Source of the DNA: Escherichia phage HEMP5
Sequence record: OR424388.1
DNA: 64,000 nucleotides
Reading direction: 5' to 3' (one strand)
In this document: one piece after another, positions 1 through 64,000 of the stretch
Layout: each line of letters starts with the position of its first letter
Numbering within the stretch: position 1 is the first letter of the stretch
Program-made: the position numbers and the translations under genes
Notes under the pieces: model-generated
Databases searched by the model: none
What the model saw: only the letters and a program-made list of their open reading frames with translations
Told to the model about the DNA's origin: nothing

Positions 1-140
1 TCGACAGAACCATCTGCGTACATCATAAATGAATGTACAACAACTTCTGTAGACCATGGTTGCAATTCATATTTCTTCATTACATGCCGTGAAATGATAA
101 TATCTAAATCTTCATTTGGTTTAATCCAACGATTTAACAT
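1..140 (-). CDS. Hypothetical early protein, N-terminal part only (gene runs off the left edge)
   Basis: ATG at 140-138 preceded by GGAGAG Shine-Dalgarno and an early promoter. Frame is open to position 1 (MLNRWIKPNEDLDIIISRHVMKKYELQPW...). Absent from the ORF track because it is truncated. Confidence 0.7.
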   Translation of the reverse strand, partial: MLNRWIKPNEDLDIIISRHVMKKYELQPWSTEVVVHSFMMYADGSV

Positions 141-166
141 AGTGCTCTCCTCTATAAGATAATTCT

Positions 167-196
167 ATTATACCATACTCATTTTGGAAAGTAAAC
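167..196 (-). promoter_or_regulatory. T4-type early (sigma70) promoter
   Basis: Minus strand reads GTTTAC-N17-(G)GTATAAT about 25 nt upstream of the ATG at 140. Confidence 0.75.
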
Positions 197-212
197 CGGT
201 AGAATGAAAAAA

Positions 213-230
213 GGACTCCCGAAGGAGTCC
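213..230 (-). terminator. C(UUCG)G tetraloop hairpin downstream of soc
   Basis: Minus-strand RNA GGACUCC-UUCG-GGAGUCC, a perfect 7-bp stem starting 9 nt after the soc stop. Confidence 0.7.
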
Positions 231-238
231 TTGAATTA

Positions 239-475
239 TTAACCACCTATTTCTGTGGGCGTAAACATTGCAGCATTCTTAGTTTTCCAAGTTGCTGCAT
301 CGGAAACTACATCAGAATAAGCTGCTTTTTCTGACGGAAAGATTTGATAATGAGAATCTGCAATACGATGCTCGTTAGAATAGATTTCAAACGGAACAGA
401 AACTTCCATACCTTTAACTTCTTTGCCTTCACCTGCTGGATGAGTAAAGGTCTTGATGTTAACGAAACCACCCAT
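239..475 (-). CDS. soc: Small outer capsid protein Soc
   Basis: ORF track, 78 aa. Contains YVNIKTF...HYQxFPSEKAAY, characteristic of Soc. Late promoter lies upstream, and the gene sits next to gene 56 as in T-even phages. Confidence 0.9.
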   Translation of the reverse strand: MGGFVNIKTFTHPAGEGKEVKGMEVSVPFEIYSNEHRIADSHYQIFPSEKAAYSDVVSDAATWKTKNAAMFTPTEIGG

Positions 476-506
476 AATAAACTCCTTTATTGTTTAATTA
501 CAGGTG

Positions 507-514
507 TATTTATA
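507..514 (-). promoter_or_regulatory. Late promoter TATAAATA for soc
   Basis: Exact TATAAATA on the minus strand, 32 nt upstream of the soc ATG. Confidence 0.75.
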
Positions 515-516
515 AC

Positions 517-657
517 TTACAATTTAGCGGCTTTCCAGAGTTGTTCAATAATCTCTTGGTCTATTTCTTTAGTTATTTCATTACGTAATAAAGCAGTAAG
601 GGCTTTCGCCCTTTTCTTATTCAACTTTTTGAGTTGACGTTTATTTAAACGAGCCAT
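517..657 (-). CDS. Small basic protein (46 aa)
   Basis: ATG overlaps the gene 56 stop (TAATG). Hand translation: MARLNKRQLKKLNKKRAKALTALLRNEITKEIDQEIIEQLWKAAKL. Below the ORF-track size cutoff. Confidence 0.5.
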   Translation of the reverse strand: MARLNKRQLKKLNKKRAKALTALLRNEITKEIDQEIIEQLWKAAKL

Positions 658-1175
658 TAATAACCTCGGTCTTGACGTGCGAAATTTTCAGCATTTTTCA
701 GGTAATAAAGTTTAAAGATTTCTTCTGCTGTAAGACCAAGACCTTGGAACATGTTCAGAACGAAATGGAGAATATCAATCATTTCAAACTTAATTTCCAG
801 TTGGTCTTGTGGAGACAAATCAGTAATCAGAGTTTCACGACGTTCACCATGCTGCGACTTCCAAGGTTTCCATACAGCAGATGCGTCTTTTTCACCATTA
901 CTCATACCACCAAGAGAAGTTAGAAGTTCACGGAATTCATCGTCAATATAATCTTTCTGATTACGCAACCAATCAACAACTTCACCGGCAGTAGCCAAAT
1001 CATCAGGATGACGATTATATTCAGGTTTATCTTTAGCTAAACGAATCTGCAGAGATTTCTGCATGTCAAGCATTACCTGCAACGGGTCTTTTTCATCACC
1101 GAGAATATCCCAGTATTCATTTTGAGCTTTATCAGCGCCTTCAATCAGTTGTGAACATTCATTAAAGTATGCCAT
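657..1175 (-). CDS. 56: dCTPase/dUTPase (dCTP pyrophosphatase), gene 56
   Basis: ORF track 657..1268. The internal ATG at 1175 gives 172 aa starting MAYFNEC..., ending ...LKNAENFARQDRGY, matching T4 gp56 in length and sequence as remembered. Confidence 0.93.
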   Translation of the reverse strand: MAYFNECSQLIEGADKAQNEYWDILGDEKDPLQVMLDMQKSLQIRLAKDKPEYNRHPDDLATAGEVVDWLRNQKDYIDDEFRELLTSLGGMSNGEKDASAVWKPWKSQHGERRETLITDLSPQDQLEIKFEMIDILHFVLNMFQGLGLTAEEIFKLYYLKNAENFARQDRGY

Positions 1176-1209
1176 TATTTTTCCTTTCAATTCATGGGTT
1201 AGTAGATTA

Positions 1210-1235
1210 ATTATACAATAAATATATAAAGCAAT
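1210..1235 (-). promoter_or_regulatory. MotA-dependent middle promoter candidate for gene 56
   Basis: Minus strand ATTGCTTTA (MotA box), 11 nt, then TATAAT, about 35 nt upstream of the gene 56 ATG. Confidence 0.5.
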
Positions 1236-1246
1236 AAGGAGGACAT

Positions 1247-1447
1247 ATGGTACAAAAATTAATGGCACTTGTTAATGCCATCAAAGGTAATAAAAAGCGT
1301 ATAGCTTTTACTATTTCTGCTATGGTAGGAATTTTACTCTGGAACTTTATTTTATCACCTGTTGCAATTGCACATGGTATTAATATTCCAGTAGTTACTC
1401 TTGATACATTCGTAGATTTAGCATTCGCTTTAGTTGGGTTAATTTAA
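1247..1447 (+). CDS. Small hydrophobic protein (66 aa) on the opposite strand
   Basis: ORF track. AAGGAGG Shine-Dalgarno at 1236-1242, 4 nt before the ATG. Two hydrophobic segments. Its stop overlaps the stop of gene 61 (convergent). Confidence 0.5.
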   Translation: MVQKLMALVNAIKGNKKRIAFTISAMVGILLWNFILSPVAIAHGINIPVVTLDTFVDLAFALVGLI

Positions 1448-2472
1448 ATCTTAGCATATTTAGATAACCGCATTTTAGCCATCAACCCCTGAGCAATATT
1501 ATTTTTCATATATTCCATAATTTGTTCAGTGGTTGCACCTTCCTTTCTAATCATATCATTAACATCTTTTGATTTCCAGGGAGATTTATCCCAAAACATA
1601 ACCCTTTCTCCTGCATCAACTAATTTAGTCATTCGCTTAATAGTGTCAGGATGACGAGGTTCATTATCTAAAACCCACACACGTCTATCTTTAAATGGAA
1701 CAACTTCTAGGTCTAATTGACCACCTGTAATAGCTATACCATTTTCAATAAAAAGCGAATCTATAGGTCCTTCTAGAACATATACATCACCATCTTTGAC
1801 TCGTTCGACTCCATAGATTTTTGTTGCCTCAGGATAAGCTTTGATGGTGATATATTTTTGAGGAGCATCTTTCTTTAATGCACGTCCTTGAAAAGACTCA
1901 GCTTTTCCGTTAGCATTATAAATTGGAATAACAAGACGAGGCTCAGGTGTTTCCTTTTTATATGTTCCTGGAGCTATACTATTAACTAATTTAGGCCATT
2001 CAGTTGTAAACCAAAGATATTTCCATTTATCCTTTGGAATACAACGAGCTTTTACATATTTTATAATTGGATGGTCTTCCGCCAATTTATCTAATCTGAT
2101 GCATGACGGAAGAGATTTAATTATTTTCTTCTCAGGTTGTTTAGGAAGTTCTTTAGGTTTTTCTACTGGACGACTTTTACCTTTTTCTTTTCTTATTTCA
2201 AAGATATACTCACGATATAAATCAGGTTCAAACTCCTTTAAATATATTCCGATTGGTGCATGATAGTTACAGTTATAACAATGAATATTTCCTTCATTAT
2301 TATCGCCATAATACCATCCACGGGCTTTATTTTGATCGGTTTTTGAATCTCCACAAACGGGACATCTAAACCGTAATTTAAAAGTTGAACTATTATTTAC
2401 TTGTGCGAATTTAGGTAAATGAGCCAATGCACGGTATGCAAACTCATTATCAATCCAAGGTATTGATGACAT
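1444..2472 (-). CDS. 61: DNA primase, gene 61
   Basis: 342 aa. Starts MSSIPWIDNEFAYRALAHLPKF with zinc ribbon CPVCGDS...CYNC. Near-identical to T4 gp61 as remembered. Confidence 0.97.
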   Translation of the reverse strand: MSSIPWIDNEFAYRALAHLPKFAQVNNSSTFKLRFRCPVCGDSKTDQNKARGWYYGDNNEGNIHCYNCNYHAPIGIYLKEFEPDLYREYIFEIRKEKGKSRPVEKPKELPKQPEKKIIKSLPSCIRLDKLAEDHPIIKYVKARCIPKDKWKYLWFTTEWPKLVNSIAPGTYKKETPEPRLVIPIYNANGKAESFQGRALKKDAPQKYITIKAYPEATKIYGVERVKDGDVYVLEGPIDSLFIENGIAITGGQLDLEVVPFKDRRVWVLDNEPRHPDTIKRMTKLVDAGERVMFWDKSPWKSKDVNDMIRKEGATTEQIMEYMKNNIAQGLMAKMRLSKYAKI

Positions 2473-2474
2473 TT

Positions 2475-2639
2475 TTACTCTTCTTTTTCTTTAGATTCCT
2501 CTTTTTTCTTTTTAGGAATCTGTTCAGGACCTTTATTTACTACAGCACCTGACGTTGTTCCAGTGGAGATATTTTCAGGATTACCACCTGAATCTCCAGC
2601 TACCATATCTTCTTTAATAAATTCTTTATATGTTTTCAT
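2475..2639 (-). CDS. 61.1: Small acidic/lysine-rich protein 61.1 (54 aa)
   Basis: Hand-translated MKTYKEFIKEDMVAGDSGGNPENISTGTTSGAVVNKGPEQIPKKKKEESKEKEE. Fills the gap between 61 and the next ORF. Confidence 0.7.
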   Translation of the reverse strand: MKTYKEFIKEDMVAGDSGGNPENISTGTTSGAVVNKGPEQIPKKKKEESKEKEE

Positions 2640-2640
2640 A

Positions 2641-3267
2641 TTAACCTCTATTCATAAAAGCATTAAAAATTTGGTCATCAATAGAAACATCTACTTTAGA
2701 CTGTTTTTCTGATGGTAATTCATATCCACATATTACAATTTTGTGATCAATATCAAAATACACAGAAGCAATATGATTAATGATGTTTTCAGTAAAGTCT
2801 AAATCAACATCAATATCTTTTTGACCACAGCCCAAAGGATAAATAATGCGAGTAATTCGATTATCTTTAACAAAGATTCCACCGACATACTCTGTGCTGC
2901 GTTTAAAGTCTACACGCCAACGAAATGAAAAATATTCAGGCTCTTTATGAGCTCTGCTCATAGGACACAACGAGTAACTAGAATAAGAGATGTCAAATCC
3001 TACGCCTTCAATATGAGCCAAAGTATCATGATTAAACCAATTATAATCGTACGCCAAATCCATTAGATTATAATATGTAAAAGGCACCGGATTAACGTCA
3101 TTAATCACAAGCATGTAATTAGCAACTGCTATAATTTCATTGTTTTTAACGAATACAAACCGTGATTGATGCGAATGACCTGGACCCGCGTTTTCACGAT
3201 TAATGATATAACACTGGGCACCTTTATATTTGTATGTATCTTTGCACTTGTGCATTTGATAGAGCAT
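2641..3267 (-). CDS. 61.2: Conserved T-even early protein 61.2 (208 aa). To my recollection this is the family renamed AdfA (anti-DarT factor).
   Basis: ORF track, 208 aa. Size and position match T4 61.2. Confidence 0.8.
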   Translation of the reverse strand: MLYQMHKCKDTYKYKGAQCYIINRENAGPGHSHQSRFVFVKNNEIIAVANYMLVINDVNPVPFTYYNLMDLAYDYNWFNHDTLAHIEGVGFDISYSSYSLCPMSRAHKEPEYFSFRWRVDFKRSTEYVGGIFVKDNRITRIIYPLGCGQKDIDVDLDFTENIINHIASVYFDIDHKIVICGYELPSEKQSKVDVSIDDQIFNAFMNRG

Positions 3268-3560
3268 TATTCACCTACCACTTCAGCGATGATATTTTTA
3301 TTATTAAAGTTTTTATCGCAATACAGAACATAATTATACTGCATTACACCACCAGACTTAAGCTGTTTTTGCACTTCAGCTTTCATTTCGGGGCGATCGC
3401 GCTCAACGATATTCATAATATCTGCTTCAATTTGAGTTTCAACCTCAGTCTGATCCGCAGTCATAGACCATTCGCACAAATCTTTATCATAGCCTGCCAT
3501 GGCAGGTTGAGCAGCGCAAGAAGCTAAAGCAAAAATTGCAGCAAAGATAAATTTTTTCAT
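3267..3560 (-). CDS. sp: Spackle periplasmic protein (superinfection exclusion, inhibitor of the gp5 lysozyme)
   Basis: 97 aa with signal peptide MKKFIFAAIFALASCAAQPAMA. Position 61.3. Matches T4 Sp as remembered. Confidence 0.9.
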   Translation of the reverse strand: MKKFIFAAIFALASCAAQPAMAGYDKDLCEWSMTADQTEVETQIEADIMNIVERDRPEMKAEVQKQLKSGGVMQYNYVLYCDKNFNNKNIIAEVVGE

Positions 3561-3620
3561 GATAATCTCCTCGGTAGTTTATGTTTATATAATATCTCAA
3601 TTTCCAACAAAAGTAAATAG

Positions 3621-3878
3621 TTATTTTAAAACTTCTGCGTAATCACATGTTACAAACTGTTTCTCTAGCTTGACGATTTTACGAAAGTATCTTTTGCATT
3701 GGCGAATCTGCCTCTTCGTAGGACGTACAGCAAACTTAATAAATTCCACTCGACCAAATGGAGGACTTTCTTCTGCTGGAATATCTAACACCAATTCCCA
3801 CGTATCTGCAACAAGTGCTTTGAATTGCGTATTTTTCCTGACATTATACGGAGTAGGTTTAAATAAAACAATATGCAT
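3621..3878 (-). CDS. 61.4: Early protein 61.4 (85 aa). To my recollection this is TifA, the inhibitor of the ToxN toxin.
   Basis: ORF track, 85 aa, basic. Lies immediately downstream of dmd in the same early transcription unit. Confidence 0.8.
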   Translation of the reverse strand: MHIVLFKPTPYNVRKNTQFKALVADTWELVLDIPAEESPPFGRVEFIKFAVRPTKRQIRQCKRYFRKIVKLEKQFVTCDYAEVLK

Positions 3879-3879
3879 A

Positions 3880-4062
3880 TTATCCTCGGCAATCTACTTC
3901 ACATACTTTCTTGTCATCAATGAAAGCTTTAACTAATGCTTTATTAACTTCAGCATACTGAGTAGTAACCCATTGAACATCATCTTTCATCATTGTGGTT
4001 TCTTTAGTAAACATGCTTTCATTCTTAAACCACCCCATAAAAACTACCTTTACCAATTCCAT
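3880..4062 (-). CDS. dmd: Dmd antitoxin (inhibits the RnlA/LsoA RNase toxins)
   Basis: 60 aa, MELVKVVFMGWFKNESMFTKE...VCEVDCRG. Matches T4 Dmd (61.5). Confidence 0.93.
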   Translation of the reverse strand: MELVKVVFMGWFKNESMFTKETTMMKDDVQWVTTQYAEVNKALVKAFIDDKKVCEVDCRG

Positions 4063-4091
4063 AACAATCTCCTCATTTAACCAACAAGACT

Positions 4092-4121
4092 ACTATACCA
4101 TAGTCTTGTCAGCTTGTAAAC
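4092..4121 (-). promoter_or_regulatory. T4-type early promoter driving dmd/61.4
   Basis: Minus strand GTTTACA-N17-(G)GTATAGT, followed by a GAGGAG Shine-Dalgarno and the dmd ATG. Confidence 0.75.
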
Positions 4122-5548
4122 TAAAATTTTAATTCATTCGCCAAAGCATCTAACTGAGCTCGAGTGGATTCATTTCTTTGATAGCGATTCTGTTCAGCCT
4201 GAATCTGTTGTGAACCTGCTACTTCACTCACTTCGGTTGGAGTAGAATCTTGTTCAATTTCTACCCATTTTTGATTTCCTTTTTGAACACCCATCAAAAA
4301 CTTATTCCACTTATTCTTATCACCATATCGTGATTTGATTTGCTTAATAAGTTGTTGTTCAGCAGCTGCCAACTCCTCGGTTTCAATGACCGCAAGCATA
4401 AAATCAGCTGTCGCTGGAAGACCAGCAGATTCTGCGATATCACTCATGTTAACATCGGAAGAGTCCCAAGCTTGTTTACCGACCTGTGCTGCAGTCCAAA
4501 GAACAGTTTCGGTTTCAACAGCAAGAGCACGCAATTCCTCTGCAATAGCTTTAACAGTTGTGTAACTATTTTCTGAATAAACTCTAATGCGGCAAGATTT
4601 ACAAATACCTAGATAGTCGACAATAATGATTGTTGGAACAAAATTCTTCTTGAGCTTCAATTCATTCAAGAGAGACCTGAATGTGTTAGCATCTGCCCCA
4701 CCAGTGGGATACTGTTTAACGATTAAACGACCAAGAGTAGATTTCTCACGCCATTTTTCCATTTTTCCTTTATACTCAGCGTAAGAAATATGCCCATCAT
4801 CAATGTCATCAAGAGAAACATCAAGCATATTAGCATCAATACGCTTAGCACAGACTTCTTCTGCCATTTCCATGGAAATGTAAAGAACATTATGTCCGAG
4901 CTGCAAATAATCTGCTGCCAATGAACAAAGTCCTAATGATTTACCAACGTTAACGCCAGCCATTAAAACGTTCAGTGTCCCAGTCTCAGCTCCGCCTTTA
5001 GTAATTTTGTTTAGAATTCTGAGTTTAAATGGAACCTTACGAGCTTTATTCATATAAGATAGCCAACGTGCTTCGTAGTCATCCATCCAATCATGACCAA
5101 CGTAACTATCAAATGAAATTGATAATGCTTGGCGCATGATGTCAGGAATAGCACCAACGTCCGGCATTTTCTTATTTCGTTTTTCCGGAGGAAGCTCAGC
5201 ATTAGTTTGAATTTCGATTATTTTAGACGTAGCATTAAACATCGCCCTTTGCTGAACATATTTTTCTGTTTCTTTTACTAACCAGCTGTGGTCTTCCGGA
5301 GAATCAGCTAGTTTTGAAATAAGTGTTTTTACACCAGAATATTCTGTTTCAGTAAATGAACTATTTTCTAATGCAACATTTAACGCATTAATAGATGGAA
5401 CGCTATGGTACTCGTTAACATGAGATTTAATTAATTTGAACGTATTTTTAGCTGGACCACTTTCAAAATATTCTGAATCCATATATGGCCAAACTTTTGA
5501 AAAATAAGCTTGATCAAATATGAGATGAGAAAGAATAATTTCTACCAC
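4121..5548 (-). CDS. 41: Replicative DNA helicase, gene 41
   Basis: 475 aa with GTG start (MVEIILSHLIFDQ...) and Walker A GVNVGKS. Matches T4 gp41. Confidence 0.97.
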   Translation of the reverse strand: MVEIILSHLIFDQAYFSKVWPYMDSEYFESGPAKNTFKLIKSHVNEYHSVPSINALNVALENSSFTETEYSGVKTLISKLADSPEDHSWLVKETEKYVQQRAMFNATSKIIEIQTNAELPPEKRNKKMPDVGAIPDIMRQALSISFDSYVGHDWMDDYEARWLSYMNKARKVPFKLRILNKITKGGAETGTLNVLMAGVNVGKSLGLCSLAADYLQLGHNVLYISMEMAEEVCAKRIDANMLDVSLDDIDDGHISYAEYKGKMEKWREKSTLGRLIVKQYPTGGADANTFRSLLNELKLKKNFVPTIIIVDYLGICKSCRIRVYSENSYTTVKAIAEELRALAVETETVLWTAAQVGKQAWDSSDVNMSDIAESAGLPATADFMLAVIETEELAAAEQQLIKQIKSRYGDKNKWNKFLMGVQKGNQKWVEIEQDSTPTEVSEVAGSQQIQAEQNRYQRNESTRAQLDALANELKF

Positions 5549-5557
5549 ACTTACTCC

Positions 5558-5902
5558 TTAAAAGAATTTAAACTTTTTCTTTGACCTTTTATTAAATGCA
5601 TCTTGTAGTTGCATTGTAATACATTTTTCTACATGAGGAGCTAACTCAGCTTTTCTTTTTTGGTCAAGAACAGCAAAGTCCATTACGACTTTTCCATCAA
5701 CCCAATCTAATTTTGTCACATACACAATATGTGTAGAACCATCTTCTAGTTTAATGACAATCTCCTGGATAACATTTTCCATGGCAGATTTAATTATTTT
5801 AAGAGATTCATTAAAAAGACGTTCTTTTCTTTCTTCTTCCCCCTCCGAAGAGGGGGATTCATCGATAATTTCTAGATCTAAATCTAAATCATCTTTATTC
5901 AT
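5558..5902 (-). CDS. 40: Head vertex assembly chaperone, gene 40
   Basis: ORF track 5558..5920, which begins at a GTG. The first ATG at 5902 (MNKDDLDLDLEIIDE...) overlaps the uvsX stop. Start choice is uncertain. Confidence 0.85.
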   Translation of the reverse strand: MNKDDLDLDLEIIDESPSSEGEEERKERLFNESLKIIKSAMENVIQEIVIKLEDGSTHIVYVTKLDWVDGKVVMDFAVLDQKRKAELAPHVEKCITMQLQDAFNKRSKKKFKFF

Positions 5903-7076
5903 TAAATTCTTCCATATCACTTAACTGCTCGAGGTCAGTTTCTAAATCAGCAGCTGATTTACTTTTACTTTCTGGAGATTTAAATTTTTCAACCTTTGAG
6001 TTAATCAATTCATCAACTTCAGCTTCAACAATTTCATTACTATCAATAGCACCTAACTGATAAGCACGTTTAATAGCATCTCGGAATGGTTGATGCTTAA
6101 ATAAAGGACCCCAGAATGTAGTGCAGTTAGTATCTTTTGCACGCCAAGATTTTTCTTCGCGAATCATCTCGCCGGTTTCTTCGTCAAGAAATTCACGAGC
6201 ATACCAACCATTCTTAGGTTTTACTACAAATCCTAATTCTAGAGCCATATCTAACAATCCAGAATAAGGATCGATACCACCGTCAAATTTAACATCAATA
6301 AAGAATTTACTTTTTTCTTTAACGGTACGAGATTTTTCTACATTTAGAACAAATTGATACCCCTGAAGATCAGAACCATCTTTAATCTGACGTTTACCGA
6401 TAATGAATACAGTATCAGCCGAATACATTACGCCTGTACCACCTGTCATCACGGTTTTACTAAACATTTCAATTGTTTCAATTGTATGGTTAACCGCAAC
6501 ACACGGAATATTTTTAATGCTAAAATAAGGAGTAACGATACGGAATAATGACTTCAGTGATTTAGCACGAGTCATATCTGCAACAGATTTTTCATTCAAG
6601 GCATCTTCCGTTTCTTTCTTAGAAGCCATATTACCGATTGAGTCGATGAATACAATAACCTTTTCGCCACGCTCAATAGCTTCAAGCTGATTCACCATGT
6701 CAATTTTCAGCTGTTCAACTGACTGAATCGGCGTATGAATTACTCGTTCCGGGTCAACTCCCATGGATCGCAAATAAGCTGGAGTAATACCAAATTCGCT
6801 ATCATAGAATAGACAAACCGCGTCAGGATATTTGTTCAAATATGCCGCAACCATAGTCAAAGACATATTTGATTTAAAGTGTTTAGAAGGCCCTGCGAAA
6901 ATAGTTAAACCAGACTGCATACCGCCATCAATCGCACCAGAAATAGCAATATTCAGCATTGGAATTTTTGTACGGATTACATCCTTTTCATTAAAGAATT
7001 TAGATGTAGTCAGTTCAGCAGTCATTTTAGAAGTGGAAGCTTTAATCAAACGGGATTTTAAATCTGCAATAGACAT
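5895..7076 (-). CDS. uvsX: UvsX recombinase (RecA/Rad51 family)
   Basis: 393 aa, MSIADLKSRLIKASTSKMTAELT..., Walker A GPSKHFKS. Matches T4 UvsX. Confidence 0.97.
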   Translation of the reverse strand: MSIADLKSRLIKASTSKMTAELTTSKFFNEKDVIRTKIPMLNIAISGAIDGGMQSGLTIFAGPSKHFKSNMSLTMVAAYLNKYPDAVCLFYDSEFGITPAYLRSMGVDPERVIHTPIQSVEQLKIDMVNQLEAIERGEKVIVFIDSIGNMASKKETEDALNEKSVADMTRAKSLKSLFRIVTPYFSIKNIPCVAVNHTIETIEMFSKTVMTGGTGVMYSADTVFIIGKRQIKDGSDLQGYQFVLNVEKSRTVKEKSKFFIDVKFDGGIDPYSGLLDMALELGFVVKPKNGWYAREFLDEETGEMIREEKSWRAKDTNCTTFWGPLFKHQPFRDAIKRAYQLGAIDSNEIVEAEVDELINSKVEKFKSPESKSKSAADLETDLEQLSDMEEFNE

Positions 7077-7153
7077 TCATTTTTTCCATAGGCATCATTA
7101 TATTTTCCTCACTGGTTAAAGATAGAATAATTATAACACAATAAATTTAGGCA

Positions 7154-7996
7154 TTAATCAACTGCTATTGGATGAATAGCATTAAACTTATGAAATGCTT
7201 CTGATTTTTCTTTACGTGAAACGCACATGCGAAGAACCTTTAATGGCTCGTCTTCTTCACCCAACGATTTTCGTTTTTCAATATTAGAAGTTTTCCAACG
7301 AGCTTGCTCTGGAAACTCTCTATTGATTTGCTCAAGCGCTCTATTATGTTTAGAATTACTACGAATTGAACTGCACCCGCCAGGAGCTTGTGCTTTTCCA
7401 GATACAACCAGATATTTGAACAAGGCCAAATGCGGATAACCTTGATTAATTAAATTGAGAAATGCATACATATCTTCGCACAAATCAATTTTTCCATACC
7501 CAATTTGTTCTGTCGTAAGTTTTCCGAGGTCATACCATGTATTCGTGAATCCATATGAGTTTTCACGATAATTACCCCAAGATGAAGTAATTTTAAAAAT
7601 TGGTAGGCGAGCATGACCGTGATAATACCCGCAATCCATGGCATCTTCGACGTATTGAATCAATTCATAGAACTGTTCATGAGTCAATTGATTGACTTTA
7701 TCTACACAACGACGGTCATCTCTTTTTCGCATTGAACTCATACGAATAGTAGTATCATCGTCAATCATCCAGATTCGTTGACCTGCATACATATCAGTAA
7801 TTGCTTTACGAGTACCGGCAATTCCGTTTACATCATCAGGAATAGTTACAATTTTAGCTCTAGACCCATAGGCATCATAATAAGCTTTTTCTTCATGTTC
7901 ACGCACTACAATATGGGGTTCATAATCAGTCGGAAACATATCAAGGGCAGAAACTGCCCCGACACGCTGATAACTTGGAATTACGAATTGAATCAT
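7154..7996 (-). CDS. GT-A fold (DxD) glycosyltransferase at the b-gt position. Called as the T2/T6-type beta-glucosyl-HMC-alpha-glucosyl transferase (ba-gt).
   Basis: ORF track 7154..8002. The ATG at 7996 forms an ATGA overlap with the gene 42 stop and gives 280 aa. Contains motif IWMIDDDTTI. Lies between uvsX and 42, where T4 carries the 351-aa b-gt. Confidence 0.75.
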   Translation of the reverse strand: MIQFVIPSYQRVGAVSALDMFPTDYEPHIVVREHEEKAYYDAYGSRAKIVTIPDDVNGIAGTRKAITDMYAGQRIWMIDDDTTIRMSSMRKRDDRRCVDKVNQLTHEQFYELIQYVEDAMDCGYYHGHARLPIFKITSSWGNYRENSYGFTNTWYDLGKLTTEQIGYGKIDLCEDMYAFLNLINQGYPHLALFKYLVVSGKAQAPGGCSSIRSNSKHNRALEQINREFPEQARWKTSNIEKRKSLGEEDEPLKVLRMCVSRKEKSEAFHKFNAIHPIAVD

Positions 7997-8733
7997 TTCC
8001 ACTCACCTTTATAGTCTTTTTTCACAATATGAGTTTCGCCAGTATTCCACCAATGATCAACCAAGTAAAAATGACGAGAATATACATGAAGACTTCCGAC
8101 ATTCCATATAATAGAACCTGCTTTATACTGACGAGTTGAATCGCCGGCATTCAAATCAGATACTAATTTATCTAATACGTATTTTTGCCATGCATAATCA
8201 TTGCGGAATCCGAAGACCACGTCATTTGAGCGCATGCTTACTACTGCATTTACTTTCTTATCACGAATCAGGTACTGTACTGTATTAGTACACATGAAAT
8301 CTGACATACCATCTTTATTGTAGTCAAATTGCATGGATGGACGAGTATAAATCATGATACCACGCCGAGAATCAGGATTTTGACCAAGTTCAGCTAAACA
8401 CATATCATACTGGGCATAGTTATCTTCTGACCAAATAGCCCAACCATAATTCGAGTTAATTTCGCCTTTAGAAGATGCTACCTGCTGCCAAATCTTTGGT
8501 GTTTCACCTGGAATATCTTTAACAAACAAGCTCTTAGATTTATACCATTCAAGTTCGCGCTGAATGTATTCATCATTAAGAGCGCCAAAAATAAACGGTT
8601 CATCTGCTACAAATGATGCGCCAATAATTTCAATAGTTTTAACACCGGTTTTATCAACTACGAAATCTTTTTCTTTTAATGCAAGCCCCAAATGAAGACG
8701 GATTTCTTCAACTGTCATAGAGTCACTAATCAT
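7993..8733 (-). CDS. 42: dCMP hydroxymethylase, gene 42
   Basis: 246 aa, MISDSMTVEEIRLHLGLALKEKDF... Thymidylate-synthase-like. Matches T4 gp42. Confidence 0.97.
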   Translation of the reverse strand: MISDSMTVEEIRLHLGLALKEKDFVVDKTGVKTIEIIGASFVADEPFIFGALNDEYIQRELEWYKSKSLFVKDIPGETPKIWQQVASSKGEINSNYGWAIWSEDNYAQYDMCLAELGQNPDSRRGIMIYTRPSMQFDYNKDGMSDFMCTNTVQYLIRDKKVNAVVSMRSNDVVFGFRNDYAWQKYVLDKLVSDLNAGDSTRQYKAGSIIWNVGSLHVYSRHFYLVDHWWNTGETHIVKKDYKGEWK

Positions 8734-8740
8734 TTAAACC

Positions 8741-8890
8741 TCAATTGATACATTCATATTTAACTTGTAACAGTAATAAGCTCCAACCTAAAATAATAGT
8801 TGGAATCATAAGAGGAACCGTTACACTATAGTATATACTTATTATAATCATCAAGATTAAAAGCAACACTGTTATAATTTTGCTTTTCAT
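8741..8890 (-). CDS. Small membrane protein (49 aa)
   Basis: ATGA overlap with the upstream stop. Hand translation: MKSKIITVLLLILMIIISIYYSVTVPLMIPTIILGWSLLLLQVKYECIN. Two hydrophobic segments. Confidence 0.6.
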   Translation of the reverse strand: MKSKIITVLLLILMIIISIYYSVTVPLMIPTIILGWSLLLLQVKYECIN

Positions 8891-9138
8891 TCCTTCTCTC
8901 TGATGATAATTACCTGATTTGGTTGTGCAGACTTTTTAGTTTCACCCGCAATTGACCAAATAAATGTAATAAACCAACCAATAATTGACCAGTTAAACAG
9001 TAAAGACGTGAAAAAGATTCCTACTGTTGATTTTGACCCACGCATCAAGGCGATGAACCATGGAAGCATGTATATAATAATAGCCAACACACCTGAAACT
9101 AAAACCATAAAAATTGAACCTGCTACTAAAGTTTCCAT
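8887..9138 (-). CDS. imm: Immunity (superinfection exclusion) membrane protein Imm
   Basis: 83 aa with two transmembrane segments, between 42 and 43. Size and position match T4 Imm. Confidence 0.75.
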   Translation of the reverse strand: METLVAGSIFMVLVSGVLAIIIYMLPWFIALMRGSKSTVGIFFTSLLFNWSIIGWFITFIWSIAGETKKSAQPNQVIIIREKE

Positions 9139-9145
9139 GTTTTCC

Positions 9146-9526
9146 TCACTTAGTCAAATTTTTTACACATGAATTATAAGAATTCACTACATACTCCATC
9201 GGAGCATTTTTACCAGTACGCCATTGGTAATTATTAGCCCAATTAGCCCAAATTTCGGCGCAGTAGTTTTCAATTTTTTCTTCGCGTGTAATTACATCAG
9301 AATTACGATATGCTTGAGCAGATTCATCTGGACGAATAGCTTCGTCAAAATTCGCCTGCATTTGTTCGACTGTTTGCTTTGGAGCTTCTTTATAACACTT
9401 GACATTAGGATTATAAAACTTGCTTGAACAGTTTACAATTTTTCCTGCATCAGACTGATTTACTACCGGTCCTTGAGCTACACAACCAGTAAGACCTAAT
9501 GCAATAACCAAAATAGCGATTTTCAT
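9146..9526 (-). CDS. Predicted lipoprotein (126 aa)
   Basis: ORF track. Signal peptide with lipobox MKIAILVIALGLTGC. Mature part is cysteine-containing and hydrophilic. Confidence 0.8.
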   Translation of the reverse strand: MKIAILVIALGLTGCVAQGPVVNQSDAGKIVNCSSKFYNPNVKCYKEAPKQTVEQMQANFDEAIRPDESAQAYRNSDVITREEKIENYCAEIWANWANNYQWRTGKNAPMEYVVNSYNSCVKNLTK

Positions 9527-9536
9527 AATAATTTCC

Positions 9537-9773
9537 TCAAATGCAAGTAGTAATTACTCCAGTAGTGCTTATGCAGGTATTACCCATTTGCACACCTAAA
9601 GATCCATTTGTATTCGCATGAAGATTATCATCAATTTTAACTGATATTTTACCATTAGTGTGAATAACAGTGCTAGATTCAATCACAGGTTGAGTATCAT
9701 TTTCAACACTAACAAATGGAACTGCTGCTAATGCAACTAAACAAACTGCTAAGCATCCCATAACAATTTTCAT
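9537..9773 (-). CDS. Predicted secreted small protein (78 aa)
   Basis: ORF track 9537..9830, but its first 19 codons read through the promoter and leader. The ATG at 9773 follows GGAGAATAAA and gives MKIVMGCLAVCLVALAAVPFVSV..., a signal peptide. Confidence 0.7.
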   Translation of the reverse strand: MKIVMGCLAVCLVALAAVPFVSVENDTQPVIESSTVIHTNGKISVKIDDNLHANTNGSLGVQMGNTCISTTGVITTCI

Positions 9774-9810
9774 TTTATTCTCCAAATCCGTATCAGTAGT
9801 TGATAGTTGT

Positions 9811-9840
9811 ATAGTACCATGGAAGAACATTCTTGTAAAC
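9811..9840 (-). promoter_or_regulatory. T4-type early promoter (member of the conserved promoter-leader cassette family)
   Basis: Minus strand TTTTCACAAAACTGTTTACA-N17-GGTACTATACAACTATCAACTACTGATACGGATTTGGAGAATAAAATG. Confidence 0.8.
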
Positions 9841-9920
9841 AGTTTTGTGAAAATTTTTTAGTGAATTCTAAATGTCCAGAATCATCTGTTTTTCATAAGT
9901 ATAGATTTATATTACTTGTA

Positions 9921-9944
9921 TGAAAAAGGGACCCGGAGGTCCCT
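9921..9944 (-). terminator. Intrinsic terminator after gene 43
   Basis: Minus RNA AGGGACC-UCCG-GGUCCCU followed by UUUUUC, 13 nt after the gene 43 stop. Confidence 0.75.
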
Positions 9945-9956
9945 AGATTTATTCTA

Positions 9957-12653
9957 TCAGCCAAACAGGAAGTCTAACGAAGCTTTTTCTTCATAGTCCA
10001 TACCAGCTGATTCACACATGCCCGCAAGCGGTTTAACAAACGATTTTTGGAACAAAGTTGAGTAGTCAATCCAAGACAGTACGTCAGAACGAATTTCTTT
10101 TGGAAGTTCTGTACCCGACGGCCAAGCAATGCATTTGTCACCAAATGGATTTCCTTCACGCAATGGAAGAACCATTACTTTATTTCCATCCAAAATTGGA
10201 GCTACACCTAAACCGCTAACAGCTCGACGATAAGTTAGCACACCACGAATATGGAACGGACATTTAAATCCTGGCCAACCTTTATCATCATATTTCGCTA
10301 TATCGTTCGCAGTTTTTACTTCAGCAATAACTTTATAGTCGAGTTGACGATATTCTTTCTCGAAGTTCTTGTAATATTCTTGGACAGACTCTTCACCTTC
10401 CTGAAGAATACGACGAATACTTTCTTCGAGAGCTTCTTGGACCGCTTTGGGCGTTGAACTCTGCTGAGTTTCCATACCCATGATTTTTAGATGCGGTTCA
10501 GCAAATCGCTTATCTTCCATATCATAAACGTTCAGAGCATAACGCTTTTTCGCTTTCCAAAATCCACCAACGCCCTTTGAACCAAGTGGAGGGCAAGAAA
10601 TAGCTTCACGGTCCATATGCATCAGATGCTCGCGGTTATTCATATAATCACATAACTCACGATATGCAACATCAATCATAGGTTCCATCTTTTTCTTACC
10701 GAACTGATTCATGAATTCAACTAAATCGTTCTGCTCTTTGAATCGGTCAAGACCAACTTTTTCAATAACTTTATCTACACAAACATATACCGAATCAGTA
10801 TCACCTGCTGCGATGAAATCTTCGCCATTGGTTCCGCATACTTTATTCAGATATTCATTAATTTTACGAGCAATCCACTGAATACCAACTTGGCCGAAAA
10901 TTGTGATAGCAGTAGCATTTCGTAAATCATAGTAACGGAAATGAATATTACCAAGAGCACCATAAAGACTGTTAATAAGAATTTTACGGTTCAGCTGATT
11001 TGTATTAGCAAGTGTAGCCGCTTTTTCACATTCCTCAATCAGACTATTGAGAACAGATTCAGTATAATTCGATAGTTCATTTAAGAAATCATCACTGAAC
11101 TTAACATATCGTTCAACTTCAGGTTTAGTTGAACAAGACCCTGCGCCTTTCATAATAATCTTTTTAATAGCTTCGGCATTCATTTCTTCAGCGAACATTT
11201 TCTTTTTCCAATCTTTACGCTGGAAAAATACTTTAGCGATTTCCTTTGGAATGATACCTTCTTGATGCTTATCATACATCCATCCATTCGGAGAACAAGA
11301 ATATTCATCACTCGGTTTAGGAGCTGTTCCTGCGATATATTCATGAATTGGATGAACTTTAAACTGACCACGAATAGTCTCAGGACTAATGTTAACCTGA
11401 CGAATAATGCTAGGATACAGAGACGTCAAGTCAAAACTCATAATATATCGACGAGCAATTGGTTTAGGTTCAAATACAAATGCACCTGGAAAACTTTGTT
11501 TAACGTGCGAACCTTGTTGAGGAATAACCTTATGTTCACCTTTCAATGAGTTAAAAATAATAGCATCCCAGGTTTTAATAGGACTCATTACACCAGAAAA
11601 AGGCATTTTAGCGTAATAAGACATACTTAAAACTAGATCGATAAACCCGCGAATTTTATCAATTGCTTGAACTGATTCTACGTCAATGATGTTATAACTA
11701 ATATATCGTTGATGATTAGTCTCACGAAGTTTATTAATAGGACCGTCGTATGGTAATTTGCCCTTTTTAGTTTCATGCTGAGCAACTGATTCCAAAGAGA
11801 ATGACGGCAAATTAGTAAATGCGAATTTCTTATACAAATCTAAATAATCAAGAATAGATACGCCATCAATAGAATAAATTTCTTTGCTGCCGTACATATT
11901 TTGAATTAGTTTAGATTTTACCCGACCGATTGGAGAGAAGCGTTTCATACTGCGTTCACCGAGAACCATTTTAACGCGATTCATGATATACGGAACGTCA
12001 AATCCCTCAATATTCCAACCAGTAAAAATAGCAGGTCGTTTCTGTTCCCAAAGATTGATATATTCCATGAGCATATCGCGCTCATTATCGAATGGCATAT
12101 AAATTACTCGGTCAAGAATTTCTTGAGGAACTTCATCACCACCTTCACAGTCAAGCTTAGCAGCTAACTTTGCATCCCATTTTGATACTGAACCGTACAT
12201 TGAATTCAAAAGGTCGAAAACATAAAAACGATCATCAATTGAATCGTAATGAGTGATAGCATCAATTTCATATTCAGCTTTCATTGGGTCAGGAAATTTA
12301 TCACCAGTAACCTCAATGTCACAGTTAGCTACACGAACAAATTTTCGGTCATAAACAATTTCCGAACCATATGTATCACTGATATAAGCGAGTTTAAAAT
12401 CGTTCATACCGAGAGCTTCGAGACCGATGTCTTCCATTCGTTTCATCCAATCTCGAGCATCTTTCATTGATGGAAATTTTTGAGGAGCACAATTTTTACC
12501 ATAGATGTCTTTGTATTTTGACTCTTCCTTACAATGCCTAAACATAGTCGGAAGATATTCTACTTCACGAGTACGTTCCTTTCCGTTTTCATCAATATAA
12601 CGTTCAACAATGTTATTTCCGACTGTTTCAATAGAGATATAAAATTCTTTCAT
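9957..12653 (-). CDS. 43: DNA polymerase (family B), gene 43
   Basis: 898 aa, MKEFYISIETVGNNIVERYIDENGKERTREVEY... Contains the DxxSLYPS and YGDTDS polymerase motifs. Confidence 0.98.
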   Translation of the reverse strand: MKEFYISIETVGNNIVERYIDENGKERTREVEYLPTMFRHCKEESKYKDIYGKNCAPQKFPSMKDARDWMKRMEDIGLEALGMNDFKLAYISDTYGSEIVYDRKFVRVANCDIEVTGDKFPDPMKAEYEIDAITHYDSIDDRFYVFDLLNSMYGSVSKWDAKLAAKLDCEGGDEVPQEILDRVIYMPFDNERDMLMEYINLWEQKRPAIFTGWNIEGFDVPYIMNRVKMVLGERSMKRFSPIGRVKSKLIQNMYGSKEIYSIDGVSILDYLDLYKKFAFTNLPSFSLESVAQHETKKGKLPYDGPINKLRETNHQRYISYNIIDVESVQAIDKIRGFIDLVLSMSYYAKMPFSGVMSPIKTWDAIIFNSLKGEHKVIPQQGSHVKQSFPGAFVFEPKPIARRYIMSFDLTSLYPSIIRQVNISPETIRGQFKVHPIHEYIAGTAPKPSDEYSCSPNGWMYDKHQEGIIPKEIAKVFFQRKDWKKKMFAEEMNAEAIKKIIMKGAGSCSTKPEVERYVKFSDDFLNELSNYTESVLNSLIEECEKAATLANTNQLNRKILINSLYGALGNIHFRYYDLRNATAITIFGQVGIQWIARKINEYLNKVCGTNGEDFIAAGDTDSVYVCVDKVIEKVGLDRFKEQNDLVEFMNQFGKKKMEPMIDVAYRELCDYMNNREHLMHMDREAISCPPLGSKGVGGFWKAKKRYALNVYDMEDKRFAEPHLKIMGMETQQSSTPKAVQEALEESIRRILQEGEESVQEYYKNFEKEYRQLDYKVIAEVKTANDIAKYDDKGWPGFKCPFHIRGVLTYRRAVSGLGVAPILDGNKVMVLPLREGNPFGDKCIAWPSGTELPKEIRSDVLSWIDYSTLFQKSFVKPLAGMCESAGMDYEEKASLDFLFG

Positions 12654-12656
12654 AGA

Positions 12657-12692
12657 TATTCCTTAGTTTATAGCCCGAGTTATTAGGCTCTT
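12657..12692 (-). promoter_or_regulatory. Gene 43 translational operator (gp43 autoregulation hairpin)
   Basis: Minus RNA GAGCCUAAUAACUCGGGCUAUAAACUAAGGAAUAUCUAUG. Hairpin AGCCU-AAUAACUC-GGGCU lies at 12672-12689, with the same 8-nt loop as the classical T4 operator. Confidence 0.85.
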
Positions 12693-12711
12693 GATATATT
12701 ATACTCCAATT

Positions 12712-12729
12712 AAGGGGCCGAAGCCCCTT
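12712..12729 (-). terminator. C(UUCG)G hairpin after regA
   Basis: Minus RNA AAGGGGC-UUCG-GCCCCUU, 3 nt after the regA stop. Confidence 0.7.
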
Positions 12730-12731
12730 GC

Positions 12732-13100
12732 TTAATTACCAATCGTATATTTAGGAACGAGTTTCCATTCATGTTTTTGTTTAAAAGAAATAACTCGGAA
12801 ATTATTAGTTAAATCTTTCATAAAAGTTCTTTGACCAGGAACGATTTCAATCAGTCCCCAATCTTCTAACAACCATGCAATCGAATCACGACGAACTTCA
12901 TCTTCTTCTGTCATTTCAACCTGGCGACCATCCATACGAAGCATTTCTTTAAAATGAACGATATAGTATAGTCCTTTTTTCTGAAGAATATGACAGGACT
13001 GATACAGAACTTTATCTTTATTATTAGCAATTCCCATACGAGTCAAAGTTTCTTTTACTTTCAGAAAATCTTCAGGTTTTTTAAGAGTAATTTCAATCAT
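12732..13100 (-). CDS. regA: RegA translational repressor
   Basis: 122 aa, MIEITLKKPEDFLKVKETLTRMGIANNKDKVLYQSCHILQKKGLYYIVHFKEM... Matches T4 RegA. Confidence 0.97.
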   Translation of the reverse strand: MIEITLKKPEDFLKVKETLTRMGIANNKDKVLYQSCHILQKKGLYYIVHFKEMLRMDGRQVEMTEEDEVRRDSIAWLLEDWGLIEIVPGQRTFMKDLTNNFRVISFKQKHEWKLVPKYTIGN

Positions 13101-13101
13101 T

Positions 13102-13665
13102 TTACCATTCCAATGCTAGTTTTTTGAGTTGTTTCTGTTCTTTTACGTTCTTAGTCACTTCTTTCAAAAAATCATCCGTGACTAATCCTTTAAGTTCTTT
13201 TAATACTAAAGGTAGTTTTCCATTTTTAGTAAGAATTGATTTATAGTTAATTGCATCATTTGTATTAACTTGATAACGCTTAGCAAGTAACTTAATAATC
13301 AATACTTCGGTGGAATCTTCAACTAGTTTTGCCCATTTACCATATCTTTTACCACGAGGAACTGCAGCCATTAGATAATTAAAATGAGCTTCATCACTTA
13401 ATCCAGAACCGATTAAATTCATAGCATATACAGCTGGCATGCACTCTGGAAATTGTGATAATGCATTTTCAACCATGAATTTTGAATAATCTTTTTGAGC
13501 AATAGAGCATTTAGTTTTATTATTAATAGCTCCAATTATTTCAAAAAACTCATTTTCAGCTTTTTCTTTAAAAGAATCAGCAGCGGATTGGACAGCCGTC
13601 CAATCTTTTGAATACCAAGCAACTTGATGCTCGTTTAATTGAATATCATCTTCAAATAAGCTCAT
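13102..13665 (-). CDS. 62: Clamp loader small subunit, gene 62
   Basis: ORF track 13102..13686. The ATG at 13665 ([22 protein letters not shown]...) gives 187 aa, as in T4 gp62. Confidence 0.95.
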
Positions 13666-13666
13666 A

Positions 13667-14626
13667 TCACTTCCACTGCATTTCACATGCTAACTGAATG
13701 AAAAGATAAGCTAAATGCAATTCAGTATTAGCTGCAATACCATGATACTGATTATTTTCGCCGACAATTTCGTACATACGAATAATACTCTGTGGAGTTA
13801 CACGTGAATAGATTTCTTCGGCAAGTTTACCCACGAACCACGAATAATCGGCTGCATATTTTGGTGCTAAAGCTCTGAGTTGTTTAACATCTTTATTTTT
13901 GAGAGACTCAAGAACATCATCAATAGCACCACGATCGTTAGTAACCAGTGATAAAATACCAGCATCCAAAACACCCTTAGATGAATAACTATCGAGCTCG
14001 CCAATAGTTTTACGAAAATCAGGAAAATTCTTTTTAACCAAAGCTGCTACAACTTTCATATCAGCTATAGCAATTCCTTCATGCTTGCAGATTTCAGTCA
14101 ATCGACGAATCATCTGCTTCATCATTTCAATTTTATCTTCATCGGTCGGTTGACCGAATGTAATAACTCGGCAGCGTGACTGAAGTGGTTTAATAATACC
14201 ATCAATATTGTTAGCAGTAATAATAATACTACAGTTTGAACTATAAGCTTCCATAAAGGAACGAAGATGTCGCTGAGACTCTGCTAACCCTGAACGGTCA
14301 AATTCATCAATAACGATTACTTTTTGACGACCGTCAAATGAAGCTGCGCTGGCAAAATTAGTCAAAGGACCACGAACGAAATCAATTTTACAATCTGATC
14401 CATTCACAAACATCATATCAGCATTTACATCATGACACAATGCTTTCGCTACAGTTGTTTTACCTGTTCCTGGAGAAGGAGAATGAAGAATAATATGTGG
14501 AATCTTACCTTTACTTGTAATAGATTTAAAGGTTTCTTTATCAAAGGCGGGAAGAATACATTCATCGATAGTAGATGGACGATATTTCTGTTCAAGAATG
14601 TGTTCTTTTTCATTTACGGTAATCAT
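13667..14626 (-). CDS. 44: Clamp loader ATPase subunit, gene 44
   Basis: ORF track 13667..14641. The ATG at 14626 after GAGGAAATT ([17 protein letters not shown]...) gives 319 aa. Walker [10 protein letters not shown]. Confidence 0.96.
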
Positions 14627-14638
14627 AATTTCCTCATT
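14627..14638 (-). promoter_or_regulatory. RegA recognition element on the gene 44 ribosome-binding site
   Basis: Minus RNA AAUGAGGAAAUU immediately 5' of the gene 44 AUG. Matches the gene 44 RegA target as I remember it. Confidence 0.5.
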
Positions 14639-14660
14639 CAAGTTTTAGTGTAAATTATAA

Positions 14661-14674
14661 AGGGCCGAAGCCCT
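14661..14674 (-). terminator. C(UUCG)G hairpin after gene 45
   Basis: Minus RNA AGGGC-UUCG-GCCCU, 4 nt after the gene 45 stop. Confidence 0.6.
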
Positions 14675-14677
14675 CTA

Positions 14678-15364
14678 TTAAAAATCGTGGGTAGAATCAG
14701 CTTCAAGAGCTACTACATAATTCGCATGTTCACCTTCAAATTTAGCAGCACCTTGTTTACCTTTTGCCCAGAGCAGAAGTTTATAATTTCCTGGTTGCAT
14801 TTTCATATTTGCCATATTGATAATGAAATTAAATGTATTTTCACCATCATAATCACCAAGAGTCAAAGAATATTTAACACGGGTCAAAGCAGAATCTTCT
14901 ACTTTATTAAAACCGTTAATTACGATTTTACCTTCTTTTACCGTGATAGCAATTGTATCAATTTGCAGACCACGAGATACACGCAACAGTTGTTGAAGGT
15001 CTTCAGCTTTAATTTCAGTAACAACAGATGCTACCGGGAATGGAATTGGTTTATTAGGAGCAACTACTGTACTCGGATCGGCTGCTGGCCAAAAAATTGT
15101 TGAGCGGGCATCAGCAATTTTAATATTTCCATCTTCTGACTGGGAAATTTCTGCATCATCATTAACTAGCGACAGAATACCGAGAAAACCGTTCAAATCG
15201 TAAATTGCTACATCAAAATCAATAACGTCAGAAATATTCGCTTCTGCATAAGTTGTACCATTAACCGCACGAGTCATAATAAATTGACCGGATTTAAGCA
15301 TAATACCAGAGTTAATAGTAGCGAAATTTTTCAGCAGAGCAGTAGTATCTTTAGACAGTTTCAT
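14678..15364 (-). CDS. 45: Sliding clamp, gene 45
   Basis: 228 aa, MKLSKDTTALLKNFATINSGIMLKSGQFIMTRAVNGTTYAEANISD... Matches T4 gp45. Confidence 0.97.
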   Translation of the reverse strand: MKLSKDTTALLKNFATINSGIMLKSGQFIMTRAVNGTTYAEANISDVIDFDVAIYDLNGFLGILSLVNDDAEISQSEDGNIKIADARSTIFWPAADPSTVVAPNKPIPFPVASVVTEIKAEDLQQLLRVSRGLQIDTIAITVKEGKIVINGFNKVEDSALTRVKYSLTLGDYDGENTFNFIINMANMKMQPGNYKLLLWAKGKQGAAKFEGEHANYVVALEADSTHDF

Positions 15365-15394
15365 GTAATTTCCTTCAATTCAAATGAGATTTAA

Positions 15395-15419
15395 TTTTAT
15401 AACTAATTAAATAAAGCAA
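15395..15419 (-). promoter_or_regulatory. MotA-dependent middle promoter candidate for gene 45
   Basis: Minus strand TTGCTTTA, 10-11 nt, then TATAAAAT, about 30 nt upstream of the gene 45 ATG. Confidence 0.55.
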
Positions 15420-15809
15420 TTAACGATTAAAATCAGCTGCGATTGTTTCGGCAACAATTTGAGCAGCAACAATTAGACGTTCATCTGCATTACCGCAATA
15501 TTCATCTTCAAGGCGTTCACCACATGAAGTCATAATAAATTTAGCACCGGCGTTTAGAGATTCTGTAGTATGTTTGCGCATTAGTTCAATCCATTTATTA
15601 CTTACTTCATGATCGATAGCTTCATAATACGCATGACGAGCAGGTGCAGATTTAATTTTGTTCTGAATAACTTCCATTGCGTTATCAGAAAGAGACAAAA
15701 CCCATGCTCGACGAATTTTATTTTGGTTTTGTGGATTTGATTCAGAACGCACGTGTTTTGGCTGAATATCTTTTACATCAACAGTATAATTCACAGTAAT
15801 TTTAGTCAT
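15420..15809 (-). CDS. rpbA: RNA polymerase-binding protein RpbA
   Basis: 129 aa, [20 protein letters not shown]... Lies between 45 and 45.2 as in T4. Confidence 0.9.
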
Positions 15810-15818
15810 AATACACCT

Positions 15819-16007
15819 TTAGTCATAATAATCAGTAACAGTCCAAGCTTCATTTCTATTGGACATTATTTTTGTATATTCTGCTTTAAATGCATTCCTA
15901 AGCATAGATTCAGTAACTATATGCTCTTCATTAGAAAAATTATTTCTCAGAATATATCGTTTTATTTCAGGAATAGTTAATAGATGTTGTCCAGTTGAAT
16001 ATTCCAT
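15819..16007 (-). CDS. 45.2: Conserved small early protein 45.2
   Basis: ORF track, 62 aa. Synteny between rpbA and 46. Confidence 0.8.
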   Translation of the reverse strand: MEYSTGQHLLTIPEIKRYILRNNFSNEEHIVTESMLRNAFKAEYTKIMSNRNEAWTVTDYYD

Positions 16008-16062
16008 GTTTTTCCTCCACAGAGATTATACTCTAATAAATTAAAGCATAATCTCTTATAAA

Positions 16063-17745
16063 TTAAACCATTACAGTAAATCGACCAACTTTCTTCATTT
16101 GAAGGTGCTGACCATATGCTTGTGGGTCATGATCTCTATGCGAAATAACAAAAACATTAGTATTTTTTAAACTATCTAAAATAGTTGAAATAGCTTTTAC
16201 ACCTTCAACATCGGTCGCTGAATCAAAAACTTCATCAAGAATTAGTGTGTTTATTTTAACACCTGAAACTTTTTCAGCAATATCACGCCAAGTAAATAAA
16301 AGAGCAATATCAATTCGTGCTTTTTCACCTTGACTGAATGAAGCATAACTAAAATCTTCACGACCACGGGATTTAATTGTCTCATTAAATTCTTCATCTA
16401 ATGTAAACACATAATCCGCTTCCATTATTTTAAGATAATGGTTAATCTGCTTATTAAATAATGGAATGTACTTTTTAATAATAGCACCTTTAATACCAGA
16501 ATCTTTGAGCATATCAGTCAAAATTCCTCGGTGGTATTTTTCCATTACTAAATTAGTTTTTGTCTTAACAATTTTATCAAGTTCTTCTTGAAGCAGTGCT
16601 ATTTCATCAGCATGGTCAATAAACTCAGAAGATGCTTTTTCTATAGCCGCTTTAACTTTTTTAGCTTTATCTACCGTCGTGATTAGAGATTGCTTTTTAT
16701 TGCGAATATCATTTGCCAACGACTGCTGGGTTTTAATATTATCTCGGTATTCATCAACAAGAACTTTTAAATTATCACGATGTGTTGAAAGCTGTTCAAA
16801 CGAATGCGTGCATTCAGAAACTTTATCTTTAATTTTAGAAACAACTTTATCACCGGAACTTAATTGTGACAAACAGGTTGGACATAATCCACCTTCGTGA
16901 TACATATTAATGACTTTATTATACGAGTCAATTTTTGATTTAATTAAAAATGCTTCTTGACCGATTTTATTAAATGCATCAGTCGGGTCTTCATCTAAAA
17001 CAATATTAACTAATCTTTCATTAGCTTCTTCTATTTCCGATTTTAGCGTTCTAGCTTCTTTTGCCAAATCATCATACATATTTTGAAGACGAGTAAGGTT
17101 GTCACCCGTTAATTTTTTCTGGCGTTCAACGTTATCATTATATATTTTAATTTGTTGGATAATACTATCTTTTTTAACATCAAGCACTTGGTTTTGTGAA
17201 TTTAATTCACGTATTAGTGCTTTATTAAGCTTATCCATTTCAGCTAATGTTCCTACCTCAAGCAGGTCTTCCACAAGCTTTCTTCGTGCAGGGGTCGACA
17301 AACCCATGAAAGGGGTATACCCTGCTGTACCAAGGACAACAATCTGCTTGAAACTGGCATATGACATTCCGATAAGCTGTTCAAATTCTGCTTGGAAATC
17401 TTTACTGCTGGCAGATTCATTAAGACGTGTACCGTTAACGGTGATTTCGAAAACGTTTGGTTTTTGTCCTCTTTTGATATAGTACTTTTTCTCATCATAT
17501 TCCATCCACAGTTCAACTAAAAGTTCTTTCTTATTTGTGCTGTTTATTAATTGACCTTTCTTTACATCACGAAATGGCTTACCAAAAAGCCCAAATGTGA
17601 TGGCTTCTAGCATAGTAGACTTACCACCGCCATTTCGTCCAGTAATAAGAGTTTTTTGAACCTTATCTAATTGAATGTCAATAGGATTTCCACCTACTGA
17701 CATTATATTTTGATACCTAACTCGGTTTAGTTTAAAATTCTTCAC
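16063..17745 (-). CDS. 46: Recombination nuclease subunit (Rad50/SbcC-like), gene 46
   Basis: 560 aa, GTG start forming a GTGA overlap with the upstream stop. Walker A GRNGGGKST, central coiled coil with CPTC zinc hook, C-terminal LILDEVFD. Confidence 0.96.
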   Translation of the reverse strand: MKNFKLNRVRYQNIMSVGGNPIDIQLDKVQKTLITGRNGGGKSTMLEAITFGLFGKPFRDVKKGQLINSTNKKELLVELWMEYDEKKYYIKRGQKPNVFEITVNGTRLNESASSKDFQAEFEQLIGMSYASFKQIVVLGTAGYTPFMGLSTPARRKLVEDLLEVGTLAEMDKLNKALIRELNSQNQVLDVKKDSIIQQIKIYNDNVERQKKLTGDNLTRLQNMYDDLAKEARTLKSEIEEANERLVNIVLDEDPTDAFNKIGQEAFLIKSKIDSYNKVINMYHEGGLCPTCLSQLSSGDKVVSKIKDKVSECTHSFEQLSTHRDNLKVLVDEYRDNIKTQQSLANDIRNKKQSLITTVDKAKKVKAAIEKASSEFIDHADEIALLQEELDKIVKTKTNLVMEKYHRGILTDMLKDSGIKGAIIKKYIPLFNKQINHYLKIMEADYVFTLDEEFNETIKSRGREDFSYASFSQGEKARIDIALLFTWRDIAEKVSGVKINTLILDEVFDSATDVEGVKAISTILDSLKNTNVFVISHRDHDPQAYGQHLQMKKVGRFTVMV

Positions 17746-17957
17746 AAAAGATTCCTTTTAATGTATCTTTTAGACCATTCTATCATATCATCATAATCTA
17801 AAAAGTATTCATCAAATTCAGCCACGCAAACAACGCCTTGTGCTGTTTTTGATGTAATATAAATTATTCCAACATATCTAGAATCTTCTTCGGTATAATC
17901 AATATTTGCTATGAATTCATCATTAATGTCAAATGTCGAAAACTTCACAGTATGCAT
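17742..17957 (-). CDS. Small conserved protein between 47 and 46 (46.1-like)
   Basis: ORF track 17742..18005. The likely start is the internal ATG at 17957 or the GTG just downstream. Start uncertain. Confidence 0.5.
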   Translation of the reverse strand: MHTVKFSTFDINDEFIANIDYTEEDSRYVGIIYITSKTAQGVVCVAEFDEYFLDYDDMIEWSKRYIKRNLL

Positions 17958-18192
17958 CCTTAATACAAGATACAGCCATATCTTGTAATGATTTAGGTGT
18001 GTCATTATCTAAAATGTTGAAGTTAAAAGATACAGCCCAGTCAGTGCAGACCGTAACCTTTTTAATACAATTATCTTCAACCTCTAGCGGTTCAAACCAA
18101 TATTCAATAATTTCTTTATGACCAATATCATCTTTTACTTCGCATTCAAAATGCTGACTCATCATAACATTTTTAAATTCATCAAAAGTCAT
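17929..18192 (-). CDS. Small conserved protein (46.2-like)
   Basis: ORF track, 87 aa. ATG overlaps the gene 47 stop (ATGA). Confidence 0.65.
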   Translation of the reverse strand: MTFDEFKNVMMSQHFECEVKDDIGHKEIIEYWFEPLEVEDNCIKKVTVCTDWAVSFNFNILDNDTPKSLQDMAVSCIKDAYCEVFDI

Positions 18193-19208
18193 TGTGTTGC
18201 CTCTACATATAGCTGATTCGCATATTGAATAAGTGCTTCACGGTCAGAATCAGTGATGTCTGGAATTGCATTAATGTATTCTTCCATCAACGTCTGAAGA
18301 GATTGAACTTCAACTTCTTCACTTTCATCTGACTCGACAGAGTTATCAATTTTTGACACAACTCGTAATGAATGCACAACTTTTTCTAGTTCAGATTCGA
18401 ACTTCGTCAGATTTTTGTCTACCTCAGTTACTATAACACGTACTGATAGATTTGTAAAATCTTTATAGTCAATTTTTCCTTTAAATGGATAATGAATTCT
18501 ACGATGCCAGGTAGTATTGTTTGGAATAAATTCCATTCGTTCTGTTTCTGTATCAAACATCCAGAACCCACGAGGGTCATTCTCGTCACCTGCAGTTAGT
18601 GTCCATGGTGTCCCAATATATCTGACGTTAGCAGCCTCAGAGATAGTATGGAAGTGACCAGACCACACTTCCTTATAAGTCTTAAGGAAATCAGGTTCAA
18701 GACCGTGAGATTTCATTCCTTTATAAAAATAAAATCCGTTCAGTTCCCAGTGACCAACGCAAAAAGAAGCAGATGAAGTTTTGATGTGTTCAAGAATTTC
18801 ACCAGTATTTTCTTCACACATCCAAGGAATTAAATCAATTAAACATCCGTCAAAATCTACTGTAGTAGGCTTATCATATACTTTAACATTAGGATATTTA
18901 GCCAAAAGCTCAGTAGAGGCATTTGGAGTTAAAGTATTTTTAAAGTGCATATCATGGTTTCCTACAACAGTATGTAGGGTAATACCAGCATCATCAAGCA
19001 TTTGAACTATTTCACGAGCGAACTCCATAGTTTTATGCGTGATTGCTTTTCGCACATCAAAAATATCGCCGTATTGAATCCATGTAGTAATTCCATTTTT
19101 CTTAGAATATTCTATTGCTTGTTTAATTCCATCCAACTGAATGGATTGAACCCACTCATCATCGGCTTTAACGCCTAAATGCCAATCACCTAAATTTAAA
19201 ATTTTCAT
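18189..19208 (-). CDS. 47: Recombination nuclease subunit (Mre11/SbcD-like), gene 47
   Basis: 339 aa. Phosphoesterase motifs LGDWH, GDIFD, GNHD, GHFH. Confidence 0.96.
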   Translation of the reverse strand: MKILNLGDWHLGVKADDEWVQSIQLDGIKQAIEYSKKNGITTWIQYGDIFDVRKAITHKTMEFAREIVQMLDDAGITLHTVVGNHDMHFKNTLTPNASTELLAKYPNVKVYDKPTTVDFDGCLIDLIPWMCEENTGEILEHIKTSSASFCVGHWELNGFYFYKGMKSHGLEPDFLKTYKEVWSGHFHTISEAANVRYIGTPWTLTAGDENDPRGFWMFDTETERMEFIPNNTTWHRRIHYPFKGKIDYKDFTNLSVRVIVTEVDKNLTKFESELEKVVHSLRVVSKIDNSVESDESEEVEVQSLQTLMEEYINAIPDITDSDREALIQYANQLYVEATQ

Positions 19209-19345
19209 ATATCAAGAACCGTCATTGAAATGCAAAATAAAATTATTGAAATAAACCCATCTGGAGTGCTAAAGAACCCAATCCAACATGCTCTAGTGAA
19301 TAGATAAAATGCAAGAAAAAGTATCACATATCCAAGAAATATCAT
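19205..19345 (-). CDS. 47.1: Small membrane protein 47.1 (46 aa)
   Basis: Hand translation MIFLGYVILFLAFYLFTRACWIGFFSTPDGFISIILFCISMTVLDI. Stop overlaps the gene 47 ATG (ATGA). Confidence 0.6.
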   Translation of the reverse strand: MIFLGYVILFLAFYLFTRACWIGFFSTPDGFISIILFCISMTVLDI

Positions 19346-19368
19346 TATATCAAACTCCGTATAAAGCT

Positions 19369-19386
19369 AAAGGGCCAAAGCCCTTT
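19369..19386 (-). terminator. Hairpin overlapping the a-gt stop
   Basis: Minus RNA AAAGGGC-UUUG-GCCCUUU. Confidence 0.55.
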
Positions 19387-20587
19387 ATTTTGTAATAATG
19401 TCAAACTGTTCTTTAAAGCAGAAGCTTGAATCTTGATGCTGATACAAAAATTCATAAGCTTTTTCGCGTTCGCGGTCATAAAGAGTTCGATCAGATGACA
19501 GTTCTTTAATACGTTCAAATGTTGATTCCATGTCATTTTCATCAAACCAAATGATACCGCTATCATGCGAGGTCAAAGGAGTATTATCAACACGGAATTT
19601 TAAATTTTCGCCAGTAGATTTCCAAAATACCGGAATTGTTCCACATGCACCAAGCTCGAGATGAGTATATTCTAAAGAACGTTGTAGATATTTTTTATCC
19701 AACTTACTCAACTGATAACCAAAACCGGATTTACTCATACGTTCAAGCATTTCGCTATTTACATAACGGTCAAGAATTTGCGTTGGCAAATTAGAAGCAA
19801 TTTTAATTTGGTCTACTTGATGAAGACGATAATACTCGTATGGAATTCCTTTTTCTTTAATAGGAATGAACGCTGGAGAACGTTCCAGACCTTCCATAAT
19901 AGTACTTAGTCCTGCAGGTTTAAGATGTTTTTCATGAAAATCAAACATCTGATAAAAACCTTTCCATGTGGTCGTACGACCAATCCAACGGTTGATATTC
20001 ATGTTAATTTCAGAAACATCTTTCCAGTAGGTTGACCGAACCTTCGCAATATCCATAGGAGGCTGAAAGTTATATACTGTCGGTGCTTCTTCAATATCAT
20101 CAAACAGAGAAACTGTTTCAGGATACCATTCTTTCATCAGAACTTTATTAAAATCACCATTATCAGAATGGCTAAAAATAACATCAGCTCGACGAACAGT
20201 TTCTTCTAATCCCAAATTTCGGCGCAAAGAAAGAGAAGAATGGTCATGTTGATAAACTACAACACGAACAGAAGGTTTAATGTTATCAATAATTTTTTTA
20301 TAGTTATTAATAGTGTCTTCTTCAACCGAAGTAGCAGGAACTGAATTGATAATTAGAATATCACAATCATTTACCAGCTTAAGTGTTTTATCATATTCTT
20401 TTGCCAATAAAACCGGAATTGAAAATGATTTATAATCATGCGCGCAATTACGAGTAAATGATTTATCTTTAGCATAAACCAAAGTTACTTCATGACCATT
20501 CTTAATAAACCAATCACGTTGCTCAAGAGAAAATTTAGTTACACCACAACCTTCAAGACCTCGAGCCATAAAAATACATACTTTCAT
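19385..20587 (-). CDS. a-gt: DNA alpha-glucosyltransferase
   Basis: 400 aa, MKVCIFMARGLEGCGVTKFSLEQRDWFIKNGHEVTLVYAKDKSF... Matches T4 a-gt in length and sequence. Confidence 0.96.
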   Translation of the reverse strand: MKVCIFMARGLEGCGVTKFSLEQRDWFIKNGHEVTLVYAKDKSFTRNCAHDYKSFSIPVLLAKEYDKTLKLVNDCDILIINSVPATSVEEDTINNYKKIIDNIKPSVRVVVYQHDHSSLSLRRNLGLEETVRRADVIFSHSDNGDFNKVLMKEWYPETVSLFDDIEEAPTVYNFQPPMDIAKVRSTYWKDVSEINMNINRWIGRTTTWKGFYQMFDFHEKHLKPAGLSTIMEGLERSPAFIPIKEKGIPYEYYRLHQVDQIKIASNLPTQILDRYVNSEMLERMSKSGFGYQLSKLDKKYLQRSLEYTHLELGACGTIPVFWKSTGENLKFRVDNTPLTSHDSGIIWFDENDMESTFERIKELSSDRTLYDREREKAYEFLYQHQDSSFCFKEQFDIITK

Positions 20588-20611
20588 TTAATATCCTCTT
20601 TGTTTTGGTTT

Positions 20612-20637
20612 ATTTTACCAAAAATTTATAAAGCAAT
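20612..20637 (-). promoter_or_regulatory. MotA-dependent middle promoter candidate for a-gt
   Basis: Minus strand ATTGCTTTA, 11 nt, then TAAAAT, upstream of the a-gt Shine-Dalgarno (AAGAGGA). Confidence 0.5.
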
Positions 20638-20657
20638 ATAGGAGCCGAAGCTCCTAT
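20638..20657 (-). terminator. C(UUCG)G hairpin
   Basis: Minus RNA AUAGGAGC-UUCG-GCUCCUAU, overlapping the stop of the 57-aa ORF. Confidence 0.65.
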
Positions 20658-20827
20658 CCACATAATACGCCATACAGAGGCTCGTTAGAACTTTTAAATT
20701 TTATGCGCTTATATTTTATAGTTCCTTCTGCTTTAGCTTTATCATGAGACTCTTTAAAGCGTCTCATCATTTCCTCTTTAGAGGAACGAATTTTATTATA
20801 ATCTATTTCAGAAGTCTGGGTGTTCAT
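20654..20827 (-). CDS. Small basic protein (57 aa)
   Basis: Hand translation MNTQTSEIDYNKIRSSKEEMMRRFKESHDKAKAEGTIKYKRIKFKSSNEPLYGVLCG. Tightly packed after the upstream ORF. Confidence 0.5.
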   Translation of the reverse strand: MNTQTSEIDYNKIRSSKEEMMRRFKESHDKAKAEGTIKYKRIKFKSSNEPLYGVLCG

Positions 20828-20830
20828 CTT

Positions 20831-21034
20831 TCATAACTGCCACCATTTTTTGACTTGATAAGAATCAACCCACACTTTCATATTAGGGTCTGCTCTTACA
20901 ATAGGAGGATTAACTTCTTTAATTGAACTATCATGGTATTCTTTTTCAGAAATTTTCACACAAAGATGACCATTCAAAGATTCAGTAAATCCTGCATTAA
21001 TTTTAAGACGCTTGAATTTTACGTGTGTAAGCAT
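20831..21034 (-). CDS. Hypothetical protein (67 aa)
   Basis: ORF track 20831..21037 begins at a TTG. The first ATG is at 21034. Confidence 0.55.
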   Translation of the reverse strand: MLTHVKFKRLKINAGFTESLNGHLCVKISEKEYHDSSIKEVNPPIVRADPNMKVWVDSYQVKKWWQL

Positions 21035-21320
21035 CAATCATATCCTCAATTTGCGATCTAGTAGTCTTCCAAAGAATACTGATGAGTTCATCGTTATATG
21101 GCTGTTTTAGAATATCCCGACTTTTCTTGATAGCATATTCGTATTGAGCAAAATTATTGTTTTCAGCTGCAGTCTGAGCGTGCTTATAAAGACGATTCAG
21201 TTCGCGTTTGTTTTTAGACAATAACTTATTTGCTTTTCTTTCTGCTTCAAGACGGTTCTTTTCTTCAATAGAAGAAATAAGCTTTTCCACTTCATCATTA
21301 ATTTCGGGTTTATCAGTCAT
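21003..21320 (-). CDS. Hypothetical coiled-coil protein (105 aa)
   Basis: ORF track. ATG 1 nt after the upstream stop. Confidence 0.75.
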   Translation of the reverse strand: MTDKPEINDEVEKLISSIEEKNRLEAERKANKLLSKNKRELNRLYKHAQTAAENNNFAQYEYAIKKSRDILKQPYNDELISILWKTTRSQIEDMIDAYTRKIQAS

Positions 21321-21321
21321 A

Positions 21322-21540
21322 TTATTTCTCTAATATAAAATAAAAATCATCATCTGTTAAATGATACCTGTAATTTAATTCTACACCATTAGATTTAAAA
21401 GCGGTATCATACGGATTTTCTGGATCAATATCAATGTCAAGAGCTAAAACTTCCCTGAGATACATTTTAAGTAAATAGGGAATAGCTTCAACTTCAGGTA
21501 TTTCTTCCAAGAATCCGGAGAGGTTAATCGTTAGCCTCAT
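21322..21540 (-). CDS. Hypothetical acidic protein (72 aa)
   Basis: ORF track. ATG lies inside the 3' end of gene 55 (17-nt overlap). Confidence 0.7.
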
Positions 21541-22081
21541 ATAAAAAATCCAAACTAGGAGAATCGTCTACAACACTTTTCTTTTCAGCCCCCGGTGTTC
21601 TATAGGTTGATTCTTCGTAATGCGTCATTTTATCGTAGATGTCTTGAATAAAAGTTTCATCTACTAACGCAACCATATCGTCGTCACGACTGTCATAGAC
21701 ATTGTGAACGAAGTAACTATATTTCTTTGCAACTTCCTTACGTTCTTTTTTAATACGTTGGACGAATGCATTAAAACAAGCTTGAGTTATATATGCATGT
21801 GGGTTTTTATATTTCGTTTCATCAAAATTGTGAAGCCCCTTAATAGAAGCTTCTATACCATCTGCAATCATTTCTTGTTTCCAAGACTGGGTGTATCCTG
21901 AAAAGTTGAAACGCTTAGATAAGCCTTCTGCAATAAGCATAATGGCTAATCCGATAGTATCATTCTGACGAACTACTTTATTTGGGTCTTTATTATTTGC
22001 TAATTCTGTTTTCCAATCAATAATAGCTTGTAAAAGCTCTTTATTGTTTACGTAATTATATTTAGGCTTAGTTTCTGACAT
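21524..22081 (-). CDS. 55: Late-transcription sigma factor gp55
   Basis: ORF track 21524..22087 begins at a GTG. The ATG at 22081 after GAGGTGAAA ([23 protein letters not shown]...) gives 185 aa, as in T4 gp55. Confidence 0.96.
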
Positions 22082-22159
22082 TTTCACCTCTTAGCTCAAT
22101 TCATAGATCTATTATATCATAATATTTGAAGATCTATCTTAAAGCATAGAGGATATCAG

Positions 22160-22429
22160 TTATCTAAGTAAACAGTATGCTTGGAATACTTTCTCCATCA
22201 TCTTTTTAAATTCATGAATATCTATATAATGACTAGTTAGATCAGCATGATATAAAAAGTCTAAAAACTTTTCATGTGTACTAACATATTCACTTTCATT
22301 TAATTCAGAAACATGGCTTTCCCAATATCCAACACCAGTCTTATTTGGGAAAAATGAAATTTTCATGTATTGGTCAACATAGAAAATGCCATAATTTTCA
22401 ATAGTAATAGAAATATTAATAAATTTCAT
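22160..22429 (-). CDS. Hypothetical protein (89 aa)
   Basis: ORF track. ATGA-type overlap with the upstream ORF. Confidence 0.7.
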   Translation of the reverse strand: MKFINISITIENYGIFYVDQYMKISFFPNKTGVGYWESHVSELNESEYVSTHEKFLDFLYHADLTSHYIDIHEFKKMMEKVFQAYCLLR

Positions 22430-22641
22430 ACATTCATCAACTTAGCCGCTCCAAGAGCTGCATCTAGTGAATCAAATTGGTCAACATATTCAATCAATTC
22501 GCCGTAATTGGCATATAACCACCATTGGCTAAATTCATACTCAAGGATGAATCCATTTCCTTCAATTTGAGTTAAACCATTGCCGTTTGTATTTACTTCA
22601 TATCCGGCAAGACGCAAATCGTTAATAAGAGCTTCGTTCAT
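22426..22641 (-). CDS. Hypothetical acidic protein (71 aa)
   Basis: ORF track. Tight packing with neighbours. Confidence 0.7.
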   Translation of the reverse strand: MNEALINDLRLAGYEVNTNGNGLTQIEGNGFILEYEFSQWWLYANYGELIEYVDQFDSLDAALGAAKLMNV

Positions 22642-22643
22642 AA

Positions 22644-22970
22644 TTATACCTTAGTAATTTTCAGGTCTGCAAATTTTTTCTTGCGTTGATTTTTCATGCG
22701 ACGAATAGTTTTATCGGAAATTTCATGCTTTTGATAAGCTTTAGATTCTACACCAAAAGCTTTAACATCAAATTCTGACAAGATATATTGAACCAACAAT
22801 TCACGGACAGTATTGCGTCCAATCTTCTGATCATTCTGTTTCATCATTTGATGAAGCTCTTTTTCCCATTTATCCAAAATTTGAGGAGTTACAATATCGC
22901 CTTTTTCTAGCAAAGAAACTACTTTATCATATGCGTAAGAATTGATGGCGTTTTTAATTTGAATAGTCAT
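22644..22970 (-). CDS. Hypothetical protein with basic C-terminus (108 aa)
   Basis: ORF track. Confidence 0.75.
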   Translation of the reverse strand: MTIQIKNAINSYAYDKVVSLLEKGDIVTPQILDKWEKELHQMMKQNDQKIGRNTVRELLVQYILSEFDVKAFGVESKAYQKHEISDKTIRRMKNQRKKKFADLKITKV

Positions 22971-23008
22971 ACATTATCCTCAATTGCGTTAAAATTTTAT
23001 TATCCAAA

Positions 23009-23024
23009 AAGGGCCGAAGCCCTT
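23009..23024 (-). terminator. C(UUCG)G hairpin
   Basis: Minus RNA AAGGGC-UUCG-GCCCUU, overlapping the stop codon at 23023. Confidence 0.65.
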
Positions 23025-23223
23025 AGCTAAACTTTTTGGCACCCTTCCAGCCTTCGTACATCATTGCGACTGACAATGACAAAGCTCCTTCGCATGCTGT
23101 GTACTTATTATTCCAGAACCAATTTAGAAAAACTTCGTCCTCAATACCATTGTGTTTCATGTTCTGGAAAAATTTGGCGCGTTCTTCACGAAGCTTTTGC
23201 GATAACATAGATTCAGGATTCAT
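23023..23223 (-). CDS. Hypothetical protein (66 aa)
   Basis: ORF track. Confidence 0.7.
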   Translation of the reverse strand: MNPESMLSQKLREERAKFFQNMKHNGIEDEVFLNWFWNNKYTACEGALSLSVAMMYEGWKGAKKFS

Positions 23224-23355
23224 TTAAATTTCCCAATTACCATTTTCATCAATGAATTTAATCCAGTCATTTACTGACCACTTAGTTGTATCGCCTTTTG
23301 GAGTAACATTTAAAGTGTATAACCCCTGCTTAAAAAGCATTCGTTTGATATTCAT
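23224..23355 (-). CDS. Hypothetical small protein (43 aa)
   Basis: ORF track 23224..23439. The ATG at 23355 follows GAGGAAAAT and avoids overlap with the upstream gene (MNIKRMLFKQGLYTLNVTPKGD...). Confidence 0.55.
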   Translation of the reverse strand: MNIKRMLFKQGLYTLNVTPKGDTTKWSVNDWIKFIDENGNWEI

Positions 23356-23362
23356 ATTTTCC

Positions 23363-23656
23363 TCAGCTGTAACGATAACACTCGTTTGATTTGCGCTTAG
23401 CAACTCGTTGAGATGTATTATAATCAAAATCATCGTCAATGTAAACTGATTTTTTCAACTTTCTTACTTCACCACGCAGTTGACGATTCAATTCATTCTT
23501 AACCTCTGAATCAACACCTCGCATACGTCGCCATTTATCTGAACGAAAAATGTTTTCAACCATATCTTTATGACTTACCCCATCAGGAGCTTTACGCTTT
23601 CCGAAATAGTCATAATCACGAACTTTCAAGTCTTTACGACGATACGTTTTACCCAT
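23363..23656 (-). CDS. Hypothetical highly basic protein (97 aa)
   Basis: ORF track 23363..23701. The ATG at 23656 follows AAGGAA (MGKTYRRKDLKVRDYDYFGKRK...). Confidence 0.7.
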   Translation of the reverse strand: MGKTYRRKDLKVRDYDYFGKRKAPDGVSHKDMVENIFRSDKWRRMRGVDSEVKNELNRQLRGEVRKLKKSVYIDDDFDYNTSQRVAKRKSNECYRYS

Positions 23657-23831
23657 GGAGTTTAATTTCCTTAGCAACTGAACTAAATACAGCACGATCA
23701 CAAATCATGTGTTTATGTAACTTAAGTATAAGATAATAAACATCATAACCATTTACGTAAGTAACACGAACAACATTACCATTAATAAAATAATATTGTC
23801 CCTTTTTAATTTCTTTATCAACCACAACCAT
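23649..23831 (-). CDS. Hypothetical protein (60 aa)
   Basis: ORF track. First gene after an early promoter, with a GAGGAA Shine-Dalgarno. Confidence 0.7.
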   Translation of the reverse strand: MVVVDKEIKKGQYYFINGNVVRVTYVNGYDVYYLILKLHKHMICDRAVFSSVAKEIKLHG

Positions 23832-23861
23832 ATCAATTCCTCAAAGGTAATTCATATGTTA

Positions 23862-23891
23862 ATAATACCACGGTTTGAACTTGTTGTAAAC
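23862..23891 (-). promoter_or_regulatory. T4-type early promoter
   Basis: Minus strand TTTTCACAAAGTTGTTTACA-N17-(G)GTATTAT. Confidence 0.75.
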
Positions 23892-23960
23892 AACTTTGTG
23901 AAAAATATTTTAGGGAATGACAAGAAGGGAACGATAGCTTAGAATGGTAATATACAGAAT

Positions 23961-23985
23961 GTAAGAAAGAAAGGCCCAGAGGGCC
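23961..23985 (-). terminator. Intrinsic terminator after nrdH
   Basis: Minus RNA GGCCC-UCU-GGGCC followed by UUUCUUUCUU, 5 nt after the nrdH stop. Confidence 0.65.
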
Positions 23986-23989
23986 CGTC

Positions 23990-24313
23990 TTAGTCTTCTA
24001 TGATATCTCTATCATATCCAAGTGAAATGAGAGTTTCTTTGAAGTGTTTAATGTTCTTTTGTCTAGAATCATTGATGAAAATGACTGGATAACGAATGTT
24101 AAGAGATGTGAATCCAGCGCGTTTAGCAAGAGATACAATCAGTGGACGATCATACTCAATCTTACCATTATTTGTAAGAACTTTATAGAAAGTAAAAGGA
24201 GCATTAAGCTCCTTTAGAAGTTTTGTAACTGATTGACATCCAGGACAACGACCTACTTCATCTGGAATTCCATAGACTTCAATCTTATTCTTTAAGTTCG
24301 AGTTTTGTTCCAC
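23990..24313 (-). CDS. nrdH: NrdH-like glutaredoxin
   Basis: ORF track 23990..24442. Redox motif GRCPGCQ. No ATG lies near the conserved N-terminus (KIEVYGIP). The GTG at 24313 sits 9 nt after AAGGAA and gives 107 aa. Start is inferred. Confidence 0.8.
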   Translation of the reverse strand: MEQNSNLKNKIEVYGIPDEVGRCPGCQSVTKLLKELNAPFTFYKVLTNNGKIEYDRPLIVSLAKRAGFTSLNIRYPVIFINDSRQKNIKHFKETLISLGYDRDIIED

Positions 24314-24596
24314 GAGAAATAATTCCTTGATAAGCCCAGTATGGCGGGTTAACAGAATCATCGCCAGAATTTTCTTCAGGAAAATAAACCTGGATAACAA
24401 ATCCAGATGCATCAAAGGTAAAATAAACCGTAGGTAATTCACCTAACAATTCAGCGCGGTTATTAATTTCTTCAAGTTCTCGTTCTCGTCCAGCCCAAAA
24501 ACTAGGATTTAGACTACATTCATAGAAATAATAGTCATTACCGAACATATCAAAACCCTTCCAACTCTCTACCACATATCGCTCAAAACTAATCAT
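24285..24596 (-). CDS. Hypothetical protein (103 aa)
   Basis: ORF track. Confidence 0.75.
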   Translation of the reverse strand: MISFERYVVESWKGFDMFGNDYYFYECSLNPSFWAGRERELEEINNRAELLGELPTVYFTFDASGFVIQVYFPEENSGDDSVNPPYWAYQGIISRGTKLELKE

Positions 24597-24598
24597 AA

Positions 24599-24814
24599 TT
24601 AGGCCTTTTTATCAAGAACAGCATTCAGTTTGTTAGTAATTTTATCCAGACGCTCATTGAACTCGCTAGAAGATAAGCCTTTTTCTGGAGAAATTAAGCT
24701 AATCACGAAAAATATAGCAATAAAAGGAATAAGAAAAATAGCACCAACTGCCATAAACAAAAAGAACGTTACAGTTGTAAGAAAATCAGCTAAACCTTTA
24801 CGAAATTTATACAT
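24599..24814 (-). CDS. Small membrane protein (71 aa)
   Basis: ORF track. Hydrophobic segment TVTFFLFMAVGAIFLIPFIAIFFVISLI. Confidence 0.75.
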   Translation of the reverse strand: MYKFRKGLADFLTTVTFFLFMAVGAIFLIPFIAIFFVISLISPEKGLSSSEFNERLDKITNKLNAVLDKKA

Positions 24815-24823
24815 ATTTTACCC

Positions 24824-24937
24824 TTAATTGATTAACCAAGCATTGATAAGCACTAAACTATATTGCGAATAAAATTCTGGACCAAAATGAAAAATCATAT
24901 CATTTATAGTATCCATAATGTAATTCAATTTAATCAT
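24824..24937 (-). CDS. Possible small protein (37 aa)
   Basis: The ATG overlaps the last codons of nrdG (CATGATTAA). Tail of ORF-track entry 24824..25048. MIKLNYIMDTINDMIFHFGPEFYSQYSLVLINAWLIN. Confidence 0.35.
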   Translation of the reverse strand: MIKLNYIMDTINDMIFHFGPEFYSQYSLVLINAWLIN

Positions 24938-25400
24938 GTGTCCACACCCCATCGGTATTTGACCAAAGTCGCTGATTATCTGATCCTCGCCACAGCTTTT
25001 TGGTCGGAAGATTTTTCTCATACTTCCCATCAATAATAACATCAACATATTTAAGCATTTCTAGTTGTTTAATATCTTCAAACTTATATCCTGTCCACAA
25101 CCAAATGCTTTTATTGGGATAAAGATTTTTAATAGTTTGAACCACAGAGTGAATCACGTCTCTGTTATCAGGATAGAGAGGGTCACCTCCGGTTATAGTC
25201 AATCCTTCTATATAATCATTATTCAAACATTCAATTAATTGTTCTAGTGTTTCACCAGTGAATGGAACACCATTTCTAGCATTCCATGTTGATTTATTAT
25301 AACACCCTTCACATTTATGCAAACAACCTGTAACGAAAAGAACGGTCCTGCAGCCAGGACCATTAACAAAATCGCAAGGATAAAATCTATCATAATTCAT
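24930..25400 (-). CDS. nrdG: Anaerobic ribonucleotide reductase activating enzyme (radical SAM)
   Basis: 156 aa. CxxxCxxC cluster motif CLHKCEGC. Confidence 0.95.
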   Translation of the reverse strand: MNYDRFYPCDFVNGPGCRTVLFVTGCLHKCEGCYNKSTWNARNGVPFTGETLEQLIECLNNDYIEGLTITGGDPLYPDNRDVIHSVVQTIKNLYPNKSIWLWTGYKFEDIKQLEMLKYVDVIIDGKYEKNLPTKKLWRGSDNQRLWSNTDGVWTHD

Positions 25401-27214
25401 TGGTGCTTAACCCTATGCATGATTTCTTTATTTTTGCCGAGATTAAATCCGCGTTCGTTCGGATTTCCCAAATAACCACATGTTCTTCTTATTGTGTTCA
25501 TCTTTTTAGGATCAGTTTCTCCACAAATAGAACAAACAAATCCGTTTTCAGTAGGAGTCATTTCATGGGTACTTCCACATGTAAAACATTTATCTACTGG
25601 CATATTAACACCAAAATAATCTAAATGTTGTGCAGCATAATCCCAGACAGCCTCAAGACCTTTTAGGTTATTTTTCATATCAGGAAGTTCAACATAAGAA
25701 ATGTGACCACCTGTCGCAATGAAATGATATGGGGCTTCGCGAGAAATCTTTTCAAACGGAGTAATATTTTCTTCTACTGAAACATGGAAACTGTTAGTGT
25801 ACCATCCTTTATCGGTAACATCTTTTACACTTCCATATTTTTCTGTATCAAGTTTACAGAAGCGATAACAAAGGTTTTCAGCAGGAGTCGAATACAAACT
25901 AAAAGCAAACCCAGTTCTTTCAGCCCACTGTTTAAGACGAGCATTCATTTTAGTTAAAATTTCTTGTCCAATATCACGACCGACAAGAATATTCAATTCA
26001 TGAATACCAATGTATCCTAAAGACACTGAACTTCTACCGTTTTTAAATAACTCAATTATGTCGTCATCAGGTTTAAGACGAACCCCGAATGCACCTTCTT
26101 GATAAAGAATAGGAGCAACAGTAGCTTTAACTCCTTTTAAGGAACTAATTCTACACATCAAAGCTTCAAAACATAAATCCATTCGCTCATTGAACAATTC
26201 GATAAATTTCTGTTCATTGAACTGTGTTCCAATATAAGAATCCAACGCAATACGAGGAAGATTCAGTGTTACAACACCAAGATTATTACGTCCATCAAGA
26301 ATTTCATTACCGGTTGAATCTTTCCACGCACTCAAGAAACTGCGGCAACCCATTGGAGAAACAGGAATAGATGAGCCGGTGATAGCTTTATTGTTCTTAG
26401 CTGAAATAATATCAGGATACATTCTTTTGCTTGCACACTCTAGAGCAAGCTGCTTAATATCATAGTTCGGATCGTCTTTATAAAGATTAACACCTTCTTC
26501 AACGAACATAACAAGCTTAGGGAAAATAGGAGTTATCCCATCACGACCGAGGCCTTTAATACGATTTTTCAGAATTGCTTTCTGAATCATTCGTTCAGTC
26601 CAGTCAGTTCCCGTACCAAATGTAATTGTTACAAAAGGAGTCTGTCCGTTTGAACTAAAGAGAGTATTTACTTCATATTCATAAGCTTGGAATGCATCGT
26701 ATACATCTTTTTCTGTTTTAGATTGAGCATAATTTAACGCATCAGCGATTTGCCATTTTTCTGCATCCTCAATATGTTTTGCATAGGTGCGTTTAACATA
26801 AGGAGAAAGTACTTTATCTACATTCGCAAAAGTCGTTCCGCCGTATTGGTGAGAAGCAACTTGCGCAGTAATTTGTGCCATAATTGCAGTAGCAACTCCA
26901 ATTGATTTAGGAGTTTCAATCTGTGCATTACCTAGCTTAAATCCGTTTTCAAGCATTCCTTTTAAATCTACTAAACAACAATTAGTAAATGGAAGAGCAG
27001 GGGAATAATCAATATCATGGAAATGAATAATTCCGCTTTCATGCGCTTTCATAATAAAAGACGGGACCATATTTTTGGCAATGTGTTTAGACACAATACC
27101 AGCCATAAGGTCCCGTTGAGTTGGAAAAACACGAGAATCTTTATTAGCATTCTCGTTTAAAAGGTCTTTATTAGTTTTATGAATCAATCCTTCAATTTCT
27201 TTTTCAATTGTCAT
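25397..27214 (-). CDS. nrdD: Anaerobic ribonucleoside-triphosphate reductase (glycyl radical), uninterrupted
   Basis: 605 aa in one continuous ORF. C-terminal zinc ribbon CFTCGS...CSICG and glycyl-radical motif RRTCGY. Confidence 0.96.
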   Translation of the reverse strand: MTIEKEIEGLIHKTNKDLLNENANKDSRVFPTQRDLMAGIVSKHIAKNMVPSFIMKAHESGIIHFHDIDYSPALPFTNCCLVDLKGMLENGFKLGNAQIETPKSIGVATAIMAQITAQVASHQYGGTTFANVDKVLSPYVKRTYAKHIEDAEKWQIADALNYAQSKTEKDVYDAFQAYEYEVNTLFSSNGQTPFVTITFGTGTDWTERMIQKAILKNRIKGLGRDGITPIFPKLVMFVEEGVNLYKDDPNYDIKQLALECASKRMYPDIISAKNNKAITGSSIPVSPMGCRSFLSAWKDSTGNEILDGRNNLGVVTLNLPRIALDSYIGTQFNEQKFIELFNERMDLCFEALMCRISSLKGVKATVAPILYQEGAFGVRLKPDDDIIELFKNGRSSVSLGYIGIHELNILVGRDIGQEILTKMNARLKQWAERTGFAFSLYSTPAENLCYRFCKLDTEKYGSVKDVTDKGWYTNSFHVSVEENITPFEKISREAPYHFIATGGHISYVELPDMKNNLKGLEAVWDYAAQHLDYFGVNMPVDKCFTCGSTHEMTPTENGFVCSICGETDPKKMNTIRRTCGYLGNPNERGFNLGKNKEIMHRVKHQ

Positions 27215-27684
27215 TTTAAACTCTTTCTAAGCTGCTTCTTAAATGAAGCTATTAATTGTGTTTTAGTGTCAGATTCATTATATTCAAATCCTCTTTGAAG
27301 CATCTCAGCCATCATTTCCTCTTTTCCTAAACGAGAAAATTCCTTTGATTTATCTCCAACAAAGTTAGGGTGAATATTATTTTGGGTGTAATCGGATTTT
27401 AAATAAGTAAGTAAATTTTCTAACCATTCAAGATAATCAACACCTTGCCCCTTTAAGCCAGAACGATTAAATTTATGTTTCATTTGACCTTCTGCGGCAT
27501 TGCAGAGATTACAAAGCAATCCACGTACCTTTCCTGCTTTTGGTCCATTTAATTCATGGTCATGATCAAGATGATTAGCTTGAACATCAGGATTTAGTTC
27601 TCGTTGGCAAATTAAGCATTTACCGTTTTGTGCATCATAAAATTTCTGTTTTTCTTCTTTGTATAATTTGCCAGTCAATAACAT
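27211..27684 (-). CDS. 49: Endonuclease VII (Holliday junction resolvase), gene 49
   Basis: 157 aa, MLLTGKLYKEEKQKFYDAQNGKCLICQRELNPDVQANHLDHDHELNGPKAGKVRGLLCNLCN... Matches T4 gp49. Confidence 0.96.
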   Translation of the reverse strand: MLLTGKLYKEEKQKFYDAQNGKCLICQRELNPDVQANHLDHDHELNGPKAGKVRGLLCNLCNAAEGQMKHKFNRSGLKGQGVDYLEWLENLLTYLKSDYTQNNIHPNFVGDKSKEFSRLGKEEMMAEMLQRGFEYNESDTKTQLIASFKKQLRKSLK

Positions 27685-27689
27685 AATAA

Positions 27690-27714
27690 ACCCTTACCTT
27701 AAATAGATAAGGGT
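27690..27714 (-). promoter_or_regulatory. Hairpin just upstream of the gene 49 start (candidate translational control element)
   Basis: Minus RNA ACCCUUA-(11 nt)-UAAGGGU, a 7-bp stem ending 5 nt before the AUG. T4 gene 49 is known to have an RBS-masking hairpin in early transcripts. Confidence 0.5.
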
Positions 27715-27725
27715 ATTTATTATTT

Positions 27726-28211
27726 TCAAGTATTGTAAAACATTTGATTCAATCGCTTATATTGCCGAATCTTTTGGTCAGAAAAAGAAATTTGGGTTTC
27801 AAGCCATTCAATATATTCTGCCGCAGCTTGCATCAAATTTCCTTCATAGCCATCGTTATTTTCTTGTGCAGCTAATTTAGCTAATGCATATGAAATACGT
27901 TCACCTTGAAAATCGGCTTTAGGCTTCTGAACAACTTGATTAGTTCGCTCTACAACTTCTTCAATTTCGCCATTTTCTACTGATTCAGTATTCCACAAGC
28001 ACCAATACGTAATTGGCTTATCGTAGATGTTAATAATCTTTCCATCAGAAAGTTCAATTTCAATAATTCCAGTATCAGGCTCTATATCATCTTCACATTC
28101 TTTTGCAAGTTCACGAACTTTAAAGACAGTACCTGCACTAAGTTCCGGCCAGTAATTACACAGCCCTGTATCAGCACGATTAATTCTAAACCACTTATCT
28201 ACTGTAATCAT
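27726..28211 (-). CDS. pin: PinA, inhibitor of host Lon protease
   Basis: ORF track 27726..28229. The ATG at 28211 (MITVDKWFRINRADTGLCNYWPEL...) gives 161 aa, as in T4 Pin. Confidence 0.88.
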   Translation of the reverse strand: MITVDKWFRINRADTGLCNYWPELSAGTVFKVRELAKECEDDIEPDTGIIEIELSDGKIINIYDKPITYWCLWNTESVENGEIEEVVERTNQVVQKPKADFQGERISYALAKLAAQENNDGYEGNLMQAAAEYIEWLETQISFSDQKIRQYKRLNQMFYNT

Positions 28212-28350
28212 GTCCCATCTCCATATCAATTAAGTCATTTATCGTTGGTTCATTATATATTGTTTCTTCATCAGTGTAAACCGGTTCTTCCGGCTCTGGC
28301 TCTACAGTTTCCCATCTAGCCGCCCACCAAGGTTTTATAGCGTAATCCAT
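28195..28350 (-). CDS. Possible small acidic protein (51 aa)
   Basis: Hand translation MDYAIKPWWAARWETVEPEPEEPVYTDEETIYNEPTINDLIDMEMGHDYSR. Overlaps both neighbours by a few codons and fills a gap that is otherwise non-coding. Confidence 0.45.
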   Translation of the reverse strand: MDYAIKPWWAARWETVEPEPEEPVYTDEETIYNEPTINDLIDMEMGHDYSR

Positions 28351-28655
28351 TCTCGTACTGTCTGAGTTACTACACGTTCATGGGGCTCGACTAGTTCAAC
28401 AGTCGGAACTGCATAATACCAGTCAGAATGATAAGAACCTGACCGAGATTCATTTACAGCCACATGTACATTATGTTTTGGACTAAAGTAAACACACTGA
28501 CGATATTGACATTTACCATCTTGCACCCAGTCTTCTATTTCGACAGGTTTAAGATAATCGGAAAAATCGAAATCATAGTTTTCCGAAAATGCATCATGGT
28601 CTTCAATGATTTCGCTCAGAACTGCATCAACATCTAATTTATTTTCAATAGTCAT
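28335..28655 (-). CDS. Hypothetical protein (106 aa)
   Basis: ORF track. Confidence 0.75.
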   Translation of the reverse strand: MTIENKLDVDAVLSEIIEDHDAFSENYDFDFSDYLKPVEIEDWVQDGKCQYRQCVYFSPKHNVHVAVNESRSGSYHSDWYYAVPTVELVEPHERVVTQTVREWITL

Positions 28656-28665
28656 TTTTCACCAA

Positions 28666-28836
28666 TTAATTTCGCAATTTATTAAGTTCTTCATCATCAA
28701 TCCAGGATTCTAGTCCTGATGGCAGGTCACATTCAATTTCCCAAAGAAGTTCTTCAATTTTCTGAAGACGATCTAGTTCTTCGGCTGGAATAGTAACCAT
28801 TGACGGAGCTCGTGATACATTAATATCGTAAATCAT
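28666..28836 (-). CDS. Hypothetical acidic protein (56 aa)
   Basis: ORF track 28666..28875. The ATG at 28836 lies just after the upstream stop (MIYDINVSRAPSMVTIPAEELDRL...). Confidence 0.6.
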   Translation of the reverse strand: MIYDINVSRAPSMVTIPAEELDRLQKIEELLWEIECDLPSGLESWIDDEELNKLRN

Positions 28837-28838
28837 AT

Positions 28839-29054
28839 TTACCCCAGTTTGACCATGCAATCGCCGTATTTCCACTTAGAAATAGACTTTTCGCCATTAG
28901 AATAATAAACTTCGAGTTTAGCACGATTATTTTTAATTTGAATAACCTTGGCTGTCATCAAAGTTCCATACCCATAATAAACTGCAACTTCATCACCTAC
29001 ATATACCGCGCTTCCGCGGTAATCATGAATATAGTCAGTTCCTTCGAGCATCAT
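28839..29054 (-). CDS. Hypothetical protein (71 aa)
   Basis: ORF track. ATG overlaps the nrdC stop. Confidence 0.7.
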   Translation of the reverse strand: MMLEGTDYIHDYRGSAVYVGDEVAVYYGYGTLMTAKVIQIKNNRAKLEVYYSNGEKSISKWKYGDCMVKLG

Positions 29055-29314
29055 TTAAAATATTCTCGCAGTTGGTCAAATCCACCAATATGACTTCCAT
29101 TAGGAGCAAATACCTGAGGCATTGTCAAGCCGATTTGAGTATCACGACCTAGTTTAGTCAGAAGCTCAGCGATTTTCTCATCATCAAAAACACCTTTTTC
29201 CGGCATAATGTTGATAAATTCAAACGGCTGTTTCTTCACAGTCAAAAGACGTTTTGCATTATCGCAATACACGCATTTATGAATGTTGCTATCATAACCA
29301 TATACTTTAAACAT
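29051..29314 (-). CDS. nrdC: Phage thioredoxin/glutaredoxin
   Basis: 87 aa, MFKVYGYDSNIHKCVYCDNAKRLL... with CVYC active site. Matches T4 NrdC. Confidence 0.96.
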   Translation of the reverse strand: MFKVYGYDSNIHKCVYCDNAKRLLTVKKQPFEFINIMPEKGVFDDEKIAELLTKLGRDTQIGLTMPQVFAPNGSHIGGFDQLREYFK

Positions 29315-29315
29315 A

Positions 29316-29558
29316 TTATTCCTTAATTCCTAGTACTTGTTTAAAAGTCTCGTCGTAATCAAGACTTTGGCCCGTTTGTTCTTTATGTTTGTATATAATA
29401 TCACTTACTTCTGATAGCATATTTTTATATGAACGAGTTAAAGCAGATTTAAGCACGCTGTATCTATCAGGAAATTTACCGTGTTCATTATAATAAGCTA
29501 TTGCTAATTCACGGACTGCCTTTTCAGCAGCCTCCATATATTCTTTACGCTTGGTCAT
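29316..29558 (-). CDS. nrdC.1: Conserved hypothetical protein (80 aa)
   Basis: ORF track. Symbol assigned by ordinal synteny: exactly 11 ORFs follow nrdC, as in T4. Confidence 0.75.
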
Positions 29559-29560
29559 TT

Positions 29561-29950
29561 TTAATCCAAAATATTATTAGGCATTGGTTGAACACTCACA
29601 AGTTCTTTAAAGAACTCAGTAGAGTCAGGCAATTTAACCATTTCCGGAGCATGCTTACTGAATTTATGTTTACATTGACGGCATTTATATTCAAGCTCTG
29701 GTTTACGCCAGTTAATCAACTGAACTTGTTCAGTACCGCATTCAGGGCAATTAGGAACGTTTTTAGAAGCTCTTTCACGTCGTTCAACCATAGCCATAAT
29801 AGCATCCCATGCTGGAGGTTTAAAATCTAAATCGTCGCAGCCGTGAATCTTTCCACGCATTTCCATATCATCTTCCTCACCAGCCATAATAATTTTAATT
29901 AAACTGGAATTACTTGAAGCTGCAATGTCTTCTAATAAACGCTTTTTCAT
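29561..29950 (-). CDS. nrdC.2: Conserved hypothetical zinc-ribbon protein (129 aa)
   Basis: ORF track. CPECG...CRQC four-cysteine ribbon. Confidence 0.78.
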
Positions 29951-30876
29951 TTCAATACCTCAATAGCATTACGTAAACCATTTGCTTTTGCATTAAGAGC
30001 TTTTAACAATTTGGTGTGTTCTGCAATTTGGGCTTCAACTTCAATCAAACGGGCATTGAGATATTCACGTTCTTCACTCAGATTATCAACCTTTTCTACT
30101 TTAGGCTCTTTTACAACTGTCTTATATGTATTAGGGTTCTTCAGTTTAATTAGAATGCGTGAACTGTATAACATTGAACCATTATCTTCGGTTTCGTCAT
30201 ACATTTCCACTACGTCCATAATTTTTAACATCATGCGGAGTTTATAAGACAACGAACGAATAGTTTTGTTGTGCTTATTAATTTCTTTAGCTGTCATGGT
30301 GCCAAGATTACGTGAGTAATAATAAGGAACCTGGATATTAATTAATACTGATGAACCACCTGGCTTGTGTGTTACTTCATCAGCAATAACCCAGTCCTTA
30401 ACATGAACTGTATTTGTACGGTCATCGCCCGCGGTAAATAGTTTGCGAGCATGCTTAAAAAGCATATTCACTTGGTCATTGAATTGACAAGCAAATTTAT
30501 CAGCAAATTTAGTTTCAGGAATGGTAGAAAACCAATCAGCCAAATGAGTCTTTTTAACATCATTAACAATAGTAAATTCAACCAAATCGGTTATAGATGT
30601 CTCAGATTTAATGAAGCTCGGCTTCATAAAGTTTTTAATGTTCTCATGAGCTACAGTAGAAGATAACATACGAGAACGTTTAAACCATTCAAGCAAATTG
30701 CCTAACGAATGAGAATAAGCGTTTTGAGTATCTTTACAGATATGATTTTCCTGACCAACATATTGAAGGAAATCACGAAGAATATTATTGATTACTGCTC
30801 TGTGCCCGATCTGATAATTACGGTGTTTAGTAATAAGACTGTCAAAATAATCAATATAATGTTTACGAGTTTTCAT
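29947..30876 (-). CDS. nrdC.3: Member 1 of a four-gene tandem paralog family, C-terminal coiled coil (309 aa)
   Basis: ORF track. Shares its architecture with the next three genes. Ends ...[20 protein letters not shown]. Confidence 0.82.
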   Translation of the reverse strand: MKTRKHYIDYFDSLITKHRNYQIGHRAVINNILRDFLQYVGQENHICKDTQNAYSHSLGNLLEWFKRSRMLSSTVAHENIKNFMKPSFIKSETSITDLVEFTIVNDVKKTHLADWFSTIPETKFADKFACQFNDQVNMLFKHARKLFTAGDDRTNTVHVKDWVIADEVTHKPGGSSVLINIQVPYYYSRNLGTMTAKEINKHNKTIRSLSYKLRMMLKIMDVVEMYDETEDNGSMLYSSRILIKLKNPNTYKTVVKEPKVEKVDNLSEEREYLNARLIEVEAQIAEHTKLLKALNAKANGLRNAIEVLK

Positions 30877-30928
30877 ATTCTTCTCACTTGGTTAATGGTT
30901 TATACTCCGAGCCATCCTTGGCTTTAAA

Positions 30929-31930
30929 TTACTTAATTAACTGTAAAGCTTGTTCAAGACGATCAAGACGATTAACGGATTCTTCCCAAATCTTTTTAGC
31001 CTGCTCATATTCTTTCTGCGCTTTATTAGAAATTTCTAGAACTTCTTTATAAGCTTTTTCTAGTGCAATAACTTCTGGACGAATTTCTACTGGTTCAGGC
31101 GAATCGTCAAGACATTCCATTAGTTCCTCGAGGGTAGTTTCTTCTTTAGGAGTATTCACAATTTCATCACATTTTTGTTGGTAAATTTCTTTATCAGTCG
31201 GTGAGTACGCACACTTTACTCCACGGAGACTAACTACAATTTTATATCCTTCCCAACCGCATATATTCTTAAAAGGATAAGTATGAATATTTTCTACTGT
31301 TTCCATACAAAGTAATGCGGTCTCTAACTGACGAGTTATATCGCTAGCAATTGAGAAAAATTTATTAATGTTCTTTTGATTAGCTTCTGGTGTAAAAAAT
31401 TCATAATTCACAAAAATAGCTGCTTTATTTTTATCAAGCTCATATTCTTTTATGATAATCATATCAGAAGCCCAAGGATGGATTTGACGATAATCACCAT
31501 AGCATAATTTAGAAGCTGATTTTAGAATTTGCTTCTTGAAAAGTCTAAAATTACTAATCCAACGACGAGTAAAAATATTCTCAGGGTCTTCTTTATTATT
31601 AAGATGATAAGAATTAACATCACCGAACCAACTGTATCCTACTACATCTTTAGTTCGTTTAATTTCTTTCCCAAATTTACCAAGAATATCTTGATTAACT
31701 AAATATGAAAGAAGACGAGAACCTTTAAAAGTTTCCTTAATATCATCTTTATATTCGCGACTAGAAATTTTATGAACTTCATGAATAAATTTGCTTGAAG
31801 AAACAATACTTGCATCAATATTATTGAGCCATTGATTGATAATGGAAATAACACTATTCTGACTAAACACAGGTTTAACTTTATCATCAATAACGCTATT
31901 GAATGATTTGATATATTCGTTACGAGTCAT
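30929..31930 (-). CDS. nrdC.4: Member 2 of the tandem paralog family (333 aa)
   Basis: ORF track 30929..31981. The ATG at 31930 follows GAGGAGATTAAT and an early promoter (MTRNEYIKSF...). Confidence 0.82.
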   Translation of the reverse strand: MTRNEYIKSFNSVIDDKVKPVFSQNSVISIINQWLNNIDASIVSSSKFIHEVHKISSREYKDDIKETFKGSRLLSYLVNQDILGKFGKEIKRTKDVVGYSWFGDVNSYHLNNKEDPENIFTRRWISNFRLFKKQILKSASKLCYGDYRQIHPWASDMIIIKEYELDKNKAAIFVNYEFFTPEANQKNINKFFSIASDITRQLETALLCMETVENIHTYPFKNICGWEGYKIVVSLRGVKCAYSPTDKEIYQQKCDEIVNTPKEETTLEELMECLDDSPEPVEIRPEVIALEKAYKEVLEISNKAQKEYEQAKKIWEESVNRLDRLEQALQLIK

Positions 31931-31958
31931 ATTAATCTCCTCAGTAGAAAGTAAGAAC

Positions 31959-31988
31959 ATTATACCACATCCTTGTGGCAAAGTAAAC
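31959..31988 (-). promoter_or_regulatory. T4-type early promoter
   Basis: Minus strand GTTTAC-N17-(G)GTATAAT. The -35 element overlaps the stop of the upstream gene. Confidence 0.75.
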
Positions 31989-33007
31989 TAGTTTAGTGCA
32001 TTTAGTGCATTGTTCAGTTTAGAACGTTGCTTCGTAAGATTTTTGACTTTTTCTTGAGCTTTTTCTAGCATCTTTTCAGCTTCTAACACTTCATTAGTTG
32101 CTTTAACGAGTTCATCATCTACTGCCTTGATAGACTTCTCAATCGCATCCGCGTGCCATTTTTCAACAGGTTTAAAACTCGGATTTTCAACAGGAAGAAA
32201 ATTCACTTTATTGAATTTCCATGTATCTTTATTACCTGAACTATACATCCAAAATTTAGGATCGTTTGATGAGTAATTGGATAAATTTAAGATATCTTGC
32301 ACTTCCTGCTTTTTCTCTTGCGGGACTTCGTCCTTTCTCAAAAAATCGTATTTAAATGAAACGATCATATCAAGTTCATACGTTGTTGTATGTTCCCAAT
32401 TTCGCTCAAAATGAGGTAAAATCTTAGACTGAACCGCGGCAACTACATCCATATACTTAAATGCTTCTGTCAACTGTGATTTAAGGCATTCACAAATTGA
32501 AAGAGAATTTTTTGTATTAGGTTTAAAGCTAATTCGTGCAGTTCTGTTATTTTCTTTTAATGGTCTTACTTCCATCTGAAGAGTATAACCATCAAATTTC
32601 AGATTCTTTAAGTTAATATCAGAACCTTTTAATCGACTAGCCGTCGACAAAATTTGCTTTAATTGTTTACGGAATAGAGCAATAAATCTCCACTCAATAC
32701 GATAATGATTTGGATTGAAAAATCCAGATGATAAATCGACCTTACTCTGACCAACACCTTGAACAAATAGAGGATTTTTATAATCAATAGTTTTACAGAA
32801 ATCAGTGAGCTGCTCACGAGCAGTCATTTGTGTAATATACCCCGCTTTACTAAAATGACGTAATAATTCACTGCTATTTAGATATTTAAAGTGAATAGCA
32901 CGATTAACTTTATCAGGGTCTAAATTATTTTCACACAAAAATGTCATAACATTACGAGTATCGCTGCCAGTACGAACCATATCTTCAATTTGAGAACGAG
33001 TTTTCAT
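31988..33007 (-). CDS. nrdC.5: Member 3 of the tandem paralog family (339 aa)
   Basis: ORF track. Ends ...KVKNLTKQRSKLNNALNALN. Confidence 0.82.
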   Translation of the reverse strand: MKTRSQIEDMVRTGSDTRNVMTFLCENNLDPDKVNRAIHFKYLNSSELLRHFSKAGYITQMTAREQLTDFCKTIDYKNPLFVQGVGQSKVDLSSGFFNPNHYRIEWRFIALFRKQLKQILSTASRLKGSDINLKNLKFDGYTLQMEVRPLKENNRTARISFKPNTKNSLSICECLKSQLTEAFKYMDVVAAVQSKILPHFERNWEHTTTYELDMIVSFKYDFLRKDEVPQEKKQEVQDILNLSNYSSNDPKFWMYSSGNKDTWKFNKVNFLPVENPSFKPVEKWHADAIEKSIKAVDDELVKATNEVLEAEKMLEKAQEKVKNLTKQRSKLNNALNALN

Positions 33008-33015
33008 GGTGTTCC

Positions 33016-33903
33016 TTAAGATTTAAGTAAATCAACAATTTTAATTAACTTTTCACGCTCAGATTTAGCTTTACTACTCAGTCCAGATAGTCTGAAAATT
33101 TCATCATCATATTGTTGAATAGAAATATTCAGCTCTTCAATCTGTTTATTAAAATAATCAATTTGTTCAGAATGTTTTTCGTTACTACGAACTGGTACAG
33201 GTTTTGTAGGCAATTTAGTTGAACTGGATTCATCCGGGCGATAAATTAAAACACAACTTGAACCAATAGGGCATTTTGCACCAGATGAATATTCTAATGT
33301 TCCAGCTTCTTTTAAAACTTCAAAAGCTAAACAGAGATGATGCCCCATATTAACATAATCTGTAGAGCGAGCTCTGATGTAATAATCATCGCCGCGAATA
33401 CTAAATTTAAAGCATTTAAGGTCTTCTGTATTATTGGTCTTAAAAATCATTTGTTTATCTAGACCTTTAGCTAATCGAGCGCCTAATGCTAATAATCGTC
33501 TTTGATTTTCCCACAAATCCGCAATCATTTGATCGAATGATAATTTTGGCATTAGTCGACCATAAAGGTCATATCCTTTATTATAATTACGAAGGATTTC
33601 ACTCGCATTAATACGAGACAATGCTCCAATTTTATTAAGGGCTTTCATAATGCGATTAGATAAACTCATTCCAGATCCGTTTGTTCGCTGCAAATGTTTT
33701 TCTAATCCAAATCCAATATCAACTTTAAACTTATCTAAAATTTCTGCATGAACATCTCTGTCAATAACATTCAAATCCAAAGTTGAGTTAAATCTATGAA
33801 AAAATTTATCTGGCTCTGCACTGCGAAATACAGTCCATTCATTTAATTTTTTATTAACTAAAGATTTAATTACTGCATTGACATTATTAATTACTACTGA
33901 CAT
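33016..33903 (-). CDS. nrdC.6: Member 4 of the tandem paralog family (295 aa)
   Basis: ORF track 33016..33924 begins at a TTG. The ATG at 33903 follows GTGAGGAAAAT (MSVVINNVNAVIKS...). Confidence 0.8.
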   Translation of the reverse strand: MSVVINNVNAVIKSLVNKKLNEWTVFRSAEPDKFFHRFNSTLDLNVIDRDVHAEILDKFKVDIGFGLEKHLQRTNGSGMSLSNRIMKALNKIGALSRINASEILRNYNKGYDLYGRLMPKLSFDQMIADLWENQRRLLALGARLAKGLDKQMIFKTNNTEDLKCFKFSIRGDDYYIRARSTDYVNMGHHLCLAFEVLKEAGTLEYSSGAKCPIGSSCVLIYRPDESSSTKLPTKPVPVRSNEKHSEQIDYFNKQIEELNISIQQYDDEIFRLSGLSSKAKSEREKLIKIVDLLKS

Positions 33904-33910
33904 ATTTTCC

Positions 33911-34318
33911 TCACTCAATTTCAATTTTACTAAATATACAGAATAAGATGGAACAGACTATATAAGCACCACACACAGATTGAACTAATACCATTCCAAA
34001 GAACCAAACAATATTATCAAACAATGTCTGTTTTACGTCGAAAGGACGTAAACTTACAGTAATATTATCACCTTTTTCTATTGAAGAATACATCTCTGGG
34101 GAAATATATTCACTAAATCTATAACCATCTTTGAGTTCATATACGGCAATAAACGATAAACTAGACCCTTTTCCTTGTGTTCCTGTAATGGTATTAACTA
34201 CAGTAACATCATAATCTTTATAATGCATATAATCATTAATTGCGTAATAACCATATGCAATTACTACACATAAACAACATATCAATAAATTCAATCTTTT
34301 AATTATCAACTGTTTCAT
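33911..34318 (-). CDS. nrdC.7: Membrane protein (135 aa)
   Basis: ORF track. N-terminal and C-terminal transmembrane segments. Confidence 0.78.
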   Translation of the reverse strand: MKQLIIKRLNLLICCLCVVIAYGYYAINDYMHYKDYDVTVVNTITGTQGKGSSLSFIAVYELKDGYRFSEYISPEMYSSIEKGDNITVSLRPFDVKQTLFDNIVWFFGMVLVQSVCGAYIVCSILFCIFSKIEIE

Positions 34319-34373
34319 AATAATCTCAATTAAAAGGGCTTAGAACCATTATACCATCCTTGGTATAAAGCGG

Positions 34374-34901
34374 TTATGCGAGTACCGTCTTTAACCGTTC
34401 TTCAAACTTCCGAAGAGTATTTTGGCGTTCAGCTCTTTGCTTTTTGTAAGTTTCAATACGCTCTGAAATGAGAGTGTATCGTTCATTTACTGATTCTTTC
34501 ATAAAATCAGGAATTTCACGAGAAGCTTTAATCTCGTCAAATTTATCAATAACAGCTTGCTCTTCAGCAATTAAGTTATCATACATTAAAATATCTTTCT
34601 TGATAAACTCAATATCTTCTTGAGTTACACGAGATAATTTAGATGCTTTATCCTTTTTGTACTGTTCGTTAGTATCACGAGACCAGTGTAATGTACGATT
34701 TTTATTCGTATTTTTGTAAATTTCTACAATACCGATCTCATCGATAATAACGATCCAATTCCAACGGGATTTGTAAATTTGTCCTCCATCAACAGTGATT
34801 TCACCTCCGATTGAGATGTCATTAAAGAACTTGCTTTGCGCTTCAGATTTAAATTTACCATCGTTGTAATTTACTAAGTTGAAAATATCTTTAGCGTTCA
34901 T
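34374..34901 (-). CDS. nrdC.8: Conserved hypothetical protein (175 aa)
   Basis: ORF track. GGAGGAACAGAAA Shine-Dalgarno after an early promoter. Confidence 0.8.
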   Translation of the reverse strand: MNAKDIFNLVNYNDGKFKSEAQSKFFNDISIGGEITVDGGQIYKSRWNWIVIIDEIGIVEIYKNTNKNRTLHWSRDTNEQYKKDKASKLSRVTQEDIEFIKKDILMYDNLIAEEQAVIDKFDEIKASREIPDFMKESVNERYTLISERIETYKKQRAERQNTLRKFEERLKTVLA

Positions 34902-34929
34902 TTTCTGTTCCTCCGTAGTTGATAGTTGT

Positions 34930-34959
34930 ATAGTACCACAGAGGAACAGTCTTGTAAAC
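34930..34959 (-). promoter_or_regulatory. T4-type early promoter (cassette family)
   Basis: Minus strand GGTTTACA-N17-GGTACTATACAACTATCAACTACGGAGG. Confidence 0.78.
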
Positions 34960-34961
34960 CA

Positions 34962-35264
34962 CTAAAAGAAACTTCTTTCACAATTTTTTCCACTGAACCA
35001 TGCGCTTACCGCTTTCTTAGTCTCAGGAGCAGTGTTATCCATAAACCATTCAAAGGCAGCCTTTTTATGATTCTGGAGGGCTTCTCGGGCTTTAATCTGC
35101 TCACGGTCTATTAACACTAACATATGAGCCTTTCTTGTCACCATGGGCTTCTTATGATTTTTTGAATACTCCCAGTCATTTGTCCATCGCATTGTCGTTG
35201 CGAACTTAAATACTGCTTCTTTAATTTTAGTTTCGTAAATTTCACGAGCCTTTGAGTATAACAT
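34962..35264 (-). CDS. nrdC.9: Conserved hypothetical protein (about 100 aa)
   Basis: ORF track 34962..35276. The ATG at 35264 has the best spacing from the GGAGG. Start uncertain by 4 codons. Confidence 0.72.
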   Translation of the reverse strand: MLYSKAREIYETKIKEAVFKFATTMRWTNDWEYSKNHKKPMVTRKAHMLVLIDREQIKAREALQNHKKAAFEWFMDNTAPETKKAVSAWFSGKNCERSFF

Positions 35265-35365
35265 CATTACCTCCATTCACCAGTTTAATTCTAGTCATCT
35301 TTTTAATGGCAGTCCATATAATCTATTTCTGAACTGCCTTTTTGTCATAGAAGTCCTCTTATGAA

Positions 35366-36334
35366 TTATTTCAGAAGAGTAACCTCAGCAATTTCTTCCC
35401 AACCGTTTTTGTCGGTCATAATAAAGTCAGCAAGATAAAGAGCAGTACGCAGTGAAACATTGCGTAAACGATTAACATTAACTTTCATCCATGATAATGC
35501 TTTATAAGTTTCTTCATCAGAAAGACCGCGCTTTTGCATCATGTCAGTTGAAAGAATAACATCTTCAACCCTGACCATAATTTCTTCATTAGTGTGAACA
35601 CCCAAATCCAAATAAACCGAGCGGGACACTAATGCTTGTAAATGTGGAGCAAGTTTAGTACCACGGTCTAATTCGCGGTCAATGTCAACGTTTGTGATAA
35701 AAACAATCGTTCCTTTAAATTCAAACTCACGCTCAATGCCTTTTTCTTCTAAGTAAGAAGACGCAGTGCTCCAGCAGACTTTACGGGTCTCTCCGGTGTC
35801 CAGAGCAGCTTTCAGAAGATTAAGAATGTCCATATCAGAGAAAACATCCACATCATCAATCAAAAGGACAGAATTCTCTTCACGATTATTCCAAAGCTGT
35901 TCATAAAGACCAATACCAGAGATTTTACCATTAATGCTTTTATATTCAATGTATCCAATATCATTTGCTTTATTTAAAGCTTTATCTAAAGAATACGTTT
36001 TACCAATGCCTGCCGCACCAGAGATAATTAATGAACGAATGTTTCCGTTAATAATACCATTCGTCATCATTCCCATAACATTAAATCTTTTATTAATGCG
36101 GGTTTTCATATCTTCATACGATTCTTTAACTTCTTCAACTTTTACACCATCATATGAAATGTCTGATTTGTAAACCCAAACACCGCGACGTTTACCGTCA
36201 ATTTCAACAAAAACTTTACCATCTCCTTGTGCATCTACTGGAGCATTATCTGGGAACCATTCGCCTAAGAGCTCAAAAGTTCCAGAGATTTCTTTACCGA
36301 AGTAGATACCCTTATTGATAGTTACAGTTTTCAT
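35366..36334 (-). CDS. nrdC.10: AAA+/P-loop ATPase (322 aa)
   Basis: ORF track 35366..36478, but its first 48 codons are promoter and leader. The ATG at 36334 gives MKTVTINKG... Walker A GAAGIGKT, Walker B VLLIDDVD. Confidence 0.85.
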   Translation of the reverse strand: MKTVTINKGIYFGKEISGTFELLGEWFPDNAPVDAQGDGKVFVEIDGKRRGVWVYKSDISYDGVKVEEVKESYEDMKTRINKRFNVMGMMTNGIINGNIRSLIISGAAGIGKTYSLDKALNKANDIGYIEYKSINGKISGIGLYEQLWNNREENSVLLIDDVDVFSDMDILNLLKAALDTGETRKVCWSTASSYLEEKGIEREFEFKGTIVFITNVDIDRELDRGTKLAPHLQALVSRSVYLDLGVHTNEEIMVRVEDVILSTDMMQKRGLSDEETYKALSWMKVNVNRLRNVSLRTALYLADFIMTDKNGWEEIAEVTLLK

Positions 36335-36368
36335 TTTATTCTCCAAATCCGTATCAGTTGATAGTTGT

Positions 36369-36398
36369 ATAGTACCATAAAGCTTTATGCTTGTAAAC
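36369..36398 (-). promoter_or_regulatory. T4-type early promoter (cassette family)
   Basis: Minus strand TTTTTTCACAAAATTGTTTACA-N17-GGTACTATACAACTATCAACTGATACGGATTTGGAGAATAAAATG. Near-identical to the copy at 9774-9860. Confidence 0.8.
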
Positions 36399-36420
36399 AA
36401 TTTTGTGAAAAAATTTTTGA

Positions 36421-36448
36421 AATAAAAAAGGGAGCCCGAAGGCTCCCT
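36421..36448 (-). terminator. Intrinsic terminator with UUCG loop after nrdC.11
   Basis: Minus RNA AGGGAGCC-UUCG-GGCUCCCU followed by UUUUUAUU, 1 nt after the stop. Confidence 0.8.
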
Positions 36449-36449
36449 A

Positions 36450-37463
36450 TCATTTATAATAACTTCGGTGGTTTTCAAGATAAACCTGTTCGAGGAAATT
36501 ATTCCAAAAGCTCATATCTACTGTTTTAGGCATACCATTCTTAGAAGCTTCAGTAGATGCTGCTTCTACTTGATCGACCACATCTTCCAAAAACTCTTGA
36601 ACTGTTTTAAATGGATGTTTACCCAACTTCACGTCGAGAATAAATGGAGCATCTTGGAGTGGATAAACCAAGTCACCAGTTTTGTAAATTTCCAATAGTT
36701 GAAGTCCACCACGACAAGCATGACTCAGAGCTTTCCAGTCAATACCTTCATTGGCTTCGGCCTTACGAGCACGTTCACCATATTCAGCATCTAATTTGTT
36801 CAGTGACTGCTTAAGCTCAATAAGAGAAAGCGTTGTCTGATATTTACGACCCAACACTGTGTAGAACGTTTGTGGACCTGTTTTCTCATGATTATGGAAC
36901 ACCCATTCACAGAATTCGTTTTCTGGAAGACGATGCTTAATATCTTCAACTTTAGTGCGACGCTGCTTAATAGAACCATCTTCTTGGTAATCAACCCATT
37001 GCTCAGGGATTTGATTAACTACTTTCAATACATCACGTAATGCAGCCAAACGAGAACCCTTGACACCGTATTTAGAAGCTTGCTTGCGGACATATCCTAA
37101 ATATGATTTCATGTTAGTCGTATAAAAACGAGAACGGTTGTCTTGAATAAACTTCCACACATCAGGCAAATCAGATTTAACCACTAGTTCAGGTGGAGTG
37201 TGAAGCATATCCAACGCTACAGTTTCACCATCTGCCGCTAATTTAAAGAAATACTTAAGACTGTATAGTTCATGGTCAATATCATCTTTAGTGTTTTTAG
37301 ATGATGTGTTGTTAGTGTTTTTACTCATGTGCTCTTTGACATTTCCGATAAGAATATCGCGAGCAGGAGGAACAAAGATTTCTTTAAAATCTACATCAGA
37401 TTCTGGGGTAGAAGTTCCATAAAGATGACTACCAAAATAGCTTTTCATTACTGTTTTCATCAT
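36450..37463 (-). CDS. nrdC.11: Pol-beta-superfamily nucleotidyltransferase-fold protein (337 aa)
   Basis: ORF track. N-terminal motif GSHLYGTSTPESDVDFKEIFV (G-S...D-x-D minimal NTase signature). Confidence 0.8.
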   Translation of the reverse strand: MMKTVMKSYFGSHLYGTSTPESDVDFKEIFVPPARDILIGNVKEHMSKNTNNTSSKNTKDDIDHELYSLKYFFKLAADGETVALDMLHTPPELVVKSDLPDVWKFIQDNRSRFYTTNMKSYLGYVRKQASKYGVKGSRLAALRDVLKVVNQIPEQWVDYQEDGSIKQRRTKVEDIKHRLPENEFCEWVFHNHEKTGPQTFYTVLGRKYQTTLSLIELKQSLNKLDAEYGERARKAEANEGIDWKALSHACRGGLQLLEIYKTGDLVYPLQDAPFILDVKLGKHPFKTVQEFLEDVVDQVEAASTEASKNGMPKTVDMSFWNNFLEQVYLENHRSYYK

Positions 37464-37921
37464 TCAGCCTTATATTCAATAACAGGACATACTTTAGCTT
37501 TACGCGCTTTTAAAAATTCGACGATAATAGATTTCTTGGGTTGAATAGGAGGTAAACCTTTATACGCCCTATCAATATTTTCTACATGTAAAGCATAATC
37601 CTTTTTCCATTTATAATCTTTATATTTTTCATGCAGTTGTGCAGGAATAACAAATGAACCAATAATAAGTAAAATAAGCAAAATGGCAAGTATAAATGCT
37701 GATGGAATAAGAGTCCATAAACTACCAAAAATAAGCCATTTCTGTATGATTTCTGCACAGATAATAGTTAGACCTGCGAGTATAGTACATCCGAAAAAAG
37801 AAACGAAAAATGTAGGGATAACAATAGACCAAAAGTATGCACACAGTGTCTTAGGTCGTTTCCATTCGTCGTTAAACAGTTTGAATAATTTATAGTGCCA
37901 AGAGTTTTCATTAATAATCAT
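37460..37921 (-). CDS. Multi-pass membrane protein (153 aa)
   Basis: ORF track. Three hydrophobic segments. Stop overlaps the nrdC.11 ATG (ATGA). Confidence 0.78.
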   Translation of the reverse strand: MIINENSWHYKLFKLFNDEWKRPKTLCAYFWSIVIPTFFVSFFGCTILAGLTIICAEIIQKWLIFGSLWTLIPSAFILAILLILLIIGSFVIPAQLHEKYKDYKWKKDYALHVENIDRAYKGLPPIQPKKSIIVEFLKARKAKVCPVIEYKAE

Positions 37922-37923
37922 AA

Positions 37924-38445
37924 TTATCCTTTCATTGAAGGTGTAACAGTTGTTAAATACTTAATCATAGCTTCAGCTTCTGATTTTGATAATGAAATTT
38001 CTCCATTGTTTTGACGAATAGAAATAAAATCCGGATGACGGTCACCACCAGCTTTTAAAACACACATATAAGTATCAGTTTCATCTTCAATATCTGAAAT
38101 GATTGAAGCAGTTCCACATGAATGTGGTTTTTGATAAATCAATACAGCTTTTCTTCCACCGTTTGACTGTTCATAAACTTTTAACACATCAAACAAATCG
38201 CTTCTTTTATCAATAGCTAAGATGTTGTTTTCATCTTCAATATTAAATCCTTCGGATACTTCATAAAGTGTCACCCATAAATCACCAATATCAATAACAG
38301 CGTTCACTTTTCCATGACTTTCAAGAGCATTACAAATTTTCTTAATTTCATCATAACTCATTTTAATAATATCATCTCCTTGAATAAGGAAGATGTCATT
38401 TTTAAATTCAACGCGAATTAAACCACTTCCACTTGAAATAAACAT
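37924..38445 (-). CDS. Hypothetical protein, tandem paralog A (173 aa)
   Basis: ORF track. Shares GFNIEDE and SKSEAEAMIKYLTTVTPSM with the next gene. Confidence 0.78.
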   Translation of the reverse strand: MFISSGSGLIRVEFKNDIFLIQGDDIIKMSYDEIKKICNALESHGKVNAVIDIGDLWVTLYEVSEGFNIEDENNILAIDKRSDLFDVLKVYEQSNGGRKAVLIYQKPHSCGTASIISDIEDETDTYMCVLKAGGDRHPDFISIRQNNGEISLSKSEAEAMIKYLTTVTPSMKG

Positions 38446-38451
38446 ATTTCC

Positions 38452-39009
38452 TCACTTTGAAATCATAGTTGGAATGACAGAATCAAGATAAGTCTTTAGC
38501 GCAATAGCTTCGTCTTTGGTAAATGTGACAATATGCGATCGAAAATCATCAATTTGACGAATAGTTAAGACATCTCCATCTTCATAACATTTTGATACGT
38601 TTAAAACAGTTTCATCATTATGATTGCAAGCGTTAGTAATAATAGCATTGCAATTTTTAAACCATTTTAAACTATGTTTTCTTTCATTAGAATAATAAAA
38701 ATATTTAATCTTATCTATAAAACTGTCCCAATGAATAACTGATAGGCATATTGACTCGCTTTCAATATTAAATCCTGGGCATGAAGAATAAAAATGAATT
38801 TTGTGCTCATCATTGATGCTTACTATTTTATCAGTATAAGGATATTCAATTTGGGTTAAATGAATGATTTCACTAGGCGTAAAATATAGCATATCGTCTT
38901 CTTGTGTCAAACGATACATATTATTTACTTTTTCTATAGCTAATTCACCAAAAAGCGGACTAACTTCTAATACTAATCGTTTCATATTGATTCTCTTCGA
39001 CTCACCCAC
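38452..39009 (-). CDS. Hypothetical protein, tandem paralog B (185 aa from GTG, or 177 aa from ATG at 38985)
   Basis: ORF track. The GTG at 39009 lies 9 nt after AAGGAG. Shares GFNIESE and TKDEAIALKTYLDSVIPTM with paralog A. Confidence 0.78.
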   Translation of the reverse strand: MGESKRINMKRLVLEVSPLFGELAIEKVNNMYRLTQEDDMLYFTPSEIIHLTQIEYPYTDKIVSINDEHKIHFYSSCPGFNIESESICLSVIHWDSFIDKIKYFYYSNERKHSLKWFKNCNAIITNACNHNDETVLNVSKCYEDGDVLTIRQIDDFRSHIVTFTKDEAIALKTYLDSVIPTMISK

Positions 39010-39011
39010 AA

Positions 39012-39116
39012 TTACATACTCCTTTGAATAATATCAATAATGTTGTTCACCAGATTATAAGTAAACATTGGATAATTATATTGAATCATCACATACACAA
39101 CAAACAAAACTTTCAT
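39012..39116 (-). CDS. Possible 34-aa leader peptide/ORF
   Basis: First ATG after the early promoter at 39145-39174. MKVLFVVYVMIQYNYPMFTYNLVNNIIDIIQRSM. Confidence 0.3.
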   Translation of the reverse strand: MKVLFVVYVMIQYNYPMFTYNLVNNIIDIIQRSM

Positions 39117-39144
39117 TCTCTTCTCCTTGGCAGTTGACAAGATT

Positions 39145-39174
39145 ACTATATCATAACCTTGCCAACTTGTAAAC
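39145..39174 (-). promoter_or_regulatory. T4-type early promoter
   Basis: Minus strand GGTTTACA-N17-(A)TATAGT. Confidence 0.7.
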
Positions 39175-39176
39175 CA

Positions 39177-39332
39177 TTAAATGACGTTTTCAATAAAATT
39201 CTGAAGCTTTGTGTGAGCATCAACCATGATTTTCATTTCTTCCTTTGCGAAAGCTGTACCTCTTTCCCTAGCAGAATACTCATAGTCAGAAACTGCATTA
39301 GCATATTCTTCAATTAGCTTCATTAAAAACAT
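39177..39332 (-). CDS. Small helical protein (51 aa)
   Basis: Hand translation MFLMKLIEEYANAVSDYEYSARERGTAFAKEEMKIMVDAHTKLQNFIENVI. Fills the gap between 39340 and the promoter. Confidence 0.5.
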   Translation of the reverse strand: MFLMKLIEEYANAVSDYEYSARERGTAFAKEEMKIMVDAHTKLQNFIENVI

Positions 39333-39339
39333 CTGCTTT

Positions 39340-39534
39340 TCAGTTTTCATTATTCCACCTAATCATTTCAAGATATTGAACTAACTTAGCTTTGGATTTA
39401 TCCAAATCCTTTTTAGCTGCTTCTATACCATCGTATGAGTATCCTTCACAATGCTCAACTGCTAATTGATATGAATCTATTTCAACATCACGTGCTAATT
39501 TAATAATTTTTTCAAACTGTTCACGTGTTAGCAT
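39340..39534 (-). CDS. Small helical protein (64 aa)
   Basis: ORF track. Confidence 0.7.
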   Translation of the reverse strand: MLTREQFEKIIKLARDVEIDSYQLAVEHCEGYSYDGIEAAKKDLDKSKAKLVQYLEMIRWNNEN

Positions 39535-39536
39535 AC

Positions 39537-39740
39537 TTAAACTCTCGTATTATGATCGATAATTTCATCAAGAAACATATCTAAAGCTTCTACAGCATTA
39601 TCAACTTTAGCTTCAAATTTTTCAATACCTTTATTTGCAATGCCTGCCGAAAACCAAGCAAAGTCACTAAGTTCCTCATCTGCTTTGCGAATTAAAGCTA
39701 CCAATTCTTTAATTTTATCTGCTTGTTCAATTCTAGCCAT
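39537..39740 (-). CDS. Small helical protein (67 aa)
   Basis: ORF track 39537..39776. The ATG at 39740 ([19 protein letters not shown]...) overlaps the upstream stop (TAATG). Confidence 0.65.
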   Translation of the reverse strand: MARIEQADKIKELVALIRKADEELSDFAWFSAGIANKGIEKFEAKVDNAVEALDMFLDEIIDHNTRV

Positions 39741-39928
39741 TATTCCACCACATATGAAAGAGAGAATATTGCACACGCCATATGAGTTGCAGCTTCATCA
39801 CACATATCATAACGTTTCTTAAGAAGTTCTACAAGTTCTTCACTAGTAACTTCATCCATGTCGACGAAAAAATCACCATTAATGATGACGTAGATATTTC
39901 CTTCTTGATTGAGTGCTTCAATTTTCAT
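39740..39928 (-). CDS. Small acidic protein (62 aa)
   Basis: ORF track 39740..39973. The ATG at 39928 follows GAGGAGAACATC and an early promoter ([19 protein letters not shown]...). Confidence 0.65.
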
Positions 39929-39956
39929 GATGTTCTCCTCTTTATCCGATGGTTGT

Positions 39957-39986
39957 ATAGTATCACAGCTCAAATTGAAAGTAAAC
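39957..39986 (-). promoter_or_regulatory. T4-type early promoter
   Basis: Minus strand AGTTTAC-N17-(GA)TACTATACAAC. Confidence 0.75.
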
Positions 39987-40002
39987 TGGTAAAATGAAAA
40001 AA

Positions 40003-40018
40003 GTCTCCCGAAGGAGAC
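40003..40018 (-). terminator. C(UUCG)G hairpin after rI.-1
   Basis: Minus RNA GUCUCC-UUCG-GGAGAC followed by a U-rich run. Confidence 0.7.
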
Positions 40019-40023
40019 TAATG

Positions 40024-40410
40024 TTATTCGAGGGAAAGAAGATATTTGCTCTGGTAAAACATCCCAGTAATATCATCTATCGTGCTTTGAATAGCTGGAG
40101 GCATTTCTTTATAAATGCTGTTAGATTGGTCTAGTATGTGATCAATCATTCTAATTGTGTCGGTAGGAAGTTTACTGGCATCTGGAATAGAAGGCGTGTA
40201 TTTTCTACCAGAATACCCCAAATATTGCTCACCAAATTTATCAATCAAATCTGGCAACTCAGAGAAAATAAAATCGTATGCTTTGTGTCTAGCATAACTT
40301 TTAGTTTCAAAATGCGCAGAATGAAAATAAGCTTGTGCAGCCATTAATAAACCTAAGTATTCATCTGCCTTTGAAGGTTTTCCACTTTGTGAAAAGTCGC
40401 TGAATTTCAT
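40024..40410 (-). CDS. rI.-1: Conserved hypothetical protein adjacent to rI (128 aa)
   Basis: ORF track. ATGA overlap with the rI stop. Position as in T4. Confidence 0.8.
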
Positions 40411-40700
40411 TCAGTCTCCAATTTAATGTTCATAATTCTAGCGTATGATTGTGCCATCTCCGCGCCTCGTTCTATACATTCAAAATCGGAAGAGCACGGG
40501 TCATTTTTATAAGTCGTTCGCATAAAACTATAGAACTGTTCAGATGATTCTACGCTTTTATTTTCAAAAAGCATATAAACGTGTCTAATACCAGATTCCA
40601 TAAATTTATCAAAATGAGGATCGACATTCGCTTCAATTGGTGGAGATAAAGCAAACGCTAATCCTAGCATGGCAAATAGTGCCGTTGCTTTTAAGGCCAT
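40407..40700 (-). CDS. rI: Lysis-inhibition regulator RI (antiholin)
   Basis: 97 aa, MALKATALFAMLGLAFALSPPIEANVDPHFDKFMESGIRHVYMLFENKS... Matches T4 RI. Confidence 0.95.
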   Translation of the reverse strand: MALKATALFAMLGLAFALSPPIEANVDPHFDKFMESGIRHVYMLFENKSVESSEQFYSFMRTTYKNDPCSSDFECIERGAEMAQSYARIMNIKLETE

Positions 40701-40712
40701 AAAGGCCTCCTA

Positions 40713-40925
40713 TCATTTTTGTCCTGTATTTACTTTATGCCGATGCACGGCCTTAACTTTATCAAGGTATTTTTCAAAATTTCGCAATCTAGTATAGTCT
40801 GCCGGAGATTGGTTGAGTGATACTTCTCGACGCAAAGCTGAAATGATATTTCCAACTTCCCTACGAATTTCATCTAATTGAAGAACAGTAAGATTGCGAA
40901 GTTGCTTTTCAGTTAATTGTAGCAT
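40713..40925 (-). CDS. rI.1: Conserved hypothetical protein (70 aa)
   Basis: ORF track. Synteny between rI and tk. Confidence 0.78.
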
Positions 40926-40967
40926 ATATACCCCTTTAGTTAGATAAACCTATTTATAACTTTTGCA

Positions 40968-41549
40968 CTAACCGAGCTTTTTAGTTAATTCATTCCAATG
41001 TTTTCTACACAAAGAAACATAAATTTCATCACCAATACAGATTTGATTACCTTCTTTAACTGGTGTTCCATCTTCCATTAATCGAGCTGTCATAATAGCT
41101 TTTTTACCACAATGACAAACTGCCTTTAGTTCAATAAGTTTATCTGCAATCGCCAAAAGTTCTTTAGAACCTTCAAATAATTTTCCAGCGAAATCAGTCC
41201 TTAGCCCATAAGCCATAACAGGAACATTATATGTATCAACAATTCGACTTAATTGATGCACCTGTTCAGTTTTTAAAAACTGAGCTTCATCTACAAATAC
41301 ACAATGAATATCTTTTTGTGCTTCAGCCCATTTATAGAACTCAAAAATATCCATATCATCCGTAATAATATTCGCTTCCTGCTTAATTCCAATGCGAGAA
41401 ACGACTTCACAGACAGAATCGCGAGTATCAATAGCAGGCTTAAGAACTAATACACCCATTCCGCGTTCTTTATAATTATGTGCAGCAGTCAAAAGAGAAG
41501 CAGATTTTCCAGCATTCATTGCTGCGTAAGTAAAAATTAAACTCGCCAT
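40968..41549 (-). CDS. tk: Thymidine kinase
   Basis: 193 aa. P-loop MNAGKS and C-terminal zinc-binding cysteines CHCGKK...C..C. Confidence 0.96.
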   Translation of the reverse strand: MASLIFTYAAMNAGKSASLLTAAHNYKERGMGVLVLKPAIDTRDSVCEVVSRIGIKQEANIITDDMDIFEFYKWAEAQKDIHCVFVDEAQFLKTEQVHQLSRIVDTYNVPVMAYGLRTDFAGKLFEGSKELLAIADKLIELKAVCHCGKKAIMTARLMEDGTPVKEGNQICIGDEIYVSLCRKHWNELTKKLG

Positions 41550-41558
41550 ATCACCTTC

Positions 41559-41744
41559 TTAAAGCATATTCACATAAGCTATTAATTCGTTTTCTTTCTT
41601 ATCAAACCGATCAGCAAATTCTTCCTGGTGTTCGGGAGATAGCGGGCCGTATTCATCATAAAAGGTGTTTGCTTCTGTATGCTCATCTAGAAGTTCATGG
41701 ATAAGCTCAAACAATTTATCTTTTTGTTCTTTACTCAGACTCAT
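41559..41744 (-). CDS. tk.1: Small acidic protein (61 aa)
   Basis: ORF track. Confidence 0.75.
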   Translation of the reverse strand: MSLSKEQKDKLFELIHELLDEHTEANTFYDEYGPLSPEHQEEFADRFDKKENELIAYVNML

Positions 41745-41914
41745 ATATTAATTTCCAGAAGTTTTAAAATAATTCGCTTTTGCTTAAATATTTCCATAGT
41801 TAAATGATCAGTATCTTTTTGACCAATTCCGATGGCAAAACCTTTATTAACAGCGAGTTCAATTAAATTATCAAGCTCACGTAACACTTCATATTGTAAC
41901 TCAGAACTATTCAT
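41741..41914 (-). CDS. Small protein (57 aa)
   Basis: Hand translation MNSSELQYEVLRELDNLIELAVNKGFAIGIGQKDTDHLTMEIFKQKRIILKLLEINI. ATGA overlaps at both ends. Confidence 0.6.
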   Translation of the reverse strand: MNSSELQYEVLRELDNLIELAVNKGFAIGIGQKDTDHLTMEIFKQKRIILKLLEINI

Positions 41915-42117
41915 TTTGGTTTACCTTCTTTAACAAAATCGGGATAAGGATAAAATCCTGAATAAAATCCTTCACCTTTATGATTAATGCATCCTTTATT
42001 AGAGCAATAGCACCAATAATCGAAATCACAAGCCATTTCATCATTGCATAAAGCAAAAACAACTGGCCATTTACACTTTTCACAATGTGCATTTTTAAGA
42101 ATGCTAATTTGGCTCAT
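41911..42117 (-). CDS. Cysteine-rich small protein (68 aa), probable zinc binder
   Basis: ORF track 41911..42138. The ATG at 42117 forms an ATGA overlap with the upstream stop. Eight Cys (CEKC...CND..C...CYC...C). Confidence 0.68.
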   Translation of the reverse strand: MSQISILKNAHCEKCKWPVVFALCNDEMACDFDYWCYCSNKGCINHKGEGFYSGFYPYPDFVKEGKPK

Positions 42118-42326
42118 AACCATGTAACCTTTAAGCAATATTCTTCTACATGCTGTTTACGACCTTTCTTATCAATAAAGGTATATTCAACGAATGTTCC
42201 AATATAGTCTTTATCTACATCATGTGGACTATTAATTGGGCATTTAGTACGGCAAATGCGTTCCCATTGACGAATAATTTCCACTTTGTTTTTAGGATCA
42301 AACGGATGCGGGTAATGTGCTTTCAT
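42114..42326 (-). CDS. Hypothetical protein (70 aa)
   Basis: ORF track. Confidence 0.68.
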   Translation of the reverse strand: MKAHYPHPFDPKNKVEIIRQWERICRTKCPINSPHDVDKDYIGTFVEYTFIDKKGRKQHVEEYCLKVTWL

Positions 42327-42777
42327 AATCCACCACTATTAAATCAATATCAGGAGTAAACATGTCGATTAATTTAGAAACCTTATCCCAATCACCGCCA
42401 GCAATACCACAACCTATGCGTGGAATGTAAATTACTGGTTTAAACAAAAGGGTTTCTGCCTGTAGATTTAATTCTATCATGCAGTTTACTAAAGCACCAT
42501 AATCAAGATTAGGACCTGGTTCGTATTGTGTATACAGGTTATAGCATATACCAAATCCTGTAGGATTATGTTTAAAAACAATAGACATATCACCTAATTT
42601 ATCACGAGAACCGTACTCAGTAGTGGTTTTATCTATTTCTAAAATTTTAGGATAGGCCCTTGCTAATTGACCTGCTACACCTGAACCCATAGTATGAAAG
42701 CAGTTGCACCCATGCGCAATAATATTACCTTGAAGAAATAGGGCGACAATATCGCCCTTGATATATTTTACAATCAT
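42298..42777 (-). CDS. Macro-domain protein (ADP-ribose binding/hydrolase fold), 159 aa
   Basis: ORF track. Motifs AHGCNCFHTMGSGVAGQL and IPRIGCGIAGGDW are typical of macro domains. Confidence 0.75.
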   Translation of the reverse strand: MIVKYIKGDIVALFLQGNIIAHGCNCFHTMGSGVAGQLARAYPKILEIDKTTTEYGSRDKLGDMSIVFKHNPTGFGICYNLYTQYEPGPNLDYGALVNCMIELNLQAETLLFKPVIYIPRIGCGIAGGDWDKVSKLIDMFTPDIDLIVVDYESTLPASV

Positions 42778-43115
42778 CTAGTACTCAATCCTCGATTATA
42801 AGAATCTACCAAACGGTCAACCATTGAATGACAAGCGGCTTTATCTTTCTCCTCCGCAACTGAACATTCTAAGGTATTCCACTTTTTAGCATATCGTTTT
42901 AATAAAGTATCATTTTTGTATCTGCTTGATTTATCTCTTTCTCCGTCTTTATATGCATATATTAATTTCTGCGCAAATTCAGCTTGGCATGCTTTATTTT
43001 TCCCGCAATAATCCGCGGCAGTACGGTTTACATACTCTCTAATTTCAGTATATGATGTATTTGCTAACGCAGAAAATGAAATTAATCCTATACATAAAAC
43101 CAAAATTTTAGTCAT
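42774..43115 (-). CDS. vs: Vs, modifier of host valyl-tRNA synthetase (assignment by position)
   Basis: 113 aa with an N-terminal hydrophobic signal-like segment. Located between the tk.x genes and vs.1/regB as in T4. Confidence 0.7.
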   Translation of the reverse strand: MTKILVLCIGLISFSALANTSYTEIREYVNRTAADYCGKNKACQAEFAQKLIYAYKDGERDKSSRYKNDTLLKRYAKKWNTLECSVAEEKDKAACHSMVDRLVDSYNRGLSTR

Positions 43116-43653
43116 TTACTATTTCCAGTAGTTTATTATTTTTAAGGTAGTTAGCCTTTTCTAGGACTTCAGAAGCATATTTAGAACCTGCTTTAACATT
43201 CCATCCCGAATTATAAGAGGATATTGCCTTTCTTATATCACCCTTATGTATATTTAACCAATAAGAAAGTTCAATGTACGCCCAGGAAGCTGAATTGGAC
43301 CGTTTATTCAACATTCTTTTTATTTCAGCATCGGTCATATTATAACCAAGTTCCTTAACTCTTGCTCGCATTGTCGGCAAATAATTTTGGAACATTCCGT
43401 AGGCATGATGCTTTGGTTTAGATTTTAAATTAACTCCGGCAGAGCTTTCTTGCCATAAAATAGCAGCCATTATATGACCTAATCCGCTCTTGTGGATATT
43501 TTTGTGTGTTTTATATTTTCCATCCTTAGAAAATTGTTCCCCGAATTGATACGCGTAACGCATGTTATCGAGTTGGACATTACTGAAAGTATGCTCGGAG
43601 CTATGCGCCATCATTGAAATGGCCAATAGACCAGCGAGTAGTGCTTTTCTCAT
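43108..43653 (-). CDS. vs.1: Secreted lytic transglycosylase-like protein (SLT fold)
   Basis: 181 aa. Signal peptide MRKALLAGLLAISMMAHS. Motifs WQESSAG, YGMFQ and YNSG. Confidence 0.8.
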   Translation of the reverse strand: MRKALLAGLLAISMMAHSSEHTFSNVQLDNMRYAYQFGEQFSKDGKYKTHKNIHKSGLGHIMAAILWQESSAGVNLKSKPKHHAYGMFQNYLPTMRARVKELGYNMTDAEIKRMLNKRSNSASWAYIELSYWLNIHKGDIRKAISSYNSGWNVKAGSKYASEVLEKANYLKNNKLLEIVND

Positions 43654-43660
43654 GCTTACC

Positions 43661-44122
43661 TCATTGAGTTTTAATTACTGCTTTAGAAGCCTTTCCTGGT
43701 AAACGACGACTGTTAATAATTGCCATCCTGCACTGAAGTGACGGGTCTTTGAACTTCGCATTAGGTTTACAAACTGTAAATCCAAGCCAAAGATTTCCAT
43801 CTGTGATTTCTAAACGTCCAGGACGATATTCAACCCCATCAATAAAATCCTCATTAATGTCAGGACGCGGAGGCATACTTAGGAATTCATTAACTTCTAA
43901 AACATGGTCTTTTATTTTATGGAATAATTCAAAAACATATGTCTCATCAATCTCCCGTTGAATTGCACGATCAAGAAGATGTTGAGAATATTTTAGATGA
44001 AACGATGAGACCCCTGCTGCTTTTGATGCCTCACGAATCTCATTGTTAATTTGACGAAACTCCGACTCAAAGTGACGACGGAGCTTATTTCGACGGATAA
44101 AAACTTCTGTGTTGATAGTCAT
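43661..44122 (-). CDS. regB: RegB endoribonuclease (GGAG-specific)
   Basis: 153 aa, MTINTEVFIRRNKLRRHFESEFRQINNEIREASKAAGVSSFHLKYSQHLLDRAIQ... Matches T4 RegB. Confidence 0.95.
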   Translation of the reverse strand: MTINTEVFIRRNKLRRHFESEFRQINNEIREASKAAGVSSFHLKYSQHLLDRAIQREIDETYVFELFHKIKDHVLEVNEFLSMPPRPDINEDFIDGVEYRPGRLEITDGNLWLGFTVCKPNAKFKDPSLQCRMAIINSRRLPGKASKAVIKTQ

Positions 44123-44149
44123 GTTATTCTCCTCTTAACTGATAGAAAA

Positions 44150-44179
44150 ATTATACCACAGTCAAGAGGAAAAGTAAAC
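44150..44179 (-). promoter_or_regulatory. T4-type early promoter for regB
   Basis: Minus strand TGTTTAC-N17-(G)GTATAAT, then a GAGGAG Shine-Dalgarno. Confidence 0.78.
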
Positions 44180-44181
44180 AG

Positions 44182-44463
44182 TTATTCTTTAAATCTAATC
44201 AATTTATTCATAGACTTTGAAACTTCTGCACGAACCTCATGTAGGTTTTTAAGCTGTTCAAGACGCTGCTCATAGTAAGCAATTTCATCTTCTTCGAGAC
44301 AGTCCTGTGAATCTTCTTTAAGATAACTCGCATAATCCTGGAAAGCTTTACGAACTACTTCCTGGAAGTCATCAAGACTTTGAATTTTCTTAGGAGCAAC
44401 AGATACACGACGAGGGGCAGCAGTATAATACTCATAACCAAACCCTGCGCTTAATTGAGCCAT
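44182..44463 (-). CDS. vs.3: Conserved hypothetical protein (93 aa)
   Basis: ORF track 44182..44505. The ATG at 44463 ([13 protein letters not shown]...) overlaps the vs.4 stop (TAATG). Confidence 0.72.
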
Positions 44464-44729
44464 TAATATTTTTCCTCTGGTTGGAACACAGCACGACAAG
44501 CCCACATACTGGCTTCTTTGAGTTTCGTTTTAGCAATAGTTAACTGATCGAGGCTTTCAGCATAATTCTTCGCGAATTCACAGTCTTCACAATTATCTAG
44601 TGCTTCCCAGAATTCATCATATAAAGCGTCAAAGATAAATCCTAAACGAACTTCAGCATCTTTGATAGCATTTACTTTACCGATTTTTTCGTCGGTATGT
44701 GGCTTATAACCTTTAACATCTTCAATCAT
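44463..44729 (-). CDS. vs.4: Vs.4 / Acb2-family cyclic-oligonucleotide sponge (anti-CBASS)
   Basis: ORF track 44463..44765 begins at a TTG. The ATG at 44729 gives 88 aa: [44 protein letters not shown]... Position is two genes after regB. Confidence 0.8.
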
Positions 44730-44943
44730 ATTTGACTTCCTCACCAGTACATAAATCGTATTCAACTAAACGAATAGGTTCATGAATGCCATATCCCTGA
44801 ACAGAAATTTCTGTCGTAGGATAAATTCCATTAATATCACCCATGTTCCACGCTTCATTAAATTGCTGTTCGCCTGAATTACTAAACCACTCGGCGAAAG
44901 CATTTAGCACATCTTCAGAACCTTCAATAATTATCTTTGCCAT
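44722..44943 (-). CDS. vs.5: Conserved hypothetical protein (73 aa)
   Basis: ORF track. Confidence 0.75.
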   Translation of the reverse strand: MAKIIIEGSEDVLNAFAEWFSNSGEQQFNEAWNMGDINGIYPTTEISVQGYGIHEPIRLVEYDLCTGEEVKYD

Positions 44944-53421: not shown

Positions 53422-53496
53422 AGGCTCTCAAACAAGAACCCTTGATGATAGAGGGTATTAATCAGTGCGGTATGAGTTAATAATAACAAATAATTC

Positions 53497-54012
53497 TTAA
53501 AGCAAATTAAACATTTTAACGGTAGGCAAAACAATTTCTTCTTCTATATAAGAGTATTTAACACTCTCAACTACACGCAAAAAATCATAATCATAATACT
53601 CAGAAGCATTACCTAAAATATTAATAAGTCCTTCAAGCACTTTATTACCATTCACAAAGAATAAGTCAAATACACGTTCTTCATCTTCTTCAGATTTATT
53701 ACCAAGATCAACTTCTATGCGAAAGACCTTTTTAATGAATTCTGGATAAAGCTGGTCTGAGAACAGTCCTTCAACTAAGTATTCATAAATAAAAAGAGAT
53801 TGCTCGCTGAACAAACCATTACCACAATAGCGCTCAATTTTAGTACTAGAATATCTGCTTTTAAACTTCTTTAAAAGATACTGAAATTGTAAGATTTCAT
53901 GCTCTTCTACGCCAAACAGTGTTTTGGTTTTATAGTTGTCACCATCATTTTCCCAGGTAGTGACATCAATTACGTAGCCCTGCGGAATTGTAGTACCTAA
54001 ACAAATATTCAT
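53497..54012 (-). CDS. Hypothetical acidic protein (171 aa)
   Basis: ORF track. Confidence 0.78.
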   Translation of the reverse strand: MNICLGTTIPQGYVIDVTTWENDGDNYKTKTLFGVEEHEILQFQYLLKKFKSRYSSTKIERYCGNGLFSEQSLFIYEYLVEGLFSDQLYPEFIKKVFRIEVDLGNKSEEDEERVFDLFFVNGNKVLEGLINILGNASEYYDYDFLRVVESVKYSYIEEEIVLPTVKMFNLL

Positions 54013-54015
54013 TTT

Positions 54016-54306
54016 TCACCACGCTGCGTTAATGTAAGTATATTTAATACATTCAAGACCCAAAGGATTCTTGAAAATATCATATTCAAGAGGACCTTTT
54101 TCTGTTTCAATAAAGAAATCAAAATTTACTGTATTAAATTTACGGTCTTCCTTCACTAATTTAACTTGTGAAGATGAACGGTCAATGTAAACCTTTTCAA
54201 CTTCAAAACATGTTAAAATGCCATAATCATCAATCAAGGCTTTAGCTGCTTCTTGATCATATTTATATCCATTTTCAATGGATGATACTTTAGCATAAAG
54301 AATCAT
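54016..54306 (-). CDS. Hypothetical protein (96 aa)
   Basis: ORF track 54016..54312 begins at a TTG. ATG at 54306. Confidence 0.72.
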   Translation of the reverse strand: MILYAKVSSIENGYKYDQEAAKALIDDYGILTCFEVEKVYIDRSSSQVKLVKEDRKFNTVNFDFFIETEKGPLEYDIFKNPLGLECIKYTYINAAW

Positions 54307-54308
54307 TA

Positions 54309-54710
54309 TCAACCTTCATCAACAACAGTATGCGTATTGGCATTTACGATTTGCCACCAATCAAAGCGATTAGAACCATACATCGGTTTGTTTTCATTTT
54401 CTTTGATAATGTCACGGAGTTCATCTTCAGAGAATGCTTTAGCGATTAAATCGGTATACCCACCACGTGGATAATAATTATCACCTGCAAACAAAAGGAA
54501 ATTTACCTTCCCGGAAGGAACATACGCTTCCTTAGGATACTTGTTTCCTGCGTGGTCAACCACTTCAATATAACGGTAAGGAATATCGGTTCTTTCAACC
54601 CATTGCCATGCCGCTGCAGGGGAATCGAAAGCATCTACACCTAAACGATTATCTTCATCTTTAGACGGATTATTTTCGTAATCCGCATATACATAATATT
54701 CAACGTTCAT
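54309..54710 (-). CDS. Hypothetical protein (133 aa)
   Basis: ORF track. ATG overlaps the upstream stop (TAATG-type). Confidence 0.78.
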   Translation of the reverse strand: MNVEYYVYADYENNPSKDEDNRLGVDAFDSPAAAWQWVERTDIPYRYIEVVDHAGNKYPKEAYVPSGKVNFLLFAGDNYYPRGGYTDLIAKAFSEDELRDIIKENENKPMYGSNRFDWWQIVNANTHTVVDEG

Positions 54711-54895
54711 TATTCACCTTTAGAAATTTTATCCATAACGATAGCAATTAAACCAATTAAAAATGCTACTACAAGTGAAAAAACATTTTCTGCCGTAGTC
54801 AATAATCCGCATATAAATCCAACAAACATTGAAAAACTGAAAGCGGAAGCAGAAATTGCAATAGCAACATTTCGAATTAATTCACAGCGTTTCAT
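54710..54895 (-). CDS. Small membrane protein (61 aa)
   Basis: ORF track 54710..55036, whose N-terminus reads through the promoter. The ATG at 54895 after GAGGAGAATAAA gives MKRCELIRNVAIAISASAFSFSMFVGFICGLL... Confidence 0.68.
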   Translation of the reverse strand: MKRCELIRNVAIAISASAFSFSMFVGFICGLLTTAENVFSLVVAFLIGLIAIVMDKISKGE

Positions 54896-54923
54896 TTTAT
54901 TCTCCTCAGTAGTTGATAGGGTA

Positions 54924-54953
54924 ATAGTATCACTACCCCATCTAAAAGTAAAT
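54924..54953 (-). promoter_or_regulatory. T4-type early promoter
   Basis: Minus strand ATTTAC-N17-(GA)TACTATTACCCTATCAACTACTGAGGAG. Confidence 0.7.
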
Positions 54954-55187
54954 TTATTTTTTACGAAAAATTGATTTATTTTCTGCTGCCCATTTTTCAA
55001 TAACTGCAGCAGGACCAGTAACAACAATTTTATCACCGTAAACTTCTGCGGCGAGTTGACCGAAATTATCTAATGCATCACGAAGAACTCCATGAGGCAT
55101 TTCACCCATTTTATCTTTCTTGCCGGTGTAAATAAACTCAACTTTTGCATCAGAAGATTCAGCGATAAATTCTTTGAAAGTTTTCAT
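54954..55187 (-). CDS. Internal head protein candidate (77 aa)
   Basis: ORF track 54954..55199. The ATG at 55187 gives the capsid-targeting sequence MKTFKEFIAE followed by SSDAK. Confidence 0.72.
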   Translation of the reverse strand: MKTFKEFIAESSDAKVEFIYTGKKDKMGEMPHGVLRDALDNFGQLAAEVYGDKIVVTGPAAVIEKWAAENKSIFRKK

Positions 55188-55224
55188 TTTAGTTTCCATT
55201 CGATTGTTTTGTTTTGATAGGGTA

Positions 55225-55254
55225 ATAGTATCACAACTAAAACCCTATGTAAAC
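55225..55254 (-). promoter_or_regulatory. T4-type early promoter
   Basis: Minus strand TTTCACAAAGTTGTTTACA-N17-(GA)TACTATTACCCTATC. Confidence 0.75.
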
Positions 55255-55266
55255 AACTTTGTGAAA

Positions 55267-55524
55267 TTATTTTAAATCTTCTAATCGTTTCTTCATCTTA
55301 GAACCATTTTTAGCAATTTCTCCTGCATCGGAGCATAATGCTAAAAGTGCTTTAACTTTAGTTTGGTCTCCTTTAAAAGATGAAGGATCGACTGCAGCAG
55401 CAAGTTCTTTAATACGAGAGAAAAGACGCTCAGCTTCAGCTAAAGCCATTCCAAGCTTTACTTCCATACCGTGAGAAGATTCAGTGATAGTAGTTTTTGT
55501 AGCAAACTCTTTGAAAGTTTTCAT
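55267..55524 (-). CDS. Internal head protein candidate (85 aa), paralog of 47222-47503
   Basis: ORF track. N-terminus MKTFKEFATKTTITE followed by SSHG. The body aligns by eye with the 93-aa ORF next to gene e (KLG.AL.EAE.L..RI.ELA...EIAKNGS.MK.RLE). Confidence 0.72.
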   Translation of the reverse strand: MKTFKEFATKTTITESSHGMEVKLGMALAEAERLFSRIKELAAAVDPSSFKGDQTKVKALLALCSDAGEIAKNGSKMKKRLEDLK

Positions 55525-55554
55525 TTTATTTTCCTAATTAATTTTGATGAGATA

Positions 55555-55584
55555 ATAGTATCACTATCTCATCAGCATGTAAAC
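55555..55584 (-). promoter_or_regulatory. T4-type early promoter
   Basis: Minus strand TTTCACAAAGTTGTTTACA-N17-(GA)TACTATTATCTCATC. The upstream 32 nt are identical to those of the promoter at 55225-55254. Confidence 0.75.
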
Positions 55585-55596
55585 AACTTTGTGAAA

Positions 55597-56293
<697 letters not shown>

Positions 56294-56294
<1 letters not shown>

Positions 56295-57019
56295 TATAGT
56301 ACCTTTAGTGTATTTTTAATTTTAGAAAAAAGTTCTTCAAGAGAACCATCGTTTGTAATTACTAAATCGCCATCACGAATTGGCAATCCAGCTTCTGTAA
56401 TATGTGTATCATTGGATTTTTGACCAGGACGAACTACATGAATTACTGTAGCACCCATCGCCCTAGCCGCATCCATTTCATGATCTTGACGGGTATCAGG
56501 AACGATATAATAATCATAACCTGAGTTAAATTTATCAAGATAATCTAAAGCAAATAATTTTACCCAGTACATGCGGTCGAAGTTATTAACAATCAAATCC
56601 GTACCTAGGGCTTGCATCAGACGACGGACTGACCATTGATCTTCAATATTATTTATAACGTCAGTAATTTTGTTAAATGCTACGAAATTAACTGATTCTT
56701 TTCCTTCGTCGTCAAAAACAAACACGCCTTTAATCGGGCTTTTACTATTAAGATAGCAAAATGCTTGTTCCATAATCATAATTACTTCTAATTTAGTCAA
56801 ATTCAAATTAGTCTCACGATCATAGTCAATTCCTTCAAACTCTTTACGAGTTAAGCAAGGATAATCATTGTTTGCAGCAAATACACCCCATGCATAAGCC
56901 AATGCATCCTTAATAGGACCAGCAAGTTGATATTTAACTGCAGAATAATTATTCATGATAAAATCTGCAGTAGTATCTTTTCCACTACGCTTTACACCAC
57001 TTAAAAAGATTAGTTTCAT
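56294..57019 (-). CDS. 1: Deoxynucleoside monophosphate kinase, gene 1
   Basis: 241 aa. P-loop GVKRSGKDT. Matches T4 gp1. Confidence 0.95.
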
Positions 57020-57068
57020 GTGTTTCTCCTCAAATTTAGTTAAGATTATAACACATGAAACTGAAGCA

Positions 57069-57599
57069 TTAAACTTCTGCTATAATTTTGCCATCTTTTT
57101 CTACTTGAAAATACGTATAAGGAATCGTTGCTGTGCATACTAAAGCCGGGTCTGAATCTTCCGTGTAGCTAAATTCTACTTCAGACAGGTCAGAAACCCA
57201 GGGCTTATAAAAATTTATTGACATCACGATTTCAGTTTTACTATTATCTAAAATGTAAAGCGTAATGTATTCAGGACCTGTTTTTTGGGCAGTATTTTCG
57301 CCTGTAAGATAGTTACTAGTTCCTAACATCCATTCATACATTCCTATCCACGACTTAAGTTCTTCATCAACTATAAATCTCACAATGAGTGGATCATACT
57401 CAAATGTAACACCTGGACGTTGTGCTCGACCCAGGCCAAATGGCCCAGTCACGGTATCAGTAACAGGTATTCTAATTCCTGGAATAGGAACTGACTGAGC
57501 ATTTAAAGTAAAAGCAGATGTAGTATTACTATGTGGTATTGATACTACAAAGTTAGTTGTATTTGCTTGGTTAAAAATTTGTTGCAGAGCTTGCGACAT
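57069..57599 (-). CDS. 3: Tail tube terminator / sheath stabilizer, gene 3
   Basis: ORF track 57069..57680. The ATG at 57599 (MSQALQQIFNQANTTNFVVSIPH...) gives 176 aa, as in T4 gp3. Confidence 0.93.
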   Translation of the reverse strand: MSQALQQIFNQANTTNFVVSIPHSNTTSAFTLNAQSVPIPGIRIPVTDTVTGPFGLGRAQRPGVTFEYDPLIVRFIVDEELKSWIGMYEWMLGTSNYLTGENTAQKTGPEYITLYILDNSKTEIVMSINFYKPWVSDLSEVEFSYTEDSDPALVCTATIPYTYFQVEKDGKIIAEV

Positions 57600-57705
57600 A
57601 TATTCCTCATAATGCTTTATAACTGTTGGTGGTATAATGGGTCTAAGTCCCTTCCATTCAATTCCATTTAGAACAAACAACAGAAAAGAATGGAAGATAA
57701 TAGAA

Positions 57706-58530
57706 TTAGATATTTGACCAGACTTTGTTTGCAGAGAAACGTTTTCCTTTTGAAACGAACTGCTGAAGTGGCATCAATACAACGTTCGCCCAGTCTTTCG
57801 GGGCGATTTCAACAAGGCTACCCATAATATTACCAGGTATATATGCCTTAATCATTTGGTCTGCGCCCCTAAATCCTTTCACTTGACTCCAATCAATTTT
57901 TAATTTCGTTTTATTAGTAATAGTAGGTGTATTTGCATATTGCTTTAAAAGCTCTTCTAGGAATTGCTGACGAGCTTTAGGTGGAATATAGTGCAAGTTT
58001 AATCCGTACATTAAGTTATGCTTACCTAAACCAAGATAAATTATCAAAGGAAATTTATCCCAGTAAGGAAGAGTTTCCTTGTGTTTAGCGTCATAAGCAA
58101 AAGCATATATTCGTCCCGGCTGCGGGCGAACAACTTTATGTCCTTTTACTTGCTTAATAGTTTCAGCAAACCATTTTCTGGTTTTATTATTAATTGCTGC
58201 ACCTTCATTACGAATTTTATCACGCAATGTTTGTCTGAATGAATTTATCATAAGCAGTTGTCTTTCTTGCTTATTGAGCTTATTCATTGGTTTTGATTCA
58301 AGCTTTTGAATCTTTTCAGCCGTTTTAATTCCTGAAGCATATTTTGACATTGCCGAAGTAAACGTAGAGTATTTGATTCCTCTTTCTTCAGCAAATTGCT
58401 TTCCTGTCATTCCTTTTGCTTTGGCCTTTTTATATTCAAGACCTATTTGAATCCATTTCTTTTCGTTTAATGATTGCTTAACCTTTGGAACTTGGGGAGT
58501 GCTTTCATTAATTATTTGAAAAATAGCCAT
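57706..58530 (-). CDS. 2: DNA end-protector protein, gene 2
   Basis: 274 aa, basic. Position and size as in T4 gp2. Confidence 0.93.
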
Positions 58531-58982
58531 TATGCCCCCTTAAAGCCAAGAGCTCGTAATCCATCTTCTGTTAGAATTCTAAATTTTATTCCACGCTTTT
58601 CAGCTAAAGCTTGCGCTGCTTTCCATTTGTCGGTATTAACGGAATATGTATAAATTTCATTCATAAATCTTTTCTTCGCTGCAGTTGTTAGATGTGCTGG
58701 TTTAACTGGTGGTTGTGTTTCTTTTTTAGGTTTTATTTCAATAAAAAATTCTTGTCCAGAAGAATCTTTCATCCAAATATCCATGAAGTATCTACGTTTT
58801 TTCCCTTCTGCATTACAAAAATAAGGAATTACTGCTGTTTCACTACCCCATGCAATAATTTCTGGATTTTTATCTAACCATTCAAAAAAGAATTTTTCCC
58901 AATTTGATCTATACGTAATTTTTTTAGGGTCACCTCTATATTTTGATATATTTTTAGGAACCCATTTTCCAGAATATGCCAT
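58530..58982 (-). CDS. 4: Head completion protein, gene 4
   Basis: 150 aa, [40 protein letters not shown]... Matches T4 gp4. Confidence 0.93.
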
Positions 58983-58993
58983 TGGATTCTCCT

Positions 58994-59001
58994 TATAAAT
59001 A
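58994..59001 (+). promoter_or_regulatory. Late promoter TATAAATA for gene 53
   Basis: Exact TATAAATA on the plus strand, 29 nt upstream of the gene 53 ATG. Confidence 0.78.
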
Positions 59002-59008
59002 GATAATA

Positions 59009-59016
59009 TATTTATA
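59009..59016 (-). promoter_or_regulatory. Late promoter TATAAATA for gene 4 (divergent)
   Basis: Exact TATAAATA on the minus strand, 27 nt upstream of the gene 4 ATG. Confidence 0.75.
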
Positions 59017-59029
59017 AACAGGAGGGCCC

Positions 59030-59620
59030 ATGCTCTTTACATTTTTTGATCCGATTGAATATGCGGCCAAAACGGTGAATAAAAACGCGCCGACTATTCC
59101 TATGACAGATATTTTTAGAAACTATAAAGACTATTTTAAACGCGCTCTTGCGGGATACCGCTTACGTACTTATTATATCAAAGGTTCACCACGCCCGGAA
59201 GAATTAGCAAATACTATATATGGAAATCCACAGTTGTATTGGGTTTTATTGATGTGTAATGATAATTATGACCCGTATTATGGATGGATTACTTCACAAG
59301 AAGCAGCTTATCAAGCATCTATACAAAAATACAAAAATGTAGGTGGAGACCAAATAGTATATCATGTGAATGAGAACGGTGAAAAATTTTATAATTTAAT
59401 ATCATACGATGATAATCCATATGTTTGGTATGATAAAGGTGATAAAGCTAGAAAATATCCTCAATATGAAGGAGCACTTGCTGCTGTTAATACGTATGAA
59501 GATGCTGTTCTTGAAAATGAAAAACTTCGTCAAATAAAAATAATAGCAAAATCAGACATTAATTCATTTATGAACGACCTTATACGTATAATGGAGAAAT
59601 CTTATGGAAATGATAAGTAA
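59030..59620 (+). CDS. 53: Baseplate wedge protein gp53
   Basis: 196 aa, after a GGAGGG Shine-Dalgarno. Matches T4 gp53 in size and position. Confidence 0.94.
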   Translation: MLFTFFDPIEYAAKTVNKNAPTIPMTDIFRNYKDYFKRALAGYRLRTYYIKGSPRPEELANTIYGNPQLYWVLLMCNDNYDPYYGWITSQEAAYQASIQKYKNVGGDQIVYHVNENGEKFYNLISYDDNPYVWYDKGDKARKYPQYEGALAAVNTYEDAVLENEKLRQIKIIAKSDINSFMNDLIRIMEKSYGNDK

Positions 59621-61331
59621 TAACCTTAATTGGTTTGTTGGTGTTGTTGAAGATAGAATGGACCCATTAAAATTAGGTCGTGTTCGTGTTCGTGTGGTTG
59701 GTCTGCATCCACCTCAAAGAGCACAAGGCGATGTAATGGGTATTCCAACTGAAAAATTACCATGGATGTCAGTTATTCAACCTATAACTTCTGCAGCAAT
59801 GTCTGGAATTGGAGGTTCTGTTACTGGACCGGTAGAAGGAACTAGAGTTTATGGTCATTTTTTAGACAAATGGAAAACTAACGGAATTGTCCTTGGCACG
59901 TATGGTGGAATAGTTCGCGAAAAACCGAATAGACTTGAAGGATTTTCTGACCCAACTGGGCAATATCCTAGACGTTTAGGAAATGATACTAATGTATTAA
60001 ACCAAGGCGGAGAAGTAGGATATGATTCGTCTTCTAACATTATCCAAGATAGTAACTTAGACACTGCAATAAATCCCGATGATAGACCACTATCAGAGAT
60101 TCCAACCGATGATAATCCAAATATGTCAATGGCTGACATGCTTCGCCGTGATGAAGGATTAAGACTAAAAGTTTATTGGGATACTGAAGGATATCCGACA
60201 ATTGGTATTGGTCATCTTATCATGAAGCAGCCAGTTCGTGATATGGCTCAAATTAATAAAGTTTTATCAAAACAAGTTGGTCGTGAAATTACTGGAAACC
60301 CAGGTTCTATTACGATGGAAGAGGCGACGACTTTATTTGAACGTGATTTGGCTGATATGCAACGGGACATTAAATCACATTCTAAAGTAGGACCAGTCTG
60401 GCAAGCTGTCAACCGTTCTCGTCAAATGGCGTTAGAAAATATGGCATTTCAAATGGGTGTTGGCGGTGTAGCTAAATTTAACACAATGTTAACTGCTATG
60501 TTAGCCGGAGATTGGGAAAAAGCATATAAAGCCGGTCGTGATTCATTGTGGTATCAACAAACAAAAGGCCGTGCATCCCGTGTTACCATGATTATTCTTA
60601 CGGGGAATTTGGAATCATATGGTGTTGAAGTGAAAACCCCAGCTAGGTCTCTATCAGCAATGGCTGCTACTGTAGCTAAATCTTCTGACCCGGCTGACCC
60701 TCCTATTCCAAATGACTCGAGAATTTTATTCAAAGAACCAGTTTCTTCATATAAAGGTGAATATCCTTATGTGCATACAATGGAAACTGAAAGCGGACAT
60801 ATTCAGGAATTTGATGATACTCCTGGGCAAGAACGATACAGATTAGTTCATCCGACTGGAACTTATGAAGAAGTATCACCGTCAGGAAGAAGAACAAGAA
60901 AAACTGTCGATAATTTGTATGATATAACCAACGCTGATGGTAATTTTTTGGTAGCCGGTGATAAAAAGACTAACGTCGGTGGATCAGAAATTTATTACAA
61001 CATGGATAATCGTCTTCACCAAATAGATGGAAGCAATACAATATTTGTACGTGGCGATGAAACTAAGACAGTTGAAGGCAATGGAACTATCCTAGTTAAA
61101 GGTAATGTTACTATTGTAGTTGAAGGTAATGCTGACATTACAGTTAAAGGAGATGCTACCACTTTAGTTGAAGGAAATCAAACTAACACAGTAAATGGAA
61201 ATCTTTCTTGGAAAGTTGCTGGGACAGTTGATTGGGACGTTGGTGGTGATTGGACAGAAAAAATGGCATCTATGAGTTCTATTTCATCTGGTCAATACAC
61301 AATTGATGGATCGAGGATTGACATTGGCTAA
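59604..61331 (+). CDS. 5: Baseplate central spike with tail lysozyme, gene 5
   Basis: 575 aa, MEMISNNLNWFVGVVEDRMDPLKLGRVRVRVVG... Internal lysozyme domain (EGLRLKVYWDTEGYPTIGIGH) and C-terminal beta-helix repeats (VxGNxT). Confidence 0.97.
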   Translation: MEMISNNLNWFVGVVEDRMDPLKLGRVRVRVVGLHPPQRAQGDVMGIPTEKLPWMSVIQPITSAAMSGIGGSVTGPVEGTRVYGHFLDKWKTNGIVLGTYGGIVREKPNRLEGFSDPTGQYPRRLGNDTNVLNQGGEVGYDSSSNIIQDSNLDTAINPDDRPLSEIPTDDNPNMSMADMLRRDEGLRLKVYWDTEGYPTIGIGHLIMKQPVRDMAQINKVLSKQVGREITGNPGSITMEEATTLFERDLADMQRDIKSHSKVGPVWQAVNRSRQMALENMAFQMGVGGVAKFNTMLTAMLAGDWEKAYKAGRDSLWYQQTKGRASRVTMIILTGNLESYGVEVKTPARSLSAMAATVAKSSDPADPPIPNDSRILFKEPVSSYKGEYPYVHTMETESGHIQEFDDTPGQERYRLVHPTGTYEEVSPSGRRTRKTVDNLYDITNADGNFLVAGDKKTNVGGSEIYYNMDNRLHQIDGSNTIFVRGDETKTVEGNGTILVKGNVTIVVEGNADITVKGDATTLVEGNQTNTVNGNLSWKVAGTVDWDVGGDWTEKMASMSSISSGQYTIDGSRIDIG

Positions 61332-61341
61332 TATACTTCCA

Positions 61342-61860
61342 ATGAGCGCTGATTTAGGAGAATCCATGGAAGGTTCTTCTATCGACGTCACCTTTACCGC
61401 TCAATTAGAAACAGGTGAAACGTTAGTATCTATAAATATAACTAGTTACGAAGAAACTCCTGGGGTTTTAGTAGAAGAAAATCGCTTATACGGAACATAT
61501 GAATCTGTGTTTGGATTTGGAAATGACGCGTTGAAATATCGTTTAGGCGATGAATTTAAAACTGCTGCTTCATGGGAAGAACTTCCTACTGATTCTGATA
61601 CTCAGTTGTATTTATGGAAAGCTCCTCAAAACCTCCAGAAGACATTCACTTACGAAGTAACATTAATATATGACTACCAAGAACAAAGTGAATCTGGAGG
61701 TTCTGGCAGTAATTCTAGGTCATCTTCTGATACTACTGAACCGACAGATCCTCCTGCTCCAGTAAGAAAAACTCTCGTTAAAAATTATACTAAAACTATA
61801 GTTGGAAATTGGAGTCGTTGGGCTAATAAATTAAGAAGCTATGTGTATGAGAGGTCATAG
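61342..61860 (+). CDS. 5.1: Conserved protein 5.1
   Basis: ORF track 61303..61860. The first ATG clear of gene 5 is at 61342 ([13 protein letters not shown]...). Start uncertain. Confidence 0.75.
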
Positions 61861-62154
61861 ATGTCAGGATTAAGTTATGATAAATGTGTTACTGCTGGTC
61901 ATGAAGCATGGCCTCCAACAGTTGTGAATGCTACACAAAGTAAAGTATTCACTGGAGGAATTGCTGTTCTCGTAGCAGGTGATCCAATTACAGAACATAC
62001 AGAAATTAAAAAGCCATATGAAACACATGGCGGAGTGACACAACCCAGAACTTCTAAGGTATATGTCACTGGAAAGAAAGCCGTTCAAATGGCTGATCCA
62101 ATATCATGCGGTGATACTGTGGCTCAGGCATCATCTAAAGTATTCATTAAATAG
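61861..62154 (+). CDS. 5.4: PAAR-repeat spike-tip protein gp5.4
   Basis: 97 aa, [42 protein letters not shown]... PAAR-like. Confidence 0.9.
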
Positions 62155-62162
62155 GATTTAAA

Positions 62163-64000
62163 ATGGCAAATACCCCTGTAAATTATCAATTAACAAGAAC
62201 AGCAAATGCTATTCCCGAGATATTCGTCGGGGGTACGTTTGCTGAAATAAAACAAAACCTCATTGAATGGCTTAATGGCCAAAATGAATTTTTGGATTAT
62301 GATTTTGAAGGCTCAAGATTAAACGTTCTGTGTGACCTTTTAGCTTATAATACATTGTACATTCAACAGTTTGGTAATGCTGCTGTGTATGAAAGCTTTA
62401 TGCGTACTGCTAACTTACGAAGTTCAGTTGTTCAAGCTGCACAAGATAACGGATATTTACCTACTTCAAAATCCGCTGCGCAGACCGAAATTATGTTAAC
62501 ATGCACCGACGCATTGAATAGGAATTACATTACTATTCCTCGCGGAACTCGCTTTTTAGCATATGCAAAAGATACTTCTGTTAATCCATATAACTTCGTT
62601 TCTACCGAAGACGTTATTGCTATTCGTGATAAAAATAACCAATATTTTCCGCGTTTAAAATTGGCCCAGGGACGTATAGTAAGAACTGAAATCATTTATG
62701 ATAAATTAACACCTATTATCATTTATGATAAAAATATTGATAGAAACCAGGTTAAATTATACGTTGATGGAGCAGAATGGATTAACTGGACAAGAAAGTC
62801 AATGGTTCATGCTGGTTCTACATCGACAATTTACTACATGCGTGAAACTATTGATGGAAATACTGAATTCTATTTTGGTGAAGGTGAAATTTCTGTTAAT
62901 GCTTCTGAAGGAGCTTTGACCGCTAATTATATCGGAGGTCTTAAACCTACTCAGAACTCTACGATTGTTATTGAGTACATCAGTACTAATGGTGCTGACG
63001 CGAACGGAGCAGTCGGATTTTCATACGCAGATACATTAACAAATATAACTGTCATCAATATTAATGAAAATCCAAACGATGACCCAGATTTTGTTGGGGC
63101 AGATGGCGGCGGTGATCCAGAAGATATTGAGCGTATCCGCGAATTGGGTACTATTAAACGCGAAACCCAGCAACGCTGCGTAACTGCGACTGACTATGAT
63201 ACATTCGTTTCAGAGAGATTTGGTTCTATTATTCAAGCAGTTCAGACTTTCACTGATTCTACTAAACCTGGTTATGCATTTATTGCTGCTAAACCTAAAT
63301 CAGGTCTGTATTTAACTACTGTACAGCGTGAAGATATTAAAAATTATCTCAAAGACTATAATTTAGCTCCTATTACGCCATCAATTATTTCTCCTAATTA
63401 TCTTTTTATTAAGACTAATTTAAAAGTCACATATGCTTTAAATAAGCTGCAAGAATCCGAGCAGTGGCTCGAAGGTCAAATAATTGATAAAATTGATCGT
63501 TATTATACCGAAGACGTAGAAATTTTTAATTCATCTTTCGCTAAATCTAAGATGTTGACATATGTAGATGATGCAGATCATTCTATCATTGGTTCATCAG
63601 CGACTATTCAAATTGTTCGTGAAGTACAAAACTTCTATAAAACGCCTGAAGCAGGTATTAAATACAATAATCAAATAAAAGATCGTTCTATGGAATCTAA
63701 TACGTTTTCATTTAATTCTGGACGAAAGGTTGTAAATCCTGATACCGGTTTAGAAGAAGATGTATTATATGACGTTCGCATAGTATCAACAGACCGAGAT
63801 TCTAAAGGAATTGGTAAAGTTATTATTGGTCCATTTGCTTCTGGCGATGTTACAGAAAATGAAAACATTCAGCCATATACAGGCAACGATTTTAACAAAT
63901 TAGCAAATTCTGATGGACGCGACAAATACTATGTTATCGGTGAAATAAATTATCCAGCTGATGTGATTTATTGGAATATCGCTAAAATTAATTTAACATC
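62163..64000 (+). CDS. 6: Baseplate wedge protein gp6, N-terminal about 612 codons (runs off the right edge)
   Basis: ATG at 62163 (MANTPVNYQLTRTANAIPEIFVGGTFAEIKQNLIEWLNGQNEF...). Frame open to the window end. Not in the ORF track because no stop is present. Confidence 0.93.
   Translation, partial: MANTPVNYQLTRTANAIPEIFVGGTFAEIKQNLIEWLNGQNEFLDYDFEGSRLNVLCDLLAYNTLYIQQFGNAAVYESFMRTANLRSSVVQAAQDNGYLPTSKSAAQTEIMLTCTDALNRNYITIPRGTRFLAYAKDTSVNPYNFVSTEDVIAIRDKNNQYFPRLKLAQGRIVRTEIIYDKLTPIIIYDKNIDRNQVKLYVDGAEWINWTRKSMVHAGSTSTIYYMRETIDGNTEFYFGEGEISVNASEGALTANYIGGLKPTQNSTIVIEYISTNGADANGAVGFSYADTLTNITVININENPNDDPDFVGADGGGDPEDIERIRELGTIKRETQQRCVTATDYDTFVSERFGSIIQAVQTFTDSTKPGYAFIAAKPKSGLYLTTVQREDIKNYLKDYNLAPITPSIISPNYLFIKTNLKVTYALNKLQESEQWLEGQIIDKIDRYYTEDVEIFNSSFAKSKMLTYVDDADHSIIGSSATIQIVREVQNFYKTPEAGIKYNNQIKDRSMESNTFSFNSGRKVVNPDTGLEEDVLYDVRIVSTDRDSKGIGKVIIGPFASGDVTENENIQPYTGNDFNKLANSDGRDKYYVIGEINYPADVIYWNIAKINLT

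What the first reader, a model, noticed from the sequence alone, without database searches (positions are those of the whole stretch)
42298..42777. Phage macro-domain protein in the tk-vs interval
The 159-aa ORF has the two glycine-rich loops typical of macro domains (NCFHTMGSGVAGQL and RIGCGIAGGDW). T-even phages encode their own ADP-ribosyltransferases (Alt, ModA, ModB). Bacteria deploy ADP-ribosylating or NAD-derived-signal defences such as DarT and Thoeris-type signals. A phage macro domain could reverse ADP-ribosylation or degrade ADP-ribose-derived signals. It is preceded by a Cys-rich 68-aa ORF and a 70-aa ORF with overlapping junctions, which suggests co-translation.
Basis: partly seen in the sequence, partly recalled or inferred. 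Interest (0 to 1): 0.5.

Follow-up and report, generated by a model that had tools for sequence, protein, structure and literature searches.

The report
T4-type phage macrodomain anti-DarT2 gene (tk.4/adfM)
This is the tk.4 gene of a T4-like phage, a small macrodomain enzyme that most likely strips ADP-ribose off thymidines in phage DNA to defeat the bacterial DarTG2 defence; that role was shown genetically for T4 in 2025, so the finding is correct but already known.

Summary
The 159-aa ORF at 42298-42777 (minus strand) is real and is a macrodomain: Pfam Macro scores above its cut-off, the AlphaFold model has pLDDT 94.8, and the best PDB folds are TARG1, Poa1p, BT1257 and DarG. The window is a Tequatrovirus, and the ORF sits where T4 has tk.4, between vs and tk.3.

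A 2025 preprint showed that a T4 tk.4 knockout becomes sensitive to DarTG2 and renamed the gene adfM. The Thoeris idea has no support.

Three details are not in that preprint:
- **Active site.** The catalytic Lys of DarG and TARG1 is an invariant Gln (Q84) here and in T4 Tk.4. SCO6735, which cleaves thymidine-linked ADP-ribose, has an essential Gln at this position. The phage family lacks SCO6735's long mobile loop.
- **Foreign allele.** This copy is only 58% identical to T4 Tk.4, although the flanking genes are 93-99% identical to T4. It is 93% identical to the Dhakavirus phage dhaeg, so the gene body was swapped between genera.
- **Gene order.** The 70-aa and Cys-rich ORFs lie downstream of the macro gene, not before it.

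No biochemistry exists for either Tk.4 allele.

The parts
42298..42777 (-). Macrodomain gene, 159 aa. It is the positional orthologue of T4 tk.4 (adfM), in a Dhakavirus-like allele.
   Evidence: The ORF is listed. Pfam Macro gives 33.1 bits. The AF2 model has pLDDT 94.8. Foldseek top hits are TARG1, Poa1p, BT1257 and DarG. Identity is 58% to T4 Tk.4 and 93% to phage dhaeg tk.4.
42664..42705 (-). Loop 1, residues 25-38 (NCFHTMGSGVAGQL), the phosphate-binding Gly loop. H22 and N25 lie just upstream or at its start and correspond to SCO6735 H24 and N27.
   Evidence: Alignments are. H22, G23, N25, C26, G33 and A35 are invariant in 57 homologues. SCO6735 residue numbering was derived.
42526..42528 (-). 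Codon of Gln84, at the position of the catalytic Lys of DarG (K80) and TARG1 (K84). It is equivalent to the essential Gln85 of SCO6735.
   Evidence: The residue alignment is. Q84 is invariant in the family. The SCO6735 Q85A/E loss of activity is from PMC9411070.
42388..42420 (-). Loop 2, residues 120-130 (RIGCGIAGGDW), the substrate-binding Gly loop. A126 sits at the position of TARG1 D125.
   Evidence: Alignments are. P119, G122, G124 and W130 are invariant.
42290..42740 (-). Divergent cassette. The body of the gene is 30-75% identical to T4 DNA, while the flanks are about 93-100% identical. The exchange junctions lie in the conserved first ~37 codons and at the start of tk.3.
   Evidence: The 30-nt sliding identity against T4 is.
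42740..42758 (-). GC-rich hairpin AGGGCGA-TATTG-TCGCCCT inside codons 7-13 of the macro gene. Its DNA is conserved across three genera.
   Evidence: The terminator-like scan is. Both stem arms are identical in six loci, including synonymous sites, and only one loop base varies. The RNA fold is -14.3 kcal/mol with z = -1.83.
42774..43115 (-). vs (valyl-tRNA synthetase modifier), the upstream neighbour. Its stop codon overlaps the macro start as ATGA.
   Evidence: It is 97-98% identical to T4 vs.
42114..42326 (-). tk.3 homologue (70 aa, DUF7202), the downstream neighbour. It overlaps the macro 3' end by 29 nt.
   Evidence: Pfam DUF7202 gives 1.8e-37. It is 93% identical to T4 tk.3.
41911..42117 (-). 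Cys-rich 68-aa ORF (phage zinc-binding domain), further downstream. It is absent from T4 at this position.
   Evidence: Pfam Phage_zn_bind gives 1.2e-28 and covers residues 8-75 of the 75-aa reading. There is no T4 match. It is 69% identical to the dhaeg ORF.

Best explanation
The gene encodes a stand-alone macrodomain ADP-ribosyl glycohydrolase of the ALC1/TARG1-like class. It is expressed from the vs.1-vs-tk.4-tk.3 gene string of a T4-like phage. When a host DarT2 toxin ADP-ribosylates thymidine N3 in single-stranded DNA, which blocks phage replication, this enzyme most likely removes the ADP-ribose. It would thus act as an orphan antitoxin against DarTG2.

Catalysis probably does not use the Lys of DarG or TARG1. 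It more likely follows the SCO6735 type, where a Gln (here Q84), together with H22 and N25, positions the substrate and an activated water.

What is shown: the fold, the class, the synteny, the residue equivalences and the allele exchange. What is published for T4 only: the anti-DarTG2 phenotype. What is inferred: that this 58%-identical allele does the same, that it acts by hydrolysis, and that it uses the Gln mechanism.
For: **Fold and class.**
- Pfam Macro scores above its cut-off.
- PDB sequence hits are BT1257 1.6e-10, Poa1p, SCO6735, DarG 4.8e-5 and TARG1. They are stronger with a family profile.
- The AF2 model has pLDDT 94.8 and pTM 0.89.
- The Foldseek top hits are all TARG1, Poa1p, BT1257 or DarG, with probability 1.00.
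- The only match in the defence-system library is the macro part of DarG.

**Orthology.** The ORF occupies the same slot between vs and tk.3 as T4 tk.4 and is 58% identical over its full length.

**Function of the orthologue.**
- A T4 tk.4 knockout is sensitised to DarTG2, and tk.4 was the single screen hit.
- T4 lacking adfA and adfN stays resistant to DarTG2, so another factor was expected.

**Mechanism.**
- Q84, H22 and N25 are invariant in 57 homologues and align with SCO6735 Q85, H24 and N27.
- SCO6735 cleaves DarT-made dT-ADPr, and its Q85A mutant is dead.
- A different phage macrodomain, PhiKZ gp104, was shown in vitro to remove ADP-ribose from DarT2-modified TNTC DNA.
Against: - No Tk.4-type protein has been assayed biochemically. 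The T4 evidence is genetic only.
- This allele differs from the tested T4 allele at 42% of residues, including loop 2 (IGCGIAGGDW against IGAGIGKGNW).
- The DNA-binding lysines tested in SCO6735 (K34, K89) are not conserved. K34 aligns with Ser32, and K89 lies in a loop that the phage proteins lack.
- The DarG catalytic Lys is absent.
- GenBank annotators call the gene a 'phosphatase' (A1pp).
Confidence: 0.75

Rival explanations
1. It protects against DarT2 without catalysis. It would bind and block DarT2, or shield ADP-ribosylated DNA.
For: A catalytically dead SCO6735 (Q85A) still inhibits DarT in vitro, more strongly than DarG or TARG1. ICP1 AdfB counters DarT by direct binding. The DarG/TARG1 catalytic Lys is missing here.
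Against: The protein lacks the DarG C-terminal DarT-binding domain. It matches only positions 3-144 of the 329-position DarG model, and NCBIfam DarG gives 27.8 bits against a cut-off of 250. The residues needed for SCO6735 catalysis are invariant in the family. That is hard to explain for a pure binder.
Confidence: 0.08
2. It is an ADP-ribose-1''-phosphate phosphatase (Poa1p-like) or an O-acetyl-ADP-ribose deacetylase. It would clear soluble NAD-derived metabolites, as the GenBank label 'phosphatase' implies.
For: Yeast Poa1p is among the best sequence and fold matches. It shares the H-x-C-N-C motif in the first loop. The A1pp annotation dates from 2006.
Against: The T4 knockout phenotype is specific to DarTG2, and tk.4 was otherwise non-essential. 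From general knowledge, T4's own RNA repair (Pnkp/Rnl) does not produce Appr>p. The closest bacterial relatives (the SCO6735/BT1257 type) act on nucleic-acid-linked ADP-ribose.
Confidence: 0.05
3. Its main substrate is another ADP-ribose conjugate. Candidates are N3-uridine ADP-ribosylated RNA, ADP-ribosylated protein (including products of the phage's own Alt/ModA/ModB), or Thoeris-type cyclic ADP-ribose signals.
For: TARG1, DarG and SCO6735 also reverse uracil-linked RNA ADP-ribosylation. SCO6735 has some activity on ADP-ribosylated PARP1. Macro domains are versatile and are very common in large phages.
Against: Wild-type T4, which carries tk.4, is strongly restricted by the mRNA ADP-ribosyltransferase CmdTAC, so adenine-linked RNA ADP-ribose is not reversed. 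From general knowledge, Alt/ModA/ModB modify arginine, a linkage typically removed by ARH-type enzymes. None of the papers read links Tk.4 to Thoeris. The only phenotype on record is DarTG2.
Confidence: 0.1

Closest known systems
T4 Tk.4 / AdfM (anti-DarT factor Macrodomain; bioRxiv 10.1101/2025.11.20.689424)
   Same: It occupies the same slot between vs and tk.3, has a similar length (159 against 155 aa) and the same fold class. The invariant H22, N25, Q84, G122, G124 and W130 are all shared, and the first 37 residues are nearly identical.
   Different: Identity is only 58%. Loop 2 and most of the C-terminal two thirds differ. This allele is 4 residues longer and overlaps tk.3 by 29 nt rather than 4. 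The allele in the window has not been tested.
SCO6735 (Streptomyces coelicolor) and Bt_1257, the Gln-type subclass of ALC1-like macrodomains (PMC9411070)
   Same: They are the best PDB sequence matches. They have Gln at the catalytic position and equivalent His and Asn. They are stand-alone, without a DarT partner. SCO6735 hydrolyses dT-ADPr DNA.
   Different: Identity is 26-27%. The phage family lacks the 5-6-residue longer 'mobile loop' that defines that subclass. It also lacks K34 and K89.
DarG macrodomain of DarTG2 (M. tuberculosis 5m3i, T. aquaticus 5m31)
   Same: It has the same fold and class. DarG is the only defence-library match. It has the same presumed substrate.
   Different: Identity is 20-23%. 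DarG uses Lys80 where this protein has Gln84. DarG has a C-terminal DarT-binding domain and is encoded next to darT. Neither applies here.
PhiKZ gp104, also named 'AdfM' (PMC13309987)
   Same: It is a phage-encoded stand-alone macrodomain that counters DarTG2. Hydrolysis of DarT2-modified DNA was shown in vitro.
   Different: It is DarG-like, with the Lys (FPTKDNW), and only about 22% identical, with a marginal BLASTP match. It is imported into the phage nucleus. It was probably acquired independently.
T4 AdfN (gp30.3, NADAR) (PMC11825919)
   Same: It uses the same strategy: an orphan antitoxin-like DNA ADP-ribosyl glycohydrolase in T-even phages.
   Different: It has an unrelated fold. It acts on guanosine-linked ADP-ribose made by DarT1 and does not counter DarTG2.

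Membership tests
Macro domain (Pfam PF01661) | A profile match above the curated cut-off | tested here: met
   33.1 bits against a cut-off of 22, covering residues 22-136 and profile positions 2-117 of 118.
Macro domain (Pfam PF01661) | An alpha/beta/alpha sandwich fold with two Gly-rich loops lining the ADP-ribose cleft | tested here: met
   The AF2 model has pLDDT 94.8. All 50 listed Foldseek PDB hits (probability 1.00) are macrodomains or designed hydrolases built on the TTHA0132-type scaffold that also matches directly. Both loops align with those of TARG1 and DarG.
ALC1/TARG1-like macrodomain class | Closest relatives are TARG1, DarG, SCO6735/Bt_1257, Poa1p and the ALC1 macro domain, not the MacroD or PARG classes | tested here: met
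   The ranking of PDB hits by sequence and profile is, and by fold. The definition of the class is taken from PMC9411070. No phylogeny was computed.
DarG antitoxin (DarTG2) | A catalytic Lys (K80) in the macrodomain | tested here: not met
   It aligns with Gln84, which is invariant in the phage family.
DarG antitoxin (DarTG2) | A C-terminal DarT-binding domain, giving a full-length protein of about 330-360 aa | tested here: not met
   The protein is 159 aa. It matches only positions 3-144 of the 329-position PADLOC DarG model. NCBIfam antitoxin_DarG gives 27.8 bits against a cut-off of 250.
DarG antitoxin (DarTG2) | Encoded next to a darT toxin gene | tested here: not met
   The neighbours are vs, vs.1, regB, tk.3, a Zn-binding ORF and tk.
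SCO6735/Bt_1257 subclass | Gln in place of the catalytic Lys, with the conserved His and Asn of loop 1 | tested here: met
   Q84, H22 and N25 align with Q85, H24 and N27.
SCO6735/Bt_1257 subclass | A 'mobile loop' five residues longer, following the Gln | tested here: not met
   BT1257 and SCO6735 carry a 5-6-residue insertion after QHG that the window protein, T4 Tk.4 and the other homologues in these alignments lack.
T4 Tk.4 / AdfM | Full-length homology and conserved position between vs and tk.3 in a Tevenvirinae genome | tested here: met
   58% identity over 155 aa, E = 1e-70. Synteny is shown. The same arrangement occurs in Mosigvirus and Dhakavirus loci.
T4 Tk.4 / AdfM | Needed for plating on a DarTG2-expressing host | not testable with these tools
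   This is shown only for the T4 allele.
Poa1p-type ADP-ribose-1''-phosphate phosphatase | Phosphatase activity on Appr1p | not testable with these tools
   The two share the H-x-C-N-C motif of loop 1, and the fold matches. Activity is unknown.

The most novel reading that the evidence does not exclude
Tk.4-type proteins form a distinct, phage-borne branch of the TARG1-like macrodomains: Gln-type active site, short loop, no DNA-binding lysines of the SCO6735 kind. Whole gene bodies of this branch are swapped between T-even genera. The allele classes (T4/Mosigvirus-type and window/Dhakavirus-type) would then differ in what they counter, for example different DarT2 variants, or N3-uridine RNA ADP-ribosylation in addition to thymidine.
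Probability: 0.2. Interest if true: 0.45.

Novelty: already known. Interest (0 to 1): 0.22.

Why it matters
The gene shows that T-even phages carry layered countermeasures to DNA ADP-ribosylation: AdfA, AdfN (NADAR, for guanosine) and Tk.4/AdfM (macrodomain, for thymidine). That point is already published for T4.

The remaining value is modest.
- The Tk.4 family has the Gln-type active site, so it offers a second, simpler model for the lysine-independent mechanism proposed for SCO6735.
- The sharp between-genus replacement of just this gene body suggests selection on allele identity. That could be tested by swapping alleles in T4.

Tried and rejected
- **Promoter scan.** The sigma-70 scan of 40300-45500 found 17 sites against 21.1 expected from shuffles. 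The transcription unit could not be assigned from it.
- **Per-gene identity table in Python.** Loci L003-L006 were not exported to the script machine. The table was made with align_proteins instead.
- **PhiKZ 'AdfM' as a close relative.** Rejected: identity is about 22%, the BLASTP match is marginal, and it has the Lys-type active site.
- **ICP1 AdfB as an analogue.** It is a DarT binder, not a macrodomain hydrolase.
- **CmdTAC as an alternative target.** Rejected, because wild-type T4 is restricted by it.
- **Filing it as DarG.** Rejected on three defining features (see the membership test).
- **dN/dS.** Not attempted. At 58% protein identity, synonymous sites are expected to be saturated.

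Full report
**1. Observation.**
The ORF at 42298-42777 on the minus strand encodes 159 aa from an ATG. The two quoted motifs are residues 25-38 and 120-130. Pfam Macro (PF01661) matches residues 22-136 with 33.1 bits against a cut-off of 22. The protein has 779 homologues at E<=1e-5 in the large protein collection. tblastn finds it in 2777 of 50,697 phage records, mostly large myoviruses of enterobacteria, Pseudomonas, Vibrio, Acinetobacter and Aeromonas.

**2. Where we are.**
The 2.2-kb surroundings are 99.7% identical to Escherichia phages FL33 and FL34 and match about 750 T4-like records. Against phage T4 (NC_000866), the neighbours are rI, rI.1, tk, tk.3, vs, vs.1 and regB, at 93-100% protein identity. 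The ORF sits exactly where T4 has tk.4, between vs and tk.3.

All these genes are on the minus strand, so the order of transcription is regB, vs.1, vs, macro gene, tk.3, Zn-binding ORF, 57-aa ORF, tk.2-like ORF, tk. The 70-aa ORF (DUF7202, tk.3) and the Cys-rich ORF (Pfam Phage_zn_bind; 68 aa from the ATG at 42117) are therefore downstream of the macro gene, not before it.

- ATGA at vs/macro.
- 29 nt at macro/tk.3.
- ATGA at tk.3/Zn-ORF.

They are compatible with translational coupling, which was not tested. A sigma-70 consensus scan was uninformative, with 17 sites against 21 expected.

**3. Fold and class.**
- phmmer against PDB sequences gives Bacteroides BT1257 (1.6e-10), yeast Poa1p (1.5e-9), Streptomyces SCO6735 (8.5e-8), M. 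tuberculosis DarG (4.8e-5) and human TARG1 (0.01).
- A profile of 57 homologues raises all of these: BT1257 5e-19, TARG1 4e-17, SCO6735 4e-15, DarG 6e-12.
- AlphaFold2 on that alignment gives pLDDT 94.8 and pTM 0.89, with a beta-alpha-beta layout.
- Foldseek against the PDB returns TARG1, Poa1p, BT1257 and DarG first, all at probability 1.00.
- In the defence-system library the only match is the N-terminal macro part of DarG, positions 3-144 of 329.
- NCBIfam's DarG equivalog scores 27.8 bits against a cut-off of 250.
- PHROGs places it in phrog_335, 'phosphatase'.

The protein is a stand-alone macrodomain of the ALC1/TARG1-like class. It is not a DarG.

**4. Active site.**
I checked a recalled M. 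tuberculosis DarG sequence against the PDB. It is identical to 5m3i residues 11-161, and the same output gave the T. aquaticus DarG sequence.

In the alignments:
- The catalytic Lys of DarG (K80, FPTKKHW) and TARG1 (K84, LITKKRA) aligns with Gln84 of the window protein (LYTQYEP), with Gln in T4 Tk.4 (LYTQFQP), and with Gln in BT1257 and SCO6735 (MIGQHG).
- TARG1 D125 aligns with Ala126.
- Q84 is invariant in 57 homologues, as are H22, G23, N25, C26, G33, A35, D49, N80, Y82, P119, G122, G124 and W130.

The SCO6735 paper reports several relevant points (PMC9411070). Gln85 occupies the Lys position. The Q85A and Q85E mutants abolish activity. SCO6735 removes DarT-made thymidine-linked ADP-ribose faster than DarG or TARG1. 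The authors propose a water-activated mechanism. By my numbering, SCO6735 H24, N27 and Q85 correspond to H22, N25 and Q84 here.

Two things differ from SCO6735:
- The phage proteins lack the longer 'mobile loop' that the paper uses to define the SCO6735/Bt_1257 subclass.
- The lysines mutated there are not conserved. K34 aligns with Ser32, and K89 lies in the missing loop.

**5. Function: already published for T4.**
- The A1pp/macro domain of tk.4 was noted in 2006 (PMC1524935).
- T4 lacking adfA and adfN remains fully resistant to DarTG2, which suggested a further factor (PMC11825919).
- The HIDEN-SEQ preprint (bioRxiv 10.1101/2025.11.20.689424, November 2025) found tk.4 as the single significant transposon hit on a DarTG2 host. 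It showed that a clean knockout is sensitised, noted structural similarity to M. tuberculosis DarG, and renamed the gene adfM. It reports no biochemistry.
- A separate paper showed that PhiKZ gp104, also called AdfM, removes ADP-ribose from DarT2-modified TNTC DNA in vitro (PMC13309987). I fetched gp104. It is DarG-like with the Lys (FPTKDNW) and only about 22% identical to the window protein. The two 'AdfM' proteins are different branches of the class.
- TARG1, DarG and SCO6735 also reverse N3-uridine ADP-ribosylation of RNA (PMC13036486).
- Wild-type T4 is strongly restricted by the adenine-directed mRNA ADP-ribosyltransferase CmdTAC (PMC11618068). Tk.4 therefore does not neutralise that modification.

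**6. This copy is a foreign allele.**
The window protein is only 58% identical to T4 Tk.4. A 30-nt sliding comparison with T4 DNA shows identity falling to 30-75% between about 42290 and 42740, and returning to about 93-100% on both sides. The first ~37 codons are conserved.

Protein identity of the window genes to five reference loci:

| Gene | T4 (Tequatrovirus) | AlbertHofmann (Mosigvirus) | dhaeg (Dhakavirus) | UGJNEcP4 (Dhakavirus) | MX01 (Dhakavirus) |
|---|---|---|---|---|---|
| tk | 99 | 83 | 71 | 71 | 71 |
| tk.3 | 93 | 24 | 76 | not present | 76 |
| tk.4 | 58 | 59 | 93 | 74 | 77 |
| vs | 98 | 70 | 46 | 46 | 47 |
| vs.1 | 99 | 83 | 68 | 69 | 67 |

The backbone is T4-like, but the macro gene body is Dhakavirus-like.

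In the phage collection, 312 records carry the window type at >=90% identity. For the T4 type, 224 records are at >=90% and 159 at 80-90%. The tk.1-tk.2 segment is also replaced. The 61-aa ORF is 85% identical to dhaeg and 54% to T4 tk.2. The Zn-binding ORF is 69% identical to dhaeg and absent from T4.

Localised allele exchange of this kind fits a gene under conflict-driven selection, but that reading is an inference.

**7. Most likely mechanism.**
The protein is made from the vs.1-vs-tk.4 gene string during infection. It binds ADP-ribosylated single-stranded DNA and hydrolyses the N-glycosidic bond between ribose C1'' and thymine N3, which restores replicable DNA. The loop-1 residues H22 and N25 and the Gly loops hold the ADP-ribose. 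Q84 positions the distal ribose and a water.

- Shown here: fold, class, residue equivalence, synteny.
- Published for T4 only: the DarTG2 phenotype.
- Inferred: that this allele has the same activity, and the chemistry.

I put this at 0.75. The rivals are non-catalytic DarT inhibition (0.08), a soluble-metabolite phosphatase or deacetylase (0.05), and other ADP-ribose conjugates as the main substrate (0.10).

**8. Verdict.**
The finding is correct in observation and largely correct in interpretation, but the gene and its function are already known. Three things remain untested:
- The biochemistry of any Tk.4-type enzyme.
- Whether the Gln-type active site without the mobile loop works as proposed for SCO6735.
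- Whether the exchanged alleles differ in specificity.

Noticed in passing
window 42740-42758 (minus strand): There is a GC-rich hairpin, AGGGCGA-TATTG-TCGCCCT, in codons 7-13 of the macro gene. Both stem arms are identical, including synonymous sites, in T4, a Mosigvirus and three Dhakavirus loci, while neighbouring codons vary; only one loop base differs. The scan flags it as terminator-like, and some GenBank records annotate a terminator under this match. The fold is -14.3 kcal/mol with z = -1.83. There is no covariation to test, because the stem never varies.
   Followed up: partly
window 44463-44765 (minus strand): The vs.4 homologue matches Pfam Acb2_Tad1_hairpin (5.9e-19). It is therefore a cyclic-nucleotide sponge of the anti-CBASS type, lying 1.7 kb upstream of the anti-DarT2 macrodomain in the same gene string.
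   Followed up: partly
window 41550-42777: The tk-vs interval is a patchwork. tk, tk.3 and vs are T4-like (93-99%). The 61-aa tk.2-like ORF (85%), the Zn-binding ORF (69%) and tk.4 (93%) are closest to the Dhakavirus phage dhaeg. T4 tk.1 is absent from the window.
   Followed up: yes
window 41741-41914 (minus strand): A 57-aa ORF (phrog_3452) has no counterpart in T4 or in the four other loci compared, at 21-25% identity. It has no significant Pfam match. It overlaps both neighbours by ATGA.
   Followed up: partly
window 42298-42326: The macro ORF runs 29 nt into tk.3 in another frame, giving a 4-residue C-terminal extension relative to T4. In T4 the two genes overlap by only 4 nt. The same 29-nt overlap is present in the Dhakavirus phages dhaeg and MX01.
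   Followed up: partly
literature on T2 tk.4, orthologue of window 42298-42777: A 2026 preprint caught the T2 tk.4 mRNA paired with the host small RNA ArcZ by RIL-seq and detected the Tk.4 protein in infected cells. It mislabels the gene as a putative thymidine kinase (bioRxiv 10.64898/2026.06.19.733364).
   Followed up: no
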